Part shown: positions 1 through 62,035 of the stretch, one piece after another
How positions within the stretch are numbered: the stretch's first letter is position 1
Layout: every line of letters begins with the position of its first letter
Assembly: GCA_964408435.1 (NCBI GenBank)
Contig: CAYOZL010000006.1
Coordinates: forward strand, 1-62,035
DNA length: 62,035 nucleotides
Source: an uncultured Bdellovibrionales bacterium
GTDB lineage: Bacteria; Bdellovibrionota_C; UBA2361; SZUA-149; CAYOZL01
Direction: 5' to 3'
Position numbers and translations under genes: made by a program
Notes under the pieces: generated by a model
Told to the model about the DNA's origin: nothing
What the model saw: the letters and a program-made list of their open reading frames with translations, nothing else
Database searches by the model: none

Positions 1-24
1 TAGTCTTAGTCTTAGTCTTAGTCT
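1..24. repeat. Perfect hexanucleotide tandem repeat (TAGTCT)x4, truncated by the window edge
   Basis: Read directly: TAGTCT TAGTCT TAGTCT TAGTCT then TAAGCC. The last unit overlaps the pilU stop codon (complement of 24-26). Same unit family as the array at 44401-44585. Confidence 0.9.
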
Positions 25-1181
25 TAAGCCTTACTTAAGGTTATGCTAGGATTTTTACCTAGCACAGACTTTTCTTTCTTCTCATCCCCAAAAGCATCAG
101 GCACTTCACTAACACCTTTTTCTTCCGCAAGCTTGATTTTTAACCTTAAGTTGTTTGCGCTATCTGCATATTTAATTGCAGTATCTTGAGAGATTTTTCC
201 ATCTGCGTATAGTTCAAAAAGGTTCATATCAAAAGTTTGCATTCCAGTAATTGCACCTTTTTTCATAGCTTCTTTTATATCTTTTATCTCACCCTTAAGA
301 ATTAAATCTTTAATTCTCGGAGAACCAAGCATTACTTCTACTGCAGGAACTCTTGCTCCATTTGTTGCAGGAACTAATCTTTGTCCAACAATCCCCCTAA
401 GGTTTAAGCTAAGTTGCATGTAAATTTGTTTGTGTCTTTCAGATGGAAAAAAGTTCATTACTCGCTCAATTGCTTGGTTTGCATTATTAGCGTGTAGAGT
501 TGCAAGACATAAATGACCAGTTTCTGCGAAATTAATTGCAGCTTCCATGGTTTCTAAATCTCTAATCTCTCCAATTAGAATTACATCTGGAGCTTGTCTA
601 AGAGCATTTTTTAATGCGTCGCTGTATGTATCAGTATCCATTCCTACTTCTCTTTGAGTAACGATTGATTTCTTATGAGGATGTATGAATTCAATAGGAT
701 CTTCTACTGTTACAATATGACCAGCTTGATTATTGTTTCTGTAATTAATCATTGCAGCTAGTGATGTAGATTTACCTGAACCTGTTGCTCCAACAAATAA
801 TACTAAACCGTTTTTGGCCATTGATAATTGTGAAAGAATATCAGGTAAGTTCAAGCCATCTAATGTTGGAATAGAGGTCTTAATTCTTCTAATAACCATT
901 CCTACTGCATCTCTTTGTTGAAAAATATTTACTCTGTATCTTCCTAAGCCTTCAACTTTAAGAGCGAGGTTTTGTTCTTTCTTATCACTAAACTGAGCTT
1001 GTTGTTTATCATTCATTAAACTGTAAGCTAATTGATGAGTAGTTTCTTCGTTAAGATTATTTTTTCCAGCAGGTCTAACTACTCCGTTAATTCTATAACA
1101 AGGAGGGCTGTCAACTGTAATGTATAAATCCGATGCATCGTGTTGATTCATTACGGTAAGTAATTTTTTTATATCAGCCAT
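24..1181 (-). CDS. pilU: Type IV pilus ATPase PilU (PilT-family twitching-motility ATPase)
   Basis: 385-aa ORF with Walker A GATGSGKST, TVEDPIEF and GHLCLATLHANNANQA. Global resemblance to PilU. Its ATG overlaps the pilT stop by 1 nt (TAATG). Confidence 0.85.
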   Translation of the reverse strand: MADIKKLLTVMNQHDASDLYITVDSPPCYRINGVVRPAGKNNLNEETTHQLAYSLMNDKQQAQFSDKKEQNLALKVEGLGRYRVNIFQQRDAVGMVIRRIKTSIPTLDGLNLPDILSQLSMAKNGLVLFVGATGSGKSTSLAAMINYRNNNQAGHIVTVEDPIEFIHPHKKSIVTQREVGMDTDTYSDALKNALRQAPDVILIGEIRDLETMEAAINFAETGHLCLATLHANNANQAIERVMNFFPSERHKQIYMQLSLNLRGIVGQRLVPATNGARVPAVEVMLGSPRIKDLILKGEIKDIKEAMKKGAITGMQTFDMNLFELYADGKISQDTAIKYADSANNLRLKIKLAEEKGVSEVPDAFGDEKKEKSVLGKNPSITLSKA

Positions 1182-2236
1182 TATCCAAAAGCTCCGTTAG
1201 TTTTAAATAGATTAGGATTTCCAGATTTAATTGTTGCTTCGTGTGGAGTTATTTTTTTAGCTTCTACTAATTTAACTAAATCCATTTCTAAAGTTTGCAT
1301 TCCAACTGATTGCCCAGTTTGAAGCATACTAGGTAATTGGTGAATTTTTGCTTCTCTAATTAAGTTTCTAACTGCGGGGGTTCCAATCATTATTTCTAAG
1401 GCTGCTTGTCTACCACCGCCTATTTTTTTGCAAAGCGTTTGAGTAATTACAGCTTGTAAAGACTCTGAAAGCATTGCTCTTACTTGTGATTGCTGGCTAG
1501 CAGGAAAAACATCAATGATTCTATCAATAGTTTTAGGTGCACTAGAAGTGTGAAGCGTGCCTAAGACTAAGTGTCCTGTCTCAGCTGCAGTTAAAGCAAG
1601 TTGTATTGTTTCTAAATCTCTTAATTCTCCAACTAGAATTACATCCGGATCTTCTCTAAGAGCTGCGCGTAGAGCATTAGAAAAACTTTGTGTATGAGGT
1701 CCAACTTCTCTTTGGTTCACTAAACATTTTTTACAAGGATGAACAAATTCTATTGGGTCTTCAACTGTAAGAATATGGCCTTCGTGATTTTTATTTATAT
1801 GGTCAATCATTGCCGCTAAGGTAGTAGACTTACCAGAACCAGTTGGTCCTGTTACTAAAATTAGGCCTTTTTCTTTTTGTGTTAGTTCAAATAAAATTTT
1901 TGGCATGCCTAAGTCTTCTAGTGAGAGAATGTTAGTGGGAATAATTCTAAAAACTGCTCCCATGCCTTTTCTTTGTTTAAATATATTTACTCTGAATCTT
2001 GCAATTTCACCAAGTTCAATAGAGAAATCTATGTCTGAAAATTCTTCAAATATTTTTCTCTGAAAATCATTCATTATATCGTAGAGCATTTCTTGAGTTT
2101 GCTCTTCTTCTAATGCATCAACATTTAATTTTTTCATTCTCCCATCAATTCTAATCATAGGAGTTTCTCCAGCAGAGATGTGTAAATCAGATCCTTTTTG
2201 CTGGTGGCAAAATGTTAGTAATTCAGTAATATCCAT
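1181..2236 (-). CDS. pilT: Type IV pilus retraction ATPase PilT
   Basis: 351-aa ORF with Walker A GPTGSGKST, VEDPIEF, GHLVLGTLHTSSA and the PilT signature AVRNLIRE. Confidence 0.9.
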   Translation of the reverse strand: MDITELLTFCHQQKGSDLHISAGETPMIRIDGRMKKLNVDALEEEQTQEMLYDIMNDFQRKIFEEFSDIDFSIELGEIARFRVNIFKQRKGMGAVFRIIPTNILSLEDLGMPKILFELTQKEKGLILVTGPTGSGKSTTLAAMIDHINKNHEGHILTVEDPIEFVHPCKKCLVNQREVGPHTQSFSNALRAALREDPDVILVGELRDLETIQLALTAAETGHLVLGTLHTSSAPKTIDRIIDVFPASQQSQVRAMLSESLQAVITQTLCKKIGGGRQAALEIMIGTPAVRNLIREAKIHQLPSMLQTGQSVGMQTLEMDLVKLVEAKKITPHEATIKSGNPNLFKTNGAFG

Positions 2237-2329
2237 ATCTTATTAATCGTTTCCTTTTTATTTAATCTTTAATTTGAGATAGATTTGAACTACTTCAGTC
2301 AGGTAGACTTCTAAGTATTTAGTATTACT

Positions 2330-5300
2330 ATGAAAAATAATCATTATATTGAGTTCAATTCTTCTGCATTTTCGCACTTAGTAGCGAAGCATTACGATAA
2401 GCTCTCTATAATAGTGCCTGATAATAAGACAGCAATGGAGTTAAATTCTAATTTTAAATTTTTCTCTATTGATTCAGATTACTTTCCAGACTGGGATGTT
2501 CTTCCTTTCGATGTCTTTTCTCCTAGCGAGAAAATCTCTGCACAAAGAATTTCTTTTTTGGCAAAAAAAAGACCTAGGATTTCTATTTACACAGCTACTG
2601 CTCTGCTTAGAAAAATTCCTAACTTTTTAGAGCAGAATTTAATTCTTGGTCAGGAATTTAAAGATTTTTCAAAATATTTACTTTCTATCGGATATACTCG
2701 CTCTACTTTAGTAGAAGACTTAGGACAGTTTTCTCCTAGGGGTTCGGTCATTGATTTCTTTCCACCTGGTTTTATAAATCCTGTAAGAGTGGAGTTTGAT
2801 GATGATTTGGTAGAATCGATTAGAACTTTTAATGTAGGTACGCAACGAAGTGTAGAAAAGTTAGAATCAATTAGTATTTTACCTATTAAAGAAATTCCTC
2901 AAGCACTGTGCTTTTCAGAACTAGATTATTTTTGGACGGAGGCTTTTAGAAAGTTAAGATCGAGAGCATCAGAGCTTTCTTTTCCTGTATCAGTAGTAGA
3001 GGGTTTGCAGAATTCTTTTACTTCGGGTCTTTTCCCTCAGGGCTTTGAACATTTATGGCCTATAATTGACTCAGAGCTTAGCACAATAGATTTAGATCAA
3101 AATCTGCTACTTTTTCAACCAGACCAAGTATTTGCAAGTATTGATAATTTTACTTCTTTGCTAAAAGAAAGCACTGAGAAGAAATTATATGAACAAAAAA
3201 TTATTCCAAAAATAGAAGATGCTTTTATCCAGCCAGATTTAGTTCTTGAAAGTTTTAATCAAGCTTCAACTTATAACAAAGTTAAATTTTATACTGAGAG
3301 CAGTAAAGATAATATAGAGGAATATGACCCAAAAAATACCTTTTTAGTTTCTAATCTTAAATTACAGAATAACTTAACAGCTTCAAAGTATAGCGATAAT
3401 CCATTACTACCTTTTGCAAATGATATTAAAGAAAAAATATCAGAAGGTTATTCAGTTTTAATTGTAGTTAATAGTGAGATTAGAAAAGCAAAAATTAAGA
3501 ATTTACTTAAAGCTTACAATTTAGAACCAATAAATTCTAAGCTTGATTTTAATCAGATTAGAAATGATGCTGGCTTGTGGATAGTTGACGGAAATTTAAG
3601 CTCAGGTTTTAAATCTGTAGAAGATAAATTCCAGATTTATTCTGAGTTTGAAATATTTCCTGAAAACTTAAAAAGAAAAACTAGCTCACTTCAAAAAACT
3701 TTTAAACATGCCTCAATGCTTGAAGAAGGGGACTACGTTGTTCATGTTGATTATGGAATAGGGATCTATAGAGGATTAGTACAAAAAACTGTTTCTGGAA
3801 ATCTACACGACTTTGTTCTTTTAGAATACGCAGAAAAATCTAAATTATTTGTTCCAGTGTATTCTGTTTCCAAGGTTCAAAAATATAGTTCCTCAGAAGG
3901 CTTTAAACCCCAGTTAACTAAGCTAGGTGGTAAAGTCTGGGAGAAATCTAAAGCAAAAGTTAAAGAAAATGTAGCGGAGCTTGCTGGTAGATTACTAAAA
4001 GTAATGGCAGAAAGAGAGGCTAAAAAGGGAATATCTTTTGAATCTAGTAAAATAGAAGACCAGAAGTTTGCAGACTTTTTTCCTTTTAGCGAAACCCCTG
4101 ATCAGTTAAATGCAATAGAGCAAGTGCTTGGGGATATGGAAAACTCTAAGCCGATGGATAGGCTTGTTTGCGGAGATGTAGGTTACGGAAAAACAGAAGT
4201 TGCACTTAGAGCAGCTTTTAAAGCAGCAAATTCTGGTTATCAAGTTGCACTCTTAGTGCCTACAACTGTATTAGCTGAACAACATCATAAAACCTTTAAA
4301 CAAAGATTCGCTAATTTTCCAATAAAAGTTTCTGTAGTTAGTAGATTTAATTCTTCTACAAATAATAAAAAAATATTAGAACAGGTAAAACTTGGAAGTG
4401 TTGATGTAATAATCGGCACACATAGATTATTACAAAATGATGTTGCTTTTAATAATCTAGGTTTAATCATTATTGATGAGGAGCATAGATTTGGCGTTGC
4501 TCATAAAGAAAAGTTAAAAAAGTTTCGCTCCGAAATAGATGTATTAACTCTTACTGCAACTCCTATTCCAAGAACTCTTAACATGTCTTTAGTTGGTATT
4601 AGGGATTTAAGTTTAATTGAGACTCCTCCAGTTGACAGGCAGGTAGTTAGAACTTTTGTAGCTAGATATGATGAGAAAGTTATTAGAGAGTCAATACTAA
4701 GAGAGTTAAATCGAGAAGGGCAGGTTTTCTATATTTATAACAGAGTACAAACAATTGCTGAGAAAGCTAAAGAAATACAAGCTTTGGTTCCAGAAGCAAA
4801 AATAGAGTTTGCCCACGGTCAAATGAAAGACTCGGAGCTAGAAGAGGTAATGCATCGATTTGTTAATAATGAAATTAATGTTTTAGTTTCTACAACAATA
4901 GTTGAATCTGGTTTAGATATTCAAAATGCTAATACGATCTTAATTCAAAATGCGCAGAACTTTGGTTTAGCAGAGCTTTATCAACTTAGAGGTAGGGTTG
5001 GAAGAAGTTCTAGAAGAGCTTATGCTTATCTCTTTATTGGTGACCCTAAAAAAATGACTGATGGTGCAAAGAAAAGATTAGATGTTTTAAAAGCATTAGA
5101 TGATTTAGGAATTGGTTTTAGATTAGCACTTCAAGATATGGAAATTAGAGGGGCAGGAAATCTTTTAGGTAAAGACCAGTCAGGTCAAATCAATTCTGTG
5201 GGGTATGAGCTTTATTCTAAAATTTTAAAAGATGCAGTTAAGGCACTTAAGCTGGGAGTAAAGGAAGGTGATTCTCTTAAAAAACAAATTGATCCAGAAA

Positions 5301-5743
5301 TTAATATTGGTTTCCCTAGTCATATACCAATTGCTTATATTCCAGATGTTACTCAAAGGTTAATTCTGTATCAAAGAATGATGTCTTTAGAATCAGAGTT
5401 AGAAGTAGAAGAGTTAAATACTGAGATTATAGATAGATTTGGTAACCCTCCTGTTGAGGTAGAAATTTTATTAGGTTTAATGAAATTTAGAGTTTTACTT
5501 AAAAATCATTTAGTACTTTCTGCTACTAAGAATCTTGGAGGTATAAGATTAGCTTTTGATGAGGAAGTTAATATTAATGCCGAAAAAGCAATTGCATTAG
5601 CTAGCGAGTCTAAGATTAAATTATCACCAAATAATTCAATAGTAGTTAATATTAAAGCTGAGATATTAGATAATAATAAGAACCTAGAACTTCTAGGTTT
5701 TATAGCTTTAGAGGTAAAGAAAATACTAGATCAGGTAGTTTGA
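2330..5743 (+). CDS. mfd: Transcription-repair coupling factor Mfd
   Basis: 1137-aa ORF with a CarD/TRCF RNAP-interaction motif (GDYVVHVDYGIGIY), SF2 helicase motifs (GDVGYGKTEVA, DEEHRFG, QLRGRVGRS) and a TRCF C-terminal domain. Confidence 0.92.
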   Translation: MKNNHYIEFNSSAFSHLVAKHYDKLSIIVPDNKTAMELNSNFKFFSIDSDYFPDWDVLPFDVFSPSEKISAQRISFLAKKRPRISIYTATALLRKIPNFLEQNLILGQEFKDFSKYLLSIGYTRSTLVEDLGQFSPRGSVIDFFPPGFINPVRVEFDDDLVESIRTFNVGTQRSVEKLESISILPIKEIPQALCFSELDYFWTEAFRKLRSRASELSFPVSVVEGLQNSFTSGLFPQGFEHLWPIIDSELSTIDLDQNLLLFQPDQVFASIDNFTSLLKESTEKKLYEQKIIPKIEDAFIQPDLVLESFNQASTYNKVKFYTESSKDNIEEYDPKNTFLVSNLKLQNNLTASKYSDNPLLPFANDIKEKISEGYSVLIVVNSEIRKAKIKNLLKAYNLEPINSKLDFNQIRNDAGLWIVDGNLSSGFKSVEDKFQIYSEFEIFPENLKRKTSSLQKTFKHASMLEEGDYVVHVDYGIGIYRGLVQKTVSGNLHDFVLLEYAEKSKLFVPVYSVSKVQKYSSSEGFKPQLTKLGGKVWEKSKAKVKENVAELAGRLLKVMAEREAKKGISFESSKIEDQKFADFFPFSETPDQLNAIEQVLGDMENSKPMDRLVCGDVGYGKTEVALRAAFKAANSGYQVALLVPTTVLAEQHHKTFKQRFANFPIKVSVVSRFNSSTNNKKILEQVKLGSVDVIIGTHRLLQNDVAFNNLGLIIIDEEHRFGVAHKEKLKKFRSEIDVLTLTATPIPRTLNMSLVGIRDLSLIETPPVDRQVVRTFVARYDEKVIRESILRELNREGQVFYIYNRVQTIAEKAKEIQALVPEAKIEFAHGQMKDSELEEVMHRFVNNEINVLVSTTIVESGLDIQNANTILIQNAQNFGLAELYQLRGRVGRSSRRAYAYLFIGDPKKMTDGAKKRLDVLKALDDLGIGFRLALQDMEIRGAGNLLGKDQSGQINSVGYELYSKILKDAVKALKLGVKEGDSLKKQIDPEINIGFPSHIPIAYIPDVTQRLILYQRMMSLESELEVEELNTEIIDRFGNPPVEVEILLGLMKFRVLLKNHLVLSATKNLGGIRLAFDEEVNINAEKAIALASESKIKLSPNNSIVVNIKAEILDNNKNLELLGFIALEVKKILDQVV

Positions 5744-5800
5744 TTTTATCAATAAATTACTGTATTTTTATCCTTATAATAATCTTAGAAATAAAGAATT

Positions 5801-5977
5801 ATGAACAATCAAATTAGCTTCACTGAATTTAATTTCACTGAGCCACTTAGTTTCCCTAAACAGCGCAGTCTTTCTGAGCCTTTTAGTTTTTCCCAGAAGT
5901 GTAAAATTGTATCATATATGAGCTACTTAGCTTTTTTTCTTGCCGTATCCTTTTTCAGCATTATAGAAATCTTATAA
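5801..5977 (+). CDS. Small hypothetical ORF (58 aa) with a hydrophobic C-terminus, translationally coupled to the SurA-like gene
   Basis: Hand-translated: MNNQISFTEFNFTEPLSFPKQRSLSEPFSFSQKCKIVSYMSYLAFFLAVSFFSIIEIL. Its TAA shares one nt with the downstream ATG (TAATG at 5975-5979). Below the ORF-track length cutoff. Confidence 0.3.
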   Translation: MNNQISFTEFNFTEPLSFPKQRSLSEPFSFSQKCKIVSYMSYLAFFLAVSFFSIIEIL

Positions 5978-6864
5978 TGTTTAAACTTTTTTTATTTTTT
6001 ATCTTCTTTCAGTTTGGGCTGTGCTCTATTCAAGAAATTTTTCTTCCAGAAGCATTAGCACAAGATTATATTGAAATTGACTCTACTGTAGCTTCAATGC
6101 AAGGAGAGGCAGTGACATCTTATGACTTGCAAAAAAAATCTGGTAAAGATGTTTTCTCACAAGAAGATTTAAAAAATCATTTACTAGATAATGTACTTGA
6201 AAAAGAAGCGAGCGCTAGAGGAATAGCTGTAAAGCCTGAAGATATCGATATCTATATTAGCCAAATTAAAGCACAGAATAAAATTAGTGACTCTCAGTTT
6301 CTTGCAGCGCTTCAAAAAAGAAATTTATCTGAAACAGAATATAGAGAACAAGTTAAGGATGAGATACTAAAGGGTAAAACGATTACCCACTTAGTTAGAA
6401 ATAAAGTTAATATTGTAGATGCTGATATCCAAGGATACCTAGCAGAACACCCTGAGATGCAACCTGAGCTAGGAACTGTAAAAGTAAATTTAATTAAGAG
6501 TTCTTCAAGAACTGAATTAGAAGATTTAAAAGCAAAGATAGGTACTGATGCTAAGAATCTAAGAGAGTTAGGGGTAAAAGGTTTTACGGATTTAGGTTAT
6601 CTTAAGCCGGCAGATTTAAGAGAGGATTTTCAAAATGCACTTCGAGGTTTATCTCAGGGAGAAATCTCAGAAGTTATTAAAATAAATAATTCTTATGTAA
6701 TCTTAGAATTAGCAGGAAGGATAGAACAGCCAGGAGACGCTGATGCTGATTTAAAAACTCAGATTAGAAATATAGTATTTAGAGAGAAATACAAAAATGC
6801 AATCGATGGCGTTTTAACAGACGACTTGCTTGAAAAGCATGACTTAGAAATAATTAAGAAATAA
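5977..6864 (+). CDS. Periplasmic SurA-like chaperone / parvulin-type PPIase domain protein
   Basis: 295 aa with an N-terminal signal peptide (MFKLFLFFIFFQFGLCS), a SurA-N-like region (VASMQGEAVTSYDL) and a C-terminal parvulin-like segment (GFTDLGYLKPADL...GEISEVIKINNSYVILEL). Confidence 0.55.
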   Translation: MFKLFLFFIFFQFGLCSIQEIFLPEALAQDYIEIDSTVASMQGEAVTSYDLQKKSGKDVFSQEDLKNHLLDNVLEKEASARGIAVKPEDIDIYISQIKAQNKISDSQFLAALQKRNLSETEYREQVKDEILKGKTITHLVRNKVNIVDADIQGYLAEHPEMQPELGTVKVNLIKSSSRTELEDLKAKIGTDAKNLRELGVKGFTDLGYLKPADLREDFQNALRGLSQGEISEVIKINNSYVILELAGRIEQPGDADADLKTQIRNIVFREKYKNAIDGVLTDDLLEKHDLEIIKK

Positions 6865-6899
6865 TCCGGAAATAATCGGAGAAACAATCAGGAGATAGC

Positions 6900-8264
6900 G
6901 TGATAGCTAAAGATAAAATATTTAGAGAGTACGACATTAGAGGTGTTGTAGGAGAAGATTTTGATAATGAGTTTGCGTATAATTTAGGCAAAGCTTTAGC
7001 TCATAAGTTAAAAGAGAACGGTGATAATTTAAAATTTGGTGTTGGTCGAGACTGTAGATTATCAGGACCGGAGATACAGAAAGAAATGCTTAGAGGTCTT
7101 ACAGATTCAGGTATTACTGCTGTAGATTGTGGCATGGGGCCAACTCCACAGTTATATTTTTCTGTTTATGATTTAAATCTTGGAGGCGGAGTGCAGATTA
7201 CTGCTAGCCATAATCCAGGTGATCAAAATGGTTTTAAAATGATGATAGGTAAGGGGACTTTAAGTGGTGCTTCAATTACCGAATTAAGAGATTTAGCAAA
7301 AAAAGATTTACCAGTAGCAGAGACTAAAGGCGAAGTAGAAGAGTTTGATGCGCAATCTGCTTACTTGGAAAAGTTAGTTAGTTGTTCAAAATCATTCATG
7401 GGTAAAAGAAAGCTTAAGGTAGTTGTTGATGGCGGAAATGGCGTTGGTGGAATTTCAGGGCCAGAGCTTTTAAGACAATTAGGCTGTGAGGTAATAGAGC
7501 TTTTTACTGAGCCTGATGGAAGGTTCCCTAACCATCATCCAGATCCAACAGTAATGGAGAACATTATAGAGCTTTCTAAAACTGTAGTTGAGCAAAAAGC
7601 TGATTTAGGTATTGGATGGGACGGAGATGCGGATAGAATAGGAGTAGTAAACGAAAAAGGTGAAATTATATACGGAGATATGCTCTTAGTTATATACGGT
7701 AGAGAGTTGTTAAAAGATATTAAATCTCCAACTATAATTGCAGATGTTAAGTGCTCTGAGTTATTCTTTTCTGATCTCAAGTCTAAAGGTGCAAACCCTG
7801 TAATGGCAAAAACAGGCCATAGTCTCATTAAAGCAAAATTAAAAGAATTAGATGCTGAACTAGCTGGAGAGATGAGTGGACATATCTTTTTCTCTCATCG
7901 ATATTACGGCTTTGATGATGCTTTGCATGCAAGTGCGAGATTAGTAGAGATAATGAGTAAAACTGATAGTGCAATTAGTGAATTGATTTCTGATTTACCT
8001 ACAATGTATAGCACACCGGAGATTCGAGTTGATTGCCCAGATGAACTTAAATTTGAAGTTACAAAGCAAGCAGTTAATTCATTTCCTGAATATGAGGTAA
8101 ATACTCTTGATGGAGTTAGAATTACTTTTGAAAAAGGTTGGGGCTTAGTAAGAGCTTCAAATACTCAAGCATCATTAGTTATGAGATTTGAAGCTGAAAC
8201 AAAAGATTTATTACAATCTTATAAGTCTTTGGTTGAAGAAAGAGTGCTACCTTTAATAGCTTAA
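6900..8264 (+). CDS. Phosphomannomutase/phosphoglucomutase (alpha-D-phosphohexomutase family)
   Basis: 454 aa, GTG start. Active-site loop TASHNPGDQNGFK, metal-binding DGDADR, sugar-binding GEMSGH. Confidence 0.88.
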   Translation: MIAKDKIFREYDIRGVVGEDFDNEFAYNLGKALAHKLKENGDNLKFGVGRDCRLSGPEIQKEMLRGLTDSGITAVDCGMGPTPQLYFSVYDLNLGGGVQITASHNPGDQNGFKMMIGKGTLSGASITELRDLAKKDLPVAETKGEVEEFDAQSAYLEKLVSCSKSFMGKRKLKVVVDGGNGVGGISGPELLRQLGCEVIELFTEPDGRFPNHHPDPTVMENIIELSKTVVEQKADLGIGWDGDADRIGVVNEKGEIIYGDMLLVIYGRELLKDIKSPTIIADVKCSELFFSDLKSKGANPVMAKTGHSLIKAKLKELDAELAGEMSGHIFFSHRYYGFDDALHASARLVEIMSKTDSAISELISDLPTMYSTPEIRVDCPDELKFEVTKQAVNSFPEYEVNTLDGVRITFEKGWGLVRASNTQASLVMRFEAETKDLLQSYKSLVEERVLPLIA

Positions 8265-8279
8265 TCTATTGTTAAGCGA

Positions 8280-8450
8280 TTAAGCTGGTGCTTGCTCTTC
8301 TTTTAAATCCAAATCTATATATGGAATTAAAACGAAAGGAATAAAGCTAGACTCTATTGCAATAAAATCAGGACGTTCACTTAGAAACGCGCTTACTAGC
8401 CACTCTAAATCCGGATCGTCTATTTCGCTTTGATAAAATGCTCTGTCCAT
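8280..8450 (-). CDS. Small acidic hypothetical ORF (56 aa)
   Basis: Hand-translated: MDRAFYQSEIDDPDLEWLVSAFLSERPDFIAIESSFIPFVLIPYIDLDLKEEQAPA. No recognisable family. Below the ORF-track cutoff. Confidence 0.25.
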   Translation of the reverse strand: MDRAFYQSEIDDPDLEWLVSAFLSERPDFIAIESSFIPFVLIPYIDLDLKEEQAPA

Positions 8451-8702
8451 ATAAAACCTATAAAAATATAATCGTCACAATTTAAAATTAACTTAATAAA
8501 CTATTCTAAAAATTACTTATAATTTAGTATTTTCAGTAACTTGTTAGTTAAATCAATTTCGCTTAGAGGGTTATCGGCGATAATTAATATTCATTTAATT
8601 TTTTTAAAAAAACTAGATATTTAAGTAACTTACTCTATCCTAAATGCGGATGTGTAAAAGTACAACTGTGTTTCTTTATCAGAGAATTTGTATTCAGATT
8701 AT

Positions 8703-9134
8703 CTATTTACTCTTTGCAGTTTTGTCTTCTATTATTTTTGAATCAATAAAAAGCCATCTACTATGTTGTTTTTCAAACATAGCAACCTCATGATGAGAGA
8801 CTTCCTCACCTTCTATCTCGTATTTTGCCTTAAATTCAACACGAGCTTTTTTACCTTGAGCATGTTCCTTGCTCTCTAAAACTTCAAGCCCAAGCCACTT
8901 AGCGCCTTCAGACCACTGCCTAGCAGAGACCTCATCAAAATGTTTTCTTTGTAGTAGTGGTATTGTTTTAGCAATGTGCTCAATATTACCACTAGCATAA
9001 GCAGTATATCTCGAACGCATTACAGCTTCTGCATCAGGAGCAATTTCTTTTGTTCCAATATATTTACCACAGCAATCAGAGTAGTTTTTCCCGCTACAAC
9101 AAGGACAAGGAGAATTTGATTCAGGTGTATTCAT
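8703..9134 (-). CDS. ychJ: YchJ-family protein (UPF0225) with SEC-C zinc motif
   Basis: 143 aa with an N-terminal SEC-C motif CPCCSGKNYSDCCGKY, followed by an NTF2-like region (RSRYTAYA...). Confidence 0.8.
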   Translation of the reverse strand: MNTPESNSPCPCCSGKNYSDCCGKYIGTKEIAPDAEAVMRSRYTAYASGNIEHIAKTIPLLQRKHFDEVSARQWSEGAKWLGLEVLESKEHAQGKKARVEFKAKYEIEGEEVSHHEVAMFEKQHSRWLFIDSKIIEDKTAKSK

Positions 9135-9204
9135 AATTTAGAGATTATAATAGTGAAAGGAGAGTATCAAGGGCAAGTAAAGCCTCTAGTAGCATCTAAT
9201 GTGA

Positions 9205-10194
9205 TTATATTAAATCTTTTGCATAGTGAAATAAAGCAGGAGTTCCGCCAGTGTGCCAAAAAACTACATTTTCATCTTTTGAGAATTCTTTATTTCTAAT
9301 CATCGCTATTAAGCCAGCCATTGCTCTACCGGTGTATACAGGGTCTAGTAAAATACCTTCTGTTCTTGCTAGCAGTTGTATCGCTTCTCTTTCCGAATCT
9401 CCTACAACCCCATAACCTTCTCCAGTGAACTCATCTCTTAGAATAATATCATTTATATTAAATTCTTTACTTATTTCTAATTTCTTTGAAGTTTTATTAG
9501 TTAAGTCCAGAACTGACTCTTTAAAAGATTTTTCTCCATTAATTCCTTTATCAATATTTATGCCAATAATATTTATCTTATCTGAACAAATTTCTTTGCC
9601 TAACATTAAGCCAGCTTGTGTGCCTCCAGAACTTGAAGCAAAGACTATGGAGCTTAAGTTAATATTTTTTAATTGGGTTTTTAGTTCAGAATAAGCTTGA
9701 ACAAATGAACATGCACCTATTTCGTTTGACCCTCCATAAGGAATTAGATAAGGCTTTCTACCTTCAGATTTAAGTTCCTCTACAATCTCAGGGATGTTTT
9801 CTCCTTTTCTATTCTCCTTTGACCAAATAATATTAGCGCCTAGTAGGTTATTTAGTAGAAGATTACCAGATGGTAATTTTGGTGATTCGCCACCTAAAAC
9901 CAAAGAGCATCCTAAGCCCATATAGGCGCAAGCTGCAGCAGTTTGTCGACAGTGATTTGATTGTGCAGCACCTCCAGTAATTATCGTGTCGCAGTTCTTA
10001 GATATTGCATCTCCAATTAAATATTCTAGTTTTCTAGTTTTATTACCTCCGATAGCAAGTCCAGTTTGATCATCTCTCTTGATGAAAATGCGAGGACCAA
10101 GTAATTCTTTAGTAAGATTTTTTAGCTCAGTAAGAGGAGTTGGAAAGAATCCAAGTTTTTGACGAGGTAGATTTGATAAAATGTTTTTTTTCAT
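9205..10194 (-). CDS. PLP-dependent D-cysteine desulfhydrase / ACC deaminase family enzyme
   Basis: 329 aa with the PLP-lysine motif GGNKTRKLEYL, SSGGTQAG and the C-terminal FWHTGG typical of the DcyD/ACCD family. Confidence 0.8.
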   Translation of the reverse strand: MKKNILSNLPRQKLGFFPTPLTELKNLTKELLGPRIFIKRDDQTGLAIGGNKTRKLEYLIGDAISKNCDTIITGGAAQSNHCRQTAAACAYMGLGCSLVLGGESPKLPSGNLLLNNLLGANIIWSKENRKGENIPEIVEELKSEGRKPYLIPYGGSNEIGACSFVQAYSELKTQLKNINLSSIVFASSSGGTQAGLMLGKEICSDKINIIGINIDKGINGEKSFKESVLDLTNKTSKKLEISKEFNINDIILRDEFTGEGYGVVGDSEREAIQLLARTEGILLDPVYTGRAMAGLIAMIRNKEFSKDENVVFWHTGGTPALFHYAKDLI

Positions 10195-10253
10195 TATTAC
10201 TATATCAGGCTAGTGAAATCATTAGCAGTTTTTAGGCATAAGGAGAAAAACCC

Positions 10254-10847
10254 TCATTGTTTTAAGAAATTATTCACTTTAATTATACTATTTTTATTGT
10301 CTATATGCTGTATCGCATTCCAGTTTAATTCAATTGCTGCTTCTATGTTTTCTTTCATATCATCTACAAAAAGAATTTGATTAGGCTTTAAGTTAAACTT
10401 TTGAATAAAAGTCTCATATATTTTATGAGCAGGTTTCATCGATCCAGCTTCATGAGAAGTTAAGTACCCATTTACAAAATTAGTTAACCCATATGTTTTT
10501 TCTAGAAATGGCCAATGAATAGGGTTTGTATTGCTAAGTAGATAGGTGGGGTGCTTCTTTGCAGTTTGTTTTGCAAAATCAAACATTTCTTTATCTAGAG
10601 TAAAGATATTTTCCCAATTATCTTTAATTTCTTTTAGCTCTATTTTTTTATCTAAGTTCGAGTTGATTTTATTTAAGAAGCTTTGCTCAGATATTAAACC
10701 TTTTTCAAAATCTAGTAAGGAGCTTTTTTCGAAAAAGTCTTGATTATCTTTAAAGCTGGCTCCATGTTTTGTGAGAAAAGCTTTAAATTTTTCAAAAGAG
10801 AAGTTAACTAGAACTTTCCCAACATCAAAGACAATAGTTTTGGCCAA
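10254..10847 (-). CDS. HAD-superfamily hydrolase
   Basis: 197 aa with HAD motif I (IVFDVGKV), motif II (LLSNT) and motif IV (FVDDMKENIEAA). Confidence 0.7.
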   Translation of the reverse strand: MAKTIVFDVGKVLVNFSFEKFKAFLTKHGASFKDNQDFFEKSSLLDFEKGLISEQSFLNKINSNLDKKIELKEIKDNWENIFTLDKEMFDFAKQTAKKHPTYLLSNTNPIHWPFLEKTYGLTNFVNGYLTSHEAGSMKPAHKIYETFIQKFNLKPNQILFVDDMKENIEAAIELNWNAIQHIDNKNSIIKVNNFLKQ

Positions 10848-10853
10848 ATCTTT

Positions 10854-13448
10854 CTAGCCTCTTCTTTTTCTTTTTTTCTTCTTCGCTGGGCCTTTAGCTG
10901 CTCTTGCTTCAATTAAGTCAACTGCTTGTTCCATTTTCAGTTCCATTGGGTCTTGCCCTTTAGGAATTGTAGCATTGAACTCACCATCTGTTACATATGG
11001 CCCGTAACGTCCACTTAATACTTTTAATTCTTTCTCACTTACTGGATGCTTGCCAAGAGATTTTAGCTCTTTAGGTTTTGCAGCTTTTCTCCTTGAAGAT
11101 TTCTTTGGTTGTTTAAGTAATTCAGTTGCCTGCTCTAGTGAAATATCTAAAGGTGAAAGCTCATCTAAATTAATAGATCTAGTCTCGTCCCCATTTTTAA
11201 TATACGGACCGAATCTTCCATTCATAGCTATAACATCTGCATCGTTGTACTTACCTAAGTTCCTAGGTAAACTCAGAAGCTTAACTGCATAAGCTAAATC
11301 AACATCATCAGGAGTTATGTTAGAAAGTAGGGAAGCCATTTTTGGCTTTATCTTCTTACCTTTTTCATTTTCTTGTACATCTCCTAGTTGGACATACGGG
11401 CCATAAGGTCCAGTTTTTAAATATATTGGTTCACCTGTCTCTGGGTGAAGTCCAATAGATTCAGGAGCTTTAGAAGCGGTAGTTAAAATCTCTACAGCTT
11501 TATCTAAGGTTAATCCATCTGGTTCTTGCTCCTGTAGGACACTGGCTCTGTTTTCTCCATCACTTATAAATGGACCATATTTACCAATTCTAACCTCTAC
11601 TAGCGTGCCATCTTCTTTATTCCCAATTGGAAGTCCGCAAACGTCTCTAGGATCAATTTTTTCAATACCATCAGTTACAAGTGTTTTTAAACCTGGGTGA
11701 CCATTGCCGAAGTAAAACTTTTTTAAATACTCTACGTTATCTGCTTCGCCCCTTGAAATTGCATCTAAGTCATCTTCAAGTTTTGCCGTGAATTCGTAGT
11801 TTACTAAATTGGTGAAATGCTTTTCTAGTAAACCAACTACTGCAATTGCAGTGTAGGTAGGAACTAAAGCGCTACCTTTTTTAAATGCATAAGCTCTACT
11901 TAATACTGTTTGTACAACTGTAGCCCAAGTACTTGGTCTTCCAATCCCTTTTTGCTCAAGTATTTTAATTAAACTACCTTCTGTGTATCTAGCAGGTGGT
12001 TTAGTAGTGTGCTCGCTAGAGTTTACTTCATTTGTTTTAATTTCTTCGCCTTCTTCCATCTTAGGAAGGATTTTTTCTTTATCTGCTAACTCTGCTTCTG
12101 GGTCATCTGAGCCCTCAACGTATGCTCTTAAGAAACCTGGGAAAGAAATTGTTTTTCCAGATGCCCTAAATAAACCTTCTCCAAGTTTTATTTGAGCAGT
12201 TACATATGTTCCTTCAGCGTTTTTCATCTGAGATGCAATAGTTCTTTTCCAAATTAGTTCGTATAATTTTGCAGCTTCACTACCTAGTGCTTTTTTAACA
12301 TCACTTACTGATTTAAAAGTATCTCCTGCAGGTCTAATTGCTTCGTGAGCTTCTTGTGCGTTTTTAACTTTTGTAGAGTAAGTTCTAATTTCTTTAGGTA
12401 GGTAGTCTTTACCAAAATCTTTTTCAATTAAGTCTCTCGCAGCTGTAAGTGCTTGCCCACTAAGAGTTGTTGAGTCAGTTCTCATGTAGGTAATAAAACC
12501 GTTTTCATAGAGTTGCTGAGCTATGCCCATAGTTCTTTGGGCAGAAAGTCTTAACTTTCTATTCGATTCCATTTGCAAGGAACTTGTAACAAAAGGAGCA
12601 GGTGGCTTAGAAGAAAAAGGTTTTTGCTCAATTTTATTAACTATTGGTGTTTCTTTTTTAAGTTTTGCAGCAAGTTCTTCAGCTTGTTTCTTATCTAGCG
12701 CAATAACTTTTCCACTATCTTTAAGCTTTCCAGTATCTGGATCGAAGTCTTTTCCAGTCGCTATTCTTTTCTGATCTAAATGCGTTAAGTCTGCTAAAAA
12801 TTCAGAGTCTTTAAAAAACTTAGAAGTTAAACTCCAATAATCAGCTTTATTAAATTTTATTCTTTCTCTTTCTTTCTCAACTAATAATCTAATTGCAACA
12901 CTCTGAACTCTCCCTGCACTAAGACGAGGAGCCATTTTTCTCCATAGCAAAGGACTTACTTCGTAGCCATAGAGTCTATCAACTATTCTTCTAGTCTCTT
13001 GTGCTTTAACTAAACTTACATCTACTTCTCTAGTATTTTCTATTGCTTTTTTAATCGCATCTTTAGTGATTTCGTGAAAAACTAATCTTTTAATTGGCAC
13101 TTTAGGTTTAAGTGCTTCTAGTAAATGCCAGCTAATAGATTCTCCTTCTCTATCTTCATCCGTTGCTAGTAGTAGTTCTTTAGATTCTTTAAGTGCTGCT
13201 TTTAAATCTTTTACATGAGCTTTTTTAGACTTAGGAATAATATAAAGAGGTGTAAAGTTATCATCTACATTTACTCCAATTTTAGACCAAGCTTCTTTTT
13301 TAACCTTAGCTGGTATTTCAGAGGCACTATTAGGTAAGTCTCTAATATGACCATTTGAAGCCATGACTTTATATTTTGGACCTAAAAACTTCTTAATTGT
13401 TTTAGCTTTTGTCGGTGATTCTACTATTACTAATGTTTTATCTGCCAT
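10854..13448 (-). CDS. topA: DNA topoisomerase I (type IA) with a zinc-free repeat C-terminal domain and a lysine-rich tail
   Basis: 864 aa with a TOPRIM N-terminus (LVIVESPTKAKTI, ATDEDREGE) and active-site region GFITYMRTDS. Four G(R/K)(F/Y)GPY repeats and no CxxC zinc ribbons. Ends in KKKKRKRRG. Confidence 0.92.
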   Translation of the reverse strand: MADKTLVIVESPTKAKTIKKFLGPKYKVMASNGHIRDLPNSASEIPAKVKKEAWSKIGVNVDDNFTPLYIIPKSKKAHVKDLKAALKESKELLLATDEDREGESISWHLLEALKPKVPIKRLVFHEITKDAIKKAIENTREVDVSLVKAQETRRIVDRLYGYEVSPLLWRKMAPRLSAGRVQSVAIRLLVEKERERIKFNKADYWSLTSKFFKDSEFLADLTHLDQKRIATGKDFDPDTGKLKDSGKVIALDKKQAEELAAKLKKETPIVNKIEQKPFSSKPPAPFVTSSLQMESNRKLRLSAQRTMGIAQQLYENGFITYMRTDSTTLSGQALTAARDLIEKDFGKDYLPKEIRTYSTKVKNAQEAHEAIRPAGDTFKSVSDVKKALGSEAAKLYELIWKRTIASQMKNAEGTYVTAQIKLGEGLFRASGKTISFPGFLRAYVEGSDDPEAELADKEKILPKMEEGEEIKTNEVNSSEHTTKPPARYTEGSLIKILEQKGIGRPSTWATVVQTVLSRAYAFKKGSALVPTYTAIAVVGLLEKHFTNLVNYEFTAKLEDDLDAISRGEADNVEYLKKFYFGNGHPGLKTLVTDGIEKIDPRDVCGLPIGNKEDGTLVEVRIGKYGPFISDGENRASVLQEQEPDGLTLDKAVEILTTASKAPESIGLHPETGEPIYLKTGPYGPYVQLGDVQENEKGKKIKPKMASLLSNITPDDVDLAYAVKLLSLPRNLGKYNDADVIAMNGRFGPYIKNGDETRSINLDELSPLDISLEQATELLKQPKKSSRRKAAKPKELKSLGKHPVSEKELKVLSGRYGPYVTDGEFNATIPKGQDPMELKMEQAVDLIEARAAKGPAKKKKRKRRG

Positions 13449-13676
13449 TTTATCAGGATTTATTTTATTAAATTTCTTAGGACTCCTTATAATAATGTGA
13501 GCTAGAAAGACAAGAGATGTCTTAAAGTTAAAATGAGGTAAAAAATAATACTAAGTCTTTACAGGGGATTAGCAAGCTAAGAAAAAGGCGAAATATCAAT
13601 AAAGCCCTAAACGTCTATTAAATAGAGCTTAAAAAACTTACATAGACTTTTAAGTATTATTAACTATAGTATCGAA

Positions 13677-14339
13677 ATGAAGTTCTTCTTATATATTATT
13701 ATCTTTACTACGAATTGCTTTGCTCAGCTCTCACAGTTAGAGTTTGAAGATAAAGTAGCAAAGAAAAAGAAAGCAGCAGTAGAAAAAAATAGTGTAAACT
13801 CTGAGAAATCTAAAAAAGTAGAAATCAAAAAGAAAGAAGTAAAAAAATCCTCTAATGAGAAATTCTCATATTCTGGAAAAGCAGTGAACTTAAAACCTTT
13901 TGATGATTTAGCTTTTATCCCTCCTGGTTTGAAAGGAGTAGCTACTGATAAGAAAAATTCCAATGCTGTTACTTCAAGTATCTCTTGGGTTTTGCCAAAA
14001 TCTAAAGACTGTTCAATCGGAGTTAATGAGACTTCTTTTCTAAAAAGAGGTATGGCGTTAAAAGAAGTTTTAAGTCGTTTCACTGGCAATGACGATTATT
14101 TTGATGCAAGCATTGATAATATTTGTAGTGAGAAGTGTGAAGGGAAAGAACCATTACTTACTAATTTAAGAATTGACGAGCTCTCTAGTGTTGTTTTATC
14201 AGTTGGGATCATTAAAAACTCTTGTAGATATCTTTTAGAAAAGCCTAAGAAGAAAGATTGGAAAACTATTAAACTCCTTTCTATGACATGTAGTTGTATT
14301 AATTCTTCAAAAGCTAAAAAAGCCTTAGGAAAAAAATAA
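13677..14339 (+). CDS. Hypothetical secreted lysine-rich, Cys-containing protein
   Basis: 220 aa with a signal peptide (MKFFLYIIIFTTNCFAQ), a KKKE-rich low-complexity region and a Cys-containing C-terminal part. Its stop overlaps the next start (TAATG). Confidence 0.45.
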   Translation: MKFFLYIIIFTTNCFAQLSQLEFEDKVAKKKKAAVEKNSVNSEKSKKVEIKKKEVKKSSNEKFSYSGKAVNLKPFDDLAFIPPGLKGVATDKKNSNAVTSSISWVLPKSKDCSIGVNETSFLKRGMALKEVLSRFTGNDDYFDASIDNICSEKCEGKEPLLTNLRIDELSSVVLSVGIIKNSCRYLLEKPKKKDWKTIKLLSMTCSCINSSKAKKALGKK

Positions 14340-15061
14340 TGTCAGTTAGTCTGACAAATCTCAATCAAGTCTCATATCTAGAATTTAAGAGCGAAAAAGC
14401 GAACTCTCTTAGCTTGGAGATGTTAAATCAAATTTCAAAGTCTATTGATGAACTTAAAGATGATAATAAAGTCTTAGTTATTAAGAGTGGAGGAGAAAAA
14501 GCTTTTTCAGCAGGAGCAAACTTTGATGAGTTTGAAAAAATTTCTACGAATAAGGAAGCCTTAGATTATTTTTCAGGTTTTATTAAAGTATTAAATTCGA
14601 TTAGAAAAACTGAGAGTATCGTAATTTGTAGAGTGCATGGTAAAGCAGTCGGAGGAGCAGTTGGTCTGATTTCTGCTTGTGATTATGTCTTCGCTCTGGA
14701 GAAAGCCGAGCTTAAACTCAGTGAGCTAAGTATTGGAATTGGACCATTTACTATTAGCCCTGCACTGGAAAGAAAAATTGGTAAAGCGCATCTTTCTGAA
14801 ATGCTATTAGATTCAGAATGGAAAGATTCGAATTGGTCAAGCAGAGTAGGCTTGTTTAACAAAATATTTAAAGACTTAAAAAACCTAGATCTAGCTTTGC
14901 AAGATTTTAGTGATCATTTATGTAAGCAGAGTAAGAATACATTATTAGAGAATAGAAAGCTTTTATGGGATGGAACTGAAGACTGGCCAGAGTTAATGCA
15001 GAAAAGAGCAAAGGTAGTCTCTGAGCTGTTAATTAATAGTAAATGCAGTGATGTTATATGA
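14339..15061 (+). CDS. Enoyl-CoA hydratase/isomerase (crotonase) family protein
   Basis: 240 aa with a crotonase oxyanion-hole region (KAFSAGANFDEF, GKAVGGAVGL). The 4-nt ATGA overlaps pyrD. Confidence 0.7.
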   Translation: MSVSLTNLNQVSYLEFKSEKANSLSLEMLNQISKSIDELKDDNKVLVIKSGGEKAFSAGANFDEFEKISTNKEALDYFSGFIKVLNSIRKTESIVICRVHGKAVGGAVGLISACDYVFALEKAELKLSELSIGIGPFTISPALERKIGKAHLSEMLLDSEWKDSNWSSRVGLFNKIFKDLKNLDLALQDFSDHLCKQSKNTLLENRKLLWDGTEDWPELMQKRAKVVSELLINSKCSDVI

Positions 15062-16059
15062 ATGTATACCCAATTATAAAACCTATTTTATTTAAACTTG
15101 ATGCTGAAGTAGCTCATTACGTATCTTTGTATAGTTTAAAGCTGTTAAATTTTTTTGGTTTTACTAAGCTTTTATTTAAAACTAATAAAGCTAATTCTGT
15201 AAATTTAATGGGAATAGATTTTCCTAACAGAGTAGGTTTAGCTGCAGGAATGGATAAGAATGGCGATTTTATAGAAGAATTAGGTTCTTTAGGCTTTGGC
15301 TTTATTGAAGTTGGAACAGTTACTCCTAGAGCGCAAAAAGGAAATCCTAAGCCACGTTTATTTAGATTAATTAATAAACGTTCTATTATTAATAGAATGG
15401 GTTTTAACAATAAAGGTATAGAACATTTAACTAAAAAAGTTGCCGCTAGCTTCTATCCAGGAGTTATAGGAGTAAATATTGGTAAAAATTTTGATACAAG
15501 TAATGATAATGCAGTTAATGATTATTTACATTGCTATCAAAAAGCTTATTTAGTTGCAGACTATATAGTAGTAAATGTTTCTTCCCCTAATACTAAAGAC
15601 CTTAGAAAGCTTCAGTCTAGAGAAGAATTAAACAAAATCTTAGAAACCTTACTAAAAGAAAGGAGTAAATTGCTTACTGAGTGTGGCCGGTATGTGCCTT
15701 TGTTAGTTAAGATTTCACCTGATTTAGAAGATTTTAATGATATTATCAGTATTGTTAATGAATTAGATTTAGATGGTATTGTTGCAACTAATACAACTAT
15801 TTCTAGGGAAGATATTCCAGAACATAATGATTTAAAAGGTGGTCTTAGTGGCGACTTATTATTTAATAGATCCTTAGAGGTTGTTAAAATAATTAAATCC
15901 TTACTTAAAGAAGATAAGGTTTTAATAGGAGTTGGAGGTATTAACTCAGTAGAGAATGCTAAAGAATTATTAGAGAGCGGCGCTGACTTAATACAGATTT
16001 ATTCAGGACTAGTTTATTCTGGTCCAAATTTAATTAAAGATATAGTTGACTCAGTTTAA
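15058..16059 (+). CDS. pyrD: Dihydroorotate dehydrogenase (quinone), class 2
   Basis: 333 aa with GFGFIEVGTVTPRAQKGNPKPRLFRL, GFNNKG, VNVSSPNT and IGVGGI motifs. Confidence 0.9.
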   Translation: MNVYPIIKPILFKLDAEVAHYVSLYSLKLLNFFGFTKLLFKTNKANSVNLMGIDFPNRVGLAAGMDKNGDFIEELGSLGFGFIEVGTVTPRAQKGNPKPRLFRLINKRSIINRMGFNNKGIEHLTKKVAASFYPGVIGVNIGKNFDTSNDNAVNDYLHCYQKAYLVADYIVVNVSSPNTKDLRKLQSREELNKILETLLKERSKLLTECGRYVPLLVKISPDLEDFNDIISIVNELDLDGIVATNTTISREDIPEHNDLKGGLSGDLLFNRSLEVVKIIKSLLKEDKVLIGVGGINSVENAKELLESGADLIQIYSGLVYSGPNLIKDIVDSV

Positions 16060-16086
16060 TTTTCAGTTAAGTGGCTTCGCCTAATC

Positions 16087-16132
16087 AGCTATTTTGCTAA
16101 AGCAAAATGCCTTTAGCCAAAGGCCAATAGCT
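16087..16132. other. Nested palindromic element: outer stem enclosing two hairpins, downstream of pyrD
   Basis: AGCTA (16087-91) pairs with TAGCT (16128-32). Inside are TTTTGCT-AA-AGCAAAA (16092-16107) and GCCTTT-AGCC-AAAGGC (16109-16124). No trailing T-tract. Confidence 0.4.
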
Positions 16133-16275
16133 TTGCTGACGGTATGCTCGGCTATATTCTTTATCTATATAAAAATAACAATTTTTAGCAGATTTACTAT
16201 TTTTTTAACTTAATAATAAACATAGATTAAAACAGATCCATACAGCTACTTACTTCAAAATAAGTAAAAAGAGTT

Positions 16276-16291
16276 TTTTTTGAAGAATTAA
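16276..16291 (+). promoter_or_regulatory. Conserved 16-nt motif TTTTTTGAAGAATTAA, ending 70 nt before the PEP-CTERM gene 1 ATG
   Basis: An identical 16-mer sits at the identical distance upstream of the paralogous gene (17267-17282). Confidence 0.5.
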
Positions 16292-16360
16292 AGTAAACAT
16301 TTCCGACTAACATACATAACATTAGAAATTAAAAATTACTATTAATGAGGTGTATTAAGA

Positions 16361-17125
16361 ATGTTTATTAAAAAAATATTAACCAGCTTTTTTTCAGTAC
16401 TAGCTCTTTTTGCTTTTACTGCTACTCAAGCTAACGCAATTACAATTGACCCTGCTTTTTTAATCTTTAATTTTGATAATCCTAATGTTGGAGATGATCA
16501 AGATTTAGCTGTTAGGTTTGGTTTTAACAGAGATGGTACTGGTGGCATAGACTTTGAATTAAATTTAAATGAAGAAGCTGGCACAGCATCTATATTCTTT
16601 GATGATCTTGGTGGTAGAATTTTCGCCGCTGATGACTTAGGTAGAGAAAATAGCTTAGCAGAAGTTTCTCTTGACCTTGCTTTTACTTGGACAGGTATTG
16701 TTCAAGAAGGTGATAGTCTTGTACTTAGAGAGCCTACTGGAGCTGGAGCTGTTGCAAGCTTATCTTCAGATCTTTTTGGTGACCAAGATGTTCAGTTTAC
16801 ATTGGGCGCTGCAGGCACAACTAACAGTGAGATATTTCCAGCTGATGCTGATAATCCAGTATTTTTCTATCTTGGGCCTGATGGAGTGCCAACATACACA
16901 GAAGGCGACTTGAATGGTTTTTCTACTTGGTTTGCGGCTAATACATTAGTTACTGCTAATGGTATAACTTATAATGTAAGAGGCGATTTACACGGTTCTT
17001 CGACTTTTAATGTTGGTGGGGCAAATTTTCCTACTGATACTACAGAAGTTCCTGAGCCTGCTACAATGTTGCTTCTTGGTTCTGGAATTTTAGGTGGAGC
17101 TCTTAGAAAAAAGAAGAAAGCATAG
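16361..17125 (+). CDS. PEP-CTERM sorting-domain secreted protein (paralog 1)
   Basis: 254 aa with an N-terminal signal peptide (…ATQANA/ITIDP). The C-terminus VPEPATMLLLGSGILGGALRKKKKA has the PEP motif, a TM helix and a basic tail. Confidence 0.85.
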   Translation: MFIKKILTSFFSVLALFAFTATQANAITIDPAFLIFNFDNPNVGDDQDLAVRFGFNRDGTGGIDFELNLNEEAGTASIFFDDLGGRIFAADDLGRENSLAEVSLDLAFTWTGIVQEGDSLVLREPTGAGAVASLSSDLFGDQDVQFTLGAAGTTNSEIFPADADNPVFFYLGPDGVPTYTEGDLNGFSTWFAANTLVTANGITYNVRGDLHGSSTFNVGGANFPTDTTEVPEPATMLLLGSGILGGALRKKKKA

Positions 17126-17145
17126 TTAGTAATATTATGTTTATT

Positions 17146-17173
17146 AAAAGCGAGCTTTATGCTCGCTTTTTTT
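17146..17173 (+). terminator. Rho-independent terminator after PEP-CTERM gene 1
   Basis: AAGCGAGC-TTTAT-GCTCGCTT stem-loop followed by T7. The 31-nt string AAGCGAGCTTTATGCTCGCTTTTTTTATGCC is identical to 18095-18125. Confidence 0.8.
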
Positions 17174-17211
17174 ATGCCCTAAACTTTTCAAACTATTTTA
17201 AGTTTTATTCA

Positions 17212-17246
17212 TACAGCTAAATACAGATTCGTACAGATCCTTACAG
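17212..17246 (+). promoter_or_regulatory. Four TACAG repeats phased at exactly 10 bp, upstream of PEP-CTERM gene 2
   Basis: TACAG starts at 17212, 17222, 17232 and 17242. A shorter degenerate version sits upstream of gene 1 (CATAG 16220, AACAG 16230, TACAG 16240). Confidence 0.5.
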
Positions 17247-17266
17247 ACGAGGGCAATTTTTAAAAT

Positions 17267-17282
17267 TTTTTTGAAGAATTAA
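17267..17282 (+). promoter_or_regulatory. Conserved 16-nt motif TTTTTTGAAGAATTAA, ending 70 nt before the PEP-CTERM gene 2 ATG
   Basis: Same 16-mer and same spacing as 16276-16291. Confidence 0.5.
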
Positions 17283-17351
17283 TGCAAGTAACATCGATTA
17301 TTCTACATAACAACAATGAGTTTTCAAAAGATTTAATTATAAGGAGTTGAA

Positions 17352-18071
17352 ATGAAAAATTTACTAACCAGTATTCTATCTGCTGCAGCATTTCTAGCTG
17401 TTGGGGTTTGTAATGCGAATGCTATAACTATTGATCCAGGTATAATGGGATTTCAGTTGAACTCAGCTGGGCCTGCTTCTGAAGATTATAGAATATATCT
17501 TGGTGAGCCTAGGGGGAATGCTTCAGTTGAGTATCTTACTTATGAGCTTAACTTTGATGCGGAAGCAGGAACTGCCTCTGTATTTTTTGATAATGTCTCT
17601 GGTGTAATATATGCAGGAGATGACTTCCGCGGGAATACTGCAGAAGCATTAGCTGATGTTGCTGTTAATTTAGCCTTTACTTGGACTGGTATAGAACAAG
17701 AAGGTGATGCGTTCGTATTAAGAGATCCAACAGGAGCTGGTGCGGTTGCTAATTTATCGTCTGATTTATTTGATTCAGACCTATCTTTTAGTTTGAGCCC
17801 TAGAGGCACTACTGGTGCAAACTACGATGCTGCAGCAGGAGATCCGGTATATTTTTATCTTGGACCTGATGGTAGAGACCTTTTTGCTGGTGATGGTGGT
17901 CTAAATTTATCTGCATGGATTGCGGCTGATGCACCTGTTATCATTAACGGAACAAGTTTTGCAGTTACTGGTGATTTTCATGGAAGAGCAGAAGTGCCTG
18001 AGCCTGCTACTATGTTACTTCTAGGTTCTGGAATACTAGGTGGAGCATTAAGAAAGAAGAAGAAAGCATAA
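17352..18071 (+). CDS. PEP-CTERM sorting-domain secreted protein (paralog 2)
   Basis: 239 aa with a signal peptide (…VCNANA/ITIDP). Shares blocks with paralog 1 (EAGTAS(I/V)FFD, LAFTWTGI.QEGD..VLR.PTGAGAVA.LSSDLF, FYLGPDG). The C-terminal 26 aa are identical, including PEP-CTERM. Confidence 0.85.
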   Translation: MKNLLTSILSAAAFLAVGVCNANAITIDPGIMGFQLNSAGPASEDYRIYLGEPRGNASVEYLTYELNFDAEAGTASVFFDNVSGVIYAGDDFRGNTAEALADVAVNLAFTWTGIEQEGDAFVLRDPTGAGAVANLSSDLFDSDLSFSLSPRGTTGANYDAAAGDPVYFYLGPDGRDLFAGDGGLNLSAWIAADAPVIINGTSFAVTGDFHGRAEVPEPATMLLLGSGILGGALRKKKKA

Positions 18072-18094
18072 TTAGTATAATTGTGACTGACTAT

Positions 18095-18120
18095 AAGCGA
18101 GCTTTATGCTCGCTTTTTTT
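18095..18120 (+). terminator. Rho-independent terminator after PEP-CTERM gene 2
   Basis: Same stem-loop and T7 as 17146-17173. Confidence 0.8.
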
Positions 18121-18138
18121 ATGCCTTTTTAACTTTAT

Positions 18139-18957
18139 CTAAATTTTAAATTTGCAAGATTGATTAACATCACAGTTTGCACATTTACTTTTTGATGGTG
18201 TTGCCATAGCAGGGATACCAGACTTTATTGATTCAATCTCAGAGATTAAAGAATTAAGCCAAATTTGCTTATCTGATAGATTTTCTATTTTATGATGTTC
18301 TTTATCTTTGCCGATAATAATAATCCCGTAAGGGGGCATTTTGTCTTCCATGAGCTTAAAATGTAGATACATTCTTATTTTATGCCGATCTCTTAATTTT
18401 AAAGTGCTAGGATTGATATCAACAGGGATAATTTTTTTATTTTCAGTAATTAAAGCATCGGGTCTACTTTCTAGGAAATCATTTGAAAGCAAGGTTGTCT
18501 CTATTTGCTTACTTCCTTTAATGGTTAATACCTCTACTTTTTCAGATAAACCCTGATTTAGGTTTATCTTTTTCATTTTCCTATCAAACAGGTCCCAGAT
18601 AAAAATTAGTAAGCCTAATAAGAATAATAAAGCAGCTAGCTCAAAAGGGATTTCTCCATTGTTTTTGATAATTTTAAATTTCTTAGGATCTAATAAAAAT
18701 ACAACTATAGTGAGCATCACTAGGAGTAAGTAGACAAGTTTCGCATATTTTCGCAGTTCGAAGGATTGCTCTTGATTTTTAAACCATTGTTTTTTTACTT
18801 CAGCGCCTTTAGAATTCTGCTTTAAATTAGGGGTTTCAGCTTTATCTTCTAGATTACTCTCTAAGTATTTTAATCTCCATGCCTCAGGACAAACAACATA
18901 AGTAGAGAGTTGTTCAGCAGTAATCTTTGAAGTGCTAGTCTTCAAATCGCTAGCCAA
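18139..18957 (-). CDS. Cas4-like PD-(D/E)XK / 4-Cys (Fe-S) nuclease-fold protein with two inserted transmembrane helices
   Basis: 272 aa, TTG start 1 nt after the gdh stop. N-terminal Cys in YVVCPEAWRLKYL plus C-terminal C259-x2-C262-x5-C268 give the Cas4/AddB-type cluster spacing. Core strands RPDALI...IIPVDIN and RMYLHF sit at the QxxxY position. Two hydrophobic helices (LVYLLLVMLTIVVFLL, LAALLFLLGLLIFIW) lie between the N-terminal Cys and the core. Confidence 0.55.
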   Translation of the reverse strand: MASDLKTSTSKITAEQLSTYVVCPEAWRLKYLESNLEDKAETPNLKQNSKGAEVKKQWFKNQEQSFELRKYAKLVYLLLVMLTIVVFLLDPKKFKIIKNNGEIPFELAALLFLLGLLIFIWDLFDRKMKKINLNQGLSEKVEVLTIKGSKQIETTLLSNDFLESRPDALITENKKIIPVDINPSTLKLRDRHKIRMYLHFKLMEDKMPPYGIIIIGKDKEHHKIENLSDKQIWLNSLISEIESIKSGIPAMATPSKSKCANCDVNQSCKFKI

Positions 18958-18958
18958 A

Positions 18959-21900
18959 TTATTTACCTAAGTTTTCTAATTGTTTATTAAGAACAAAAAT
19001 AGCGGGCAAGGTAATTTTATTTTTTTGTAGCTCATATAAGCTTTCTTTGTATCCCGTATATCCTTCTTTATGTTTTGAAAAGTATGTTTCAATTTTTGCC
19101 TTATTACTCTTGGCTTTTACTTTTGAAACTTCAAAAGTTATTTTTGCAATAGCTTTTTTCATCTCAGCTATGCATGTGCTCTTTGCTCCAATCTCCCAGC
19201 GGTCTGTTGCATCTAAGTTTTTAGCTTCTTGAGAGATTTTTCTAATTTGCAATGCTGAACTTAGCATCATGTAAAGCTTTGCTATATTAGTAGAGTCAAG
19301 CTTTTGTTTTTTAGAGATGTCAATTATGTCCAGGTAATCTGCAGAGTTTTTAATATTAGTAACTATAGAAGCTGTTTTCTTATTTACTCCAGCTTTTACA
19401 AGTTTTTTATATTCTTTTTCTACCTTACCTGCCTCTAGCTCTGGAATTAAATTATTACTTTGTTGAAATAGTTTAAGTAAATCTTTTTTATAGCTAGTAG
19501 CAAGTTTAGCGATATCAAAGTTTCTAGGGTTATTAGTAATAATCCATCTAATTGATAATTCGGTAGCTTCTTGAATTTGATTTAGTAGATCTAAGTGCTC
19601 TTTAGTAGAGCCAGCATTATCAATCTTGCTTAATTCTTGCTCAAGTTCAGTTACTTGAAGTATTTCTTCGACAGTTAAAAATGCTCTTATTACAGTTTCT
19701 TTACTTACTGAAAGTTCTTCGCAGGTTCTAACAATGAAGCTAGAGCCCATTCTTTCTACAAATAAGTTAGCAATAATTGTAGAAATAATTTCTTTTCTAA
19801 GTGGATGCCTAAGCACATCTTTTTTGAAATTTTTTGCGATCTCTTTAGGAAAGTAATTAATTAAATACTTCTCAGTACTTTTATCTTCAGAGATCTTTGT
19901 AGAGATTATAGAGTTGTAAACGGCTATTTTAGTGTGAGCAACTAATACGCATAATTCTGGCCTAGTTAGTCCAGCCTTCTTATCTCCTCTACTAGCAAGA
20001 GCCTCATCATCTGGTAAGTCATTTTCATTTCTATTTAATAAGCCTTCATTCTCCAGCATATTGAGTAAGCTACGATAGTAACGCAGATGCTTTCTGCTTC
20101 TTCTTACTGCTAAGCTTATTAGTTGAGATTGTAATCTGTTGTGGTTAAGAACCTTATCGCAAACTTCAAGAGCACATTTTTCTAAAAGTTTATTTCTTTT
20201 ATCTAGGCTAAGTTTTTTATTTTTTACTAGGGACTGAAAAAGTATTTTTAAGTTAACTTCGTGATCCGATAAATCAACTCCTCCAGAGTTATCTACAGCA
20301 TCTGTGTTTACCTTTCCACCAATTCTAGAGTATTCAATTCTAGCTTTTTGAGTAAGACCTAAATTGCCTCCTTCTCCAATTACTCTAGCATGAGTTTCCT
20401 TAGAGTTGATTCTAACAGAGTCGTTACTTGGGTCTCCAACTTCATTTTCAAATGAGGCTTTAATGTAAGTTCCTATTCCTCCATTCCAAAGAAGATCTGC
20501 TGGTGCTTTAAGAATAATCTTGATTAAATCTTCACCATTGTATACTCCAGGCTCACAATTAAGAGATTTTGCAGCATCTGCATTAATCTTAATTTCTTTT
20601 GCTGCTCTTTGATATACTCCTCCACCTTTAGAGATTATTTTCTTACTATAATCTTTCCAGCTAGAATGTTTTAAATTAAATAATCTTTTTCTTTCTTTGA
20701 AAGATTTTTTAGAATTTGGATTTGGGTCTATAAAAATATTTACATGATTAAAAGCAGCAATGAGTTTAATATTGTCACTTAAAAGCATGCCGTTACCAAA
20801 AACGTCTCCTGCCATATCTCCAATGCCAGTAACAGTGAATTCTTCTTTGTCTATATCTAAGCCTATTTCTCTAAAATGCCTACAAGTTGTAACCCAGGCA
20901 CCCTTAGCTGTGATTCCATATTTTTTATGGTCATAACCATTAGAACCACCAGAAGCAAAAGCATCACCAAGCCAGAAATTAAAATCATGAATTGCAATAG
21001 AGTTAGCAATATCACTAAAAGTTGCAGTTCCTCTATCTGCGGCAACTACTAAGTAGGGATCGTCGATATCGTGTATTACCGTATTTTTTGGTCTTACTAT
21101 TTTACCATTAACTAAGTTATCACTTAGTTCAAGAAGAGATGTAATAAACTTTCTATAGCACTGCTCTACTTTTGCTCTAAGTGCGTCTCTACTTGTTGGT
21201 CTATTTTTAACAACAAAACCACCTTTAGCGCCTGTTGGTACGATAATGGAGTTTTTTGTAACTTGTGTTTTCATTAAACCAAGAACCTCTGTGCGAAAAT
21301 CCGCCACTCTATCACTCCATCTTAGTCCACCTCTTGCTACGTATCCGCCTCTAAGGTGCACTCCCTCGAATTCATCTGCACAAACAAATGTTTCAAAAAG
21401 AGGGCGAGGGGAAGGCATTTCAGTGATTTCAGAACATTTAATTTTAAAAGCAATTCTGTATTCGTCATGTCCTTGAAAAAAGTTTGTTCTAACAGCAGCT
21501 TCAAAAAAGTTAATTAAAGATCGAAGCGCCCTATCATAGGCAAGATTGGTAACTGTTTTTAAAAGTGTCAGGTATTTGTTTTTTATTTTTTTTAGATTTT
21601 TATCTCTATTCTTATTATTTGCTCCTTTATATGCACTAGGGTCAAATTTTTCTAAGAAGTAATCAATTGCAACTTTTGCTGCCGCAGGGTTTTGGTTTAG
21701 TGCATTTACTAAGGTTAGCTTAGAGCCAATTGCCTTTATTTGCCATAGGTATTGAAGAGCTGTTCTTAAAACAGCAATATTCTCACAACTTAGTTCGGCA
21801 GAAATTATAAGACTATTTAAAGAATCGTTATAGGCTTTATTTGATAATGCTAGTTTTAAATTATTTGATATTTTTTCTGGTAGGTTTGAATCTATTTCGT

Positions 21901-23665
21901 TGTTGCTAAGTTTAGCAACAACAGTAAAAGCGTATATAGTATATAGGTCTTTGGATGTGACAGTGGTAACAGTTTCTCTTTCTATTGAAAATCCGATGTT
22001 ATCTAGAAAAGGTATAATCTCACTTAGAGAAATAGTTTCTCCTCTTTTGTATATTATTAAATGAGTTTTCTTAAATCCAGAAACTACTCTAGAGATAGAA
22101 GAGATTTCAAATAAACTATCTTTATCTATCTTTAAGATATTTTTTATATCGTATACTGCTTCTTTGGAGCTTCTTACGGATTTATAGTCTTCAGGAAAAG
22201 CATTAGAGAAGGTATGAAAAATTTCTTCAGCTTTATCTTCTTCAAAGCTTTTATTTAATTCATCCAGTAATAACTCTTCCCAACTCTTACTTAAGTTATA
22301 TATTTTTTGCTCTAGTTTTTTAGAATCTTTAGCAGAGAATATCTTAGGAACTAAAAAACTAACACTACCTAGCTCAGAGTCTCCTTTAAAAGTATAAATT
22401 TCACATGAATTTTTCTCTACTTTAAGAAATTTCTCAATCTCTTCCTTAATTAAAGCGTTGTTCTCTCCAGAGATTCTGTCTTTAGGAAGTATTAATCTAA
22501 AACAAGTAAATCTATTTAATCGATCTTTGTATATATTAAGTTTTTGTAGACCACTTTTTTTCAGCTCATAAATTATCGAGAATTCTTCTCTTAATTGAGT
22601 TAAGGAAAGCTCAATGAAATCAAATTTTGGTATATCATCTGCAAAAGAAATTAATTCTTTATAGTTGTGAGTCTTTGGAGGCAGTTTTTCGAGTTCAGCA
22701 ATTTTATTAATTCTATATCTAACTAAAGGAACTTTACTTGAGTCTTCTACAAACCCTCTATAAGTAATTAGGCCTAAAAAGATTTGAAATTTATTTTTAT
22801 CAATTTTAACGCAAAAACAATCTACGTAAGAGTCTCTGTGGATTGGGCTTTTAAGGGAAAGTTTACTGTGTGAAAGTACGTGGTTTTCACTAAAGAGTTT
22901 AATATCTTCTTTAATTTCTTTATTGATTGATTTGGAGTAATCTTTAACTTTAAATATGCCTTTAGTGTTTTTTGATCCACCTCTAAGCGTATATTCGCAA
23001 CTTCCTAGGAAAACAAACCCTGGGTTAATTAACCATTTAATAAATTCCCCAGCTTCAGATTGTTCTAATTTATCAACTTTTTTGTATTTATTATTTAGTA
23101 TGTGGCTGCTAGCATTTTCTGCTTGTATCAGAATCTCAGGGAATTCTTCAGTAACTGTAAGTAGCGTTTTTAAAAGATTTGAAACTTCTTTTTTTAGATT
23201 TACTTTTTTATTTTTAAGATTAGTTTCAACGTATACTAAAGAAATATTTTTCTCAGCATCGGAGGAGGGTATAATCGGATGAAGTTTGAATTTTTCCTCT
23301 ATTCCTAGTTTCTCAAAAAGCATAGCTAATGAATCTACTACAAACGGTCTATCAAAGATGATTGTTTTAAGAATAGTATTGCCGTTTTTCTCAGTAGTTG
23401 TCTCTACTATGAAATCTTTCTCTGAGCTTATGAAGTCTAAGTATAGAACATAGGAGTCGTGTGCAAGCTTTGTTAACTTTTCAATTTCACAAGTCTTAAT
23501 AAACTTAGATGAAGCTCTTCTAAATAGAGTGCTAATGAAATCACTTGGATCCGTTTTCTTGCTTCGAGTATTTTTACTTTGGCGTTTATTTAGTTTTGAT
23601 AATTTCTTTTTAATATCGTTTAATTTAACGTTGTTTAGCTTTACTAAATTCTTTTTGGCAATCAT
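18959..23665 (-). CDS. gdhB: Large NAD-specific glutamate dehydrogenase (about 180-kDa class)
   Basis: 1568 aa. Catalytic region RGGLRWSDRVADFRTEVLGLMKTQVTKNSIIVPTGAKGGFV and GDMAGDVFGNGML are characteristic of the Bac_GDH family. Confidence 0.9.
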   Translation of the reverse strand: MIAKKNLVKLNNVKLNDIKKKLSKLNKRQSKNTRSKKTDPSDFISTLFRRASSKFIKTCEIEKLTKLAHDSYVLYLDFISSEKDFIVETTTEKNGNTILKTIIFDRPFVVDSLAMLFEKLGIEEKFKLHPIIPSSDAEKNISLVYVETNLKNKKVNLKKEVSNLLKTLLTVTEEFPEILIQAENASSHILNNKYKKVDKLEQSEAGEFIKWLINPGFVFLGSCEYTLRGGSKNTKGIFKVKDYSKSINKEIKEDIKLFSENHVLSHSKLSLKSPIHRDSYVDCFCVKIDKNKFQIFLGLITYRGFVEDSSKVPLVRYRINKIAELEKLPPKTHNYKELISFADDIPKFDFIELSLTQLREEFSIIYELKKSGLQKLNIYKDRLNRFTCFRLILPKDRISGENNALIKEEIEKFLKVEKNSCEIYTFKGDSELGSVSFLVPKIFSAKDSKKLEQKIYNLSKSWEELLLDELNKSFEEDKAEEIFHTFSNAFPEDYKSVRSSKEAVYDIKNILKIDKDSLFEISSISRVVSGFKKTHLIIYKRGETISLSEIIPFLDNIGFSIERETVTTVTSKDLYTIYAFTVVAKLSNNEIDSNLPEKISNNLKLALSNKAYNDSLNSLIISAELSCENIAVLRTALQYLWQIKAIGSKLTLVNALNQNPAAAKVAIDYFLEKFDPSAYKGANNKNRDKNLKKIKNKYLTLLKTVTNLAYDRALRSLINFFEAAVRTNFFQGHDEYRIAFKIKCSEITEMPSPRPLFETFVCADEFEGVHLRGGYVARGGLRWSDRVADFRTEVLGLMKTQVTKNSIIVPTGAKGGFVVKNRPTSRDALRAKVEQCYRKFITSLLELSDNLVNGKIVRPKNTVIHDIDDPYLVVAADRGTATFSDIANSIAIHDFNFWLGDAFASGGSNGYDHKKYGITAKGAWVTTCRHFREIGLDIDKEEFTVTGIGDMAGDVFGNGMLLSDNIKLIAAFNHVNIFIDPNPNSKKSFKERKRLFNLKHSSWKDYSKKIISKGGGVYQRAAKEIKINADAAKSLNCEPGVYNGEDLIKIILKAPADLLWNGGIGTYIKASFENEVGDPSNDSVRINSKETHARVIGEGGNLGLTQKARIEYSRIGGKVNTDAVDNSGGVDLSDHEVNLKILFQSLVKNKKLSLDKRNKLLEKCALEVCDKVLNHNRLQSQLISLAVRRSRKHLRYYRSLLNMLENEGLLNRNENDLPDDEALASRGDKKAGLTRPELCVLVAHTKIAVYNSIISTKISEDKSTEKYLINYFPKEIAKNFKKDVLRHPLRKEIISTIIANLFVERMGSSFIVRTCEELSVSKETVIRAFLTVEEILQVTELEQELSKIDNAGSTKEHLDLLNQIQEATELSIRWIITNNPRNFDIAKLATSYKKDLLKLFQQSNNLIPELEAGKVEKEYKKLVKAGVNKKTASIVTNIKNSADYLDIIDISKKQKLDSTNIAKLYMMLSSALQIRKISQEAKNLDATDRWEIGAKSTCIAEMKKAIAKITFEVSKVKAKSNKAKIETYFSKHKEGYTGYKESLYELQKNKITLPAIFVLNKQLENLGK

Positions 23666-23728
23666 CTCTAACCTATCTGTATAATTGATAATAGTTCTAA
23701 CTTAAAGGCAATATATAAGCTACCTAAA

Positions 23729-25510
23729 TTAGAATAAATTCTTTAGTTGAAAGTTAAGTCCAGGGGCTATTTTTTTAAGGCCTTTTTCTATGCCTTTATT
23801 AATAGCTTTTTCTACAAGTTCCTCCCCTCCAGATTTAGCAGCTCTTTTTACTAAGTTCTTAACATCAGGAAGAACTATAGGAGTTTTTCCATTCTTTTTA
23901 ATAATTACAGGTATAATAATTGTTCCATCCTTTTCGCTTAGATACTTTAAGTTTTTGTTCTTAGCTATGATCTCTTGCGACAAAGCATTTGAAATAATTA
24001 GTTTAGTATTTAGCTCAAGCTTACCACTTGTTAGAATGTTGCCATTACCAGAGATTGTGTAAAGTGAATGAGCTAGATTGAAACTTTTAATATTTATTTT
24101 TTCACCTATTAAAGATGATTTTAAATCTAACTGACTAAAGCTAGTATTCTCTGAATTTAAGATGTTGGAATATTTTTCAGGTACATACTTACTAATTGCA
24201 GAATCTATACCAGATATGCCTTTTAATTCTTCTAGTGTCTTAGCTAGAATATTAAGACCTTTTATTGTGCCGTTTGTTGCTAAGGCTTTAATGTTAGAGT
24301 TGATAGTTTTTTTAGGTTTTTTAAGATTTAAGTTTGATTTAATATCTAGCTTGTCTAATTGGCCTTCAAGTTTAACTGAACTATTAGGCATTATGAAATT
24401 AGAGATAAGACTCAAGTCCATGTTGCTAGCACTAATATTTGCACTTGTTTTTGCTTGATTAACTATTTTAGAGTTTATATCAACTTTGCCGGAAAACATC
24501 TCAAAGTTTGATTTATCTATTGTAATAGTATTGCCATTTTTATTTAGTTTTACCTTGCTGTGTAAATTTATATTTTTAAGCAAGTCAGTGCCTTTTAAAT
24601 TTAATTTATCAAGCTTAAGATCTGTATTTACATTATTATCGGTATAGCCTGAATCTACGTTTAAATTCCCTAGGACTATTCCAGAGGTCTTCCCTGCAAT
24701 GTTAGGGGCTAGGATATTGAGAAATTTTTCAATATTAAAGTTAGAAGCATTTAATTTTGTCTTTGCACTAATGCTAGGTTTTTGATTAATAATTGAATTT
24801 ATATTTAAGCTTTGGCCTCCAGCTTTTACATTAAGAGAATCTATCTCAATTGTATTTTCTAAATTTATTTTTCCTTTTGCTGAAAGTTCAGCATTTAATA
24901 CTTTTCCATCTAAAGTAAAATTCCCTTTTTTGCTGTTGCCTATATCGCTAGCAGTTAAGTTTAAATTTTCTAATTTATATTCAGCACTTGGGCTTTTAGA
25001 AGTGTCTTTAAAGTCGATATTCAAAGAACTTATTTTAATGTCTTTTAAGTTGAATTTAACTTGCTCATCATTTTTAGTATTAGGCTTGTCTTCAGTTTTT
25101 TTATTTATAGCTTTTTTGGTTTCTTTATTTTTTTTATTTAAGATATATTTGCCAAGACTTATTAAGCCATCTTTATTTTTGCTTAATTTAAATTTAGCGT
25201 CACTTAGACTAAAAGTATCAACATTTAGCTTGCCTTTTAGTAGTTGGTTTAGTCCAGTATGTAAGAAAAGATTATCAATGCTAGCTATATTATTCTCTAG
25301 TTCTACCCTAGAGAGTTTAATACCAATGTTTGGAAATACTTTTGCTTCAATATTAGAGATTTTTACATCTTGCTTAGCGATACTCGAGATTGACTTTTCA
25401 ATCTGAGGTTTAAGCTTAGATACAATGGGATTTAGAAAGAAGATACCTGCAATAATGGTGATAATTATAAGTGCAAGTAGCGATAGTATTATCTTAATTA
25501 GTTTACTCAT
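23729..25510 (-). CDS. AsmA-family outer-membrane biogenesis protein
   Basis: 593 aa with an N-terminal TM anchor (IILSLLALIIITIIAGIFF), a long repetitive beta-rich body and an AsmA-like C-terminal segment. Divergent from the lpxB-msbA-waaA cluster. Confidence 0.6.
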   Translation of the reverse strand: MSKLIKIILSLLALIIITIIAGIFFLNPIVSKLKPQIEKSISSIAKQDVKISNIEAKVFPNIGIKLSRVELENNIASIDNLFLHTGLNQLLKGKLNVDTFSLSDAKFKLSKNKDGLISLGKYILNKKNKETKKAINKKTEDKPNTKNDEQVKFNLKDIKISSLNIDFKDTSKSPSAEYKLENLNLTASDIGNSKKGNFTLDGKVLNAELSAKGKINLENTIEIDSLNVKAGGQSLNINSIINQKPSISAKTKLNASNFNIEKFLNILAPNIAGKTSGIVLGNLNVDSGYTDNNVNTDLKLDKLNLKGTDLLKNINLHSKVKLNKNGNTITIDKSNFEMFSGKVDINSKIVNQAKTSANISASNMDLSLISNFIMPNSSVKLEGQLDKLDIKSNLNLKKPKKTINSNIKALATNGTIKGLNILAKTLEELKGISGIDSAISKYVPEKYSNILNSENTSFSQLDLKSSLIGEKINIKSFNLAHSLYTISGNGNILTSGKLELNTKLIISNALSQEIIAKNKNLKYLSEKDGTIIIPVIIKKNGKTPIVLPDVKNLVKRAAKSGGEELVEKAINKGIEKGLKKIAPGLNFQLKNLF

Positions 25511-25581
25511 AGTCGCAGTATTTATGACAAATGCGGATTTTCGACAACCGCAGGATTTTAGTGTAGTTATGTCACATTGTT

Positions 25582-26727
25582 ATGGAGATTTTAATAGTTA
25601 CAGGTGAGGCTTCTGGAGATGAACACGGAGCAAAAGTAGTAAGGCAAATTAAGGCCGAAAATCCTGATATTAATTTCTTTGGTATGGGTGGAGAGAATTT
25701 ACGCTCATCTGGTGTTGAAATTATAGTAGATTCTAAAATTGTAGCTGGTGTAATGGGTTTTACAGAAGTTTTTTCAAAACTTTTTTCTTTACTAAAAGCA
25801 AGAAAAAAATTGATTAATGAAATTAAAAGAAGAAAGCCAAAGCTTGCAATTTTAATAGATTTTCCAGATTTTAATTTTAGCCTCTTTAAGACTTTAAAAA
25901 CTCAAAATGTAAAAGTAATTTACTATGCTGCTCCTAAGGTTTGGGCTTGGAGAAAAAGTAGAGTGAAAACTATTAAAAAGTATGTAGATAAAGTACTTTC
26001 AATTATTCCATTTGAAAAAGAATTTTATCAAAAAGCTGGAGTTGATGTTACTTACGTTGGGCATCCTATTTTAGAGCATCAAGACAGAGTCTTAGATAAA
26101 CAAACTCTTATGGCCAATTTAAATTTAGATTCTCAAAAAAAATTATTAGCTTTGCTGCCAGGAAGCAGAAAAGCAGAAATAGATTTGCTTCTACCTGATA
26201 TGCTTGCAGCTGCTGAAATAGTTAAGAGTAAATATAAAGATATTCACAGTAAGAATATACAAGTGGCAATTCCTGTGGCTAGTTCACTAGACTATGATTC
26301 TTTAAAATCTAGAGTACCTACAGATATTAAACTTTTAAAAGGCAATGCTACAGAGTTGTTAAATTGTGCAGATGCCGCAATTATCGCTTCTGGCACAGTT
26401 TTATTGGATGCTTCATTAGCAAAAGTTCCTTTTTTAGTTCTTTATAGACTTAAGCCTTTAACTTATTTTATTGCTAAAAATTTTGTAACAGGAGTAAAGT
26501 ACTTCTCCCTTCCTAATTTAATTTCTGGAAAAGAAGTAGTTAAAGAATTTCTTCAAGACCAAGTCGAACCTGAAATTATAGCAAAAGAAGTTATTAAATT
26601 TTTAGAAGACACAAATTATCGCCGTGATTTAATCTCAAATTTAGAATCTGTTAATTCACAATTAAGTATTGGAGAGAGAACTTCAAGTAAAGTAGCAAAG
26701 GAGGTGCTTCTTGCAGCAAACTCCTAA
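25582..26727 (+). CDS. lpxB: Lipid-A-disaccharide synthase
   Basis: 381 aa with the N-terminal VTGEASGDEHGA motif, YY.APKVWAWR and LLPGSR motifs. Confidence 0.88.
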   Translation: MEILIVTGEASGDEHGAKVVRQIKAENPDINFFGMGGENLRSSGVEIIVDSKIVAGVMGFTEVFSKLFSLLKARKKLINEIKRRKPKLAILIDFPDFNFSLFKTLKTQNVKVIYYAAPKVWAWRKSRVKTIKKYVDKVLSIIPFEKEFYQKAGVDVTYVGHPILEHQDRVLDKQTLMANLNLDSQKKLLALLPGSRKAEIDLLLPDMLAAAEIVKSKYKDIHSKNIQVAIPVASSLDYDSLKSRVPTDIKLLKGNATELLNCADAAIIASGTVLLDASLAKVPFLVLYRLKPLTYFIAKNFVTGVKYFSLPNLISGKEVVKEFLQDQVEPEIIAKEVIKFLEDTNYRRDLISNLESVNSQLSIGERTSSKVAKEVLLAANS

Positions 26728-28537
26728 TAAAAACCTTAGTGAAGATTTAATTAAAAAGCCTACAGCAAAAGAAATTTCTTTCAGGCTTCTAAAATATCTA
26801 AGACCTTATAAGTCAAAGTTTTCATTAGCTTTAGTAGCAATGGTTTTCTACGGAGCTACAGATGGGATAGTGCCTTATATTTTAAAAAGAATTCTAGATG
26901 ATGTTTTTGGATCTAAGAATCCACAAATGCTTTATTATTTAATTGTTTTCATTGTTATTTTCGCCGCTTTTAGAGGCTTTTTTGGTTTTGTTCAAAAATA
27001 CTTATCTGCACAAGTTGGCCTAAATGTAGTTAGAGATATTAGAAATGATATAACGAATAAGCTTTTAACTCTTCATTCTTCTTTTTATCAAGATAACACT
27101 ACTGGTAATTTAATCACTCGAGTTACAAATGATACATTGTTAGTAAGAACAGCTCTTACTGATTCAGCTGCCGCAGTTCTCAGAGATACTGTAAGAATTA
27201 TAGCGCTTTTAGTTGCAGCTTTTTATCTAGATCCCGTTTTAGCTAGTATTGCTTTTATTGGCTTGCCTCTTTGTTTTTTTCCAATAATTAAATTTGGAAA
27301 AAAAATTAGAAGTCTTAGTCGTTCAGGTCAAGACTCTTTAGGTGGACTTACTGCAATATTGCAAGAGATTATACTTGGTCAAAAAGTTATCCAATCTTTT
27401 TCTAGAGAAAATTTTGAGAATCAAAGATTCATGGCAGAGAACCAAGAGTTTACAAGTTTAAATAAAAAAGCAGAAAAATACAGTGCTGTAACTGGCCCAA
27501 TAAATGAGTTTATTGCAAGTATGGCAATTGCTGGCGTGCTTCTTTATGGAGGCCATAGCGTTATTCATGGAACTAGAACTCAGGGAGATTTTATTGCTTT
27601 TCTAACTTCTATGTTCTTGCTTTACGATCCAATTAAAAAAACTGGGAGATTAAATTCTATTTTTCAAACTGGAATTTCAGCTGCTGAGAGAATATTTGAA
27701 ATCATAGATATTAGGCCACATATTGAAGATGCAAAAAATGCAGAAACATTGGAATTGCCTATATCTTTTGTCGAGTTTGAAAATGTAGATTTTTCTTACG
27801 GAGCAGAAAAAAGTAATACTTCAGAAAACACTACTGCTAAAAATATTTTAAACCAAATTTCTTTTAAAGCTAAGGCAGGTCAAACAATTGCTCTTGTAGG
27901 TAGCTCGGGTGGTGGAAAGTCGACTATGGTTAACTTACTTCCTAGGTTCTTTGATCCCATTAAAGGTGAGGTTAGGATAAACAACAAGAGTATTAAGAAT
28001 TACACTTTAGAATCTCTAAGGTCTAATATCTCAATGGTTGGTCAGAACACATTTTTATTTAATGATACCATTTATAATAATATTGCTTACGGAATGCCTA
28101 ATGCTAGTAAAGAAGATGTAATCTCTGCGGCAAAAGCTGCAAATGCAGATACTTTTATTACTCAGCTTTCAGATTCTTATAATACTTCTTTAGATGAGCA
28201 GGGAATGAACTTATCTGGTGGGCAAAGAGCAAGACTTGCTATTGCAAGAGCGATACTTAAATCAGCACCTATTTTAATACTAGATGAAGCAACTGCTAGT
28301 TTAGATAGTGAGTCAGAAGGTTTGGTTCAAGAAGCAATTTCAAGGTTAATGCAGAACAAAACAGTCTTTGTAATAGCACATAGACTTTCAACTATTGTTG
28401 AAGCTGATTTAATCTTAGTTATTTCTAAAGGTGAAATAGTAGAGCAGGGGACTCATCAAGAACTCTTAGCTTTAAATGGTGAGTATTCTAAATTATATAG
28501 GTTGCAGTTTAAACAAGAAGCTATAGTGAACTCATGA
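26711..28537 (+). CDS. msbA: Lipid A export ABC transporter (permease/ATPase) MsbA
   Basis: 608 aa, TTG start. Six-TM ABC exporter domain, Walker A GSSGGGKST, signature LSGGQRAR, Walker B ILILDEATS. Sits between lpxB and waaA. Confidence 0.85.
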   Translation: MQQTPNKNLSEDLIKKPTAKEISFRLLKYLRPYKSKFSLALVAMVFYGATDGIVPYILKRILDDVFGSKNPQMLYYLIVFIVIFAAFRGFFGFVQKYLSAQVGLNVVRDIRNDITNKLLTLHSSFYQDNTTGNLITRVTNDTLLVRTALTDSAAAVLRDTVRIIALLVAAFYLDPVLASIAFIGLPLCFFPIIKFGKKIRSLSRSGQDSLGGLTAILQEIILGQKVIQSFSRENFENQRFMAENQEFTSLNKKAEKYSAVTGPINEFIASMAIAGVLLYGGHSVIHGTRTQGDFIAFLTSMFLLYDPIKKTGRLNSIFQTGISAAERIFEIIDIRPHIEDAKNAETLELPISFVEFENVDFSYGAEKSNTSENTTAKNILNQISFKAKAGQTIALVGSSGGGKSTMVNLLPRFFDPIKGEVRINNKSIKNYTLESLRSNISMVGQNTFLFNDTIYNNIAYGMPNASKEDVISAAKAANADTFITQLSDSYNTSLDEQGMNLSGGQRARLAIARAILKSAPILILDEATASLDSESEGLVQEAISRLMQNKTVFVIAHRLSTIVEADLILVISKGEIVEQGTHQELLALNGEYSKLYRLQFKQEAIVNS

Positions 28538-29757
28538 TTAAGTTTATCCTTTTTTGTTTTTCATTACTTTTTCTACCTTTTTTTATAATCATTTCACTTT
28601 TTAATAAAAGATTAAGAACAACTTTAAGCGAAAGATTGCTATTAGGTAATTGGTCTTCTTTTAAAAAAACAAAGCAAAAACTCATTTGGATTCATGCAGC
28701 TTCGGTTGGAGAGATTAACGGCGTAAAACCTATTTTAAAAAAACTAAAGGAAAATTTTCCGGAAATACAAATTCTAACAACTTGTTTTTCAGATACAGGC
28801 AAAGATGTACTTAAAAAACTTAACCAAGATGTTCTTATTCTTCCGTATGATAATGCTTTCTTTGCAAAAAAAGCATTAGAAAAGGCAAAGCCAGATTTAG
28901 TTTTAATCGCCGAAACTGAGATTTGGCCTTCGTTCTTACTTGAGCTTAAAAATATTCCAGTAATTTATTTTAATGCTAGAATTTCAGATTATACTTTTAA
29001 GAAATATAGTTTTTTCTCTACTTTTTTAAAGAATATTTTATCTCCTGTTGAAAAATTATTTGCACAAACAATTTTAGATAAAAAAAGATTTGAAGAGATA
29101 GGAGCAAGAAATATTGAGGTTATTGGAAACACAAAGTCTGATTTTTTAATAAATGATTTTGATAAAAATAGCTTACTACAAGTGTATAATCTCACTAGTA
29201 AGGATAAAGTTTTAGTTGCAGGAAGTGTTCATCCTAGAGAAGACGAAATAGTAATTAAAGCTTATAAACTGCTATTAAAAAAATATCAGAATTTAAAATT
29301 AATAATTGCACCTAGACATGATTTTGAACATACAGCTAGAGTTCTAAAAGAGCAGGAAGTTAGCTTTTCTAGAAGATCTGAAGATGGAAACAGTGAAAAC
29401 GCATTACTCCTAGACACAATAGGAGAACTTTCAACAGTCTATTCACTTGCTACTATCGCCTATGTTGGAGGCTCTTTAGTCGATGTAGGTGGGCATAATC
29501 CAATGGAGCCAGCTAGTTTTTCTGTGCCTGTGGTAATGGGGAATTTTAACTCAACTGTTAGAGATATAGTTGAAGAATTAGAAAGTTTTGGAGCTTTAAA
29601 ACTAGTAAGCAATTTTAATGAATTATACGGTGCTTTTGATGAATTTTTAAATGATTCTACTAGGGCAAAAGATTTAGGAGAGCAGGGAAGACAAGTTTTT
29701 CTAGAAAGTAGAGGAGCGAGCAATAAAGTAGTAGAGGCAGTGGCTAATTATTTGTAG
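28534..29757 (+). CDS. waaA: 3-deoxy-D-manno-octulosonic acid (Kdo) transferase
   Basis: 407 aa with an N-terminal TM, WIHAASVGE, TEIWP and GGSL...GGHNP.EPA motifs. The 4-nt ATGA overlaps msbA. Confidence 0.88.
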   Translation: MIKFILFCFSLLFLPFFIIISLFNKRLRTTLSERLLLGNWSSFKKTKQKLIWIHAASVGEINGVKPILKKLKENFPEIQILTTCFSDTGKDVLKKLNQDVLILPYDNAFFAKKALEKAKPDLVLIAETEIWPSFLLELKNIPVIYFNARISDYTFKKYSFFSTFLKNILSPVEKLFAQTILDKKRFEEIGARNIEVIGNTKSDFLINDFDKNSLLQVYNLTSKDKVLVAGSVHPREDEIVIKAYKLLLKKYQNLKLIIAPRHDFEHTARVLKEQEVSFSRRSEDGNSENALLLDTIGELSTVYSLATIAYVGGSLVDVGGHNPMEPASFSVPVVMGNFNSTVRDIVEELESFGALKLVSNFNELYGAFDEFLNDSTRAKDLGEQGRQVFLESRGASNKVVEAVANYL

Positions 29758-29766
29758 CTTATAAGT

Positions 29767-31926
29767 TTAAGCTCTTTTCGCCCTTTCAACTCTAACTACG
29801 CCTTTTACTTGCTCTAGCTTTCTTCTAAGCTCTCTTAGCTGAGAGGCGTTCTCAATGTTGACTTCAAAACTGCAAATAAAATTTCCTGATTTTGATTGTT
29901 TCGCAGAAGCATTTAAAATATTTGCCCCTGAGTTTGAAATGCACTGAGTAAGAGATGCAAGCATTCCGATTTGGTCATAGCAAAGAATTTCTAATTTTAT
30001 TGGTCTAGAAGTTTTGATGTTCGTATCCCAAGATACTTCAACAAGTCTTTCTTTCTCGAAATTCATAGACTGAGGACAACTTCTAGAATGAACTGTAACG
30101 CCTCTGCCTCTAGTTATATATCCAATTAAGATATCTCCTGGCAATGGTTCACAACATTTCGCAAAACGAAATACTACATCATCTAGTCCATGAACCTTGA
30201 TACCAGTTTTTTCTCTAAAGGCTTTTGCTGCTCTTTGAAATATTCTTTGCAGTGCAGTATCTTCTTTGCCTAGCTGTTCATCTAGGTTCTCAGTTTCAGG
30301 AAATAGTTTGCTTATGATACTTTTTGTTGAAACTTTTCCATAAGATACTTCAGCATATAGTTTACTAGTTTCTTTGTAGCCTAATTCGCTAACTACTTTT
30401 CCAAGACTTCCATCTTTTGTAACTTTTGAAATATTTGATTTAACTTTTCTAAGTGCTTTTTCTAGTATCTCTTTCCCCAGGTCTTCGGAACGAGATTTTT
30501 CTTCTGCTTTGATCCAAGCTCTAATTCTTTGTTTAGCTTTTGTTGTGACTACATTTTGTAACCAGTCTTTACTTGGAGTTTGTTTTTCTTGAGTGCTAAT
30601 TTCAATTGTATCTCCATTTTTTAAAGAGTAATTCAAATTAACTTGTTTACCATTTATTTTTGCTCCAACGCATTTATTTCCAATTTCTGTGTGTATTTGA
30701 TAAGCAAAATCAAGAGGAGTGCTTCCTAAAGGAAGTGCGATTAGGTCTCCTTTAGGGGAGAATACAAAAACTTCATCTGAGTATAAGTCATCTTTAACGC
30801 TAGTTAAGAATTCATAAGGGTCTTTAAGTAATTTTTCTGATTCAATTAAATCTTTTAACCAAGGAAACTCGTAGTTTTGTGTCTCGTTGTGCTCATTTCC
30901 TGTTTTATATTTCCAGTGAGCTGCAATTCCTTTCTCTGCAATGCTATGCATTTCATTAGTTCTAATTTGAATTTCTATTCTGTGTGCTTTAGGCCCAATA
31001 ACGGTACTGTGAAGGGATTGGTAGTTATTAGATTTTGGCATTGCAATGTAGTCTTTAAATCTACCAGGTATCGGCTTCCACGCGGCATGTATAATTCCTA
31101 GCACCGCATAACATTCCATTTGTGAATCAACTAAAATTCTAAATGCAATTAAGTCGTATATTTCCTCAAAGTTTAAAGCGTTTCTTTCCATCTTATGATA
31201 GATGGAATAAAAATGTTTTGGCCTACCTGAAACATCAGCTTTAATATTATTCTTTTTAAGTTCGTCATTAATAATCTTTACTACATCTTCAATGTAGCGA
31301 AGCCTTTGTTTTTTATTTGTTTTGATGTGATCTTTTATATCATTGTAGATACGAGGATTTAGAAACCTAAGACTTAAATCTTCAAGCTCTGATTTAATCC
31401 AGTTAATTCCTAAGCGATGAGCTAGGGGTGCATAGATATCTAAAGTTTCTTGAGCGATTCTTGTTTGTCTAGCTTCAGATAAAAATTCTAAGGTTCTCAT
31501 GTTATGAACACGGTCGCTTAGTTTAAGCATTAGTACTCTAATATCTTTAGCCATTGCTAAAAGCATCTTTCTAAAATTTTCTGATTGTGCTTCTACTTTA
31601 GAGCTAAAGTTTACCTGGTTTAGTTTAGTAACGCCGTCTACAATCTCAGCTACATCATTACCAAATTCATTTTTTATATCTTCAATTGAAACACTAGTGT
31701 CTTCTACTGTGTCATGGAGTAGGGCTGCAGCAATGGAGAATATATCTAAACGTAATTTTGCGGCAATATGTGCAACTTCAATTACATGGGTAATGTAAGG
31801 TTCTCCTGAAACTCGAGTTTGGCCTTGGTGATGTTCAAGAGCAAAAGTATAAGCTTTTCTTATCAGCTCTATTTCTGGCTGAGGATGGTAGCTTTGAATT
31901 TCACTAATAATATCTTGTAATTGCAA
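29767..31926 (-). CDS. spoT: Bifunctional (p)ppGpp synthetase/hydrolase (RelA/SpoT homolog)
   Basis: 719 aa with an HD hydrolase domain (HVIEVA...LLHDTVEDT), a RelA_SpoT synthetase domain (YIA.PK.N.YQSLHT), TGS and a C-terminal ACT. Downstream of rpoZ. Confidence 0.92.
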   Translation of the reverse strand: MQLQDIISEIQSYHPQPEIELIRKAYTFALEHHQGQTRVSGEPYITHVIEVAHIAAKLRLDIFSIAAALLHDTVEDTSVSIEDIKNEFGNDVAEIVDGVTKLNQVNFSSKVEAQSENFRKMLLAMAKDIRVLMLKLSDRVHNMRTLEFLSEARQTRIAQETLDIYAPLAHRLGINWIKSELEDLSLRFLNPRIYNDIKDHIKTNKKQRLRYIEDVVKIINDELKKNNIKADVSGRPKHFYSIYHKMERNALNFEEIYDLIAFRILVDSQMECYAVLGIIHAAWKPIPGRFKDYIAMPKSNNYQSLHSTVIGPKAHRIEIQIRTNEMHSIAEKGIAAHWKYKTGNEHNETQNYEFPWLKDLIESEKLLKDPYEFLTSVKDDLYSDEVFVFSPKGDLIALPLGSTPLDFAYQIHTEIGNKCVGAKINGKQVNLNYSLKNGDTIEISTQEKQTPSKDWLQNVVTTKAKQRIRAWIKAEEKSRSEDLGKEILEKALRKVKSNISKVTKDGSLGKVVSELGYKETSKLYAEVSYGKVSTKSIISKLFPETENLDEQLGKEDTALQRIFQRAAKAFREKTGIKVHGLDDVVFRFAKCCEPLPGDILIGYITRGRGVTVHSRSCPQSMNFEKERLVEVSWDTNIKTSRPIKLEILCYDQIGMLASLTQCISNSGANILNASAKQSKSGNFICSFEVNIENASQLRELRRKLEQVKGVVRVERAKRA

Positions 31927-32119
31927 TTTTCTGACCTAAGAAAAATCATTATACTTAAAACTATACTGTGACCGGTATATTTACTGCGAACATTATATTA
32001 GCACTATATGCCTATTGGAGTATAGATATTAGTATCTCTCTTTTATAGGCATTATGATGCTAAAGTGCATATAAAAGACTCGAATAGCTGAGTCGATATT
32101 TATAGCTTAAAGTAAAAGC

Positions 32120-32407
32120 TTAGTGTGTTGTAGATTCTGGAGTTTCAGTAGTAGTTGGAGTGCTAGTCTCTTCACTTTCTTCTGCTGGTTTTCTAAGAGT
32201 TCTTAGAGCAATTTCTTGCTCGCTCATGAACTTAACCTTTCCATCAGCGATTTCTCTAAGAGCAGATACAACACATCTGTTTCCTCGAGTATCAGTAACA
32301 GCCTTTTTCCCGTTAAGCAGTTGCTTTGCTCTTTTTGAAGCTAATCTTACTAAAGAAAATCTATTATCTACATTTTCTAAACAGTCTTCTACGGTAATTC
32401 TTGCCAT
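32120..32407 (-). CDS. rpoZ: DNA-directed RNA polymerase subunit omega
   Basis: 95 aa starting [30 protein letters not shown]. Confidence 0.92.
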
Positions 32408-32525
32408 TATTCTTTCCTTTATTTATAAGCAGACAGTAAAAAGCTAATATCTACAGCAGTTTACGACATTCGAGGTCTAAAACTTGATTATTTTCTAGCA
32501 TTTAGCATAATTTTTTACTAGCGAT

Positions 32526-33317
32526 ATGAAAAAGAAAGAAAAAATAAATAAAGAAAAAGTAAGAAAAGAGAAAGTAAAGTTACTTAAGCCAAAACTGAAG
32601 CCTGAGCTGAGTAAAAAAATTAAGTCTAAAACGGTTTTAATTCCAAGCTTAATTACTATGGGAGCTCTTTTTTGTGGTTTCTTAGCAATAGTTAGTGCTT
32701 ATAATGGAAAGTTCTTTTACGCGGCAAAATGTATAATTGCTGCTATTATTCTAGATGGTCTAGATGGCAGAGTCGCAAGAAAATTAAATGCAACTACTCC
32801 ATTTGGAAAAGAGTTTGATTCCCTAAGTGACTTAATAAGTTTTGGGGTTGCTCCTGCGATGTTGATGTATTCTTGGGGCCTTTCAAAAGTTGCAGATGAA
32901 ATTGGTTTGCTTTCTTGTTTTCTCTATTTAGTTTGCTGTTCAGCAAGACTTGCAAGATTCAATTTAGATACTGATAGTGGACTAAAATCTTTTACCGGAA
33001 TGCCTAGTCCAGCAGCTGCTGCTGCTTTAGTAACTCTAACTTACTGTTTCCCTTCTCAAGTAGGAAATATATATTTAGCATTTGGAATAATGGTTTATAC
33101 AATTTTTGTAGCTGTTTTAATGGTTTCTAACTTTAGTTTTTTAAGCCTCAAAAAAATGCATCTCACAGAAGCGAATAAAAATAAAAGTATGCTTGGATTA
33201 GCAGCTTTAATCGTATTGTTATGGAAATACTCACAAGAGCTACTACTAATTTTAGCTATTATTTATACTTTTAGTGGACCAGTAATTTATTATTACAAAA
33301 AGCTAAAGAAAGCTTAA
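32526..33317 (+). CDS. pssA: CDP-diacylglycerol--serine O-phosphatidyltransferase
   Basis: 263 aa, multi-TM, with the CDP-alcohol phosphatidyltransferase motif DGLDGRVAR-x8-G-x3-DSLSD. Confidence 0.82.
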   Translation: MKKKEKINKEKVRKEKVKLLKPKLKPELSKKIKSKTVLIPSLITMGALFCGFLAIVSAYNGKFFYAAKCIIAAIILDGLDGRVARKLNATTPFGKEFDSLSDLISFGVAPAMLMYSWGLSKVADEIGLLSCFLYLVCCSARLARFNLDTDSGLKSFTGMPSPAAAAALVTLTYCFPSQVGNIYLAFGIMVYTIFVAVLMVSNFSFLSLKKMHLTEANKNKSMLGLAALIVLLWKYSQELLLILAIIYTFSGPVIYYYKKLKKA

Positions 33318-33363
33318 AGATTATCCTCTCTGTGTCTCTGCATGCTCTGAGACCTTTTTGCTG

Positions 33364-34773
33364 TTAAAGCTTGCTAGCATCCTGAGCATAAATATACCCA
33401 ATTCTTCCTTGAGTGGAGCGAATCTCTAACCATAGTCCAATCTTTCTAATCACTTGAACATGAGTATCTAGTTTTAATCTTGCTAGTGAATTCGAAAGTA
33501 GTGAAGGGGAGCTTAAAACTTCAGTGCTTGTAATAGTTTTATACTTTAATGGCGGATCAAATTCCCTTACATCGTAGGCTTTAATACCCTTGCTAGCCTT
33601 TGGTAGTCTCGGATTAATTTTACGAGATTCTACTCTTTTAGGGCTTTGATCTATTAGCTCAGGCTTGGAGTTTGTTTCAGGACTTAGATTTGGAATTTTC
33701 TCTTTTGGTATTGGTTCTAAGTCTATTTCTTCAGAGTAGTCTTTAGCCCCACTTGTTATATCCTCAGAGTCTTCAAGGGGGGTAGAGTTGCTAATAGGCT
33801 CTTCTTGCTCAGACAATAATACTTCTTCTTCTTTTTCTTCTTCATCATTAGCTTTTTCAATAGATTCAGTATTTGTATTTAGCGATGTTATTCTTTTCTG
33901 TACGTCTTCTAGAATCTTTAGATTAGGACTCTTAGTGTCGTTATTTAAAATTTTTCTTTTTTCTAAGGTTTCTAATTCTCTTGCATCTAGATTAGAATCT
34001 ATTTTGGGAAGGGCTATCTTTGGAGAAAGTGGCTGAGGCACTTTAATGTTGTAATCTACTCTAGCAAGTTGATTTTGTTCTTTAGTAAAAATAAAATTAT
34101 AGGAAAAGCCTAAAAGAATTAATAAAAGCCCTGCAAGTATGTAGGCAAGTGGAAAAGATTTTTTTGTATTTTCTTTAGAGTGGGCTATTTTAGCTATTTC
34201 TTCTTGGGCTGTATCCTTTTCGGAGATAGCTCTACTAATATCTTCTAGTTCTTCTTTGTTCTTCTCTAGTCCGTACTCAGTATTGAAGGTGTCTTTCTCT
34301 AGATTCTCTAGCTCAGACTCTAGTTCAGAAATATATGAGGTAGTTTGTTTTTTATCTCTAGCTTCTTTGATTTCATTCTTAAGACAGTCTGCGTATATTA
34401 CAGCAATTTCTTGTTCTTCTAAAAGTTGAAATGCTTTTTTGGAAGTTAAAACTGATAATCTACTTTGTTTCTTGTTAATCAAAGATTCACAGGTAGCGAG
34501 ATAAGTTGAAGCTGCAAGTGCTTTATGCTCTTCGGTGATTTTATCATATGCCTGCTCAAGTGGAGAGACTAAAGTTGAAGCAGGTAGTAACTTTAAGTTT
34601 AATTGGCAACGAATCCACCAGAGTTTTTCTAAGACGGAGAGCTCAGTCTTTTTCTCTAAAATATCTAGAGCAGATTTAAAATCTTTTTTTTCAATTAACT
34701 TAAACCAATCAAGTTCCTTGCTATTAGGGCTATTCTTTTGGGCGTATTCGTATGAAGCTATGTTTTTACTCAT
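33364..34773 (-). CDS. Hypothetical single-pass membrane protein with a C-terminal bacterial SH3 domain
   Basis: 469 aa with a central TM (FPLAYILAGLLLILLGFSYNFIF), an acidic low-complexity linker and a C-terminal SH3_3-like segment (GLWLEIRSTQGRIGYIYAQD). Confidence 0.5.
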   Translation of the reverse strand: MSKNIASYEYAQKNSPNSKELDWFKLIEKKDFKSALDILEKKTELSVLEKLWWIRCQLNLKLLPASTLVSPLEQAYDKITEEHKALAASTYLATCESLINKKQSRLSVLTSKKAFQLLEEQEIAVIYADCLKNEIKEARDKKQTTSYISELESELENLEKDTFNTEYGLEKNKEELEDISRAISEKDTAQEEIAKIAHSKENTKKSFPLAYILAGLLLILLGFSYNFIFTKEQNQLARVDYNIKVPQPLSPKIALPKIDSNLDARELETLEKRKILNNDTKSPNLKILEDVQKRITSLNTNTESIEKANDEEEKEEEVLLSEQEEPISNSTPLEDSEDITSGAKDYSEEIDLEPIPKEKIPNLSPETNSKPELIDQSPKRVESRKINPRLPKASKGIKAYDVREFDPPLKYKTITSTEVLSSPSLLSNSLARLKLDTHVQVIRKIGLWLEIRSTQGRIGYIYAQDASKL

Positions 34774-34817
34774 TATTTGCTATATTTAGATCGTCTCTAA
34801 TTAATAAATATAACCCA

Positions 34818-35840
34818 ATGTTGAAATTTTTAATACCTCTTTTATTCTTATCTTCATGTTTTAGAATAGGTATCCCAGAAAAGTTTTATACATTTCAAAA
34901 TATTGATAATACTAGCTTACTACCTAAAGTCTTTATAGTTAAAGATGACAAAGAAGATATTTATAAAATTTTTGATGAGAAGAACGTAAAAGCTCTTGGA
35001 AATCAATTTATTTTGGGTCTTTTCCCACTTACCAATTTATATTTAGAGCATGGTATTCAAAGTTACTTTAGAGAAACATTGTCTCAAAATCTTATTTCTA
35101 AAGGCCTGGTGCCGATTTTATTGCCAGAACAATATAGAAAGTCTTTAAGTTGTCCTTGGATTAAAATAGAGCCTGAATCTAGCTTGCGTATCTCAGCTTA
35201 TGATTTACTAGTTACTCGTTTAGTTAAGCTTTCTGGAAATCTAAAAATTAAAATGAAAAATGGGCTTCATGAAAAATTAGAATTGAGCAATTATGATTTT
35301 TACAAACAAGCTTATCACCCTCAGTTAGCTAATTTTATGCAAGATGAAACTAATAAAGTTTTAGATAATTCTAAATTTAGCAAATATATCCAAAGTCGAT
35401 TTTGTAAAAGTTTAAATATTGATAATGCTCTAATGCTTAACTTTCCAAGTATCTCATCTAAGATACCAGAGCATTTCATAAATGAATTTAATTACCAAAG
35501 GTTTAATAAGTCTATGCTTGCAAGATTGGTGCAAAGGGGAGCTGAGACTGCTCTTGAGGATCATTTGGGTAATAACGTGCTAACTGTTTTAGCGGGACGT
35601 ATAGATGCTAAGAATAAATTAGATATAGATTTAAAGAGAATAGAAATTAATAAAAAAAATAAGATTAATTTGCTTTTGGAGTTTGATTATTCATTTAAGG
35701 GAATGAGGACTAAAAAGCAATGTTCTATTGAGCAAGATGTAGACACTGCTAGCGATTCTAATAGAGCCTATGCAGAGGTATTTGCAATAGAAAAAGCTGT
35801 TTACTTTTCTATAGAAAAACTATTATCGGATGAATGTTAA
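34818..35840 (+). CDS. Hypothetical lipoprotein
   Basis: The internal Met gives MLKFLIPLLFLSSC with a lipobox (LSSC). The longer ORF-track start at 34752 overlaps the divergent SH3 gene and lacks a signal sequence. Confidence 0.5.
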   Translation: MLKFLIPLLFLSSCFRIGIPEKFYTFQNIDNTSLLPKVFIVKDDKEDIYKIFDEKNVKALGNQFILGLFPLTNLYLEHGIQSYFRETLSQNLISKGLVPILLPEQYRKSLSCPWIKIEPESSLRISAYDLLVTRLVKLSGNLKIKMKNGLHEKLELSNYDFYKQAYHPQLANFMQDETNKVLDNSKFSKYIQSRFCKSLNIDNALMLNFPSISSKIPEHFINEFNYQRFNKSMLARLVQRGAETALEDHLGNNVLTVLAGRIDAKNKLDIDLKRIEINKKNKINLLLEFDYSFKGMRTKKQCSIEQDVDTASDSNRAYAEVFAIEKAVYFSIEKLLSDEC

Positions 35841-35861
35841 AAGAAAAACACTAAAAGACTA

Positions 35862-38072
35862 ATGCTAGAGAACTTTTATAAAAAATTAGCTAGAAAGGTA
35901 AACATAAGTTCTAGAGATGTTAAAAAAATAGAACAGTATAGTTCCAGTGAACAAGGCTTTGATATTGTTTATGTTTTTAGAAGAAAATCATTATTTGAGC
36001 TTAGATTATGGAATCAGGTTTGTTCTCAACTAGGTTTTAAAAAAGGGGAGGTCTTGTATTTAAGAAGTAGACTTGGATATGAACTGAGCTTATCAAGTGT
36101 GGCTAAGCATCGAGAGTATTTTAAAGAAGAACTTCGAATTAGATTAAATAAGAGTAAGTCAAAAAGTGATGCAGTAAGTAATGATGTAGTCTTCATTCCA
36201 GTTTCATTTTTAGCAGGAAAAGGCCCAAGCTTATTTTATTTTAATTATCTTCCTGATTTCGATATTTTCCCGATTTCAGAAGTTTTTAACTTTTTTCAAT
36301 TCTTATTTGAAAAAAAGAATCTTTCTGCAAAAGTAGGCTCAGCTATTAAGAAAGCTAGAGATGAGAATTCTTTATATAGGAAAATTTCTTTAGCTCTCTA
36401 TAAGCATGAAAAAGCAGTTAAGTCTTCTCAATCGGATGTTGAGAAAATAATAGCTGAACCAAAAATCGAAGAACATATTAATAAAGTATCAATGCAAACA
36501 GGAGCATCTAGGCAGCAGTTAAAAGCTCAAGTGAAAAGTTGTTACGATGAGATAGCAGCAAAAATTAGTCCAATTTCTGTTAAGATAATCTATTTTATAG
36601 TCCGTCCAGTGATGAGGGCTGTTTTTAAAAAAGTGAATGTAAATGGGATTGAGGAATTAAAAGAAGCAATTAATAAAGCTCCAACTGTAATTGTTCCATC
36701 TCATCGAAGCCATTTTGATTATTTGTTAATAGGCTGGATTTTTTATCATGCCAAACTTCCTATGCCTTATGTTGCAGCAGGGGCTAATTTAAATTTTTTC
36801 CCAGTTGGCAGATTTATTAAATCGGCAGGGGGATTTTTTATAAGAAGAAAAACAGGAGCAGATTATTTATATAAATTAGTTCTAACATCTTATTTGAAAT
36901 ATCTTGTTAAAGTAGGTCATGTAATAGCTTTTTACATAGAAGGTGGAAGAAGTCGCTCTGGCTCAATGTTAAACCCAAAGCTAGGAATTTTAAAGTATAT
37001 AGTAGCGACTTGGCAAAGTGGTCAAAGAGAAGACATATATTTTGTACCAGTTTCTATTGCTTATGAGAAAGTAGCAGAGGAGAATGCCTTAACAAAGGAG
37101 TTAAGAGGGGTTAAGAAAAAATCTGAGAGTATTTTTGAGTTATTTAAGCTTGGAAATATTTGGAAGAAAAAATTTGGCGAAGTAACAATTAATATTTCTA
37201 GCCCAATCTCTTTAGATAAGTTCCAGGAAAAGACTCAGGCTGAAAAAGAAAAATCGAGTATAGATTTAAATTTATTAACAGAAGATTTAGGTTATGAAAT
37301 CTCTAGAACTGTAATGAGCAATACAATAGTTACTCTTAAAACTATTACTGCTTTAAGTTTGCTGTCTTTTAAAAATTATCAAATAGATTTAAGTGAATTT
37401 GAAAAGAGAATTAAAGATTTTAAAGATCTGTTTATAGAGAAAGAACTTTTAAGTGATTTTATTGCTAGGAAAAATAAAGAATTTTCCTTTTCAGATTTTT
37501 ATACTTTGGATGGGCAAGTTCTAAGAGCGAATCTAGAAAAGCTCGCTTTAATAGATTATTATAAAAATAATATTCTTCATCATTTATTACCTTATGCGAT
37601 TTTGTCTCTTAGTTTTGAGAAGAAAGTTTTAAGCAGGAAGAAAGTTCATTTTTATCATCAGCTATTTAAACCTTATTTTTTATTAAATCATTGGTCTAGC
37701 TGGGAAAAAGATTTAGAGCTTGTTTTTAAAAAATTAGCTAATAACGGTGTCGTTAAAAAAGAAGCTAATACTATTAAGCTTATAGACACTAAGTATTTTG
37801 AGAAATTTAAATATTTACTTACTCCTTTTTTTGATTCTATCTCTATTGTAGATAATGTAGTTTCTAATAGTCTTATTTTAAATAGTTCTAGTGAGGGGTT
37901 AAAAATAGAAGAAGCTTATTCAGATATTATTTCAATGCAAGATGCAAGGTATAGAGTTGAGAGTTATTCGAAGAGTTACTTAAAATTTGCTAATAATTCT
38001 CTAAAGATTGCTAAGGATCTACAGAGTGATACTGGGGTTAATTTTAGAGATGTTTTAGATTTATCTACTTAG
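35862..38072 (+). CDS. plsB: Glycerol-3-phosphate acyltransferase PlsB
   Basis: 736 aa with the acyltransferase HX4D motif VPSHRSHFDYLL, plus FFIRR, YIEGGRSRSG and VPVSIAYE blocks. Confidence 0.85.
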   Translation: MLENFYKKLARKVNISSRDVKKIEQYSSSEQGFDIVYVFRRKSLFELRLWNQVCSQLGFKKGEVLYLRSRLGYELSLSSVAKHREYFKEELRIRLNKSKSKSDAVSNDVVFIPVSFLAGKGPSLFYFNYLPDFDIFPISEVFNFFQFLFEKKNLSAKVGSAIKKARDENSLYRKISLALYKHEKAVKSSQSDVEKIIAEPKIEEHINKVSMQTGASRQQLKAQVKSCYDEIAAKISPISVKIIYFIVRPVMRAVFKKVNVNGIEELKEAINKAPTVIVPSHRSHFDYLLIGWIFYHAKLPMPYVAAGANLNFFPVGRFIKSAGGFFIRRKTGADYLYKLVLTSYLKYLVKVGHVIAFYIEGGRSRSGSMLNPKLGILKYIVATWQSGQREDIYFVPVSIAYEKVAEENALTKELRGVKKKSESIFELFKLGNIWKKKFGEVTINISSPISLDKFQEKTQAEKEKSSIDLNLLTEDLGYEISRTVMSNTIVTLKTITALSLLSFKNYQIDLSEFEKRIKDFKDLFIEKELLSDFIARKNKEFSFSDFYTLDGQVLRANLEKLALIDYYKNNILHHLLPYAILSLSFEKKVLSRKKVHFYHQLFKPYFLLNHWSSWEKDLELVFKKLANNGVVKKEANTIKLIDTKYFEKFKYLLTPFFDSISIVDNVVSNSLILNSSSEGLKIEEAYSDIISMQDARYRVESYSKSYLKFANNSLKIAKDLQSDTGVNFRDVLDLST

Positions 38073-38293
38073 TGTTGCTTTAAGAAGGATCTATGCTCAA
38101 GCACTTGTCTTTCTAAGTCTGTAACTAAGTCTAGAACTCTAAAACGTATGTCATCTGCAAGACAGGCAATTAATTTCCCGCATTGAGAAATAACCTCATC
38201 TTTGCCCTCTAGAGACTCAAAAATCATCTCACCGGTGCTATCTAAGTGTTCTATTCTTTCTGATAATTCTTGAAGTTTTTTTAATGTATCCAT
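38069..38293 (-). CDS. Hypothetical small helical protein (74 aa)
   Basis: ORF only. Convergent 4-nt overlap with the plsB stop. No recognisable motif. Confidence 0.35.
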   Translation of the reverse strand: MDTLKKLQELSERIEHLDSTGEMIFESLEGKDEVISQCGKLIACLADDIRFRVLDLVTDLERQVLEHRSFLKQH

Positions 38294-38420
38294 GAAACTT
38301 ATGATGCTAAAAAGCTAATAACGTTTTAAAGAATATTGTTTTTCTTTTGTTTTACTTGAAAAGTAGAGTATTTTCAGGTATTTAAATTTAATAGACGCAA
38401 AAGTTAAATATTGCAGATAA

Positions 38421-38783
38421 GTGGATAGATTGATGGAACAAGTTATAGAAAAAGGATTTACACTGAAAATTGAGGCCATTACCTTAGGCTTCGTTCTTTG
38501 TATTATGCAAGCCCTTGATGGGATTCTGACTACTATTGGAGTAAGTAGGTTTGGAGTTGAAGTAGAGGCAAATCCTTTAATTAGAACTTTAATGCAGTCT
38601 TATGGAGAAATTGCAGCATTAGCAATAGTTAAGTCTTTAGCTATCGTAGCAATATGCATGTTAGTTTTTCTCGCACACAGAATTAGCTGGCTTTCTAAGG
38701 CAATGGGCTATGTCGCTGCCTTATATCTATTCGTAGCAATACTTCCTTGGACATATTTACTATTTTTCAAAGAGATTATTTAG
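38421..38783 (+). CDS. Hypothetical small membrane protein (three to four TM; DUF5658-like)
   Basis: 120 aa with the motif ALDGILTTIGV...EANPL. GTG start; an ATG four codons downstream is an alternative. Confidence 0.5.
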   Translation: MDRLMEQVIEKGFTLKIEAITLGFVLCIMQALDGILTTIGVSRFGVEVEANPLIRTLMQSYGEIAALAIVKSLAIVAICMLVFLAHRISWLSKAMGYVAALYLFVAILPWTYLLFFKEII

Positions 38784-38944
38784 TTTCTCTAAGATAGTTT
38801 TCTTTAAATCCCAACAAAAAATTAAATAATATAAAAAAAACTAAAATGAGTATTCAGTTTTTTGATTAAACCTAATTTAAGGATTAGCATGTGAATGAAG
38901 GAATGGCGGTGTTTCTTCATCGATCCGGAAATTAATCCCCGGAG

Positions 38945-38987
38945 GGTCTGTAGCGAAGTATTTCGTTTCAGGCCTTTTTTGTTTTTT
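38945..38987 (+). terminator. Rho-independent terminator (plus strand)
   Basis: GGTCTG (38945-50) pairs with CAGGCC (38969-74, one G-U) and encloses the CGAA-GTAT-TTCG hairpin, followed by TTTTTTGTTTTTT. Confidence 0.6.
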
Positions 38988-38995
38988 ATCTTCAC

Positions 38996-39042
38996 AAAAA
39001 AAATAAAAAAGCGCGACGAGTCATTTTAGGCAACGTCGCGCT
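38996..39042 (-). terminator. Strong rho-independent terminator on the minus strand with no upstream minus-strand CDS
   Basis: A 9-bp GC-rich stem, AGCGCGACG (39010-18) with CGTCGCGCT (39034-42). On the minus strand it is followed by UUUUUUAUUUUUUUUU (complement of 38996-39010). Confidence 0.7.
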
Positions 39043-39190
39043 AAAGTCTATTAAGTAAAACGACAGTAAAATACCATAGAGGGCTACTTAAAAGACCCGC
39101 TCTAAAAAAGAGCTAGAGGGTGCTTGCAAAAGAGTTTTATAAAAAACTCTTTTCCGGGATGGAAAAGCTTACATCCTTTAGTCTAGAATA
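39043..39190 (-). ncRNA. Candidate structured small RNA ending at the orphan terminator (5' end unknown)
   Basis: No ORF longer than 8 codons on the minus strand. Hairpins at 39156-39175 (GGATG/CATCC), 39129-39152 (10-bp stem) and 39096-39120 (CCCGCTCT/AGAGC..GGG). G+C is higher than the surrounding intergenic DNA. Confidence 0.3.
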
Positions 39191-39337
39191 ATCATTCTTG
39201 TATGACTTAATCAACTAATAATATTTCTTATAACGTCTAATAGATACTTATGTAGTTATTAACAGCAGTTATTAAGTAAACTTCTTGTCAGATCTTAATA
39301 CTTATGATTAATCTCTACTTAATAACTGGAGATATGA

Positions 39338-39652
39338 ATGCCAAATAAGAAGTTTAGTTACGGTGCGAAAACAGTAGAAGTTAAACTCCCGAATGAGTCT
39401 GAAAAACATCAGTTTAGTTTTAATAGAACTGACTGCTATTGTTCAATGTGTCATTGGATGGGTGAAGTAGACAGTTTAAAGCAATCAGTAAAACTAAGAT
39501 CGGTTAATTTACAATGTCCAGATTGTTCTAATACTATTGCCGAAGTTAGCTATCATTTCTCTGAGCAAGATATCTCAAGCCCAGATACAATTAAAGCCAA
39601 TTTAAAAGATAAGCTTAAAGCTAAAACTAAGAATATTAGATACGTAAATTAA
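39338..39652 (+). CDS. Hypothetical zinc-ribbon protein (104 aa)
   Basis: Cys pairs CYCSMC ... CPDC are consistent with a 4-Cys zinc ribbon. No other recognisable motif. Confidence 0.45.
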   Translation: MPNKKFSYGAKTVEVKLPNESEKHQFSFNRTDCYCSMCHWMGEVDSLKQSVKLRSVNLQCPDCSNTIAEVSYHFSEQDISSPDTIKANLKDKLKAKTKNIRYVN

Positions 39653-39679
39653 AGCGCTATAAAGTAAAAGAAATACTAT

Positions 39680-41056
39680 TTGAAAATTGACTTAGTTCAA
39701 GGTGAGGTCTCTAGCAGGATTAAAGCCTTAGCAATCCCTGCTAGTGTAGGTTTTTTCTTTAATACTATGTTTAACGTAGTAGATACTTTTTTTGCAGGTT
39801 TTATCTCAGATGTCGCCCTTGCTTCTTTGTCTCTTACTTTCCCAATTTATATGCTGCTTCTTTCAGTTTCCTTAGGAATAGGTACCGCAGTAACTACACT
39901 CTTAGGTAATATTATTGGTAGTAGTGTCGTTACCCAAACTAATAATACTTCTAATGCTATAAAAAATAATGAGAGTGTGAAGCTATTATTCCAAGCAGGT
40001 CTATTGTGCATTTTAATGGGTTTATTAATGCCAATCTTTGCTTGGTTTTGTTTCGATGAAATTTATCTTTATTTAGGAGCAAGTGGAGCTTATTTAGAAC
40101 AAGCTAGAAACTACTCTATGGTGTTGTATTTTTTTAGTATTGCAATGATCTTTGTTAAATTCTTTAACGCAATCTTAAATGCAAATGGGGATACTAAAAC
40201 TTACAGAAATTTTTTAATATGTAGTTTTTTATTAAATATTTTATTAAACCCTATTCTAATTTTTGAACCTTTTAATTTAGGCGTAAAAGGAATTGCAGCA
40301 TCAACTGTTTTTATACAAATATTAGGCTGCATTTATTTATCAAGAGTTTGTTTTAGAAACTCTTATTTTACTCTTTGTAACTATAAGGAAAATTTAGTTC
40401 CAGATTTTAAAGTACTTTATGAAATATTATATAATGCAGTTCCTGCATTTATAAATATGTTTACAGTTGCTCTTGGTTTTTTTGTTTGTACTTACTATGT
40501 GGGGCTTTTTGGGCAAGACGCTGTAGCGGCATATGGTATTGCAACTAGAATTGAGCAAATCTTTTTATTACCTGGAATTGGCTTAAATATAGCAGTGCTA
40601 GCTATGGTTAGTCAGAATAATGGAGCTGGGCTTATTAATAGGGTGATTGAGAGTTTTAGAGTTGCTCAAAAATATGCTCTATATTTAATGCTAACAGGAG
40701 CTTTAGTGACTATTGTATTTGCAGATCAGCTTACAATGGTTTTTACGAGAAACACTAAAATTATAGAGATATCTTCTTATTTTTTAAGAATAGAAGCTTT
40801 AGTCTTTGTAGCATATTCTTCAATGTTTATTTGTACTTCAGTTTTGCAGGGTTTAAAAAAACCAATGTTTGTAGTTTGGCTAGGGGTATCAAGACAAGTC
40901 TTTTTTCCTTTTTTAGCTCTGTACTTTTTTATTGATATTCTAGGCTACGGCTTAAAGTCAATTTGGTTTTCAAGATTTTTTATTACTATTATAGCTGCGA
41001 TTTTTACCAATTACTACTTAAGAAGAGAGTTGAAACTAATTAAAAAAACTAGTTAG
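39680..41056 (+). CDS. MATE-family multidrug/toxic-compound efflux transporter
   Basis: 458 aa, TTG start, about 12 TM, with the MATE-like N-terminal motif (IPASVGFFFNTMFNVVDTFFAG). Confidence 0.75.
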   Translation: MKIDLVQGEVSSRIKALAIPASVGFFFNTMFNVVDTFFAGFISDVALASLSLTFPIYMLLLSVSLGIGTAVTTLLGNIIGSSVVTQTNNTSNAIKNNESVKLLFQAGLLCILMGLLMPIFAWFCFDEIYLYLGASGAYLEQARNYSMVLYFFSIAMIFVKFFNAILNANGDTKTYRNFLICSFLLNILLNPILIFEPFNLGVKGIAASTVFIQILGCIYLSRVCFRNSYFTLCNYKENLVPDFKVLYEILYNAVPAFINMFTVALGFFVCTYYVGLFGQDAVAAYGIATRIEQIFLLPGIGLNIAVLAMVSQNNGAGLINRVIESFRVAQKYALYLMLTGALVTIVFADQLTMVFTRNTKIIEISSYFLRIEALVFVAYSSMFICTSVLQGLKKPMFVVWLGVSRQVFFPFLALYFFIDILGYGLKSIWFSRFFITIIAAIFTNYYLRRELKLIKKTS

Positions 41057-41063
41057 CTCTAAA

Positions 41064-42638
41064 CTAGCGAGAAAAATTTAAGAAGTTAAGATCTGGGTTT
41101 TGGTCAATTGTATACTGCTTTTCATGTTCTGATCTAAAAAGAACAGCGACTCTACCTTTTAAGTCTTTTGCAATTAATGATCTTGAGTGACTTTTAAATT
41201 TAGTATGGTCACCATCAAGCCATGCTCCTGTAGTGTATGACATTTCATTAAGTTCAGTATCTACATTGTAATCTTGCTTAAGTCTGTACTGTAATACTTC
41301 AAATTGTAGTCTACCAACGGCTGCTACTAAGGCTTCTGTAGAATCTAGAGGTATTAAAACTTGAATTGCTCCTTCCTGACTTAGATCGCCTAGGCCTTTA
41401 TCAAATTGTTTTCTTTTCATCGCAGTTTTTGGTCTAATTTTAGCTACTACTTCAGGACAGAATTGTGGAAGCTCCTCGTAACTAAAGCCTCCTTTTTCAG
41501 AGACTGTATCTCCGATGCTAAAAATGCCAGGGTTAATTACCCCAACAATATCTCCTGGAAAAGCTTCTTCAATTGTTTGTCTTTCTCCAGCTACCATCCT
41601 ATGAGTTCTTGAGAGCCTAATTTCTTTATTTAAGCGCTCATGTTTAATACTTTGGTCTCTAGAGAACTTTCCAGAACAAACTCTTAGAAACGCCATGCTG
41701 TCTCTGTGTTTAGGATCCATATTTGACTGAATTTTAAAAACATAGCCACTAAATGGTTCTTCTAGATCTACAAACATTTCTTCGTTTTCTTTAGTGCTAA
41801 AAGCTCTTCTTGGCATAGGTGAGGGGGCAGTTTGAACAAATGAATTAAAAAATGGTTCTAAGCCAAAGTTAGTTAGTGCGGAGCCAAAGAAAACTTGTGT
41901 CTGCTTACCAGCTAAAAATTTTTCTTGAGAATAAGTATTTCCAGCTTCGTTTACTAAGCTAAGTTCATAGTCTAATTGTTCAGCTAGTTTTTCAGGAATT
42001 TGGCTCTTAGCTTCTTCAAGAGGTAAAATTTTACAGTCAGCTATTTTAGCTCCTCCTACTGAAGTCTTTTTAAAAACATAAACTTCTTTTGTTGTGCAAT
42101 CAGCAACACCTTGAAATTCTTTTCCAGAACCAATCGGCCAATTTCTTGCTGCTGCTTCAATTCCTAAAACTTCTTCAACCTCTGCTAATAAATCAAAAGG
42201 GTCAAGACCGGGCATGTCTAGTTTGTTAATAAAAGTAAGAACAGGAATTTTTCTTAGTGCACAAACTTCGAATAGTTTCCTAGTTTGCATCTCTACACCC
42301 TTTGCCGCATCTAATACCATTATAGCGCTATCAGCTGCAGTGAGTGTTCTGTAAGTATCCTCAGAGAAATCTTGGTGACCAGGAGTATCTAAAACATTGA
42401 TTAGTGCATCGTTATATTCAAACTGCATAGCAGAAGCAGTAATTGAAATTCCTCTTTCTTGCTCCATTCCCATCCAGTCAGAGCTAGCCTTCTTACCAGT
42501 CTTTCTTCCTCTAACCATCCCAGCAGTTCTAACCATACCAGAGTATAGTAATAACTTTTCAGTTAATGTGGTTTTCCCTGCATCAGGGTGAGATATAATT
42601 GCAAAGGTTCTTCTCTTTTGCGCTTCAGCTTTAATCAT
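41064..42638 (-). CDS. prfC: Peptide chain release factor 3
   Basis: 524 aa with the GTPase motifs RRTFAIISHPDAGKTTLTEKLLL, DTPGHQDF and NKLD. Full-length RF3-like. Confidence 0.92.
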   Translation of the reverse strand: MIKAEAQKRRTFAIISHPDAGKTTLTEKLLLYSGMVRTAGMVRGRKTGKKASSDWMGMEQERGISITASAMQFEYNDALINVLDTPGHQDFSEDTYRTLTAADSAIMVLDAAKGVEMQTRKLFEVCALRKIPVLTFINKLDMPGLDPFDLLAEVEEVLGIEAAARNWPIGSGKEFQGVADCTTKEVYVFKKTSVGGAKIADCKILPLEEAKSQIPEKLAEQLDYELSLVNEAGNTYSQEKFLAGKQTQVFFGSALTNFGLEPFFNSFVQTAPSPMPRRAFSTKENEEMFVDLEEPFSGYVFKIQSNMDPKHRDSMAFLRVCSGKFSRDQSIKHERLNKEIRLSRTHRMVAGERQTIEEAFPGDIVGVINPGIFSIGDTVSEKGGFSYEELPQFCPEVVAKIRPKTAMKRKQFDKGLGDLSQEGAIQVLIPLDSTEALVAAVGRLQFEVLQYRLKQDYNVDTELNEMSYTTGAWLDGDHTKFKSHSRSLIAKDLKGRVAVLFRSEHEKQYTIDQNPDLNFLNFSR

Positions 42639-42643
42639 TAGAC

Positions 42644-44326
42644 TTATCGACTTATATTTGCGTATCTGATTCTTTTAGGAGTGCTAGCTTCTGCACCTAA
42701 ACGTTTAATTTTATCTTCTTCATATTCAGAGAAGTTCCCATTAAACCAAGTAACCTTACTATCGCCTTCAAATGCTAAGATATGAGTAGCAATTCTATCT
42801 AAGAACCATCTATCGTGACTTATCACCACTGCGCAGCCTGCAAAGTTTAGTAAGCCTTCTTCTAATGCTCTTAAAGTGTTTATATCTAAGTCATTTGTAG
42901 GTTCATCAAGTAGTATTACATTTGCTCCTTGTTTAAGAAGTAGTGCTAATTGAACTCTATTTCTTTCCCCGCCAGATAATTCGTTAACTTTTTTCTGTTG
43001 ATCTGAACCATTAAAGTTAAATCTTGCAGTATATGCTCTAGCATTTACTTGTTGTTTACCAACTTCAACTAAATCAAGACCACCAGAGATAACATCAAAA
43101 ACTGTTTTATCAGAATCAAGCACTTCTCTAGATTGTTCCATATAACCTAGCACTGCAGTCTCTCCAGTTTTAAATTCTCCAGTATCAGGTTTTTCCAATC
43201 CTGTTATTAATTTAAATAAAGTAGTTTTACCCGCTCCGTTTGGTCCAATAATTCCAACGATACCACCTGGGGGAAGCGAAAATGATAAATCTTGATATAA
43301 AACTTTATCTTCAAAAGTTTTAGAAATACCTTTTGCTTCAAGAACAATATCTCCAAGTCTTGGTCCTGGTGGAATGAATATTTTTATATCTTTAGAGATC
43401 TTCTCGGCATCTTGTTTTAGTAAGTCATCATATGCATTGATTCTAGCTTTGTTCTTAGAGCGCCTAGCCTTAGGAGCCATCTTAATCCATTCAAGTTCTC
43501 TTTTAAGAGTCTTAGCTCTTTTATCTTCTCCTTTAGCCTCATCTGCTAAACGTTTTTGTTTTTGCTCTAGCCAAGAAGAGTAATTTCCTTTCCAGGGAAT
43601 ACCTTGTCCTCTATCAAGTTCTAAAATCCAACCAGCTACGTTATCTAAGAAGTATCTATCGTGTGTTACAGCAATTACTGTGCCCTTGTATTGTTGTAAA
43701 TGCTTTTCTAGCCAGTATACTGATTCAGCATCTAAATGGTTTGTAGGTTCATCAAGTAGCAAGATATCAGGCTCAGAAATTAATAACTTACAAAGTGCAA
43801 CTCTTCTTCTCTCTCCACCAGATAAGTTCGCTACATTTTGGTCCGCTGGTGGGCATCTTAATGCCTCCATAGCATAGTTAAGTTTATCATCTAACTCCCA
43901 AGCATTCGCCGCATCTAATTTTTCCATTAGTGTAGCTTGCCTAGTTGTAAGTTTCTCCATTTCTTTATCATCTGAAACTTCTGCAAACTTAGCGTTTATT
44001 TCTTCAAATTCTTTAAGTAGATCTGCAGTTTCACCTGCTCCTTGAGCAACAATTTCTTTAACAGTTAAATTTGGATCTAATTGAGGCTCTTGCTCTAAAA
44101 AACCAACAGTGTAGCCATCTGATAAATGAGCCTCGCCAATAAAGTCTGTATCCACGCCTGCCATGATCTTTAACAACGTAGATTTTCCAGAACCGTTTAG
44201 TCCTAAAACACCAATTTTAGCACCATAAAAATATGATAGTGAAATGTCTTTTAAAACATGTTTTTTAGGAGGTACGACTTTACCAACTGACATCATGCTA
44301 TAAATTACTTTTTTATCATCGCTCAT
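42644..44326 (-). CDS. ettA: Energy-dependent translational throttle ABC-F protein EttA
   Basis: 560 aa with two ABC cassettes (GLNGSGKST, GPNGAGKTT; LSGGERRRVAL, LSGGERNRVQL). End-to-end resemblance to E. coli EttA, including VTHDRYFLDNVAGWILELDRG. Confidence 0.92.
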   Translation of the reverse strand: MSDDKKVIYSMMSVGKVVPPKKHVLKDISLSYFYGAKIGVLGLNGSGKSTLLKIMAGVDTDFIGEAHLSDGYTVGFLEQEPQLDPNLTVKEIVAQGAGETADLLKEFEEINAKFAEVSDDKEMEKLTTRQATLMEKLDAANAWELDDKLNYAMEALRCPPADQNVANLSGGERRRVALCKLLISEPDILLLDEPTNHLDAESVYWLEKHLQQYKGTVIAVTHDRYFLDNVAGWILELDRGQGIPWKGNYSSWLEQKQKRLADEAKGEDKRAKTLKRELEWIKMAPKARRSKNKARINAYDDLLKQDAEKISKDIKIFIPPGPRLGDIVLEAKGISKTFEDKVLYQDLSFSLPPGGIVGIIGPNGAGKTTLFKLITGLEKPDTGEFKTGETAVLGYMEQSREVLDSDKTVFDVISGGLDLVEVGKQQVNARAYTARFNFNGSDQQKKVNELSGGERNRVQLALLLKQGANVILLDEPTNDLDINTLRALEEGLLNFAGCAVVISHDRWFLDRIATHILAFEGDSKVTWFNGNFSEYEEDKIKRLGAEASTPKRIRYANISR

Positions 44327-44400
44327 ATAGTTAAGACCTTTTAGATTTAGAGCCAGATAATATAGTTAAGTTCGGGTAGTGGCAAGCTTCTGGCGCTAAT

Positions 44401-44451
44401 TCTTAGTCTTAGTCTTAATCTTAATCTTCGTCTTTTTCTTCGTCTTGGTCT
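44401..44451. repeat. Hexanucleotide array, left arm: 8.5 units of TCTTNN
   Basis: TCTTAG TCTTAG TCTTAA TCTTAA TCTTCG TCTTTT TCTTCG TCTTGG TCT. Confidence 0.9.
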
Positions 44452-44468
44452 AAAAAAATCAAGATTTC

Positions 44469-44585
44469 AGACTAGGATTAAGACTAGGACCAAGACGAAG
44501 ATCAGGACTAAGATTAGGACTAAGAAGTAAGACCAAGACCAAGATTAAGATCAAGACCAGGATTAGGGCTAAGATTTAGGACTGG
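44469..44585. repeat. Hexanucleotide array, right arm: about 19 units of the reverse-complement unit (NNAAGA / AGGAYT)
   Basis: AGACTA GGATTA AGACTA GGACCA AGACGA AGATCA GGACTA AGATTA GGACTA AGAAGT AAGACC AAGACC AAGATT AAGATC AAGACC AGGATT AGGGCT AAGATT TAGGAC. 44488-44501 is exactly complementary to 44437-44450. Confidence 0.9.
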
Positions 44586-44618
44586 AACAATCCATAAATA
44601 TAAACTATTAATAAACAC

Positions 44619-45656
44619 ATGGCAGATAGTAAAAAAACAAATACTCTATTCATCGAAGTAACAGGCTCTGGTCTACCCGAAGTCGACGGCTTATTTGTTC
44701 CTTCAACTGCACCACCAAAAGAGTCTGAATCAGGAACACTCTCAAGTCTAGGATACTGGAATGGAAAAATGGCTTGGGACAGAGCTGATGGTAAATCTGC
44801 AAGGAGTCCATCAATCTCTTATTCTAATTCTTATAAGTCATGGAGAATCTCTAGACTAGATGGCCATTTAGCTTATGATTTCACTTGTGATGACGACTTG
44901 CCCCCAATTAAGGGTGATTGGCATGTTTACAAAAAGGGAGTAGCCCCTGCGCCAAAAGTAACTATTCATTATTGTGATCCTAGAAAGCCTTGTCCTAAGC
45001 CTAATGTCGTTTTTGTTTTAGGTGGTCCTGGAACAGGTAAGGGAACAATGTGCGAGCTCGCAGAAGTTCAACTCGGTTGGACCCATTTATCAATTGGAGA
45101 TTTGTTACGTAAAGAACGTGAGGCAGGTGGTAAGACTGCAGAGACAATTGAAGAGTATATAACTGCTGGGAAGTTAGTGCCTAATGAAATAACTGTTACT
45201 TTACTTGATTCCGCAATGGAGAAAATTATTAGAACAACTGGGAATAATAATTTTTTACTTGATGGCTTTCCACGTTCTTTAAAAAACATGGAAGGGTGGT
45301 ATGAAATTTTTGGTAAAGAAACCGAGCTACCTAAAATGCTTTATTTAGAATGTCCTCTCCCAGTGTTAGAACAACGTATTTTAGGTCGTGCAAAGTATTC
45401 TGGAAGAAGTGATGATAATTTAGAAAGTATGAAACTTCGTTTTGATACTTTTAAGTCTGAGACTGTGCCAACGGTCGATTTTTTTAAGAGCAAGAATAAA
45501 TGTGTAGAGATTGATACTAGTTCGGACCGAGAAACTGTATATGCAAAGGTGAAAAATTATTTATCAGAATATACAGATAAAGAATTAATCGACAAGCCAC
45601 TTAGTGAAAGAGCTGAGATTCTGCTCGGTTTAAAGCCTTATCCTAAGAAGTCCTAA
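44619..45656 (+). CDS. Eukaryote-type short adenylate kinase / UMP-CMP kinase fused to an unrecognised ~125-aa N-terminal domain
   Basis: 345 aa. The C-terminal ~215 aa carry KPNVVFVLGGPGTGKGT (P-loop), LSIGDLLR, LLDGFPR and GRSDDNLES with no LID insertion, which is the short AK1/UMP-CMPK type. The N-terminal 125 aa have no motif I can name. No Shine-Dalgarno sequence before the ATG. G+C is visibly above the neighbours. Confidence 0.75.
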   Translation: MADSKKTNTLFIEVTGSGLPEVDGLFVPSTAPPKESESGTLSSLGYWNGKMAWDRADGKSARSPSISYSNSYKSWRISRLDGHLAYDFTCDDDLPPIKGDWHVYKKGVAPAPKVTIHYCDPRKPCPKPNVVFVLGGPGTGKGTMCELAEVQLGWTHLSIGDLLRKEREAGGKTAETIEEYITAGKLVPNEITVTLLDSAMEKIIRTTGNNNFLLDGFPRSLKNMEGWYEIFGKETELPKMLYLECPLPVLEQRILGRAKYSGRSDDNLESMKLRFDTFKSETVPTVDFFKSKNKCVEIDTSSDRETVYAKVKNYLSEYTDKELIDKPLSERAEILLGLKPYPKKS

Positions 45657-45723
45657 TAATGTCCCTATATATGCACCTGATAAAATTTTAAGAAACCTAT
45701 AAAAAAAATTTGTTAAAAAACTT

Positions 45724-46482
45724 ATGAATGAATACGTAATTGCCTTTCAAGGCGGTTTAGCAGCCACTTTCGCCACTCTTGTAGCTTCTTTCTCAGGAGG
45801 AGGGCTTTCTCTAATCTTGTTTCCTATACTATTGTTTATTACTCCTTATTCTTATGTTTCACTTCTTACGGTAGCTAAAGTAAGTGCAACTCTTATGACT
45901 ATTACCAGTACAAGAATTCATGCTTTTAAAAATAAACTTGATTATAAATTCATATTGCATTTAGCATTGTTCCAAGTTCTAGGAACGGCACTTGGAACTT
46001 ATTTTTTACAATATAAATTTAATGAAAACTTATTTAAAACATTACTTGCTTGGACAATTGTTTTAACTGCTAGCTATTTATTTTTCTCTAAAAAAATAGG
46101 TTTAGAACAAAAAATCAAAAAAGAAATAACTAAAGAAGTTTACATAGAATCTGCAATTGTTTGTTTCTTAATTAGTATCTTAAATGGTCTTTTTGGTGGG
46201 ACTGGTATTTTTATTACAATATATCTTTTAGTTGCCTTAAAGATGTCTTTTATAGAGTCAATGAAGCTTGTAATGCCATCTTGTGGAATTGTAAATTTTA
46301 TACAAAGTCTTTACTTGTTATTTTCAGAATGGGTAGAATGGAAATTGGTCGCATGTGTTGTGTTGGGTAGTATCGTTGGTAGTTTCTTCGGAACCAGACT
46401 CCAGTATTTAAAAGGAAATCTTTGGGTTAAAAGGGCAGCCGTTATTGTGATGTATGTAATAGGAGTCAGAACTCTCTTGTAG
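45724..46482 (+). CDS. TauE/SafE-family anion (sulfite) exporter-like membrane protein
   Basis: 252 aa, about 7-8 TM, with an internally duplicated 4-TM architecture and Gly-rich helices typical of TauE/SafE. Confidence 0.6.
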   Translation: MNEYVIAFQGGLAATFATLVASFSGGGLSLILFPILLFITPYSYVSLLTVAKVSATLMTITSTRIHAFKNKLDYKFILHLALFQVLGTALGTYFLQYKFNENLFKTLLAWTIVLTASYLFFSKKIGLEQKIKKEITKEVYIESAIVCFLISILNGLFGGTGIFITIYLLVALKMSFIESMKLVMPSCGIVNFIQSLYLLFSEWVEWKLVACVVLGSIVGSFFGTRLQYLKGNLWVKRAAVIVMYVIGVRTLL

Positions 46483-46484
46483 TT

Positions 46485-47255
46485 TTATTTAAGCAATAAA
46501 ACAAAGGATAAACTCAATAAATCAAATAAAAAATGATAAATAATTACAGGAAGTAGTTTTTCTTTAGTGCAAATATAAGCAAGTCCAAAACCAAAACCTA
46601 AGCCTGCTGTTGATATTGCTGCTTGTAGTCCCCAACTATGATAATGAGCAAATCCAAAAATTATAGAGCTAATTAATATTGCAATTAGATCTCTATATTT
46701 TGACTTTGCTAGTATCTTAGAGCGTCTTAGGGAGCTTAGTAACAATCCTCTAAAAACAACTTCTTCTAAAACTGCAATCCAAATAGATAGAAATAAAATG
46801 TAGCCAGAAAGTTCTAAATAAGAAACTTTACTTGCAAGTTGTTTTGGCCTTAAAGTTTCGGTTATTGTTTCAGAATGTTGTGAGAGTATGTCAGGGCAGA
46901 GTAGCACGATTATAACTGCAGGAATGCATCCTAAGGCGAAAGCAGTATGTGTTAAGATTAAATCTTTTTTAATTCCTTTGTATAAATTGATTTTGGGAAA
47001 ATTTAATTTGTTTCTAAAAAGTATTGAAATTATACAAATTACTCCAAATATAACAGTAGAGATATAAGAAGATGAATATATCGAACTAAGTATTGGGATA
47101 AAAGATATAAGCAAGCATAAGATTACAGTTTTGTTTTCTAGGTAATTATTAAGCTCTATTTTGCTATTGTGTTTATATTTTGAATGTAAATCTTTCCATT
47201 TCTCTATTGCTAGGAATTTATTTAAACTGCTTTGTTCTTGAGAGGATTTTTCCAT
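46485..47255 (-). CDS. CPBP-family intramembrane glutamic endopeptidase (CAAX protease-like)
   Basis: 256 aa, multi-TM, with motif 1 EEVVFRGLL, motif 2 FGFAH and motif 3 HFLFD. Confidence 0.8.
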   Translation of the reverse strand: MEKSSQEQSSLNKFLAIEKWKDLHSKYKHNSKIELNNYLENKTVILCLLISFIPILSSIYSSSYISTVIFGVICIISILFRNKLNFPKINLYKGIKKDLILTHTAFALGCIPAVIIVLLCPDILSQHSETITETLRPKQLASKVSYLELSGYILFLSIWIAVLEEVVFRGLLLSSLRRSKILAKSKYRDLIAILISSIIFGFAHYHSWGLQAAISTAGLGFGFGLAYICTKEKLLPVIIYHFLFDLLSLSFVLLLK

Positions 47256-47348
47256 AGATTAAGGTATTGTCGACATTTATAGATGAAACCTTAGTATAGA
47301 AATTACTTTTCTAGACTAAATGTTCTTTTTTAGCTAACTTTTTCTTCT

Positions 47349-47834
47349 ATGAATAAAAAAGATCTTTCGAATTCGTCTCTTAGCTTACTTTTTGTAAGCA
47401 CGTTATTAATAATATTTTTAACTTCTTGTTCATCATTATTTTTTGCAATGAACCCTCCTGAGGTTACTTTATCTAATATTACTATCGATCGTATAGAATT
47501 ATTAGAAACTACTGCTACGATTACTCTTAGAGTAGAAAACGAAAACAACGATACTTTAGAGGTTTCAAATGGCTCGTATAATCTCTACATTAATGACTCT
47601 TATGTTGGAAGAAGTTTAGATAATATTGGTCTAACTGTTAAGCCGTATTCTACAGCTGATAAGAGTTTGAAAATTAAAATAGACAATATGAAAATTCTAA
47701 GACAAATGGATACTTTGTTCTCTAAATCTAGAGTGAATTATACTCTTAGGACAAATATACAATTAGTTAAACCTTTTAAGAGACTTTTAAAGCTTGAGAA
47801 AAAAGGCGAAGTTAACTTATTTAGAAAGTCATAA
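47349..47834 (+). CDS. LEA type-2 / WHy (water-stress and hypersensitive-response) domain lipoprotein
   Basis: 161 aa with a lipobox (FLTSC) followed by the LEA_2 pattern (PEVTLSNITIDRIELLETTATITLRVENENNDTLEV..GSYNLYINDSYVG). Confidence 0.7.
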   Translation: MNKKDLSNSSLSLLFVSTLLIIFLTSCSSLFFAMNPPEVTLSNITIDRIELLETTATITLRVENENNDTLEVSNGSYNLYINDSYVGRSLDNIGLTVKPYSTADKSLKIKIDNMKILRQMDTLFSKSRVNYTLRTNIQLVKPFKRLLKLEKKGEVNLFRKS

Positions 47835-47858
47835 ATCAAGTAAAATTTTATTTAGGTA

Positions 47859-49226
47859 ATGAAAACACTTCTTTGGTTTAGAAATGATCTTCGTATTGAA
47901 GACAATGAAGCTTTATCAAAAGCTTCTAAAGGTGAAATACTTCCAGTTTATATCTATGATCAGGAATTAGGCAGTGCCTCTAAGTGGTATCTACACCATG
48001 CGCTTAAGAAGTTAGAACAAGATTTAAAGTCTCCTTTATATATCGCAAAAGGGAAGGCGGAAGATATTATATTAGAACTAACCAAGAAATATAAAATAGA
48101 AAATGTTTATTGGAACAGGTTGTATGAGCCTGAGCTTATAAAAAGAGATAAAAAAATTAAATCTGCCTTAAAAGAAAAGCAGATAGAAGTTCAGTCATTC
48201 TCAGGTTTTTTATTAGTTGAGCCTTGGAAGACTATGAATAAGTCTGGAAAGCCTTATCAAGTTTTTACACCTTTTTGGAGAAATCTAAATAAAATTTATG
48301 AACATAAAAAACCTTTATCTAAGCCTAGAAATTTGAGCTTTATTAAAGCTAAAGATTTATCTGTAGAAGATTTAAAATTATTACCTGAAATTAAATGGGA
48401 TAATGGTTTTAGTGAGTATTGGGACAGTATTGATTTTGATTTAAAAGGTGAGTTTAAAGTAGATAAATATTTAGAGCTAAGAAACTTCCCCTCAATTAGG
48501 GGAACTTCACAACTTTCTCCAGCACTGCATTTTGGGCAAGTAAGTCCTAGGATGTTATGGGATAAAGCATTAAAGTTAAAAAATTATAACGCAGTTGAGC
48601 CATACTTAAGACAGTTAGCTTGGAGAGATTTTGCGAATAACTTACTTTTTCATTTTCCTAAAACTGTTAGAAAACCTTTAAGAGATAATTTTAAAAAATT
48701 TCCTTGGAGAAAAAACAAAAAATATTTAACTGCATGGCAAAAAGGAGTGACTGGTTATCCAATAGTTGATGCTGGCATGAGAGAGCTTTGGCAAACAGGC
48801 TGGATGCATAATAGAGTCAGAATGATTGTAGGAAGTTTTCTGGTAAAAAATCTTTTACTACATTGGCATAATGGTGCTGATTGGTTCATGGATACTTTAG
48901 TTGATGCAGACTTAGCTAATAATACAATGGGTTGGCAGTGGATAGCTGGGTGTGGTGCAGATGCAGCACCTTATTTTAGAGTATTTAATCCTGTATTGCA
49001 GGGTGAGAGATTCGATAAGGAAGGTGCTTATGTTAAAAAATGGATTCCTGAACTAGAAGAGGTTCCTAAAAAATGGGTACATAAAATTTGGCAGGCTCCT
49101 GATGAAATTAAGGAGTTCGCTAAAAACTATCCAGAGCCAATAGTTGACTTAGCAGAGTCTAGGGACGTCGCACTTGAAGCGTATTACTTAATGAAGGATA
49201 AGACTGCAAAGGAGAATAAAAAATGA
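47859..49226 (+). CDS. phrB: Deoxyribodipyrimidine photolyase (class I CPD type)
   Basis: 455 aa with an N-terminal photolyase domain (LLWFRNDLRIEDN) and FAD-binding motifs TGYPIVDAGMRELWQTGWMHNRVRMIVGSFL and NTMGWQW.AG.G.DAAPYFR.FNP. Confidence 0.9.
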   Translation: MKTLLWFRNDLRIEDNEALSKASKGEILPVYIYDQELGSASKWYLHHALKKLEQDLKSPLYIAKGKAEDIILELTKKYKIENVYWNRLYEPELIKRDKKIKSALKEKQIEVQSFSGFLLVEPWKTMNKSGKPYQVFTPFWRNLNKIYEHKKPLSKPRNLSFIKAKDLSVEDLKLLPEIKWDNGFSEYWDSIDFDLKGEFKVDKYLELRNFPSIRGTSQLSPALHFGQVSPRMLWDKALKLKNYNAVEPYLRQLAWRDFANNLLFHFPKTVRKPLRDNFKKFPWRKNKKYLTAWQKGVTGYPIVDAGMRELWQTGWMHNRVRMIVGSFLVKNLLLHWHNGADWFMDTLVDADLANNTMGWQWIAGCGADAAPYFRVFNPVLQGERFDKEGAYVKKWIPELEEVPKKWVHKIWQAPDEIKEFAKNYPEPIVDLAESRDVALEAYYLMKDKTAKENKK

Positions 49227-49807
49227 TTATAAAAGATATTCCTATTATTTATATTTTACCAATAATTGCAGCTTTAATTGGCTGGATGACTAATTGGATA
49301 GCAGTGAAAATGTTATTCCATCCTAGAAAACCGATACTAGGTATTCAAGGAATTTTTCCAAAAAGGCAGACTGCTCTTGCTGAAAAACTTGCAGATGTAG
49401 TAGCAACAGAACTTTTAACTTCTAATGATTTAGTTAATACAATTAAAAAAGCATTAAGCTCAAAGCCTGAGAAGCTTCAATCTGCAATTAATAAAATTGT
49501 TACCACTGTATTACCTGAGAAGTTTCCATTGCTAGCGATGGTATTAACACCAGAAGTCGCTGAGACTATTAGTAAAGTTTTTACAGATTCTTTTTCTGAA
49601 ATAGCAGGGGAGTTATTCTCAGGTTTAAATATTGGTGATCAGCACATTCGTCAAACTGTTAAAGATAAAGTGGTCAATTTTTCTAGTGATAAACTTGAGA
49701 AAATTCTTTTTTCGATTATGAAAAAAGAATTTAAATTTATTGAACTAGTCGGAGCAGTGCTAGGATTTTTTATAGGCCTAGCACAAGTTCTATTAATCTC
49801 ATTGTGA
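49223..49807 (+). CDS. DUF445-family membrane protein
   Basis: 194 aa with the N-terminal motif GWMTNWIAVKMLFHPRKP typical of DUF445. The 4-nt ATGA overlaps phrB. Confidence 0.6.
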   Translation: MIIKDIPIIYILPIIAALIGWMTNWIAVKMLFHPRKPILGIQGIFPKRQTALAEKLADVVATELLTSNDLVNTIKKALSSKPEKLQSAINKIVTTVLPEKFPLLAMVLTPEVAETISKVFTDSFSEIAGELFSGLNIGDQHIRQTVKDKVVNFSSDKLEKILFSIMKKEFKFIELVGAVLGFFIGLAQVLLISL

Positions 49808-49824
49808 GCTCTGCAAAATGAAAA

Positions 49825-51480
49825 TTATATGCCCTTTACGTCTTTTCTAGTCCCAAAACTAAATTTACCTTTTTTAGCTTTAATCGTATACTTAATACCA
49901 TCTTTTGCATTATCAAACATATAGAAACCATTGGCATCAGTTAATACTGTTCCTAGTTCCCCAGCATCAATTTCAACTCCTTGTAATGGCTTTCCTTTAT
50001 GCATAACTTTACCACTGATAGTTAGTAACTTATTAGCAACAAAGTCTAGGTTATTAATGCTACTAGTAAGCATTCCTGATAGCTTGTTGTTTTCAAAAGT
50101 TAGTTTATCTTTAAAAGCAGTAATTTCGTAATTACTATCTTCTTCTATCTTATGGAATTCATACTTTCCATCTGCTCCAGATACTGTTTTTCCTATTCTA
50201 CCAGCATCAATATTTACTCCTTCTAATCCTTTACCGTCTAATGTGATTGTGCCGGCTAAAGAAAATAGTTTGATTGCTTCGATTTCTATTTTAGTATCAG
50301 AAGTGATTATTCCATTTTTATTTTTATAATTGAAATTATAATTTTCATCGTTAATTACAACTTCATATGAAGTATCCTCTTCAACATCTTCAATTGAAAA
50401 ATTACCATCATAATCAGTAGTAGCTTTTCCAGTTTGACCTAAATCAACTGAAATATTTGCTAGACCTTTACCTTTATTTTGAACTTTTCCACTTAATGTA
50501 AAAAGTTCAAGTGCTTCAAAGTCTAAGTCAGAAATATCATCACCTTCTGTTTTAATACTTAGCTCGGTTGCCATACTATCTGTTGCAACACTAGAAGAGC
50601 TAGTTGCAGATAATGGTGTGCTAGGTGAGCTGCTACTAAATGAACTAGTACTAGATAGTTCCTGGTTTGAGCTCAATACACTTGTCTGGCTAAAGTTAGC
50701 ATCCTTATTCTCTAAGATTTTAGCAGTATCTTTTGGATCAAATTTTTGAGTAGGTTTTCTTTCAAAATCTTTTGATTCATCGCTTTCTTGCTTTTTAACT
50801 ATTTCCTCAAATTTATTTGCTTGCTCTTCTTGATTATAGCTATTGTTCATTTGAATTTGTATCATCTCAGATTCTCTAACTACCGGTCTTAAACCACTTT
50901 TTTCTTTAGCTTGAGATTTTCTGTATAAAGATTTGAAATCATCTTTTGCCTCTGCTTGTTTAAAAGTAGGGATAAAAGGAGTTTCTTTTTGAGTCTCCTC
51001 TACTACAACTTTCTCTTCTTTAACTTCTTGTCCAGTTATTTCTGGTTGCTCTGAAGGAGATTTTAATAAATCACTTCTTACAATAACTTTAGATGGAGTA
51101 GACCTTGGTGTAGAAAACTTTTTTCTAAGCTCACTAGAATTACTACTTGATTCAGCAGATTTATGAATTGGTTTAATTAGATAGCTACCAATTGAAATTC
51201 TTTTATTAAATTCAAAAGAAACTTCAGTGTTAGGATCTATACTAATGTTTTCTAGTCTTGTGCCTTTACCAGTTCCTAGGTCAGTTAAGTATAGTTTTTT
51301 CGAGCCTTGATAATTCTCTACTCTTATTTGCGCGTGAAAATCAGAAACATCTTCGCTATTTAAAACGATATCATTACTATCAGCTCTACCTATGTTAATA
51401 ATTTCTTTGTCATAGCCTTCTGTGCGAGGTTTTTCATCTGAATCAAAATCTAACGAAATTATTGTAACTTGTATTGACAT
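49825..51480 (-). CDS. FHA-domain protein with a Ser/Glu/Lys-rich linker and three carboxypeptidase-regulatory-like beta-sandwich repeats
   Basis: 551 aa with an N-terminal FHA (INIGRADSNDIVLNSEDVSDFHAQI...LYLTDLGTGKGTRLEN). Three ~65-aa repeats follow, each L(F/L)(T/S)(L/I)(S/A)GK/T...KG..L.G(V/I).(I/V)D.G..G...(T/S)...G.(Y/F). Confidence 0.65.
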   Translation of the reverse strand: MSIQVTIISLDFDSDEKPRTEGYDKEIINIGRADSNDIVLNSEDVSDFHAQIRVENYQGSKKLYLTDLGTGKGTRLENISIDPNTEVSFEFNKRISIGSYLIKPIHKSAESSSNSSELRKKFSTPRSTPSKVIVRSDLLKSPSEQPEITGQEVKEEKVVVEETQKETPFIPTFKQAEAKDDFKSLYRKSQAKEKSGLRPVVRESEMIQIQMNNSYNQEEQANKFEEIVKKQESDESKDFERKPTQKFDPKDTAKILENKDANFSQTSVLSSNQELSSTSSFSSSSPSTPLSATSSSSVATDSMATELSIKTEGDDISDLDFEALELFTLSGKVQNKGKGLANISVDLGQTGKATTDYDGNFSIEDVEEDTSYEVVINDENYNFNYKNKNGIITSDTKIEIEAIKLFSLAGTITLDGKGLEGVNIDAGRIGKTVSGADGKYEFHKIEEDSNYEITAFKDKLTFENNKLSGMLTSSINNLDFVANKLLTISGKVMHKGKPLQGVEIDAGELGTVLTDANGFYMFDNAKDGIKYTIKAKKGKFSFGTRKDVKGI

Positions 51481-51698
51481 TTTATTTACCTATATATCCT
51501 AAACAATTTAATTTTTTTACCTTCAATAGTTTGATTCAGTTCTGCTCTAAAAAGAATCTACTTTTTACTTAAAGTCTATAAATGTTTAAATCACAGGACT
51601 TTAAGCTACATAATTATCTTGAAAAACTATTGTTTCCTAACCACTTATTCTTAATTTACATCATTATCATAATTATATCGTCATGATGCTCATAACTA

Positions 51699-52502
51699 TT
51701 AATAGTTATCTTTCTCAATTTTAGTTTCTTTTAGCTTCTTTAAGTCTCTAAGCTGATTTTCGAGGTTTAATTTAGTAAATTCCCACATATACTTAGTTCT
51801 ATTCATCCCACCTAAAGTTAGCTCCCATAAACCATGTCTTCGGGTAGTTTCAGATAAGGCCTGTCTAAGGGGCTTTTTTGTATAAATAATATAAGGGTAT
51901 TTATCTTCTATGCTTTGTACAATTTTTTTATACGAAGTCTCAGTCTTTAATATTTTATTTGCTAATTTACTAGCTCCTAACTGGTCTTCTATTTTTTTAT
52001 TAATTTTCTTAAGCTCTATTTCAGTATGATATATTTGTCGATCTAGTAGGGCAGAGTAGTTAAAAAGCTCTTGTAACTCTAGTTGTAAAGTATAAGGAAA
52101 CCTCTTTTTTTCAGCTTTTACTGCGTATTCTATCCTTGGTTTATAATTTATTAAATACGTATATAAGAAGTAAAAATGCTCAATTTGAGGGAAGTATCCG
52201 TTTCCTATTGCTCTATGCATAAGTTCAACTAAGCCCAGAGGGGTTAGAAGGTATCTAGGTTTTGATTTCCTAAGGTAGCTTCTAGCATAACCATCTTTTA
52301 CTAAGTTATTTAAATATCTCTGTATTTGAGTGTTTTTTAATTCAAACTCTTCAAATGCAGACTCGGTCCAGTTTACAAAACATTCTAAAAGCCATCTTAC
52401 ATCTCTTTGTCTAAAACCAATGCCATCAGGAGCACTTGCATGAGCACCTAGTATGGCGGGGGCGACCAAAACACCGTAGCGATTAAGTAAATTGTCTTTC
52501 AT
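51699..52502 (-). CDS. Hypothetical protein with a putative winged-helix DNA-binding region and a coiled-coil C-terminal half
   Basis: 267 aa. The segment IQRYLNNLVKDGYARSYLRKSKPRYLLTPLGLVEL looks like a wHTH recognition helix plus wing. The C-terminal half is K/E-rich and helical. The start codon abuts a palindromic operator. Confidence 0.45.
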   Translation of the reverse strand: MKDNLLNRYGVLVAPAILGAHASAPDGIGFRQRDVRWLLECFVNWTESAFEEFELKNTQIQRYLNNLVKDGYARSYLRKSKPRYLLTPLGLVELMHRAIGNGYFPQIEHFYFLYTYLINYKPRIEYAVKAEKKRFPYTLQLELQELFNYSALLDRQIYHTEIELKKINKKIEDQLGASKLANKILKTETSYKKIVQSIEDKYPYIIYTKKPLRQALSETTRRHGLWELTLGGMNRTKYMWEFTKLNLENQLRDLKKLKETKIEKDNY

Positions 52503-52520
52503 TTGTTACATTGTAACAAA
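52502..52520. promoter_or_regulatory. Palindromic operator candidate TTTGTTAC-ATT-GTAACAAA (copy 1)
   Basis: 8-nt perfect inverted arms with a 3-nt spacer. The 18-mer ATTTGTTACATTGTAACA (52501-52518) is repeated exactly at 52606-52623. Confidence 0.6.
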
Positions 52521-52605
52521 ATAATATCTCCTTTGATAGAACCTAATATTGCTTTATATCAGCGTTTAAAGTCTATTAGGGAAGTTTTAAAGGCTTTATT
52601 ATTAA

Positions 52606-52623
52606 ATTTGTTACATTGTAACA
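52606..52623. promoter_or_regulatory. Palindromic operator candidate (copy 2), ATTTGTTACATTGTAACA
   Basis: Exact 18-nt copy located 105 bp from copy 1, about 72 nt upstream of the 52695 start. Confidence 0.6.
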
Positions 52624-52694
52624 TTTTTAAACTAGATTAAAAAAGCTCTTTGTATACAATGATTCTAGAAGAAAAAAACAAAAGGTAATATAGA

Positions 52695-53156
52695 GTGAGT
52701 AAAAATACATTATACGAAATAGATAGGTATCAATTCCATGCAAAAAACTGGGAAGATGCTTTTATTAATACTGAACAGGCATTAATGAAATTAAAAACAA
52801 AAGGGTATCCAAATACTGAACTATTAATTGAATCTTTAAGAGGAGTGGATAGGTTAATCTCTGAGCGTTTAAGTTCTAGAGAAGTAAGAGGAGCGGTTAA
52901 TTTAATAACTAGGTATTTGAGAAAAGCAAAAAATAATAGAATGTTAATTAGAGCCTTGCGCAATCCTAAGTCAACATCTGATTTAGCAGTTTGTACTCTG
53001 ATAAAGAGAGCTTCTTATGAAATAGAACAAGCTGTTCAAGCTTATTCTAAGTCTTGTAATAAGAATATTGATGCTAAATATGAGCTAACATCAAATTTAA
53101 GTAGTGCTTTATTCTCTTTATTAAGTGCAGCTACTCAAGCTCAAAAGCTCTCTTAG
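52695..53156 (+). CDS. Hypothetical all-helical protein (153 aa)
   Basis: ORF only, GTG start. Divergent from the wHTH gene. Its 3' end overlaps the proC 3' end by 26 nt (convergent). Confidence 0.4.
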   Translation: MSKNTLYEIDRYQFHAKNWEDAFINTEQALMKLKTKGYPNTELLIESLRGVDRLISERLSSREVRGAVNLITRYLRKAKNNRMLIRALRNPKSTSDLAVCTLIKRASYEIEQAVQAYSKSCNKNIDAKYELTSNLSSALFSLLSAATQAQKLS

Positions 53157-53904
53157 TTGCGGCATCTATGGCATTTTTTACTGTAGCTTGAAAGTTATCT
53201 TTTTTGAAGCTATTAAGCCCTGCAACAGTAGTGCCATTAGGAGAGCTTACCATTTGAATTAATTTTTTAGGTTCTATTTCTTTCTCTAGTAATAGTTTGC
53301 AGGTGCCAATTAGAGTCTCAATCGCTAGTTTCGTAGTATCTAGCTTTAAGCCATTTTCTTTAGCTGCAATGCTTAAAGACTCTATAAATAAAGCAACAAA
53401 AGCAGGGCCACTCCCACAAAGAGCTGTTGCAGCATTAATCTCATTTTCATCCTTGCAGATGTAAGAACTACCTGTAGAGTTAAATATTTCTTGAGCTATT
53501 AGTAAGTCTTTTTCGTTTTCAGAGAACATTACATTTACTCCTGCTCCAACTATCGCAGGAAGGTTAGGCATTACTCTTACTATTCTAGCTTTTTCTCCTA
53601 ATAAATTTTTAAATCTTTCTACCTTAACACCAGCAGCGACTGAGATATAAAGAGATTCAGGCTTAATAGTGACATTCTCAAATAAATTTTTAATATTATT
53701 AGGTTTAACAGCAATTATATTAATTTCATTTTGAATAATTTCTTTAGATGTTTTTATTTCAAAAGTTTTCTCTATTTGTTCTAATTTAGACTGGTCTTGA
53801 TCTACTGCAGTGATTTCATAATTATTAGTCCTACTTTTTTTAAGTAAGCCCCTAATAATAGCTTCACCCATATTGCCTACACCTATAACGCTGATTTTTT
53901 TCAT
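53131..53904 (-). CDS. proC: Pyrroline-5-carboxylate reductase
   Basis: Rossmann motif ISVIGVGNMGEAII directly after Met-7 of the ORF-track model, so the start at 53904 is preferred and 53922 is possible. Also has VAVKP, RVMPN.PA.VG and a C-terminal SPNGTT motif. Confidence 0.88.
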   Translation of the reverse strand: MKKISVIGVGNMGEAIIRGLLKKSRTNNYEITAVDQDQSKLEQIEKTFEIKTSKEIIQNEINIIAVKPNNIKNLFENVTIKPESLYISVAAGVKVERFKNLLGEKARIVRVMPNLPAIVGAGVNVMFSENEKDLLIAQEIFNSTGSSYICKDENEINAATALCGSGPAFVALFIESLSIAAKENGLKLDTTKLAIETLIGTCKLLLEKEIEPKKLIQMVSSPNGTTVAGLNSFKKDNFQATVKNAIDAATKRAFELE

Positions 53905-53972
53905 GTCCGGATAATACTCCATACTGTCTTAACATTCTAGACAAATAAAAAGCCTAGAGTTAAACTAGTAAT

Positions 53973-54347
53973 ATGAAAGATATCAAAATCTCCGCGCTAC
54001 CAGAATTTGTGCCAAATCAATCCAATTTAGAACAAAATTCGTACGTATACTCCTATAAGGTTAAAATTAAAAACAATTCAGATAAGACGGTTCAATTAAT
54101 CAATAGGCATTGGAGGGTCTATTCTGCAGGGGTTCAAATTGCAGATGTTAAGGGTGAAGGCGTAGTAGGGAAGCAACCAGTTCTTAAGCCAGGACAAGAG
54201 TTTGAGTATTCTAGTTGGACTATCGTTAGAGATGTTTATGGGGAAATGAAAGGAGAGTATACCTTTCATACCGAAGATGGAACGTTTGTGGATATAGAAG
54301 TTCCGTCTTTTAATTTAATTTATGTTAGTCAAGACAATTTACATTAA
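53973..54347 (+). CDS. apaG: ApaG (DUF525) protein
   Basis: 124 aa with Y.Y.V.I.N......QL..RHW.......G....V.G.GVVG.QP.L.PG..F.Y.S, the pattern typical of ApaG. Confidence 0.85.
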   Translation: MKDIKISALPEFVPNQSNLEQNSYVYSYKVKIKNNSDKTVQLINRHWRVYSAGVQIADVKGEGVVGKQPVLKPGQEFEYSSWTIVRDVYGEMKGEYTFHTEDGTFVDIEVPSFNLIYVSQDNLH

Positions 54348-54419
54348 AGATCTAAACTAAGATGAACTACATTATACTAACTCATTAATACAATTAAGTT
54401 GCTACTGTTAACTTATTAG

Positions 54420-54902
54420 CTAGGCGTTAGCCTGAGCTATCTTTTCATCTATGCTATTTGCCACTATCTCAGGAGCAGTAATTGTCTCATCGATAGCTGT
54501 TTGTTCTACAACTACTTCTTTTTCAATAACTGAACTACTTTCATTAGTGAGATTTTCACTGCTAGTTGTTTTTTGTTCTATTAGTAAATTGTTAAAATTC
54601 TCAGTAGAGCCAATATGGCCACCGATAACTTCGATTGCTTTTTGATAAGCCTGAGCAGAATTTAATATGCCGTCTCTTAACTCAGCAAGCTGAGATGATA
54701 CTTCGTTTGAAAATCCTTGTTTTTCTTTATCGAAGTCTTCACGAGCTTTTTCTAAAGCTTCATTGTAAGCTTTTTTGGATTTTCCAGTAGTGAAAAACAT
54801 TTTTCCAAGCAGTACTCCAGCAAGTAAAAATCCAATGTTTATTAAAAACCAATTAACAAAAAAAGGCTCACTAATTAATTCTCTTACGTATGCATAATTC
54901 AT
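54420..54902 (-). CDS. Hypothetical membrane-anchored coiled-coil protein (YtxH-like)
   Basis: 160 aa with an N-terminal TM (WFLINIGFLLAGVLLGKMFF), then a helical K/E-rich region and an acidic tail. Confidence 0.45.
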   Translation of the reverse strand: MNYAYVRELISEPFFVNWFLINIGFLLAGVLLGKMFFTTGKSKKAYNEALEKAREDFDKEKQGFSNEVSSQLAELRDGILNSAQAYQKAIEVIGGHIGSTENFNNLLIEQKTTSSENLTNESSSVIEKEVVVEQTAIDETITAPEIVANSIDEKIAQANA

Positions 54903-54984
54903 GTATTATTAATAAAGGATAAATGACCTAAAGTAAACTTACTAGAAATAAGTCTATGCAAATCAATGAGCAAATTAATATAAA

Positions 54985-55332
54985 TTAATTTATATAATTC
55001 TTAATATCTGAGTGTTCTTCTAGTAGACTATTACTAGTGTTTTCAAGATCTTTTGTCTTTGACTTAACTTGATTAAATAACCTAGAAATAGAAGCATTAT
55101 AAGCTAGTTTATGAATCTTTTCCTCAAGTTTTTTAATGTTGTAATTTTGTTCGGAATAATTATGTTCTAGTAGGGAATCCATAACTTCTTTGGCAACTTG
55201 TTCTGCATCATCTGCACAACCAGTTAGAAGTATAGCAATAGAAAAAACTTTTTCTTTCCATTCTTCTTCTATGCACTGTTTTTTATCTTGCACAAAAATA
55301 CCTTTCCCAAAATTGTTTTTTATATTTTTCAT
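54985..55332 (-). CDS. Hypothetical 115-aa protein with weak resemblance to sigma-70 region 2 only
   Basis: The segment KVFSIAILLTGCADDAEQVAKEVMDSL resembles the ECF sigma region 2.1-2.2 pattern (..a..ltG...dAeD..qe.f). There is no region 4. Confidence 0.35.
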   Translation of the reverse strand: MKNIKNNFGKGIFVQDKKQCIEEEWKEKVFSIAILLTGCADDAEQVAKEVMDSLLEHNYSEQNYNIKKLEEKIHKLAYNASISRLFNQVKSKTKDLENTSNSLLEEHSDIKNYIN

Positions 55333-55417
55333 AACCTTTAAAATCCCTTAAAAATAAAACCCTAAAAATACCTAACAAAGTAGTTTTAGTATAAATCGCT
55401 AATGATTTCAAATTTAT

Positions 55418-56650
55418 TTATAGAATAGATGTTCTACTAATATAAATTTTTGTTAATAAACCTAATAATATAAATACGCTAGCAGTAGTAGGCATATATA
55501 AAATAAGCTCACTGTTGTTCAAAGAAGCTTGTGCGATAATTCCAGTAATAAACAGAGCAAAACCATTTCCAGTTTTAATTAAAAAATTAATTGCTCCAAA
55601 GTAGATACTAATTTTATCTTTAGCTATCTCACTTACAGCTTTTGCTTCTAGACCTAAAAGTATTGCTATTGGCATTCCTGAAAGGGCAAATAAAAGCATA
55701 TAAGAATTAAAAGAAGCTTTAATTGAAATCATTATAAAGTAAAGTAGAGCTAGAGATGTAGCTGCTGTAAAAACACTTTTTTCCCAACCCCATTTTTTAG
55801 AGAGTTTTTGTGAGATAAGAAAAGAGGGGATGGCAACTATTATCATTGGAGCAAGTAGCAGGCTTACGTCTGTTGTTTTGCCACCTAGTAAATCTATTGC
55901 TAAAAAAGGTGCTGCTGCAGTCATAGTAGTAAGAGACATTTGAGAGGAAACAAAGATAGAGCTAGCACTAATAAATTTTTTATCTTTAAGAGCGGAGAAA
56001 ATTTCTGACAATATCTCTGAAAAAATCCCAGAAAATATAAGCTTATAATTTTGACTGCTTAATTTAAAAATATTTTCAATATTTTTTGAAGGTTTAACCT
56101 TAGGACGAAAATTTGGAAGATACATCAAGATAAAAGAGCAAGAAGCAGTGATTATGGCTGCATCCATATATCCGTAATGTTCTACTATTAAGGGCCCAAT
56201 TATAAAACTAATAGCAGTAGCAAGTAAAAGACCAAAACCTAAAAGGTTAGATAGTGTAGTGTTATCTTCTGAGTAGTCTGAAATTAGAGACCAGTAGGGA
56301 ATGCAATAAATACTATAGCCTGTAAAAAATAAGCTCATACCAAGAAATTCTAGAAGCCATTTATACTGTGTGCTTGGAGTTGAGTAAAAACATAAAATCA
56401 AGCCTAAACAGAAAAAAGGAATAGATAAATTGATTAAAGTGAATTTATTTTTGATTCTATCTGAGAAGTATCCACATATAGGGTCTGTAATTGCATCGTA
56501 GAATCTAAAGAATAAAATTAAGGTAGCTAGTGCACTACTAAGAAAAACACCAGAGTTAGAATATTTTATAATCCATTGAAAGAAAAATCTGGCGCTTAAC
56601 ATTACACCTAGTTGGCCAGAGGTGTAGAAAAGCTTTTCGGATAATTTCAA
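55418..56650 (-). CDS. MFS-type transporter (GPH-like)
   Basis: 410 aa, about 12 TM, with an N-terminal motif (LFFRFYDAITDPICGYFSDR) resembling the GPH/MFS D-x-x-D-P loop. Confidence 0.65.
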   Translation of the reverse strand: MKLSEKLFYTSGQLGVMLSARFFFQWIIKYSNSGVFLSSALATLILFFRFYDAITDPICGYFSDRIKNKFTLINLSIPFFCLGLILCFYSTPSTQYKWLLEFLGMSLFFTGYSIYCIPYWSLISDYSEDNTTLSNLLGFGLLLATAISFIIGPLIVEHYGYMDAAIITASCSFILMYLPNFRPKVKPSKNIENIFKLSSQNYKLIFSGIFSEILSEIFSALKDKKFISASSIFVSSQMSLTTMTAAAPFLAIDLLGGKTTDVSLLLAPMIIVAIPSFLISQKLSKKWGWEKSVFTAATSLALLYFIMISIKASFNSYMLLFALSGMPIAILLGLEAKAVSEIAKDKISIYFGAINFLIKTGNGFALFITGIIAQASLNNSELILYMPTTASVFILLGLLTKIYISRTSIL

Positions 56651-56708
56651 TCTTTTAACCTACTAAGCAATCCAGATTAACATTATAGGCCAGCTAAACA
56701 CTCCAGGG

Positions 56709-57743
56709 CTATACATCCCAAGTATGGCCAGAATTATAAAGTTGCTCTAGGTTGTTATCTATATTGTCTTTAAGCTTAGATTTCTCTTTTAAGTCTTTTT
56801 CTTGCTCAACATAACTTTGCTCAAAGCTAGGTCTGTCAGCTTTATAAATAATTCCAACTGGCACAGGAAATTCTGGATTTGAAAGCGTAGTTAGTATCTG
56901 CGCAAGAACTAAATTATTTTGGTCATGAATAAAAACACCTGCTTTAATAGCTTCGTCTTCATTGCCAGCTTCAAAGCCAACAACTTTAGCTTTAAAGTTT
57001 TTATCAATCACAATTCCTTTATCTTTTTCTTTCCCGAAAATTAAAGGTTTGCCATGTTCAAGATAAATTAGATTCTCAGGTCTTTTCTTCTTATCTGATA
57101 AATGCTCCCAAGCACCATCATTAAAGATGTTACAGTTCTGCATTACTTCAATAAATGCACAGCCTTTATGACTTTCTGATTCTTTAAGTAAACTGCCAAG
57201 TAATTTCGCATCAACATCTAGACATCTTGCAACAAAAGAACTTTCTGCTCCAAGTGCAAATTTTAAAGGGTTAACAGGATGATCAATTGAACCGTATGGA
57301 GTTGAACCAGTTTTCTTGCCAGTTTCAGAAGTAGGAGAGTACTGTCCTTTAGTTAGGCCGTAAATTCTATTGTTAAATAGTATTACATTTATATCAACGT
57401 TTCTTCTAAGTAGATGTAAGGCATGATTCCCCCCAATACTTAGAGCATCTCCATCTCCAGTTATCATCCAAACACTAAGTTCTGGATTTGTAACTTTAAT
57501 ACCTGTTGCAAAAGCTGGAGCTCTTCCGTGAATAGTATGGAATCCATATGTATTCATGTAGTAAGGAAATCTACTAGAACAACCAATTCCTGAGACAAAA
57601 ACAAATTTTTCTTTTGGTATCTCAAGCTCTGGTAATGTTCTTTGAACAGTTGCTAGAATTGAATAATCCCCACAACCTGGACACCACCTAACATCATTAG
57701 GTGTTTCAAAATCTTTTTTCTTTAGCTGTACTAAATTTGACAT
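56709..57743 (-). CDS. korB: 2-oxoglutarate (2-oxoacid):ferredoxin oxidoreductase, beta subunit
   Basis: 344 aa with WCPGCGDY, GIGCSSR and TPP-binding GDGD...GGNH...R motifs. Its start overlaps the korA stop by 1 nt. Confidence 0.88.
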   Translation of the reverse strand: MSNLVQLKKKDFETPNDVRWCPGCGDYSILATVQRTLPELEIPKEKFVFVSGIGCSSRFPYYMNTYGFHTIHGRAPAFATGIKVTNPELSVWMITGDGDALSIGGNHALHLLRRNVDINVILFNNRIYGLTKGQYSPTSETGKKTGSTPYGSIDHPVNPLKFALGAESSFVARCLDVDAKLLGSLLKESESHKGCAFIEVMQNCNIFNDGAWEHLSDKKKRPENLIYLEHGKPLIFGKEKDKGIVIDKNFKAKVVGFEAGNEDEAIKAGVFIHDQNNLVLAQILTTLSNPEFPVPVGIIYKADRPSFEQSYVEQEKDLKEKSKLKDNIDNNLEQLYNSGHTWDV

Positions 57744-59632
57744 TATTGAGGCCTCGCAAGTGCAATTATTTCTTTTACTAGGTTTTTAACATTAAGAGGT
57801 AGTCCCATTACTTGGTTAAAACCAATTAGATTTAGTTGCTCACCGTTTTCAGATTCGCTTTTAATTACTTTAGTAAGCTGTCCACAGTTAATTTCAGGAA
57901 CTAAGACTCTTTTAAAGCTTTTAATTATTGATTCTAAATCAGGTGGTAGCGGATTCATGTAATGAACATGAGCTCTACTTACTTCAATGCCTTCAGCTCT
58001 TGCTTTGTTAACTGCCTCAGTAATACTACCTTCAGTAGAACCCCAGCCAAGAACTAGTAGTTCACCAGTTTCCTTACCGTCTATTTGAGTTTTAGGTATT
58101 TCAGATGCAATTCTTTTAATTTTCTCAGCTCTGTAATTAGTCATTTGCTGATGGTTATCTGGGTTGTAACTAACCTCGCCAGTTACATCTTCTTTTTCTA
58201 GTCCACCAATTCTATGTTCTAAGCCTTTAGTTCCCGGTATTGCCCATGCTCTAGCTAGAGTTTTTTCATCTCTTTTATATGGCATGAATTTTTCACCACC
58301 TTCGCTATCTTTTGCTTTAGCAAAGCTAACATCAAATTTATTTAAATCTTTAGGATTAGGAATCTTCCAAGGCCCAGCACTATTACTAATAAAACCATCA
58401 GATAAAAGCATTACTGGAGTCATATATTTAACTGCAATTCTACAAGCTTCATAAGCTAGATGAAAAGCTGAGTCAGGATTTGAGACTGCAAGCACACAAG
58501 TTGGGCTCTCACCATGTCTTCCATAAATAGCTTGAAGTAAATCTGATTGTTCTGTTTTAGTTGGTAGTCCAGTTGATGGGCCACCTCTTTGAACATTTAT
58601 AACTACTAGAGGTAATTCAGTAATAGTTGCAAGTCCTAATGCTTCTCCTTTTAAAGCAATTCCTGGCCCACTTGAGCTTGTTACTGCGAGTGCTCCAGCA
58701 AAAGAAGCTCCAATTGCTGAACAAATTGCAGCAATTTCATCTTCAGCTTGAAAAGTTCTTACATTGTATTGTTTGTGTTTTGCTAGCTCATGTAAAAGCG
58801 AACTTGCAGGAGTAATAGGATAAGCACCAAAGAATAAATCTAGGCCACTTTTTTGTGCCGCAGAAACTAAGCCATATGCAAGAGCAGTAGTGCCATCAAC
58901 ATTTCTGTATTTTCCAGCTTCAACTTTTGCAGGTTGAACTACATATGTTTGAGGAAAGATTTCAGTTGCTTCAGCATAAGTCATTCCAGCTTTAAGAACA
59001 GTAGTGTTAGCTTTAATAAACTGAGGTTTTTTAGCAAATTTTTTCTCAATCCAACTAATAGTGTGCTCTGATGGTCTGTTAAACATCCAAAGCATAATCC
59101 CAAGTGTAAAAAAGTTTTTACACCTATCTATTTCTCTAGAAGTTAAACCTGAATCAGCTAAGGCGTCTTTTGTTAACTTAGTTATTGGAACTTTGAATAA
59201 TCTATAGTTTGTATCAAGTTCCGCGTCTTCTAATGGATTTTTTTCAAAATCAACTTTTGATAAATTCTTTTCTGTAAAAGAATCTTCATTAGCAATTATA
59301 ATTCCACCTTCTTTAAGATCTTTTAAATTTGCTTTTAGTGCAGCAGGATTCATTGCAACTAAAACATCTGGGCTTCCACCTGGAGTAAAAACTTGTTCAG
59401 ATGAAAAATTAATTTGAAATCCACTAACTCCTGCTAATGTTCCAGCAGGTGCTCTAATCTCAGCAGGAAAATCAGGGAAGGTCGCAATGTCGTTTCCAGC
59501 AATTGCAGATTCCATTGTAAACTGCCCACCTGTAACCTGCATTCCATCTCCTGAATCACCGGCAAATCGTATTACTACTGAAGGAAGTTCAGAACTTTCT
59601 TTATTGCTATTTTTAACTGTATTTTCTTGCAT
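57743..59632 (-). CDS. korA: 2-oxoglutarate (2-oxoacid):ferredoxin oxidoreductase, alpha subunit (fused gamma/alpha)
   Basis: 629 aa with a gamma-like N-terminus (RFAGDSGDGMQ) and an alpha domain (GAYPITPAS, GPGIALKGE, VQRGGPSTGLPTK.EQSDL). Confidence 0.88.
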   Translation of the reverse strand: MQENTVKNSNKESSELPSVVIRFAGDSGDGMQVTGGQFTMESAIAGNDIATFPDFPAEIRAPAGTLAGVSGFQINFSSEQVFTPGGSPDVLVAMNPAALKANLKDLKEGGIIIANEDSFTEKNLSKVDFEKNPLEDAELDTNYRLFKVPITKLTKDALADSGLTSREIDRCKNFFTLGIMLWMFNRPSEHTISWIEKKFAKKPQFIKANTTVLKAGMTYAEATEIFPQTYVVQPAKVEAGKYRNVDGTTALAYGLVSAAQKSGLDLFFGAYPITPASSLLHELAKHKQYNVRTFQAEDEIAAICSAIGASFAGALAVTSSSGPGIALKGEALGLATITELPLVVINVQRGGPSTGLPTKTEQSDLLQAIYGRHGESPTCVLAVSNPDSAFHLAYEACRIAVKYMTPVMLLSDGFISNSAGPWKIPNPKDLNKFDVSFAKAKDSEGGEKFMPYKRDEKTLARAWAIPGTKGLEHRIGGLEKEDVTGEVSYNPDNHQQMTNYRAEKIKRIASEIPKTQIDGKETGELLVLGWGSTEGSITEAVNKARAEGIEVSRAHVHYMNPLPPDLESIIKSFKRVLVPEINCGQLTKVIKSESENGEQLNLIGFNQVMGLPLNVKNLVKEIIALARPQ

Positions 59633-59830
59633 TTTATCCCACTATTTTAACAGCATTTTAATATCAGATAGCCTAGAAATTTCAAACTTGCTTAATTTTT
59701 AAAAATTCACTTAGCGTACCGAAAAGGTAGGAAATTTAAAAGAGTTAGCAGGTGGATAATAAATTCTTAAAAAACCTCTGAGCTTATCTTTCGAAGCTTG
59801 GCTATTTATTATGACTATGAACAATCATCA

Positions 59831-61021
59831 TTATGAACAATCATCGCATACACTATTAGCTAGAATCATTCCGCCTACTATGTTGTGAGCAAATGGCCCA
59901 ACTGAACGCATTGCTTGAACTCCACTAAGGTAAATGCCTCCACCCCAGTGCGAGTTTATGTCTAGTTTTGGCACTTCATCGTGATAAAACGGTAGCTCTG
60001 CTTTTTTACCAGCATCTATTACCCAGTTTTGTAATCTAGCAACCATCCCTGTAGCAAGAACAAGCAGCGAAGTTTCAATTTTCTCTCCACTGCGAAGTAC
60101 GATTGTCACGCTATCTTTTTCAGGTATTACGTGAGCAATATTGGTAATTCTATGCTCAAGTAGCCCTTTACTCATTAGAGTCTCAATTCTTTCTTGTTCC
60201 CAGGTGGGCATAGTGCCTCTGTCTCTTTCTGCTTTAAGTAAAAGATCTCTTTGCTCACAAGATTCCATAGAGCAAAGTTTCTCTCTTAGTTCCTTACCAA
60301 GCCAATCCATAGTCGATGTTTTTCCGCTACCGTTACTAAGCTTTCTTCTTGTAAGAAGGGTAACTTTTCTTTGCCCATCGTTAGTGAGAACTCCGCATGC
60401 TTGTCCAGACGTGATTCCTGAACCAACAACAACAGCGCTTTCACCAGATGGAAGATTGCAACCTTCAAAGTCATTATCGAAGATAGAACAAACTCTTGGA
60501 TTACTTCCTTGTAGCCTTGCTGCAAATTCTGGAATGAAAGGACGTTGCTGTCCCATTGCAAGCACGAGTTTATCAACTTCAAATTCTCCAGCAGTGGTGC
60601 GGAGCACAACTGTGTTTTGCTTCCTCTCGAACCATGTTGCCCAAGCCTTAACGTGGGCTTGCATCAGGTCATAACGCCGAACCACATCTTTTGCATGTTC
60701 TAACCATGCTCTCACAGTAGGCCGTTTGTCATCAACAAAGCTGTAATTACGTTCTCTACAGAAATTAATTAAGCTTTTTGGGTTAGGATCGAGGTGTTGT
60801 TCTTTCCCTGAGCGTAGAAACTGAGTGCCGCAGTCACGGAAATATTCTTTAAGCTTTTGAACTGGGGCATCCATGGGATCAACGAGCAAAATGTCATCAA
60901 GTTGATAATTAGCTCTTTCAATTAGGCTTGCACCTAAGTGAATTCCATGGACTCCCATTCCTACAACCCCAATTTTTTTACGAATCACTACTAGAACTCC
61001 ATCAAAATTTTTCGAAGCCAC
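59831..61021 (-). CDS. FAD/NAD(P)-binding oxidoreductase (two dinucleotide-binding motifs); specific function unknown
   Basis: 396 aa with IGVVGMGVHG near the N-terminus and a second VVVGSGITSGQ motif. The layout resembles flavin monooxygenase / pyridine-nucleotide oxidoreductase families. G+C is clearly above the window norm by eye. Confidence 0.6.
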   Translation of the reverse strand: MASKNFDGVLVVIRKKIGVVGMGVHGIHLGASLIERANYQLDDILLVDPMDAPVQKLKEYFRDCGTQFLRSGKEQHLDPNPKSLINFCRERNYSFVDDKRPTVRAWLEHAKDVVRRYDLMQAHVKAWATWFERKQNTVVLRTTAGEFEVDKLVLAMGQQRPFIPEFAARLQGSNPRVCSIFDNDFEGCNLPSGESAVVVGSGITSGQACGVLTNDGQRKVTLLTRRKLSNGSGKTSTMDWLGKELREKLCSMESCEQRDLLLKAERDRGTMPTWEQERIETLMSKGLLEHRITNIAHVIPEKDSVTIVLRSGEKIETSLLVLATGMVARLQNWVIDAGKKAELPFYHDEVPKLDINSHWGGGIYLSGVQAMRSVGPFAHNIVGGMILANSVCDDCS

Positions 61022-61395
61022 TAGGTCATTGAAGATAAAAACATTTTTTTATCCACCTAGCTTATTAGGTAAGCTAGATATCGTTTTTTAATCACTATTC
61101 AAGAGTCAAATATCAGGAGCGAATATCTTACATATAGAAGGTGGTAAATCAAATTGAGTTAAGGAGTTAAGAAAGCTAAATAAACTATATTTTATAATTA
61201 CTTATAGATATAAGCTAAATTATTGGGCTTTAAAACACAAAAATCGAGATAACATCAATATAATATCGTTTTACAGCTAGATTTAAAATAGCACTTAAAC
61301 TATACTATTTTAGTCTTATTAGTTCTTTTTAAAATATTAAAATTTAAGTAGATCGATATCTCGGTGCAAGGAGAAGTATAAACAATACATTCTCA

Positions 61396-61411
61396 TTGCA
61401 CTGTAGTGCAA
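61396..61411. promoter_or_regulatory. Palindrome TTGCAC-TGTA-GTGCAA upstream of the aldehyde dehydrogenase gene
   Basis: 6-bp perfect arms, ending about 70 nt upstream of the ATG at 61482. Confidence 0.35.
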
Positions 61412-61481
61412 AAAAGGTTGTGAATTTTTTTAACACCGAGCTACAGATCGGTCATTTTGGTTATTTGGAGAAGAAGAAGCC

Positions 61482-62035
61482 ATGGCTATTTCTAAGCGGC
61501 TACAATCGGGACTTGAAAACACAACACTCACCGGAACCAGTATGGTCGGTGGTGTCTCTCCCAGTTTCACTGATGAGTTTTCCTCATTTCAAAAAAAATC
61601 ACCAATTGATGGGGAGTTCCTAGGTGATGTTTCTTTGGCGGAAGAGGGGCAAATTGAACAAGCTCTTACGCTTGCAGAGGAAGCTTTTTGGCAAGACACG
61701 GTAGTAAAACCGATTGGTAAGGAAATGCTAGCAAGGATGCTTACCACTGTTTCTGTCAAACTCGGGGAGAAAAAAGAAGATCTCAGGCTTGCTTATGGAC
61801 TTGAGACGGCGTTACCATCAACTGAAGGCGGTCGATTCGACGGAGAGTTTGCAAGAACGTGTGGCCAACTTATACATATGGCAACACGAGTGAGGAAAGG
61901 GACGCAATTCGTTCCAGTGATCGACACGGAAACACCATTCGGAACAATTGCCAAAACAATGCAGGGCATAGGCCCGGTGCTTGTTTTGGGAGCAATCAAT
62001 TTCCCTCTTGCATTCTCAACTGCCGGCGGAGACTT
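61482..62035 (+). CDS. Aldehyde dehydrogenase family protein (2,5-dioxovalerate/KGSADH-like), 3'-truncated by the window end
   Basis: Hand-translated open frame from ATG 61482 to the window end: MAISKRLQSG...GPVLVLGAINFPLAFSTAGGD. The GA(I/S)NFPLAFS.AGGD block is typical of the NADP-dependent KGSADH-like ALDH subgroup. Not in the ORF track because no stop is reached. Confidence 0.7.
   Translation, partial: MAISKRLQSGLENTTLTGTSMVGGVSPSFTDEFSSFQKKSPIDGEFLGDVSLAEEGQIEQALTLAEEAFWQDTVVKPIGKEMLARMLTTVSVKLGEKKEDLRLAYGLETALPSTEGGRFDGEFARTCGQLIHMATRVRKGTQFVPVIDTETPFGTIAKTMQGIGPVLVLGAINFPLAFSTAGGD

Follow-up and report, generated by a model that had tools for sequence, protein, structure and literature searches.

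Nucleases of the Cas4 family are known from CRISPR adaptation, from the machines that resect DNA ends and from phages, in each case as soluble enzymes. Cas4 itself (PF01930/DUF83, TIGR00372; SSO0001 4IC1, Pcal_0546 4R5Q, type I-C Cas4 8D3L, Cas4-Cas1 7MI4) combines a RecB-like fold with an N-terminal cysteine, a C-terminal CxxCx5C and the motifs GxxxH, D, ExK and QxxxY. The 'iron-staple' domains of AddB, AdnA/AdnB, Dna2 and Exo5 and the Argonaute-associated ACE1 have the same fold, in which an Fe-S cluster fastens an N-terminal helix to the nuclease domain at its C-terminal end; they are soluble and operate in helicase-nuclease machines or as pAgo partners. Solo-Cas4 proteins are encoded outside any CRISPR-cas locus (Hudaiberdiev et al. 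2017, PMC5704561; M. mazei solo-Cas4, PMC12501428). The survey of PMC5704561 treats Cas4 proteins all as active, soluble nucleases; it reports catalytic motifs retained in all of them, and membrane forms are unmentioned.

Here we describe a Cas4-like protein of 272 amino acids encoded in the window, i.e. the whole analysed stretch of 62,035 nucleotides. It shares with Cas4 the fold, the four cysteines, the motif order and the size of the soluble part, and with solo-Cas4 the position outside CRISPR-cas loci; unlike CAS-Cas4 it has no cas1/cas2 or cas neighbourhood. The family differs from Cas4 by two predicted membrane helices that follow the GxxxH helix, by a gene that is often split at this site and by being a lineage-wide core gene. 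In contrast to the iron-staple domains and ACE1, the 272-aa protein is predicted to be membrane-anchored, carries altered catalytic residues and has no helicase or Argonaute partner. With moderate confidence we favor the view that it is a membrane-tethered Cas4/RecB-type Fe-S PD-(D/E)XK protein, derived from a nuclease at the inner face of the membrane, rewired in the window's order and placed behind a glutamate dehydrogenase (GDH) gene by inheritance. The initial annotation could not match it to a described family, and our literature search likewise found no paper describing this family or its membrane-embedded Cas4-like relatives. The case stands apart in that a Cas4-type fold, predicted to be embedded in the membrane, is encoded by a bacterial lineage-wide core gene.

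The gene and its neighbourhood

The gene lies on the minus strand, starts with TTG and stops with TAG (Table 1). Because the first internal methionine is residue 81, TTG is the sole start that takes in the invariant cysteine motif. A single base (18958) separates the ORF from that of the GDH upstream, and from this spacing the two genes are probably co-transcribed. The TTG start and a spacing of 1-2 nt past the GDH stop are common to the window's gene and its relatives L054 and L057. The neighbouring genes are topA, pyrD, a crotonase gene, two PEP-CTERM genes, GDH, a YhdP-like gene, lpxB, msbA, kdtA and relA. As the initial annotation had stated, cas, recB/addAB and phage genes are absent within about 10 kb. 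There is no helicase domain in the protein and no neighbouring helicase gene.

Table 1. Features of the Cas4-like gene and its upstream neighbour in the window (residue numbers refer to the 272-aa protein).
Feature	Position	Strand	Basis
Whole gene, membrane-anchored Cas4-like Fe-S protein	18139..18957	-	ORF, profile, AF2 model, Foldseek
Upstream neighbour, 1568-aa NAD-glutamate dehydrogenase (stop codon included)	18959..23665	-	profile match, synteny
N-terminal Cys helix, residues 12-31 (ITAEQLSTYVVCPEAWRLKY)	18865..18924	-	alignments, AF2 model
G51-A-E-V-K55-K-Q-W58, where Cas4 has its GxxxH metal-ligand helix	18784..18807	-	homolog alignment
TM helix 1, residues 71-89 (YAKLVYLLLVMLTIVVFLL)	18691..18747	-	hydropathy, AF2 model
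Inter-TM loop, residues 90-102, inferred periplasmic	18652..18690	-	alignment, hydropathy, split-locus data
TM helix 2, residues 103-121 (IPFELAALLFLLGLLIFIW)	18595..18651	-	hydropathy, AF2 model
W121-D-L-F-D-R126, cytoplasmic end of TM2, subfamily A signature	18580..18597	-	alignment
PD-(D/E)XK (RecB/Cas4-like) alpha/beta core, residues about 138-250	18208..18546	-	Pfam, AF2 model, Foldseek, Cas4 alignment
R165-P-D167, motif II Asp	18457..18465	-	alignment to Cas4 and homologs
P178-V-D180-I-N182, motif III	18412..18426	-	D replaces Cas4 Glu, N replaces catalytic Lys
D190-R-H192...R195...H199	18361..18390	-	R195 at Q position, H199 at Y position of the Cas4 QxxxY helix
C259-x2-C262-x5-C268, three C-terminal putative Fe-S ligands	18154..18183	-	invariant, 168/168 homologs

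A Cas4-type fold with a predicted membrane hairpin

The 272-aa protein scored 25.8 bits against Pfam Cas_Cas4 (PF01930), above the cut-off of 22.7, and 23.9 bits against PDDEXK_1 (PF12705; cut-off 22), where the match covers residues 219-269 only. The TIGR00372 score of 33.2 bits was under the family cut-off of 65, and the PADLOC Cas4 model matched residues 11-271 (4.9e-11). Sequence-only PDB searches gave marginal Cas4 matches (E 0.1-0.6), which served for residue mapping and not as evidence of homology. An AF2 model was obtained with a pLDDT of 84.5 and a pTM of 0.79. Its best 30 Foldseek matches had E values of 4e-6 to 9e-4 and comprised Cas4 (4ic1 at 3.8e-6, 4r5q at 6.3e-5, 8d3l, 7mi4), Dna2, AdnAB, ACE1 and MGME1; AddB and Exo5 were weaker-scoring matches below the best 30. 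The top matches were Fe-S PD-(D/E)XK nucleases throughout. The initial annotation had proposed a Cas4/AddB-type four-cysteine PD-(D/E)XK fold and an AlphaFold/Foldseek search as a check; this was run, and Pfam, the PADLOC Cas4 model and Foldseek agree with the proposal. By its predicted fold the protein belongs to the Cas4/RecB-type Fe-S PD-(D/E)XK nuclease superfamily.

The cysteine pattern underlying that proposal is conserved in every aligned homolog: C23 in YVVCPEAW (codon 18889-18891) is invariant in 173/173 and the C-terminal trio C259-x2-C262-x5-C268 in 168/168. In alignment A1 the surroundings of the first putative Fe-S ligand, V22-C-P-E-x-W-R-L-K30, are invariant as well. Going by this pattern, one [4Fe-4S]-type cluster would join the N-terminal helix via C23 to the C-terminal CxxCx5C.

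Between the two parts lies a pair of hydrophobic helices, which had been predicted to separate the N-terminal Cys helix from the core and was corroborated by hydropathy, the AF2 model and homolog alignment. The hairpin follows the Cys helix and G51xxxK55 and precedes the nuclease core. Both segments have a Kyte-Doolittle mean over 19 residues of about 2.4-2.5 and have equivalents in 29/29 aligned homologs, while the loop between them ranges from 11 to 65 aa. A predicted two-helix hydrophobic hairpin is, then, conserved in the family. The K+R content per residue was 0.26 in the C-terminal flank, 0.17 in the N-terminal flank and 0.15 in the loop, a modest positive-inside signal. Both soluble parts would lie on the cytoplasmic side of the membrane.

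Two subfamilies with different active sites

Alignment to Cas4 8d3l and 4r5q placed D167, D180 and N182, with N182 opposite the Cas4 lysine; the (D/E)xK lysine is replaced, as had been suspected, and the strands RPDAL (165-169) and IIPVDIN (176-182) are present as initially described. The helix assigned to the QxxxY position, DRHKIRMYLHF (190-200), also reads as described. Its Y197, however, is not the motif tyrosine, since the Cas4 alignment puts R195 and H199 at the motif positions. The active-site set of the 272-aa protein, K55, D167, D180-I-N182, R195 and H199, departs from the canonical Cas4 set in that K55, N182, R195 and H199 stand for His, Lys, Gln and Tyr. Lacking four of five hallmark Cas4 catalytic residues, the window-type protein may have no cleavage activity.

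The homologs fall into subfamily A, which is defined by W121 plus D/E122 and contains the window's order, and subfamily B from the sister orders. Alignment column 55 holds Arg in 102, His in 40 and Lys in 29 sequences, with His in subfamily B and Arg or Lys in subfamily A. The motifs of subfamily B read GxxLH, RPDAL, IPVERKP and DRYVAQLLVYM, and the sister-order orthologs thereby retain the GxxxH, D, ExK and QxxxY of Cas4: the full set is found in 32/43 members of subfamily B vs 0/90 of subfamily A. Judged by these alignments, the canonical catalytic set is retained in the sister orders and a rewired set is present in the window's order. The two subfamilies constitute a natural experiment, textbook catalytic residues in one and a conserved rewired set in the other.

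Because the sister orders are fully canonical, the ancestral role was probably nucleolytic. The ancestral protein would have cut DNA on the inner side of the cytoplasmic membrane, and by analogy with Cas4, AddB, Dna2 and Exo5 its substrates would probably have been single strands or DNA ends. For the protein described here our best guess is a role in handling DNA on that side of the membrane.

The rewired centre does not look neglected. In subfamily A the DRH motif is invariant, and P166, P178 and R126 vary little or not at all (R126 in 87/90 members). Compared with relatives dN was 0.17-0.33 at saturated dS, and the pair L054 vs L057 gave a dN/dS of 0.18. These values suggest that the window-type version is under purifying selection, with a centre that was remodelled and not decayed.

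It is conceivable, though in our judgement unlikely, that the remodelling produced a pseudo-nuclease: DNA cleavage would have been lost in the window's order and the anchor and Fe-S cluster reused in a redox, oxygen or iron sensor or in a membrane scaffold, with WDxFxR, DRH and His199 forming a new binding site. Such a change would fit the loss of the canonical set throughout subfamily A, where the metal-ligand His is always Arg or Lys, only 18/90 members keep D...(D/E)xK, D167 is replaced by H/N/Q/T/S in 22/90 and D180 is non-acidic in 19/90. The new subfamily-specific invariant residues together with the invariant cysteines likewise point to selection on something besides the classical site. 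A precedent exists in the inactivated Cas4-like nucleocapsid protein of TTV1 (PMC5704561), in which a Cas4 fold without catalytic residues has a non-enzymatic role; unlike the protein described here, it is a viral structural protein and not membrane-anchored. On the other hand, most members, the 272-aa protein included, retain acidic residues at positions 167 and 180, the gene has no linked kinase, transcription factor or other partner of the sensor type, and the canonical sister orders count against this explanation. A further point against it is that loss of K182 or of D/E180 tends, in raw counts, to accompany K/R or E at 195, as if charges were kept. K/R residues at 182 and at 195 are anticorrelated (raw counts 2/76/28/38), as are D/E residues at 180 and at 195 (3/114/13/14), yet neither pattern is significant with phylogeny controlled, a comparison that is underpowered with only 3-4 independent pairs on supported branches. 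Within the nuclease view that we prefer, the window-type version may cleave by a non-canonical constellation, its positive charge shifted from position 182 to 195, or alternatively it may only bind its substrate.

The altered active site was seen in one sub-lineage only, the sister orders being canonical.

A vertically inherited core gene, repeatedly split

The distribution of the gene was surveyed in 124 genomes, 73 of them high-quality, of one uncultured Bdellovibrionota/Oligoflexia-type class. The Cas4-like gene was present in 110/124 genomes and in 67/73 of high quality, always as one locus per genome. It is a single-copy, vertically inherited, CRISPR-independent core gene of the class. 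Nevertheless it is dispensable, as the entire family f6 (six genomes) has lost it. A link to CRISPR was rejected on the distribution of Cas1, which occurs in 20/124 genomes, is missing from the genome of the window and was never found near the Cas4-like gene. An origin from phages or mobile elements was rejected as well, given the core-gene distribution and a PHROG search of the protein that returned no match.

About half of the lineages carry the gene as two coupled genes. At 19/32 loci it consists of two ORFs, which either overlap by 4 nt (the ATGA type in L015, L018, L020 and L024) or lie 3-43 nt apart, and an exhaustive search found separate N-halves and C-halves. The split site is the loop between the TM helices; in the 272-aa ORF the gene is fused. 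The best tree has seven changes between the fused and the split state, of which well-supported branches require at least two. The gene has undergone repeated fission and fusion at the inter-helix loop. In the split relatives the same Fe-S cluster would span two membrane-anchored polypeptides, and a single active site would likewise have to be common to both. The family is tractable for studies of a nuclease role at the inner membrane face, of Fe-S assembly across two chains and of migration or repurposing of a PD-(D/E)XK active site.

A nuclease fold at the membrane and the part that Cas4 relatives take in immunity raise the question of a constitutive guard against phages and plasmids, which would cut foreign DNA on entry and tell self from non-self by location. 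This is how SNIPE operates, a membrane-bound nuclease that cleaves phage DNA during injection (Saxton et al. 2026, PMC13190303), and both share the concept of an inner-membrane nuclease whose location decides which DNA it meets. We consider this quite improbable for the family described here. SNIPE is unrelated to it in sequence and fold and is a patchily distributed gene of defence islands, whereas the Cas4-like gene behaves as a housekeeping gene, single-copy in 89% of the genomes of the class, vertically inherited and in stable synteny with core genes. The window-type version is, moreover, without canonical catalytic residues. PADLOC returned no matches among the neighbours of the gene, and a defence-island location was rejected on these grounds.

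Linkage to glutamate dehydrogenase

The initial annotation had coupled the protein to the giant GDH. The close spacing was confirmed and persists, at 1-2 nt, in the nearest relatives, but a functional coupling found no support and the adjacency is confined to the window's order. There GDH directly adjoins the Cas4-like gene in seven cases (G003, G005, G021, G027, L001, L013 and L018), and in eight further genomes (G007-G010, G017-G019, G022) it is on the same strand within 9 kb. Within the order, glycosyltransferase genes often intervene over 3-9 kb. In genomes of other orders the pair is unlinked, with the genes on separate contigs or, in G114, 21 kb apart.

Co-occurrence with large GDH genes had been suggested as a check, and presence and absence turned out to be independent: among the 124 genomes 93 have both genes, with 92.3 expected, 17 the Cas4-like gene only, 11 GDH only, including all six of f6, and 3 neither. 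Functional GDH coupling was rejected by the order-limited synteny and this independence.

A model in which the Fe-S membrane protein regulates, anchors or redox-couples a co-transcribed GDH could draw on the conserved spacing of 1-2 nt with a TTG start and on the adjacency or close linkage across the same order. We regard it as highly improbable. Apart from the missing co-occurrence signal and the lack of linkage outside the order, a divergent 1200-aa GT4-TPR gene often stands between the two, and the ancestral location of the Cas4-like gene is downstream of another gene, c2, not of GDH. A 1-nt gene junction can be purely inherited synteny. The place behind GDH is a gene order inherited within the order, not a shared function.

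Class-wide neighbours, ComEC and other membrane-embedded relatives

The gene context across the class showed no consistent functional partner; the recurrent neighbours c1 and c2 are class-wide core genes. In most of the class c2 precedes the Cas4-like gene in the same orientation; it encodes a protein of about 165 aa with no Pfam or NCBIfam match and no significant PDB fold match of its AF2 model (pLDDT 80.6). Because c2 is found in 122/124 genomes, also in those without the Cas4-like gene, it holds no co-occurrence information. The divergent neighbour c1 encodes a protein whose N-terminal tail is rich in RGG and for which a PDB sequence search gave no match; with its presence in 118/124 genomes, c1 is uninformative on partnership.

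The exhaustive search also showed that, beyond the class, the closest relatives are likewise Cas4-like proteins with TM segments. The distant matches P0140, P0156, P0164 and P0173 have the same layout, with TM segments between the Cys/GxxxH helices and the core, and an ORF of 85 aa lies in front of distant C-halves. These proteins resemble the family in the insertion point, in having split and fused variants and in the absence of a CRISPR link. Unlike them, the family has 2 TM helices instead of 4-8, is confined to one Bdellovibrionota-type class, and one of its two subfamilies, that of the window, gave up the canonical set.

One neighbour offers a weak lead to a role in DNA entry. ComEC adjoins the Cas4-like gene in 2 of about 33 families; since it is nearly universal in the class (117/124 genomes), the adjacency alone is informative. 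Membrane-embedded Cas4-like proteins might be the missing cytoplasmic-face nuclease of DNA entry beside ComEC, threading and processing the incoming single strand for nucleotide salvage or to limit transformation, with the Fe-S cluster making one active enzyme of the two membrane-anchored halves and the protein of the window's order as a rewired derivative that moved behind GDH and differs in how it binds or processes its substrate. We hold this specific role to be decidedly unlikely at present. In this class ComEC is short (460-600 aa) and lacks a metallo-beta-lactamase nuclease domain of its own.

Fold, cysteine set and membrane helices

The TTG start of the Cas4-like gene is the sole candidate start that keeps the invariant N-terminal cysteine motif. 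In the alignment the homologs start at the same point, and in two close relatives (L054 and L057) a TTG likewise lies 1 or 2 nt past the stop of the giant NAD-glutamate dehydrogenase gene (GDH). All sequence features named in the initial annotation were found in the protein, i.e. C23 in YVVCPEAW, C259-x2-C262-x5-C268, RPDAL, IIPVDIN and DRHKIRMYLHF, as were two strongly hydrophobic segments. The proposed Cas4-type Fe-S PD-(D/E)XK fold was borne out by profile and structure searches. The protein scored 25.8 bits with Pfam Cas_Cas4 (curated threshold 22.7), also matched PDDEXK_1 of Pfam and aligned end-to-end with a PADLOC Cas4 model (residues 11-271, 4.9e-11); NCBIfam cas4 gave 33 bits, below the cut-off of 65. 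An AlphaFold2 model with 29 homologs as input was confident (pLDDT 84.5, pTM 0.79) and showed an alpha/beta core preceded by a pair of N-terminal helices (14-31) and by two further, very long ones (49-100 and 105-134), within which the hydrophobic stretches lie. The top Foldseek matches in the PDB were exclusively Fe-S PD-(D/E)XK nucleases (Cas4 SSO0001, Dna2, AdnAB, ACE1, MGME1, Pcal_0546 and Cas4-Cas1); AddB and Exo5 ranked lower with weaker scores.

The cysteines were invariant in the homologs, C23 in 173/173 and C259, C262 and C268 in 168/168 aligned sequences. The Kyte-Doolittle mean over 19 residues was 2.0-3.2 for both helices in almost all of 29 aligned members, and the loop between the helices ranged from 11 to 65 residues. 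Because the N-terminal cysteine and the C-terminal triplet must meet, a signal peptide is absent from the protein and Fe-S assembly is cytoplasmic, we infer an in-out-in membrane hairpin whose soluble parts both face the cytoplasm, with the cysteine set binding one predicted cluster. The positive-inside signal was only modestly consistent with this topology.

Location of features (plain coordinates, window; residues, Cas4-like protein; prefixed coordinates, homologous loci or contigs of the window's genome, G000)
Feature	Location	Strand	Description
Cas4-like gene	18139..18957	-	272 aa, TTG start
GDH ORF, stop included	18959..23665	-	
PEP-CTERM genes	16361-18071		254 and 239 aa
GC-rich hairpin, then T-run	18095-18115		
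Motif II Asp of Cas4	D167		
Glu of Cas4 ExK	D180		
Lys of Cas4 ExK	N182		
Gln of Cas4 QxxxY	R195		
Tyr of Cas4 QxxxY	H199		
c1	L019:6408-7136	-	~230 aa
c2	L019:7347-7856	+	~165 aa
c2 homolog (L053)	G000:C56:13274-13585		
ComEC	L037:7088-8473		
ComEC	L058:4336-5868		
ComEC	L059:5856-7403		
ComEC	L060:7660-9231		
ComEC	G000:C33:17680-18504		
GT-TPR gene	L002:3655-7380	-	~1200 aa

Active site in the window's order

A maximum-likelihood tree divided the family into two clades, each fully supported. Clade B, which covers most of the class, shows GxxLHxxW ... RPDAL ... IPVERKP ... DRYVAQLLVYM, the complete Cas4 catalytic set. Clade A, found in the window's order, is marked by WDxFxR after TM2 and reads GxxxK/R ... 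xPDAL ... IPVDIxP ... DRHVVxLLVHL. The full canonical set occurred in 0/90 members of clade A vs 32/43 of clade B, D...(D/E)xK in 18/90 vs 34/43, and the position of the metal-ligand His was occupied by Arg or Lys in every clade A member. Residues were mapped by profile alignment to Cas4 8D3L and 4R5Q, which placed N182 on the ExK lysine and thereby confirmed the suspected replacement. Clade A was nevertheless strongly constrained (DRH 90/90, P178 90/90, R126 87/90, cysteines 90/90); dN in the window clade was 0.17-0.33 with saturated dS, and dN/dS was 0.18 for one pair. Judged by these sequences, the active site of the window's order has clearly been remodelled. According to a reference phylogenomic survey of Cas4, every member retains the catalytic motifs, and membrane forms are unmentioned there (PMC5704561). 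Full-text literature searches turned up no account of a transmembrane Cas4.

K/R at 182 and K/R at 195 were seldom combined (raw counts 2/76/28/38), and Glu at 195 was present in 13/27 members without an acid at 180 vs 3/117 (raw counts). N182 and R195 of the window protein match this charge pattern, which suggests a compensatory movement of charge in the active site. Since a phylogenetically independent test had just 3-4 usable pairs, we regard the charge migration as no more than a lead.

Distribution of the family

The family is small: HMMER, run exhaustively over 1.84 billion representative proteins, gave 135 matches. The weaker matches were TM-bearing Cas4-like proteins too, some with 2-8 TM helices after YCYCPLSWW...GxxxH, others one-TM C-halves with a small ORF just before. 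Insertion point and split in these matches are as in the window's family. The 32 loci from species-representative genomes came nearly all from MAGs labelled Bdellovibrionales, Bdellovibrionota or Oligoflexia. Within the window's class the gene was present in 110/124 genomes, one locus per genome, and in 67/73 of high quality; the genomes compared are all MAGs, that of the window being ~84% complete. Such a distribution is that of a core gene inherited vertically. Cas1 was detected in only 20/124 genomes of the class, never close to the Cas4-like gene, and was not found in the window's genome. The protein had no PHROG match and the neighbours of its gene no PADLOC match.

Family f6 of the window's order (G011-G016) lacked the Cas4-like gene in 6/6 genomes, five of them >90% complete, while GDH, ComEC and the conserved gene c2 were kept in all six. 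The loss seems to be clean and specific to this lineage, in which case f6 would be a useful natural knockout to compare with.

Split genes

Two adjacent ORFs encode the protein in 19/32 loci. The N-piece (82-123 aa) carries TM1 together with the Cys and GxxxH helices; TM2, the core and the C-terminal cysteine triplet are on the C-piece (183-248 aa). The ORFs join by a 4-nt ATGA-type overlap or a gap of a few bases, and the split site is the variable inter-TM loop. Stand-alone halves were among the matches of the exhaustive search. The fused or split state changed 7 times on the best tree, with at least 2 changes forced by well-supported branches. The two-chain form would need to share one cluster and one active site.

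Candidate function and ComEC

Cas4, AddB, Dna2 and Exo5 act on single strands or ends. By analogy, the most likely role of the Cas4-like protein would be to process DNA on the inner side of the membrane, and the window's order would carry a rewired derivative of such a protein. A parallel is SNIPE, which cuts DNA at its point of entry (PMC13190303).

ComEC is near-universal in the class, in a short form with open frames of mostly 460-600 aa. The metallo-beta-lactamase nuclease domain is part of long ComEC proteins; four copies scanned with Pfam had the Competence domain only and lacked the nuclease domain, three of these (461-523 aa) adjoining the Cas4-like gene. In family f17 (G035, G036, G038) the next gene after the Cas4-like gene is ComEC, 63-181 nt downstream and on the same strand; in G045 (f22) ComEC is divergent, 0.8 kb upstream, and elsewhere in the class the two are unlinked. 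The adjacency is a weak but non-trivial lead towards DNA uptake.

Gene neighbourhood

c1 (divergent), c2 and, directly after it, the Cas4-like gene form the arrangement that is conserved outside the window's order. c1 and c2 stay paired everywhere including the window's order, from which the Cas4-like gene has departed. c2 (CxFxTACxRYAFWRLTNxQAPEAQYxIETAHIP) was present in 122/124 genomes of the class and in 73/73 of high quality; it matched no Pfam or NCBIfam family, and its confident AF2 model had no significant PDB fold match. c1, always divergent from c2, occurred in 118/124 genomes and was not detected in the window's genome. It has an Arg/Gly-rich (RGG-like) N-terminal tail and a highly conserved globular part (ESGNQRERIAIESG..LIDQFMLANP..DTRCLAMIDRELLDD..RDLLRDNGGAVRYGF); the protein matched no family or PDB entry. 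c1 and c2 are class-wide core proteins, and gene context yields little on function.

Throughout the window's order the Cas4-like gene is preceded by GDH on its own strand. GDH adjoins it directly in the window, L001, L013, L018, L054, L057, G003, G005, G021 and G027, and is 3-9 kb away in G007-G010, G017-G019 and G022. In the gap of L002, L005, L008 and L011 the main gene is of GT4-TPR type and divergent. It encodes a long TPR array and two GT4/GT1 glycosyltransferase modules, has equivalents in L004-L016 and stands, in many genomes of the order, in divergent orientation between the Cas4-like gene and GDH; a GT9 heptosyltransferase-like gene lies downstream, and neither is present in the window. 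In other orders GDH and the Cas4-like gene are apart, in G114 by 21 kb and otherwise on separate contigs. The coupling to GDH put forward in the initial annotation was not supported as a functional link. Presence and absence were independent (both 93 vs 92.3 expected, Cas4-like alone 17, GDH alone 11, neither 3), linkage was confined to the window's order, and the tight junction does not indicate shared function. Co-transcription in the window, which that annotation also proposed, is probable: the ORF limits leave 1 base between the genes, and no minus-strand terminator-like site was found there, one base being too short for one.

Two PEP-CTERM genes separate the Cas4-like gene from the pyrD-crotonase cluster in the window. 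Just past the second, 24 nt from the convergent Cas4-like stop, a hairpin with a T-run behind it is the probable terminator of the plus-strand gene; read on the minus strand, the side of the GDH/Cas4-like transcript, it has no T-run. The close relatives L054 and L055 lack the PEP-CTERM pair at this position, and there pyrD comes straight after the Cas4-like gene and is convergent to it. The pair is therefore a recent insertion or duplication in the window's genome.

Follow-up and report, generated by a model that had tools for sequence, protein, structure and literature searches.

In Neisseria meningitidis, a TAAA tract upstream of the nadA promoter modulates expression and is contacted by IHF, NadR and the alpha subunit of RNA polymerase (RNAP) (PMC2791445), and TGAAAGA tracts upstream of the hmw1A and hmw2A promoters of Haemophilus influenzae modulate expression as well (PMC2651432). 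Tracts of this type alter the spacing and occupancy of upstream elements (PMC2791445; PMC2651432). Here, we analysed a window of 62,035 nt (33% G+C), which is a whole contig encoding proteins whose closest matches are from Oligoflexia/Bdellovibrionota MAGs, and we describe a pair of inverted hexad arrays located in it between ettA and a nucleoside monophosphate kinase gene. Like the nadA and hmw tracts, these arrays are short-unit tandem tracts distal to the core promoter (approximately −50 to −100 and beyond, relative to promoters that are predicted here) and their unit number differs between close strains. In contrast to the nadA and hmw tracts, which consist of perfect units and serve one surface-protein gene, the locus comprises degenerate hexamers in two inverted arrays that face two divergent housekeeping-type genes; it also persists across species-level lineages and is known from sequence alone. 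The long perfect tract associated with high-frequency switching in nadA/hmw-type contingency loci was not found at ettA, where the arms reached 82% and 69–73% match, respectively, and the only perfect tract in the window is at positions 1–26.

Other repeat classes share parts of this architecture. The variable-number tandem repeats (VNTRs) and minisatellites used in MLVA typing are, like the arrays, intergenic and built of imperfect units, with gain and loss of units and blocks between close strains; the arrays differ from them in their 6-nt unit, their head-to-head layout and the fixed orientation of each arm towards its promoter. Unspaced 6–7-bp units, both direct and inverted, also cover promoters in the (NATWAT)n hexamer model of Fur operators and in the heptad arrays bound by the omega repressor of pSM19035, and the Fur- or omega-type protein polymerises cooperatively along them. 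The likeness to these operators is one of anatomy only (contiguous short units, direct and inverted, at a predicted promoter); the consensus ARGAYN differs from both NATWAT and the omega heptad, and the arrays are found upstream of the core promoters, not over them. With the (GAA)n tract of Mycoplasma gallisepticum vlhA, which is a perfect trinucleotide with an exact-number on/off rule in many paralogous surface-protein genes, the arrays share a purine-rich short repeat upstream of the promoter in fixed orientation to the gene. REP/BIME sequences, MITEs and foldback elements are similarly intergenic, inverted and hairpin-capable, but here the arms consist of variable-number tandem hexads, with no further copy in the window or in related contigs and no target-site duplication at the edges, in agreement with a first-pass annotation of the window that had not recognised the array as a REP or named MITE type. 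A literature search on repeats in Silvanigrella or Oligoflexia yielded nothing relevant. The locus is a promoter-associated VNTR with an unusual head-to-head layout at two promoters and an unusual persistence.

Anatomy of the paired hexad arrays and their flanks

The left arm (44401–44451) reads, on the plus strand, TCTTAG twice, TCTTAA twice and then TCTTCG, TCTTTT, TCTTCG, TCTTGG and a final TCT, i.e. 8.5 hexads of the form TCTTNN with a TCTT core that is invariant throughout, exactly as the first-pass annotation had described; read on the minus strand (the ettA sense strand), the unit is N-A-R-G-A-Y. Tandem Repeats Finder reported this arm with period 6, 8.5 copies and 82% match. It is followed by the A-rich 17-nt central spacer AAAAAAATCAAGATTTC (44452–44468), also as annotated, and by the right arm (44469–44583), in which approximately 19 degenerate hexads read A-R-G-A-Y-N on the plus strand (the kinase sense strand). 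The right arm had been described as approximately 19 reverse-complement units from 44469, which was correct as to the number but not as to a single clean register, which is broken by a +1 phase slip near 44523–44529. Tandem Repeats Finder gave periods of 6, 12 and 49 for this arm (69–73% match), and the last of these indicates a higher-order two-copy repeat of approximately 49 nt each, located at 44479–44574. The sequence GACCAAGACGAAGA at 44488–44501 pairs exactly with the reverse complement at 44437–44450, which confirmed the complementarity noted earlier.

In each arm, the purine-rich strand carrying the N-A-R-G-A-Y unit is the sense strand of the gene that the arm faces. The hexad consensus was the same in both clades, with a near-invariant A.GA core, R and Y varying by transitions and one position free. 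Perfect runs at the ettA locus were short, reaching 4 units in the related contig L081 and 2 in the window itself. When a degenerate hexad model was run over the whole window, it matched only the two arms and positions 1–31, and no hexad runs were obtained in 20 + 30 shuffled sequences. Exact triple hexads occurred 15 times in the window relative to an expectation of 0.03, and all were inside the arrays. The array had been said to fill almost the whole intergenic region, which was an overestimate, as it occupies 185 of the 292 intergenic bases and the remainder holds promoter-like elements.

It had also been proposed that stop codons interrupt every reading frame. This was incorrect, since several frames are open through a whole arm: plus frame 0 is open from 44381 to approximately 44527, plus frame 1 across the right arm and minus frame 1 across the left arm. 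The conclusion that the array is non-coding nevertheless holds, because start codons are lacking in the array frames, the only ORFs are spurious (≤ 32 aa), and the 38 nt by which the left arm differs between strains are not divisible by 3 and would break the frame; a coding tract was thus rejected. The array is not a CRISPR, as previously noted, since its hexamers are contiguous and have no spacers where a CRISPR would show 25–40-nt repeats and unique spacers. A replication origin was rejected because the whole window has 0 DnaA boxes (TTATNCACA) and the local skew minimum reflects gene orientation only. Plasmid similarity was rejected, as the only matches were coding low-complexity stretches in Bacillus plasmids, and one further candidate relative (L084, encoding a 751-aa "EttA") was discarded as an unrelated GC-rich locus.

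A second hexad locus, on the minus strand, is found at the very start of the contig (1–26), where it is cut by the contig end. The perfect (TAGTCT)×4 recorded there was confirmed as ×4.3, and the first TAAGAC unit supplies the TAA stop codon of pilU (24–26). The tract at pilU comprises ≥ 4.3 perfect units in the window, compared to 2 units followed by unique sequence in L331 (94% PilU identity to the window). No other hexad-array locus and no isolated hexad sites suggestive of a regulon were detected in the remainder of the 62 kb. Among related contigs, hexad runs of this kind were confined to the ettA locus, and contigs without the ettA array had none. The description of the unit as a dispersed family was therefore an overstatement, resting as it did on two loci in 62 kb. 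Scans of metagenome and viral sequences with TCTTRR ×4 returned, among the matches listed, heterogeneous microsatellites over a wide GC range, some of them inside ORFs and none from this lineage; the pattern is too permissive, so that these scans were uninformative on a family. One unrelated low-GC metagenome contig (L156, 2200–3200) carries a longer repeated segment in two copies approximately 690 bp apart, each containing (CTAAGA)5 and further degenerate units; this may be a repeat-bearing element of another kind. In L338, the degenerate period-6 tract (CTTTTT) at 7730–7786 falls within a 281-aa ORF that belongs to no Pfam family; it is unlike the ARGAY hexads and probably encodes a Lys/Glu-rich repeat. 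In the window itself, an A/G-rich low-complexity tract with periods 4, 15 and 25 (32528–32579) is found at the very start of the ORF 32526–33317.

The left neighbour had been named ettA, and this was borne out: the gene (42644–44326, minus strand) encodes an ABC-F translation factor with two ABC_tran domains and an ABC_tran_Xtn domain, and its relatives are named EttA. The right neighbour (44619–45656, plus strand) had been called a eukaryote-like kinase. Its catalytic half is indeed closest to eukaryotic enzymes (e.g. 1qf9, 1tev and 1uky), but the 345-aa product is a UMP-CMP-type nucleoside monophosphate kinase and not a protein kinase. The N-terminal part of approximately 125 aa belongs to no Pfam family and has many invariant residues; its predicted model was all-beta at low confidence (pLDDT 31–64), too low for a fold search. 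Full-length relatives of the kinase (loci L001–L080) were found at 73–83% identity in many unrelated groups, including Planctomycetota, Verrucomicrobiota, Halomonas, Marinobacter, Bdellovibrionales and Myxococcota, which suggests extreme conservation, wide horizontal spread, or both. In the window, the stretch from 44619 to 47834, between ettA and a photolyase gene, encodes the kinase, TauE, a Rce1-like protease and an LEA_2-domain ORF. This block is missing between ettA and the photolyase gene in relatives with 83–84% EttA identity (L085 and L087/L088), and L338 retains kinase-TauE followed by a different gene set that includes a protein of approximately 1557 aa, possibly the counterpart of the large NAD-glutamate dehydrogenase that is encoded 20 kb away in the window. 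From these gene orders, the region around the kinase block looks like a rearrangement hot spot.

Promoter-like elements were found on both sides of the array, consistent with the earlier proposal that it is located between two divergent promoters. On the ettA side, the element TTGCCA-17-TATTAT (44357–44385, minus strand), with 10/12 matches to the consensus, separates the left arm from the start codon of ettA and was kept in L081, L082 and L338 (in L338 as TTGCAC-17-TATTAT). Approximately 15 nt separate the left arm from the predicted −35 in the window; the corresponding distance in L338, counted by eye, is 19 nt. On the kinase side, the element CTGGAA-18-TATTAA-7-ATG (44582–44621, plus strand) was missed by the consensus scan and recognised by conservation: CTGGAA (44582–44587), TATTAA (44606–44611) and ATG (44619) are identically spaced in L081, L082, L338 and the window. 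The right arm directly adjoins CTGGAA, a weak predicted −35. The contig L337, which shares the −10-to-ATG part of this element, begins at the kinase-proximal edge of the intergenic spacer, and its first 19 bases (AGATGTGTATAAGAGACAG) resemble a Nextera transposase adapter left in the public assembly. No Shine-Dalgarno sequence was found upstream of the kinase ATG, and because of this and the TATTAA-7-nt-ATG spacing conserved in four lineages, the kinase mRNA is probably leaderless. Since the predicted promoters adjoin the arms, both arms would be far-upstream regions of two divergent promoters. The distance between the two predicted −35 elements ranged from 95 to 252 bp across lineages, and no conserved helical phase was observed between the two promoters (19.2, 24.0, 9.05 and 17.7 helical turns).

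Strain variation and persistence of the arrays

Comparison of unit counts between strains had been suggested as a way to detect slippage, and such polymorphism was found. Between the same anchors, the stretch measured 217 nt in the window, 267 nt in L081 and 110 nt in a third strain (L082), with all unit counts taken from short-read metagenome assemblies. EttA of L081 is 99.6% identical to that of the window, and the flanks of the array in these two strains (3116 + 262 nt) were approximately 98.6% identical, with point substitutions only and no gaps. Relative to the window, L081 has 38 additional nt in the left arm, read by eye as two perfect TCTTAG units and a 26-nt partial duplication, and 12 additional nt (two units) in the right arm. 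L082/L083, with 98.6% EttA identity, have approximately 5 + 6 units. The 17-nt central spacer is identical in L081, is replaced by an 8-nt loop in L082 and corresponds to approximately 40 AT-rich nt in L338. The indels between strains coincide with direct repeats. Strains therefore differ by the gain or loss of whole units and of multi-unit blocks, the pattern expected from slipped-strand mispairing.

More distant relatives also carried the array. L338 (EttA 90% and kinase 83% identical), which has the synteny MatE-prfC-ettA / kinase-TauE as in the window, keeps both arms with approximately 8 + 4 units around its AT-rich spacer. In L085/L086 (EttA 84% identical), in which the kinase block is absent and ettA faces the photolyase gene, there is a one-armed array of approximately 12 units upstream of ettA that follows the same N-A-R-G-A-Y-type hexad logic. 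The left arm was thus present in all four array-bearing lineages (L081, L082, L338 and L085), and the right arm only in those with the kinase (L081, L082 and L338). The identity of ettA to the window at four-fold sites was 0.93, 0.58, 0.51 and 0.38 in these lineages, compared to approximately 0.40 by chance, so that silent sites are saturated in L085/L086. The position and orientation of the array, and its hexad consensus with the A.GA core, persist across lineages with saturated silent sites, and the array therefore outlives neutral sequence memory. It is also dispensable, since L087–L090, a sister group of L085 with EttA 90% identical to it, have a 74-bp spacer without an array.

The variant units themselves were lineage-specific. 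The left arm of the window and the right arm of L081 share a 26-nt string, a length reached by 0 of 500 simulated arm pairs, and no sharing of unit strings between arms beyond the hexad consensus was found in L082 or L338. Specific unit strings common to both arms in the window/L081 clade indicate that an inverted duplication or a conversion between arms occurred there.

Proposed function and rival explanations

We tentatively favour the interpretation that the two arms are promoter-upstream hexad VNTRs which evolve by slippage and may tune the flanking genes in cis. Each array would start at about −50 of one of the two divergent predicted promoters and make up its far-upstream region. The arms would most likely provide multiple binding sites, either for a DNA-binding factor that oligomerises or for the RNAP alpha-CTD, such that the number of units and the distance between the promoters would set the output of both promoters quantitatively. 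A protein-binding array had been among the roles proposed earlier. On this view, the arrays would act as a tuning knob and not as an on/off switch, since high-frequency switching would require less degenerate tracts. A more specific version of this interpretation, which we regard as rather doubtful, is that a putative oligomerising protein recognises ARGAY hexads, that the orientation-locked arrays co-regulate ettA and the kinase gene, that slippage yields graded heritable set-points, and that selection has maintained the arrays past silent-site saturation.

The main rival, and one with a considerable chance of being correct, is that the arrays are neutral, self-perpetuating VNTRs: a proto-repeat in permissive intergenic DNA would have been expanded by slippage and homogenised by unit turnover (concerted evolution) with no relevant effect on the flanking genes, and the inverted arm would be a by-product of one inverted duplication. 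The coincidence of indels with direct repeats is what slippage predicts, and the lineage-specific variant units, the loss or original absence of the array in the L087 lineage and the lack of a regulon-like set of sites in the 62 kb are in keeping with neutrality, as are the pilU locus, at which growth from 2 to more than 4 units resembles the usual origin of a microsatellite, and the sporadic occurrence of (TAGTCT)n microsatellites in many unrelated contigs among the matches listed. Self-renewal by slippage could, moreover, give persistence without selection. However, position, promoter-relative orientation and the A.GA core were kept where silent sites are saturated, the right arm co-occurs with the kinase, both arms adjoin predicted −35 elements, and the deletion bias of bacterial genomes should, on general grounds, remove 100–250 bp of useless DNA.

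As an alternative to tuning by unit number, the quasi-palindrome could extrude as a cruciform under negative supercoiling between the divergent promoters, sensing supercoiling and coupling their activities. We consider this unlikely, although the DNA folded far better than shuffled sequences in the window (−31.6 kcal/mol, z −5.3), L081 (−58.6 kcal/mol, z −11.5) and L082 (z −6.1), and the centre is AT-rich. Hairpin potential was not significant in L338 (z −1.4) and was absent in L085 (z +0.8), the arms are specific mirror copies of each other only in the window/L081 clade, and inverted hexad arrays of any kind pair at 4/6 positions by construction. Since hairpin potential ranged from strong to non-significant to absent, and arm complementarity was not kept across lineages, cruciform formation is not the conserved property of the locus, and the earlier suggestion of a cruciform did not hold as an essential feature.

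There is, in our estimate, a very small chance that the arms act as RNA, in long 5′ leaders or as a small RNA in which AAGA/AGGA motifs bind a CsrA- or Hfq-type regulator or ribosomes. For both genes, the sense strand is the purine-rich one, and the right arm contains 7–8 GGA motifs, but the left arm has almost none, and the conserved promoter-like elements are downstream of the arms, which would therefore not be transcribed. Known structured RNAs were likewise rejected, with 0 Rfam matches at gathering score; permissive matches were to eukaryotic miRNA hairpin models, at 19–49 bits compared to the 55–150 needed.

The array could also be the remnant of a mobile element, either foldback or MITE-like, or a junction left by insertion of the kinase-TauE block, as had been suggested when it was described as a scar or vehicle of kinase delivery. 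The inverted-repeat architecture, the lack of the block 44619–47834 from the ettA–photolyase interval of L085 and L087, and the restriction of the right arm to lineages with the kinase fit this explanation, which we nonetheless judge highly improbable. The ettA-side arm exists in L085/L086 without the kinase block, no further copy of an element and no evident target-site duplication were found, arm lengths differ widely between strains, and 0 of 80 kinase loci elsewhere (626 kb) have period-6 or ARGAYN arrays, on which basis an array travelling with the kinase was rejected. Because the left arm is associated with the 5′ region of ettA and only the right arm with the kinase, a delivery vehicle or scar fails as an explanation for the array as a whole.

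An assembly artefact is scarcely conceivable. Contig ends do tend to fall near these repeats in this lineage: (TAGTCT)n is cut by the start of the window, L083 terminates within the left arm, and L337 begins at the edge of the spacer. However, the locus was assembled independently with the same architecture in at least 6 ENA or Logan assemblies (L081, L082/L083, L085/L086 and L338 among them), overlapping pairs agree (L082/L083 over their shared part, and L085/L086 likewise), and the array is real.

To our knowledge, nearly all bacterial promoters described as containing variable repeats are those of host-adapted pathogens, in which the repeats switch surface or restriction genes. The organism here is an uncultured, low-GC Oligoflexia-type bacterium, and the genes are those of a translation factor and a nucleotide kinase. 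If the arrays are neutral, they would represent a clean bacterial case of long-lived microsatellite concerted evolution and a useful strain marker. If they are functional, the "tuning-knob" idea would extend to housekeeping genes of free-living bacteria, and the arrays would point to a novel hexad-binding regulator. Should the reading that involves an oligomerising protein be true, VNTRs would tune core physiology, with ettA as a translation throttle and a kinase that is unusually conserved, rather than surface antigens.

Follow-up and report, generated by a model that had tools for sequence, protein, structure and literature searches.

The window, by which we mean the whole stretch of 62,035 nucleotides analysed here, reads as a Gram-negative chromosome. 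It carries, with bacterial genes on both sides, a complete gene for a protein of 345 residues composed of an N-terminal domain, a short-type UMP/CMP kinase domain and a C-terminal extension (Table 1). An exact-sequence look-up of this protein matched no record. The open reading frame and the motifs quoted by an earlier sequence-only reading were all found in place: KPNVVFVLGGPGTGKGT corresponds to residues 127-143 of the protein, LSIGDLLR to 157-164, LLDGFPR to 213-219 and GRSDDNLES to 262-270. The gene order MatE-PrfC-EttA-kinase-TauE is identical in the window and in the independently assembled contig L087, from a related bacterium. The kinase is an ordinary, vertically inherited chromosomal gene in the Bdellovibrionota/Oligoflexia-like lineage to which the window belongs. 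Neither Cmk nor PyrH was found among the large open reading frames of the window.

Table 1. Features of the kinase gene and of its product, with positions in the window
Feature	Residues	Position	Strand	Basis or remark
Complete coding sequence, 345 aa plus stop	1-345	44619..45656	+	Open reading frame list and sequence; ATG start; N-domain / short-type UMP/CMP kinase / C-terminal extension
Family-specific all-beta N-terminal domain, eight predicted strands	1-127	44619..44999	+	AF2, Pfam, Foldseek, HMMER
Short-type NMP kinase domain, eukaryotic UMP/CMP kinase class	129-315	45003..45563	+	TIGR01359, PDB sequence matches, Foldseek
P-loop GGPGTGKGT, including K141	135-143	45021..45047	+	Aligned with Dictyostelium G13-T21, K19
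R219-S-L-K-N223, NMP-site Arg and Asn at base-recognition position	219-223	45273..45287	+	Dictyostelium R93...N97, human R96...N100
Short LID segment RILGRAKYSGRSDDN	253-267	45375..45419	+	No insertion relative to Dictyostelium R127-N141
Family-specific C-terminal extension	316-345	45564..45653	+	Lies beyond the end of the PDB enzymes, near query residue 315

The surroundings of the start codon had been taken as signs of foreign origin. The gene indeed starts in the context aacacATGg and has no Shine-Dalgarno sequence, but neither observation speaks for foreignness: an SD-like core is also absent from 29 of the 42 large open reading frames of the window and, because most genes of this genome lack one, a Kozak-like start context is meaningless here. 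The proposed richness in G+C proved real but mild. Its overall GC content is 0.382, where the genes of the window average 0.331 (sd 0.032), a difference of 1.6 sd; its GC3 of 0.26, against 0.217 (sd 0.032) for the window, does not leave the range of the host, and four further window genes are equally rich or almost so. Hexamer-repeat arrays do lie directly upstream of the gene (44396-44579; 17 matches versus 0.1 expected), but they belong to the intergenic DNA of the lineage and lend nothing to the idea of an acquisition. Being confined to the lineage of the window and not shared by the kinase family, they were rejected as part of the mobility of the gene. A sigma-70 promoter scan of the upstream spacer on the + strand gave no convincing candidate, and the terminator-like matches of a scan around the gene all fell inside the coding sequence.

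The kinase domain

The kinase domain belongs with the UMP/CMP kinases of eukaryotes, in agreement with the earlier claim of a eukaryote-type short kinase without a LID insertion, which profile, PDB and Foldseek matches all bear out. In NCBIfam, the UMP-CMP kinase model TIGR01359 scored highest, covering residues 130-315 with 197.3 bits. This misses the curated cutoff of 207.6 bits by 10 bits, and we therefore file the protein as a divergent variant and not as a canonical member of the class. The NCBIfam AK1 model stays below that score (138 bits), as do the bacterial adk models, all at or under 127 bits against cutoffs of 152-426. Pfam assigns ADK to residues 133-293 (E = 7e-36).

Among sequences of known structure, the kinase domain matched 1qf9 (157 bits), 1tev (153 bits) and 1uky (145 bits), with an end-to-end alignment to the 194-aa Dictyostelium enzyme. 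Residues 253-274 align without gaps with Dictyostelium 127-148, so that the LID insertion of about 27 aa of long-type Adk is absent; because of this absence, most of the scoring long-type Adk structures match only before the LID, and some match in two stretches. When the AF2 model was compared with the PDB by Foldseek, the top match was 2ukd (E = 4e-18, TM 0.89 on the target).

The residues expected in an active enzyme are present. K141, R164, R219, R257, R263, D265, D266 and R274 correspond to Dictyostelium K19, R42, R93, R131, R137, D139, D140 and R148, and all eight aligned catalytic Lys, Arg and Asp residues are invariant in 46 family members. So are R219 and N223, the LID residues R253, R257, R263, D265 and D266, and the P-loop positions with the exception of position 139. 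The P-loop is followed by Met (GKGTM) at a place where Gln is almost universal. The counterparts of N223 are N100 in the human and N97 in the Dictyostelium enzyme, and at this place AK1 has Gln101. The human Asn100 touches the 4-amino group of cytosine (PMC1950558), while Gln101 of AK1 belongs to the AMP site (PMC8317388).

The N-terminal domain and the C-terminal extension

The N-terminal domain is an orphan domain that occurs essentially only in this kinase family. The first 125 or so residues had been called unassignable, and they remain so: a Pfam scan of 26 members at E values up to 10 gave no family for the domain, the best match being at chance level (0.046), and searches of NCBIfam, PADLOC and PHROGs gave no match either. 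A HMMER search of 1.84 billion representatives returned only 73 matches, nearly all of them fragments or variants of the same family, and no distant relatives. This contradicts the suggestion that the domain recalls a module common in protist and algal proteins. Two of the candidates, P0181 and P0185, were rejected as homologues, their similarity resting on Ser/Thr-rich fn3/RGI-lyase repeats or on low-complexity repeats.

The domain alone was modelled by AF2 from a 26-sequence alignment with a pLDDT of 88.3; in the full-length model, residues 20-63 are below 50. Foldseek found no structural neighbour for the domain model in PDB (best E 0.64) or BFVD (best E 0.42). A MORN repeat was also considered and rejected: no profile matched in the 26 members, and MORN proteins appeared only as non-significant Foldseek matches with E values of at least 0.8. 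The sequence conservation of the domain equals that of the catalytic domain, with 35 columns invariant across the bacterial and algal copies; these include E21, D23, N48, D54, R55, R62, Y68, R76, R79, D81, H83, Y86, Y104, K105 and four Trp. The domain is connected to the first strand of the kinase core by DPR-x-x-CP-x-PN, a linker that is invariant and very short.

The C-terminal extension comes after the last helix of the kinase core and has the motif PL(T/S)E(R/K)(A/S)E-LLG(L/I)(R/K)P(Y/F/W)P, in which E333, L335, L336 and G337 are invariant in the bacterial copies. The same tail is found in the algal members P0221, P0230, P0213 and P0214 and in the second exon of L082.

Distribution in bacteria

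At least 120 full-length homologues were found at identities of 75-92%, and at least 238 stretches were confirmed in the one-genome-per-species contigs of a collection of 185,579 species, some of them on complete chromosomes (Novipirellula, Stieleria and Marinobacter). The three-part protein recurs at 73-92% identity in Planctomycetota, Verrucomicrobiota, Bdellovibrionota, Gammaproteobacteria and other groups; further carriers belong to Myxococcota-like groups, Alpha- and Betaproteobacteria and Acidobacteriota. Current databases label the family only as "nucleoside monophosphate kinase" or "adenylate kinase", and a search of the literature on the fusion found nothing relevant.

The fusion has been held under very strong purifying selection in bacteria: pS exceeds 0.6 in 93% of pairs, with synonymous sites saturated, and the median pN is 0.14. 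The GC content of the gene tracks that of the host at 80 of 80 loci, with GC3 ranging from 0.26 to 0.87. No conserved gene neighbours were found across 81 loci; recurrence was limited to genes common in Planctomycetes, namely a sulfatase and two further families, and to PrfC in Marinobacter. IMG/VR holds no copy, and a viral vector was rejected on this basis. A role in anti-phage defence or as a phage nucleotide kinase was rejected as well, as there was no PADLOC match, PHROGs gave weak generic kinase matches, and no neighbours are conserved at the 81 loci.

The nearby PrfC gene offers a reference for these similarities. Between the window and Marinobacter, PrfC is 42% identical and the kinase 74-75%; between the window and L087, PrfC is 88% identical and the kinase 83%. 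By such comparisons, the kinase fusion is a gene that has spread between bacterial phyla.

Eukaryotic members and phylogeny

Homologues with eukaryotic features, among them sequences of marine algae, were also recovered. In the eukaryote-like set, only two members carry an organism name, and cluster look-ups added no others; in three more groups, introns or eukaryotic neighbours speak for a eukaryotic origin, and the rest are metagenomic. TrST_g2498 of Triparma strigata (P0221) lies on a 59-kb contig among eukaryotic neighbours and its gene contains an intron, a Bolidomonas transcript (MMETSP1320; P0230) carries the kinase fusion, and L082 has a GT..AG intron. The eukaryote-like members are more diverse than the bacterial ones and include tandem N-domains, long linkers and one N-domain without a kinase. 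They are nearer to the canonical kinases than the bacterial members (median 0.47 versus 0.43), and some retain GKGTQ.

All trees were built by neighbour joining. When canonical UMP/CMP kinases of eukaryotes and AK1 served as the root, the bacteria formed one clade nested among the eukaryote-like sequences. Bootstrap support was 100% for monophyly of the bacteria and 99% for the family, and eukaryote-like sequences were monophyletic in 1% of replicates; within their grade, internal support was 7-39%. On full-length sequences, the split between bacteria and eukaryotes was supported at 100%. These trees point to an old transfer from an alga to a bacterium that would have been followed by spread among bacteria, and we infer that the direction was from eukaryotes to bacteria. 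Inside the bacterial clade, Bacteriovorax-like sequences branch first with only 66% bootstrap and the group of the window lacks support as the next branch (10%), values at which a Bdellovibrionota-like lineage as first recipient is a hint only.

The inter-domain transfer proposed from the sequence alone can thus be kept for the family and has to be given up for this genome. A eukaryote-to-bacterium transfer is the probable reading at the level of the family because intron-bearing algal members exist and the bacteria are nested among them. A private or recent acquisition by this organism is contradicted by synteny and GC3, and the window protein finds its best matches in a large clade of bacterial proteins built in the same way, an outcome that the sequence-only reading had itself named as its refutation.

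Discussion

Several other accounts of the history of the gene have to be weighed. That the window genome acquired it recently from a eukaryotic host, prey or neighbour would fit the eukaryotic type of the kinase domain, the G+C content above the window mean and the missing Shine-Dalgarno sequence. We find this very improbable, given that GC3 is host-like and most window genes also lack an SD-like core, that the nearest relatives are bacterial while the eukaryote-like members reach 49-66% identity in the kinase domain, that the window gene falls within the bacterial clade beside a Bdellovibrionales copy, and that the same locus is occupied in an independent relative. A chimeric assembly, or eukaryotic contamination joined to bacterial sequence in one contig, which the sequence-only reading had named among its possible refutations, has nothing but the eukaryote-type domain in its favour; with bacterial genes on both sides, the same order in L087, isolate chromosomes of other bacteria carrying the gene and a host-like GC3, its probability is negligible. 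Vertical descent of an extremely slow ancestral bacterial gene, lost on a massive scale and never transferred between phyla, would agree with a bacterial tree that partly follows class and phylum and with the saturated synonymous sites. It is hardly credible, since the kinase changes slightly faster than PrfC within the lineage of the window and is nevertheless far more similar to that of Marinobacter, carriers are few in so large a collection of species, and the bacterial clade is nested among eukaryotic sequences. More weight is due to the reverse direction, with a bacterial origin of the fusion and its later passage into stramenopile algae. Genes are commonly transferred from bacteria to algae, known bacterial sequences of this family far outnumber eukaryotic ones, and the branching order in the eukaryote-like grade is weakly supported. 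We still regard it as unlikely: the bacteria are a single derived clade, monophyly of the eukaryote-like sequences is almost never recovered, the latter are more similar to canonical kinases, some with GKGTQ, and more diverse in sequence and architecture, and the kinase class itself is eukaryotic.

The activity of the protein could also be read otherwise. An AK1-like adenylate kinase would be in line with the database names of the relatives ("adenylate kinase"), with a Pfam result limited to the generic ADK domain and with AK1 structures that superpose nearly as well as UMP/CMP kinases. Against it, UMP/CMP kinases score some 35 bits higher than AK1 in PDB searches and 59 bits higher in NCBIfam, an invariant Asn223 replaces the AMP-site Gln101 at the position of the cytosine-contacting Asn100 of human UMP-CMPK, and the tree rooted on AK1 places the family inside the UMP/CMP kinases; we hold an adenylate kinase to be distinctly unlikely. 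The N-domain, in turn, might be a second catalytic domain, making the protein a bifunctional enzyme of pyrimidine salvage and not a regulated or localised kinase. Invariant polar residues are unusually numerous in it (E21, D23, D54, R55, R62, D81, H83 and K105 among them), and it is conserved on a par with the catalytic domain and is present without a kinase in one eukaryotic protein. An all-beta domain as small as 120 aa is, however, more often a binding module. As this domain bears no likeness to enzyme families or folds in Pfam, PDB or BFVD, and some algal members carry tandem copies, which is more typical of binding modules, we consider a catalytic role unlikely.

Taken as a whole, the best explanation, and in our view a probable one, is that the gene encodes a eukaryotic short-type UMP/CMP kinase embedded in a fixed three-part protein of eukaryotic derivation. 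The enzyme would be an active ATP:UMP/CMP phosphotransferase serving as an extra pyrimidine NMP kinase, a substrate specificity that we infer from conserved residues. The adenylate-kinase fold places its N-terminal strand beside its C-terminal helix, and for this reason the N-domain and the C-terminal tail probably form one composite surface, which would sit on the kinase core away from the lids. The probable role of this surface is to bind a ligand or partner by which the kinase is regulated or localised. Since Arg/Lys and Trp/Tyr abound among its invariant residues, our leading guess is an anionic ligand, which might be a nucleotide. The whole fusion would have arisen in eukaryotes, where stramenopile algae carry it with introns, and would have entered bacteria a single time before moving from phylum to phylum.

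A bolder version can be offered tentatively. The N-domain and the C-terminal tail could be a new module that senses or processes a metabolite of life with algae, and the fusion could have been captured once from a stramenopile and passed among at least six phyla. Identity has been held at 75-80% since the capture, which would imply a strongly selected function in pyrimidine nucleotide metabolism or signalling in both algae and bacteria.

Well-documented transfers from eukaryotes to bacteria are rare. If the proposed history is true, this would be one that was followed by spread across many phyla, with unusually tight retention. The family also holds a confidently modelled domain that curated libraries and solved structures do not explain. 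The function of the family can be tested directly, since several of its carriers (Gimesia, Marinobacter, Halomonas, Pseudomonas) are culturable, some of them with tractable genetics. For the annotation of the window, the kinase gene should be treated as an ordinary resident, neither contamination nor recent import.

Among characterised enzymes, the closest are the UMP/CMP kinases of eukaryotes: residues 129-315 align end to end with Dictyostelium UmpK (1QF9, 2UKD), human CMPK1 (1TEV, 7E9V) and yeast Ura6 (1UKY), at 40-44% identity in a structure-based alignment, and the P-loop, the short LID, the catalytic Arg/Asp set and the base-recognition Asn are shared. The window protein differs from them by its GKGTM in place of GKGTQ, by its occurrence in bacteria and by its 127-aa N-terminal beta domain and 30-aa C-terminal extension, both absent from all solved UMP/CMP kinases. 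AK1 (1Z83, 3ADK) has the same short-type fold without a LID insertion, but scores lower (122 versus 157 bits), lacks the extra domains and has Gln101 in the place of Asn223. Long-type Adk has the P-loop NMP-kinase fold in common with the window protein and differs by its LID insertion. With long-type Adk, the usual bacterial nucleotide kinases are Cmk and PyrH, which are families other than Adk. Of the eukaryotic sequences with an organism name, the uncharacterised homologues of Triparma and Bolidomonas are closest to the bacterial clade and show the same three-part architecture, including the C-terminal LLGLRPWP tail. They carry AWRLARLDGHLAYTI where the bacterial copies have SWRI(S/C)RLDGHLAYD, read KIVPV for the bacterial KLVPN and lack the PCPKPN linker.

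The kinase domain

The kinase gene of the window encodes three parts: an N-terminal domain (N-domain, residues 1-127), a kinase domain (about 129-315) and a C-terminal extension (316-345). Literature searches on this three-part family returned nothing, and what is new here is a widespread, tightly conserved, uncharacterised kinase with an orphan domain. The sequence-only reading had proposed a short kinase of eukaryotic type, and the database comparisons agree. Pfam recognised a sole family, the generic adenylate-kinase domain (residues 133-293, E = 7e-36). The top NCBI curated model was TIGR01359, the UMP-CMP kinase family (residues 130-315; 197.3 bits, slightly short of its cutoff of 207.6), while AK1 scored 138 bits and all bacterial adk models at most 127 bits, far below their own cutoffs. 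Compared with all PDB sequences, the best matches were the UMP/CMP kinases of Dictyostelium (157 bits), human (CMPK1, 153 bits) and yeast (Ura6, 145 bits), followed by AK1 (about 122) and bacterial short Adk (about 82-85). Most chains of long-type Adk scored below bacterial short Adk and aligned only over the portion that precedes the LID, in some cases as two separate stretches.

The AlphaFold model of the full-length protein (mean pLDDT 77.5, kinase part mostly 84-95) superposes on 2UKD with a TM of 0.89 on target. By alignment, K141, R164, R219, R257, R263, D265, D266 and R274 correspond to Dictyostelium K19, R42, R93, R131, R137, D139, D140 and R148, and none of the eight varies among 46 members. 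Asn223, also invariant, sits four residues past the FPR arginine. Its equivalent in human UMP-CMP kinase, Asn100, hydrogen-bonds to the cytosine 4-amino group and shares in base specificity (PMC1950558); AK1 has Gln101 there, which binds AMP (PMC8317388). On the strength of these rankings, the aligned catalytic residues and Asn223, we read the domain as a presumably active kinase with predicted UMP/CMP specificity. The P-loop ends in GKGTM instead of the usual GKGTQ, an oddity.

The copy in the window

The window reads as an ordinary Gram-negative chromosome (TopA, Mfd, LpxB, KdtA, MsbA-like, RelA/SpoT, PilT-like ATPases, PyrD and others), and the sequences closest to its PrfC are from Oligoflexia/Bdellovibrionota (63-65%). 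Because L087, an independently assembled metagenome contig of a relative, keeps the order MatE-PrfC-EttA-kinase-TauE, the chimeric join that had been a concern is ruled out and the gene is shown to be vertically inherited in the window's lineage.

Features of the window (positions in the window unless stated)
Feature	Position	Strand	Remarks
Kinase CDS	44619-45656	+	ORF of 345 aa; all motifs quoted by the sequence-only reading present
Opposed 6-nt-unit arrays	44396-44579		EttA-kinase spacer; two arrays
CTTRRT array	44399-44451		
AAGAYY array	44468-44576		
Same hexamer unit	2-25		very start of the window
Same hexamer unit, shorter form	L087 5389-5412, 5459-5476		syntenic spacer
Tandem PilT/T2SSE-type ATPases	24-2236		385 and 351 aa; adjoin the repeat at the window edge
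Adjacent PEP-CTERM-anchored proteins	16361-17125, 17352-18071		G+C 0.378 and 0.411, top of this part of the window; clear Shine-Dalgarno in both, unlike most genes there
NAD-specific glutamate dehydrogenase, large bacterial type	18959-23665		1568 aa; Bac_GDH_CD E = 4.5e-221

The start context and the missing Shine-Dalgarno sequence are as first described, and the hexamer repeats are real. As evidence of foreign origin, these cues and the G+C do not hold. Gene G+C is 0.382 (window mean +1.6 sd) and GC3 0.26 (+1.3 sd); the surplus lies in codon positions 1 and 2, chiefly 2, the pattern that a protein under constraint should show in an AT-rich genome. An SD-like core was found in just 13 of 42 window ORFs. 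The composition of the gene is no sign of foreignness. The arms of the opposed arrays (50-60 nt) are 72-80% complementary, and their unit is absent from the 87 loci other than L087. The array is a lineage-specific intergenic repeat, possibly regulatory for divergent promoters.

Spread among bacteria

All of the best 120 database matches to the window protein were full-length (343-406 aa, 75-92% identity), with Gimesia, Thalassoglobus, Novipirellula, Rubripirellula, Verrucomicrobiales and 'Deltaproteobacteria' among the named sources. Relatives are encoded in at least 238 stretches of a collection of 185,579 species, one genome each, a lower bound from a scan by exact peptide words. The best 80 of these loci (73-80% identity) include complete chromosomes of isolates and come from Planctomycetota, Verrucomicrobiota, Bdellovibrionales, Bradymonadales, Polyangiaceae, Halomonas/Vreelandella, Marinobacter, Pseudomonas, Cellvibrionaceae, Burkholderiaceae, Hyphomicrobiaceae, Micavibrio and Vicinamibacterales. 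No conserved neighbours were found across 81 loci, and PADLOC, PHROGs and IMG/VR gave no signal of a defence or phage link. In four Marinobacter loci (L052, L058, L065, L067) the kinase is found two genes away from prfC, which is also its distance in the window; the rest of the neighbourhood differs, and the proximity is probably coincidental.

Gene G+C tracks flank G+C in 80/80 loci, with GC3 from 0.26 (window) to 0.87. Synonymous differences exceed a proportion of 0.6 in 93% of pairs, the non-synonymous median is 0.14, and dN/dS is about 0.07 among measurable pairs. The bacterial copies are old, host-adapted and strongly constrained. Between the window and L087, PrfC is 88% and the kinase 83% identical; between the window and the four Marinobacter genomes the values are 42% and 74-75%. 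This relative-rate comparison excludes vertical inheritance from one shared bacterial ancestor. The bacterial kinase tree agrees partially with class and phylum, the window copy pairing with a Bdellovibrionales one, and a few inter-phylum transfers followed by vertical inheritance fit best. A 'Phycisphaera' MAG and Stieleria magnilauensis belong to different classes, yet their kinase genes (L053 versus L056, also L045) differ at only 13% of synonymous sites, indicating that the gene was transferred very recently or that a contig was mis-binned.

Family members in eukaryotes and the direction of transfer

Searching the cluster representatives, and then searching again from the homologue P0130, gave a more divergent set whose kinase domain is 49-66% identical to that of bacteria. 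The Triparma strigata gene P0221 contains a 66-nt in-frame intron and sits among eukaryotic genes (LisH/FOP, peptidase S28) on a contig of 59 kb; P0230 comes from a Bolidomonas transcript. In contig L082 a canonical GT..AG intron (about 183 nt) shifts the frame, and P0213 is flanked by WD40, XRCC1-like and giant LRR genes. Some eukaryote-like proteins have two N-domains in tandem ahead of the kinase, or long linkers, and one low-complexity protein of 807 aa has the N-domain without the kinase. The architectural variants (P0213, P0214, P0216, P0136, P0122) comprise these tandem and kinase-less forms and one bacterial-like ORF that fuses a SAM-methyltransferase domain upstream of the N-domain, possibly by read-through.

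Kinase-domain sequences were placed in a neighbour-joining tree with bootstrapping, rooted on AK1 and including the Dictyostelium, human and yeast UMP/CMP kinases; monophyly was supported at 99% for the family, 100% for the bacteria and 1% for the eukaryote-like set. The full-length alignment split bacteria from eukaryotes at 100%, the eukaryote-like sequences nearest to bacteria being those of a metagenomic group (P0229, 66%), with the bolidophyte group next. Median identity to canonical kinases was 0.47 for eukaryote-like members versus 0.43 for bacterial ones. The parsimonious reading of these trees is that the complete fusion would have moved once, from a eukaryote to a bacterium. Passage from bacterium to eukaryote seems unlikely, although the trees are distance-based, support inside the eukaryote-like grade is weak and named eukaryotes are few. 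The acquisition from a eukaryote that had been suggested thus holds up for the family as a whole and fails as an event in this genome. When the full-length tree was rooted on the eukaryote-like sequences, the first bacterial branches were Bacteriovorax-like (P0239, P0227, P0222; 66% bootstrap), which hints weakly that the first bacterial recipient may have been a predatory lineage of Bdellovibrionota-like kind.

The N-domain and the C-terminal extension

As the sequence-only reading had found, the N-terminal part resists assignment: Pfam and other family scans gave no match for residues 1-127. An exhaustive HMMER search against 1.84 billion cluster representatives returned 73 hits in all, nearly all variants or fragments of the same kinase family; two repeat-containing hits were rejected as compositional. 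Given an alignment of 26 copies, bacterial and eukaryote-like, AlphaFold produced a confident all-beta model of eight strands (pLDDT 88.3, pTM 0.82). Foldseek found nothing significant for it (best E = 0.64 in PDB and 0.42 in BFVD), the noise including a few MORN proteins. Since 35 columns are without variation across bacteria and algae, many of them Arg/Lys/Asp/His and Trp/Tyr, the N-domain may hold a specific ligand site.

The adenylate-kinase fold places its last helix beside its first strand, so the N-domain and the C-terminal extension could together make one surface. While the kinase part is well supported, it is tempting to propose that this module binds a ligand or partner and would govern kinase activity or location. 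The extension, the final 30 residues, carries a conserved PLTERAEILLGLRPYP motif common to bacterial and algal members, and solved enzymes are without it.
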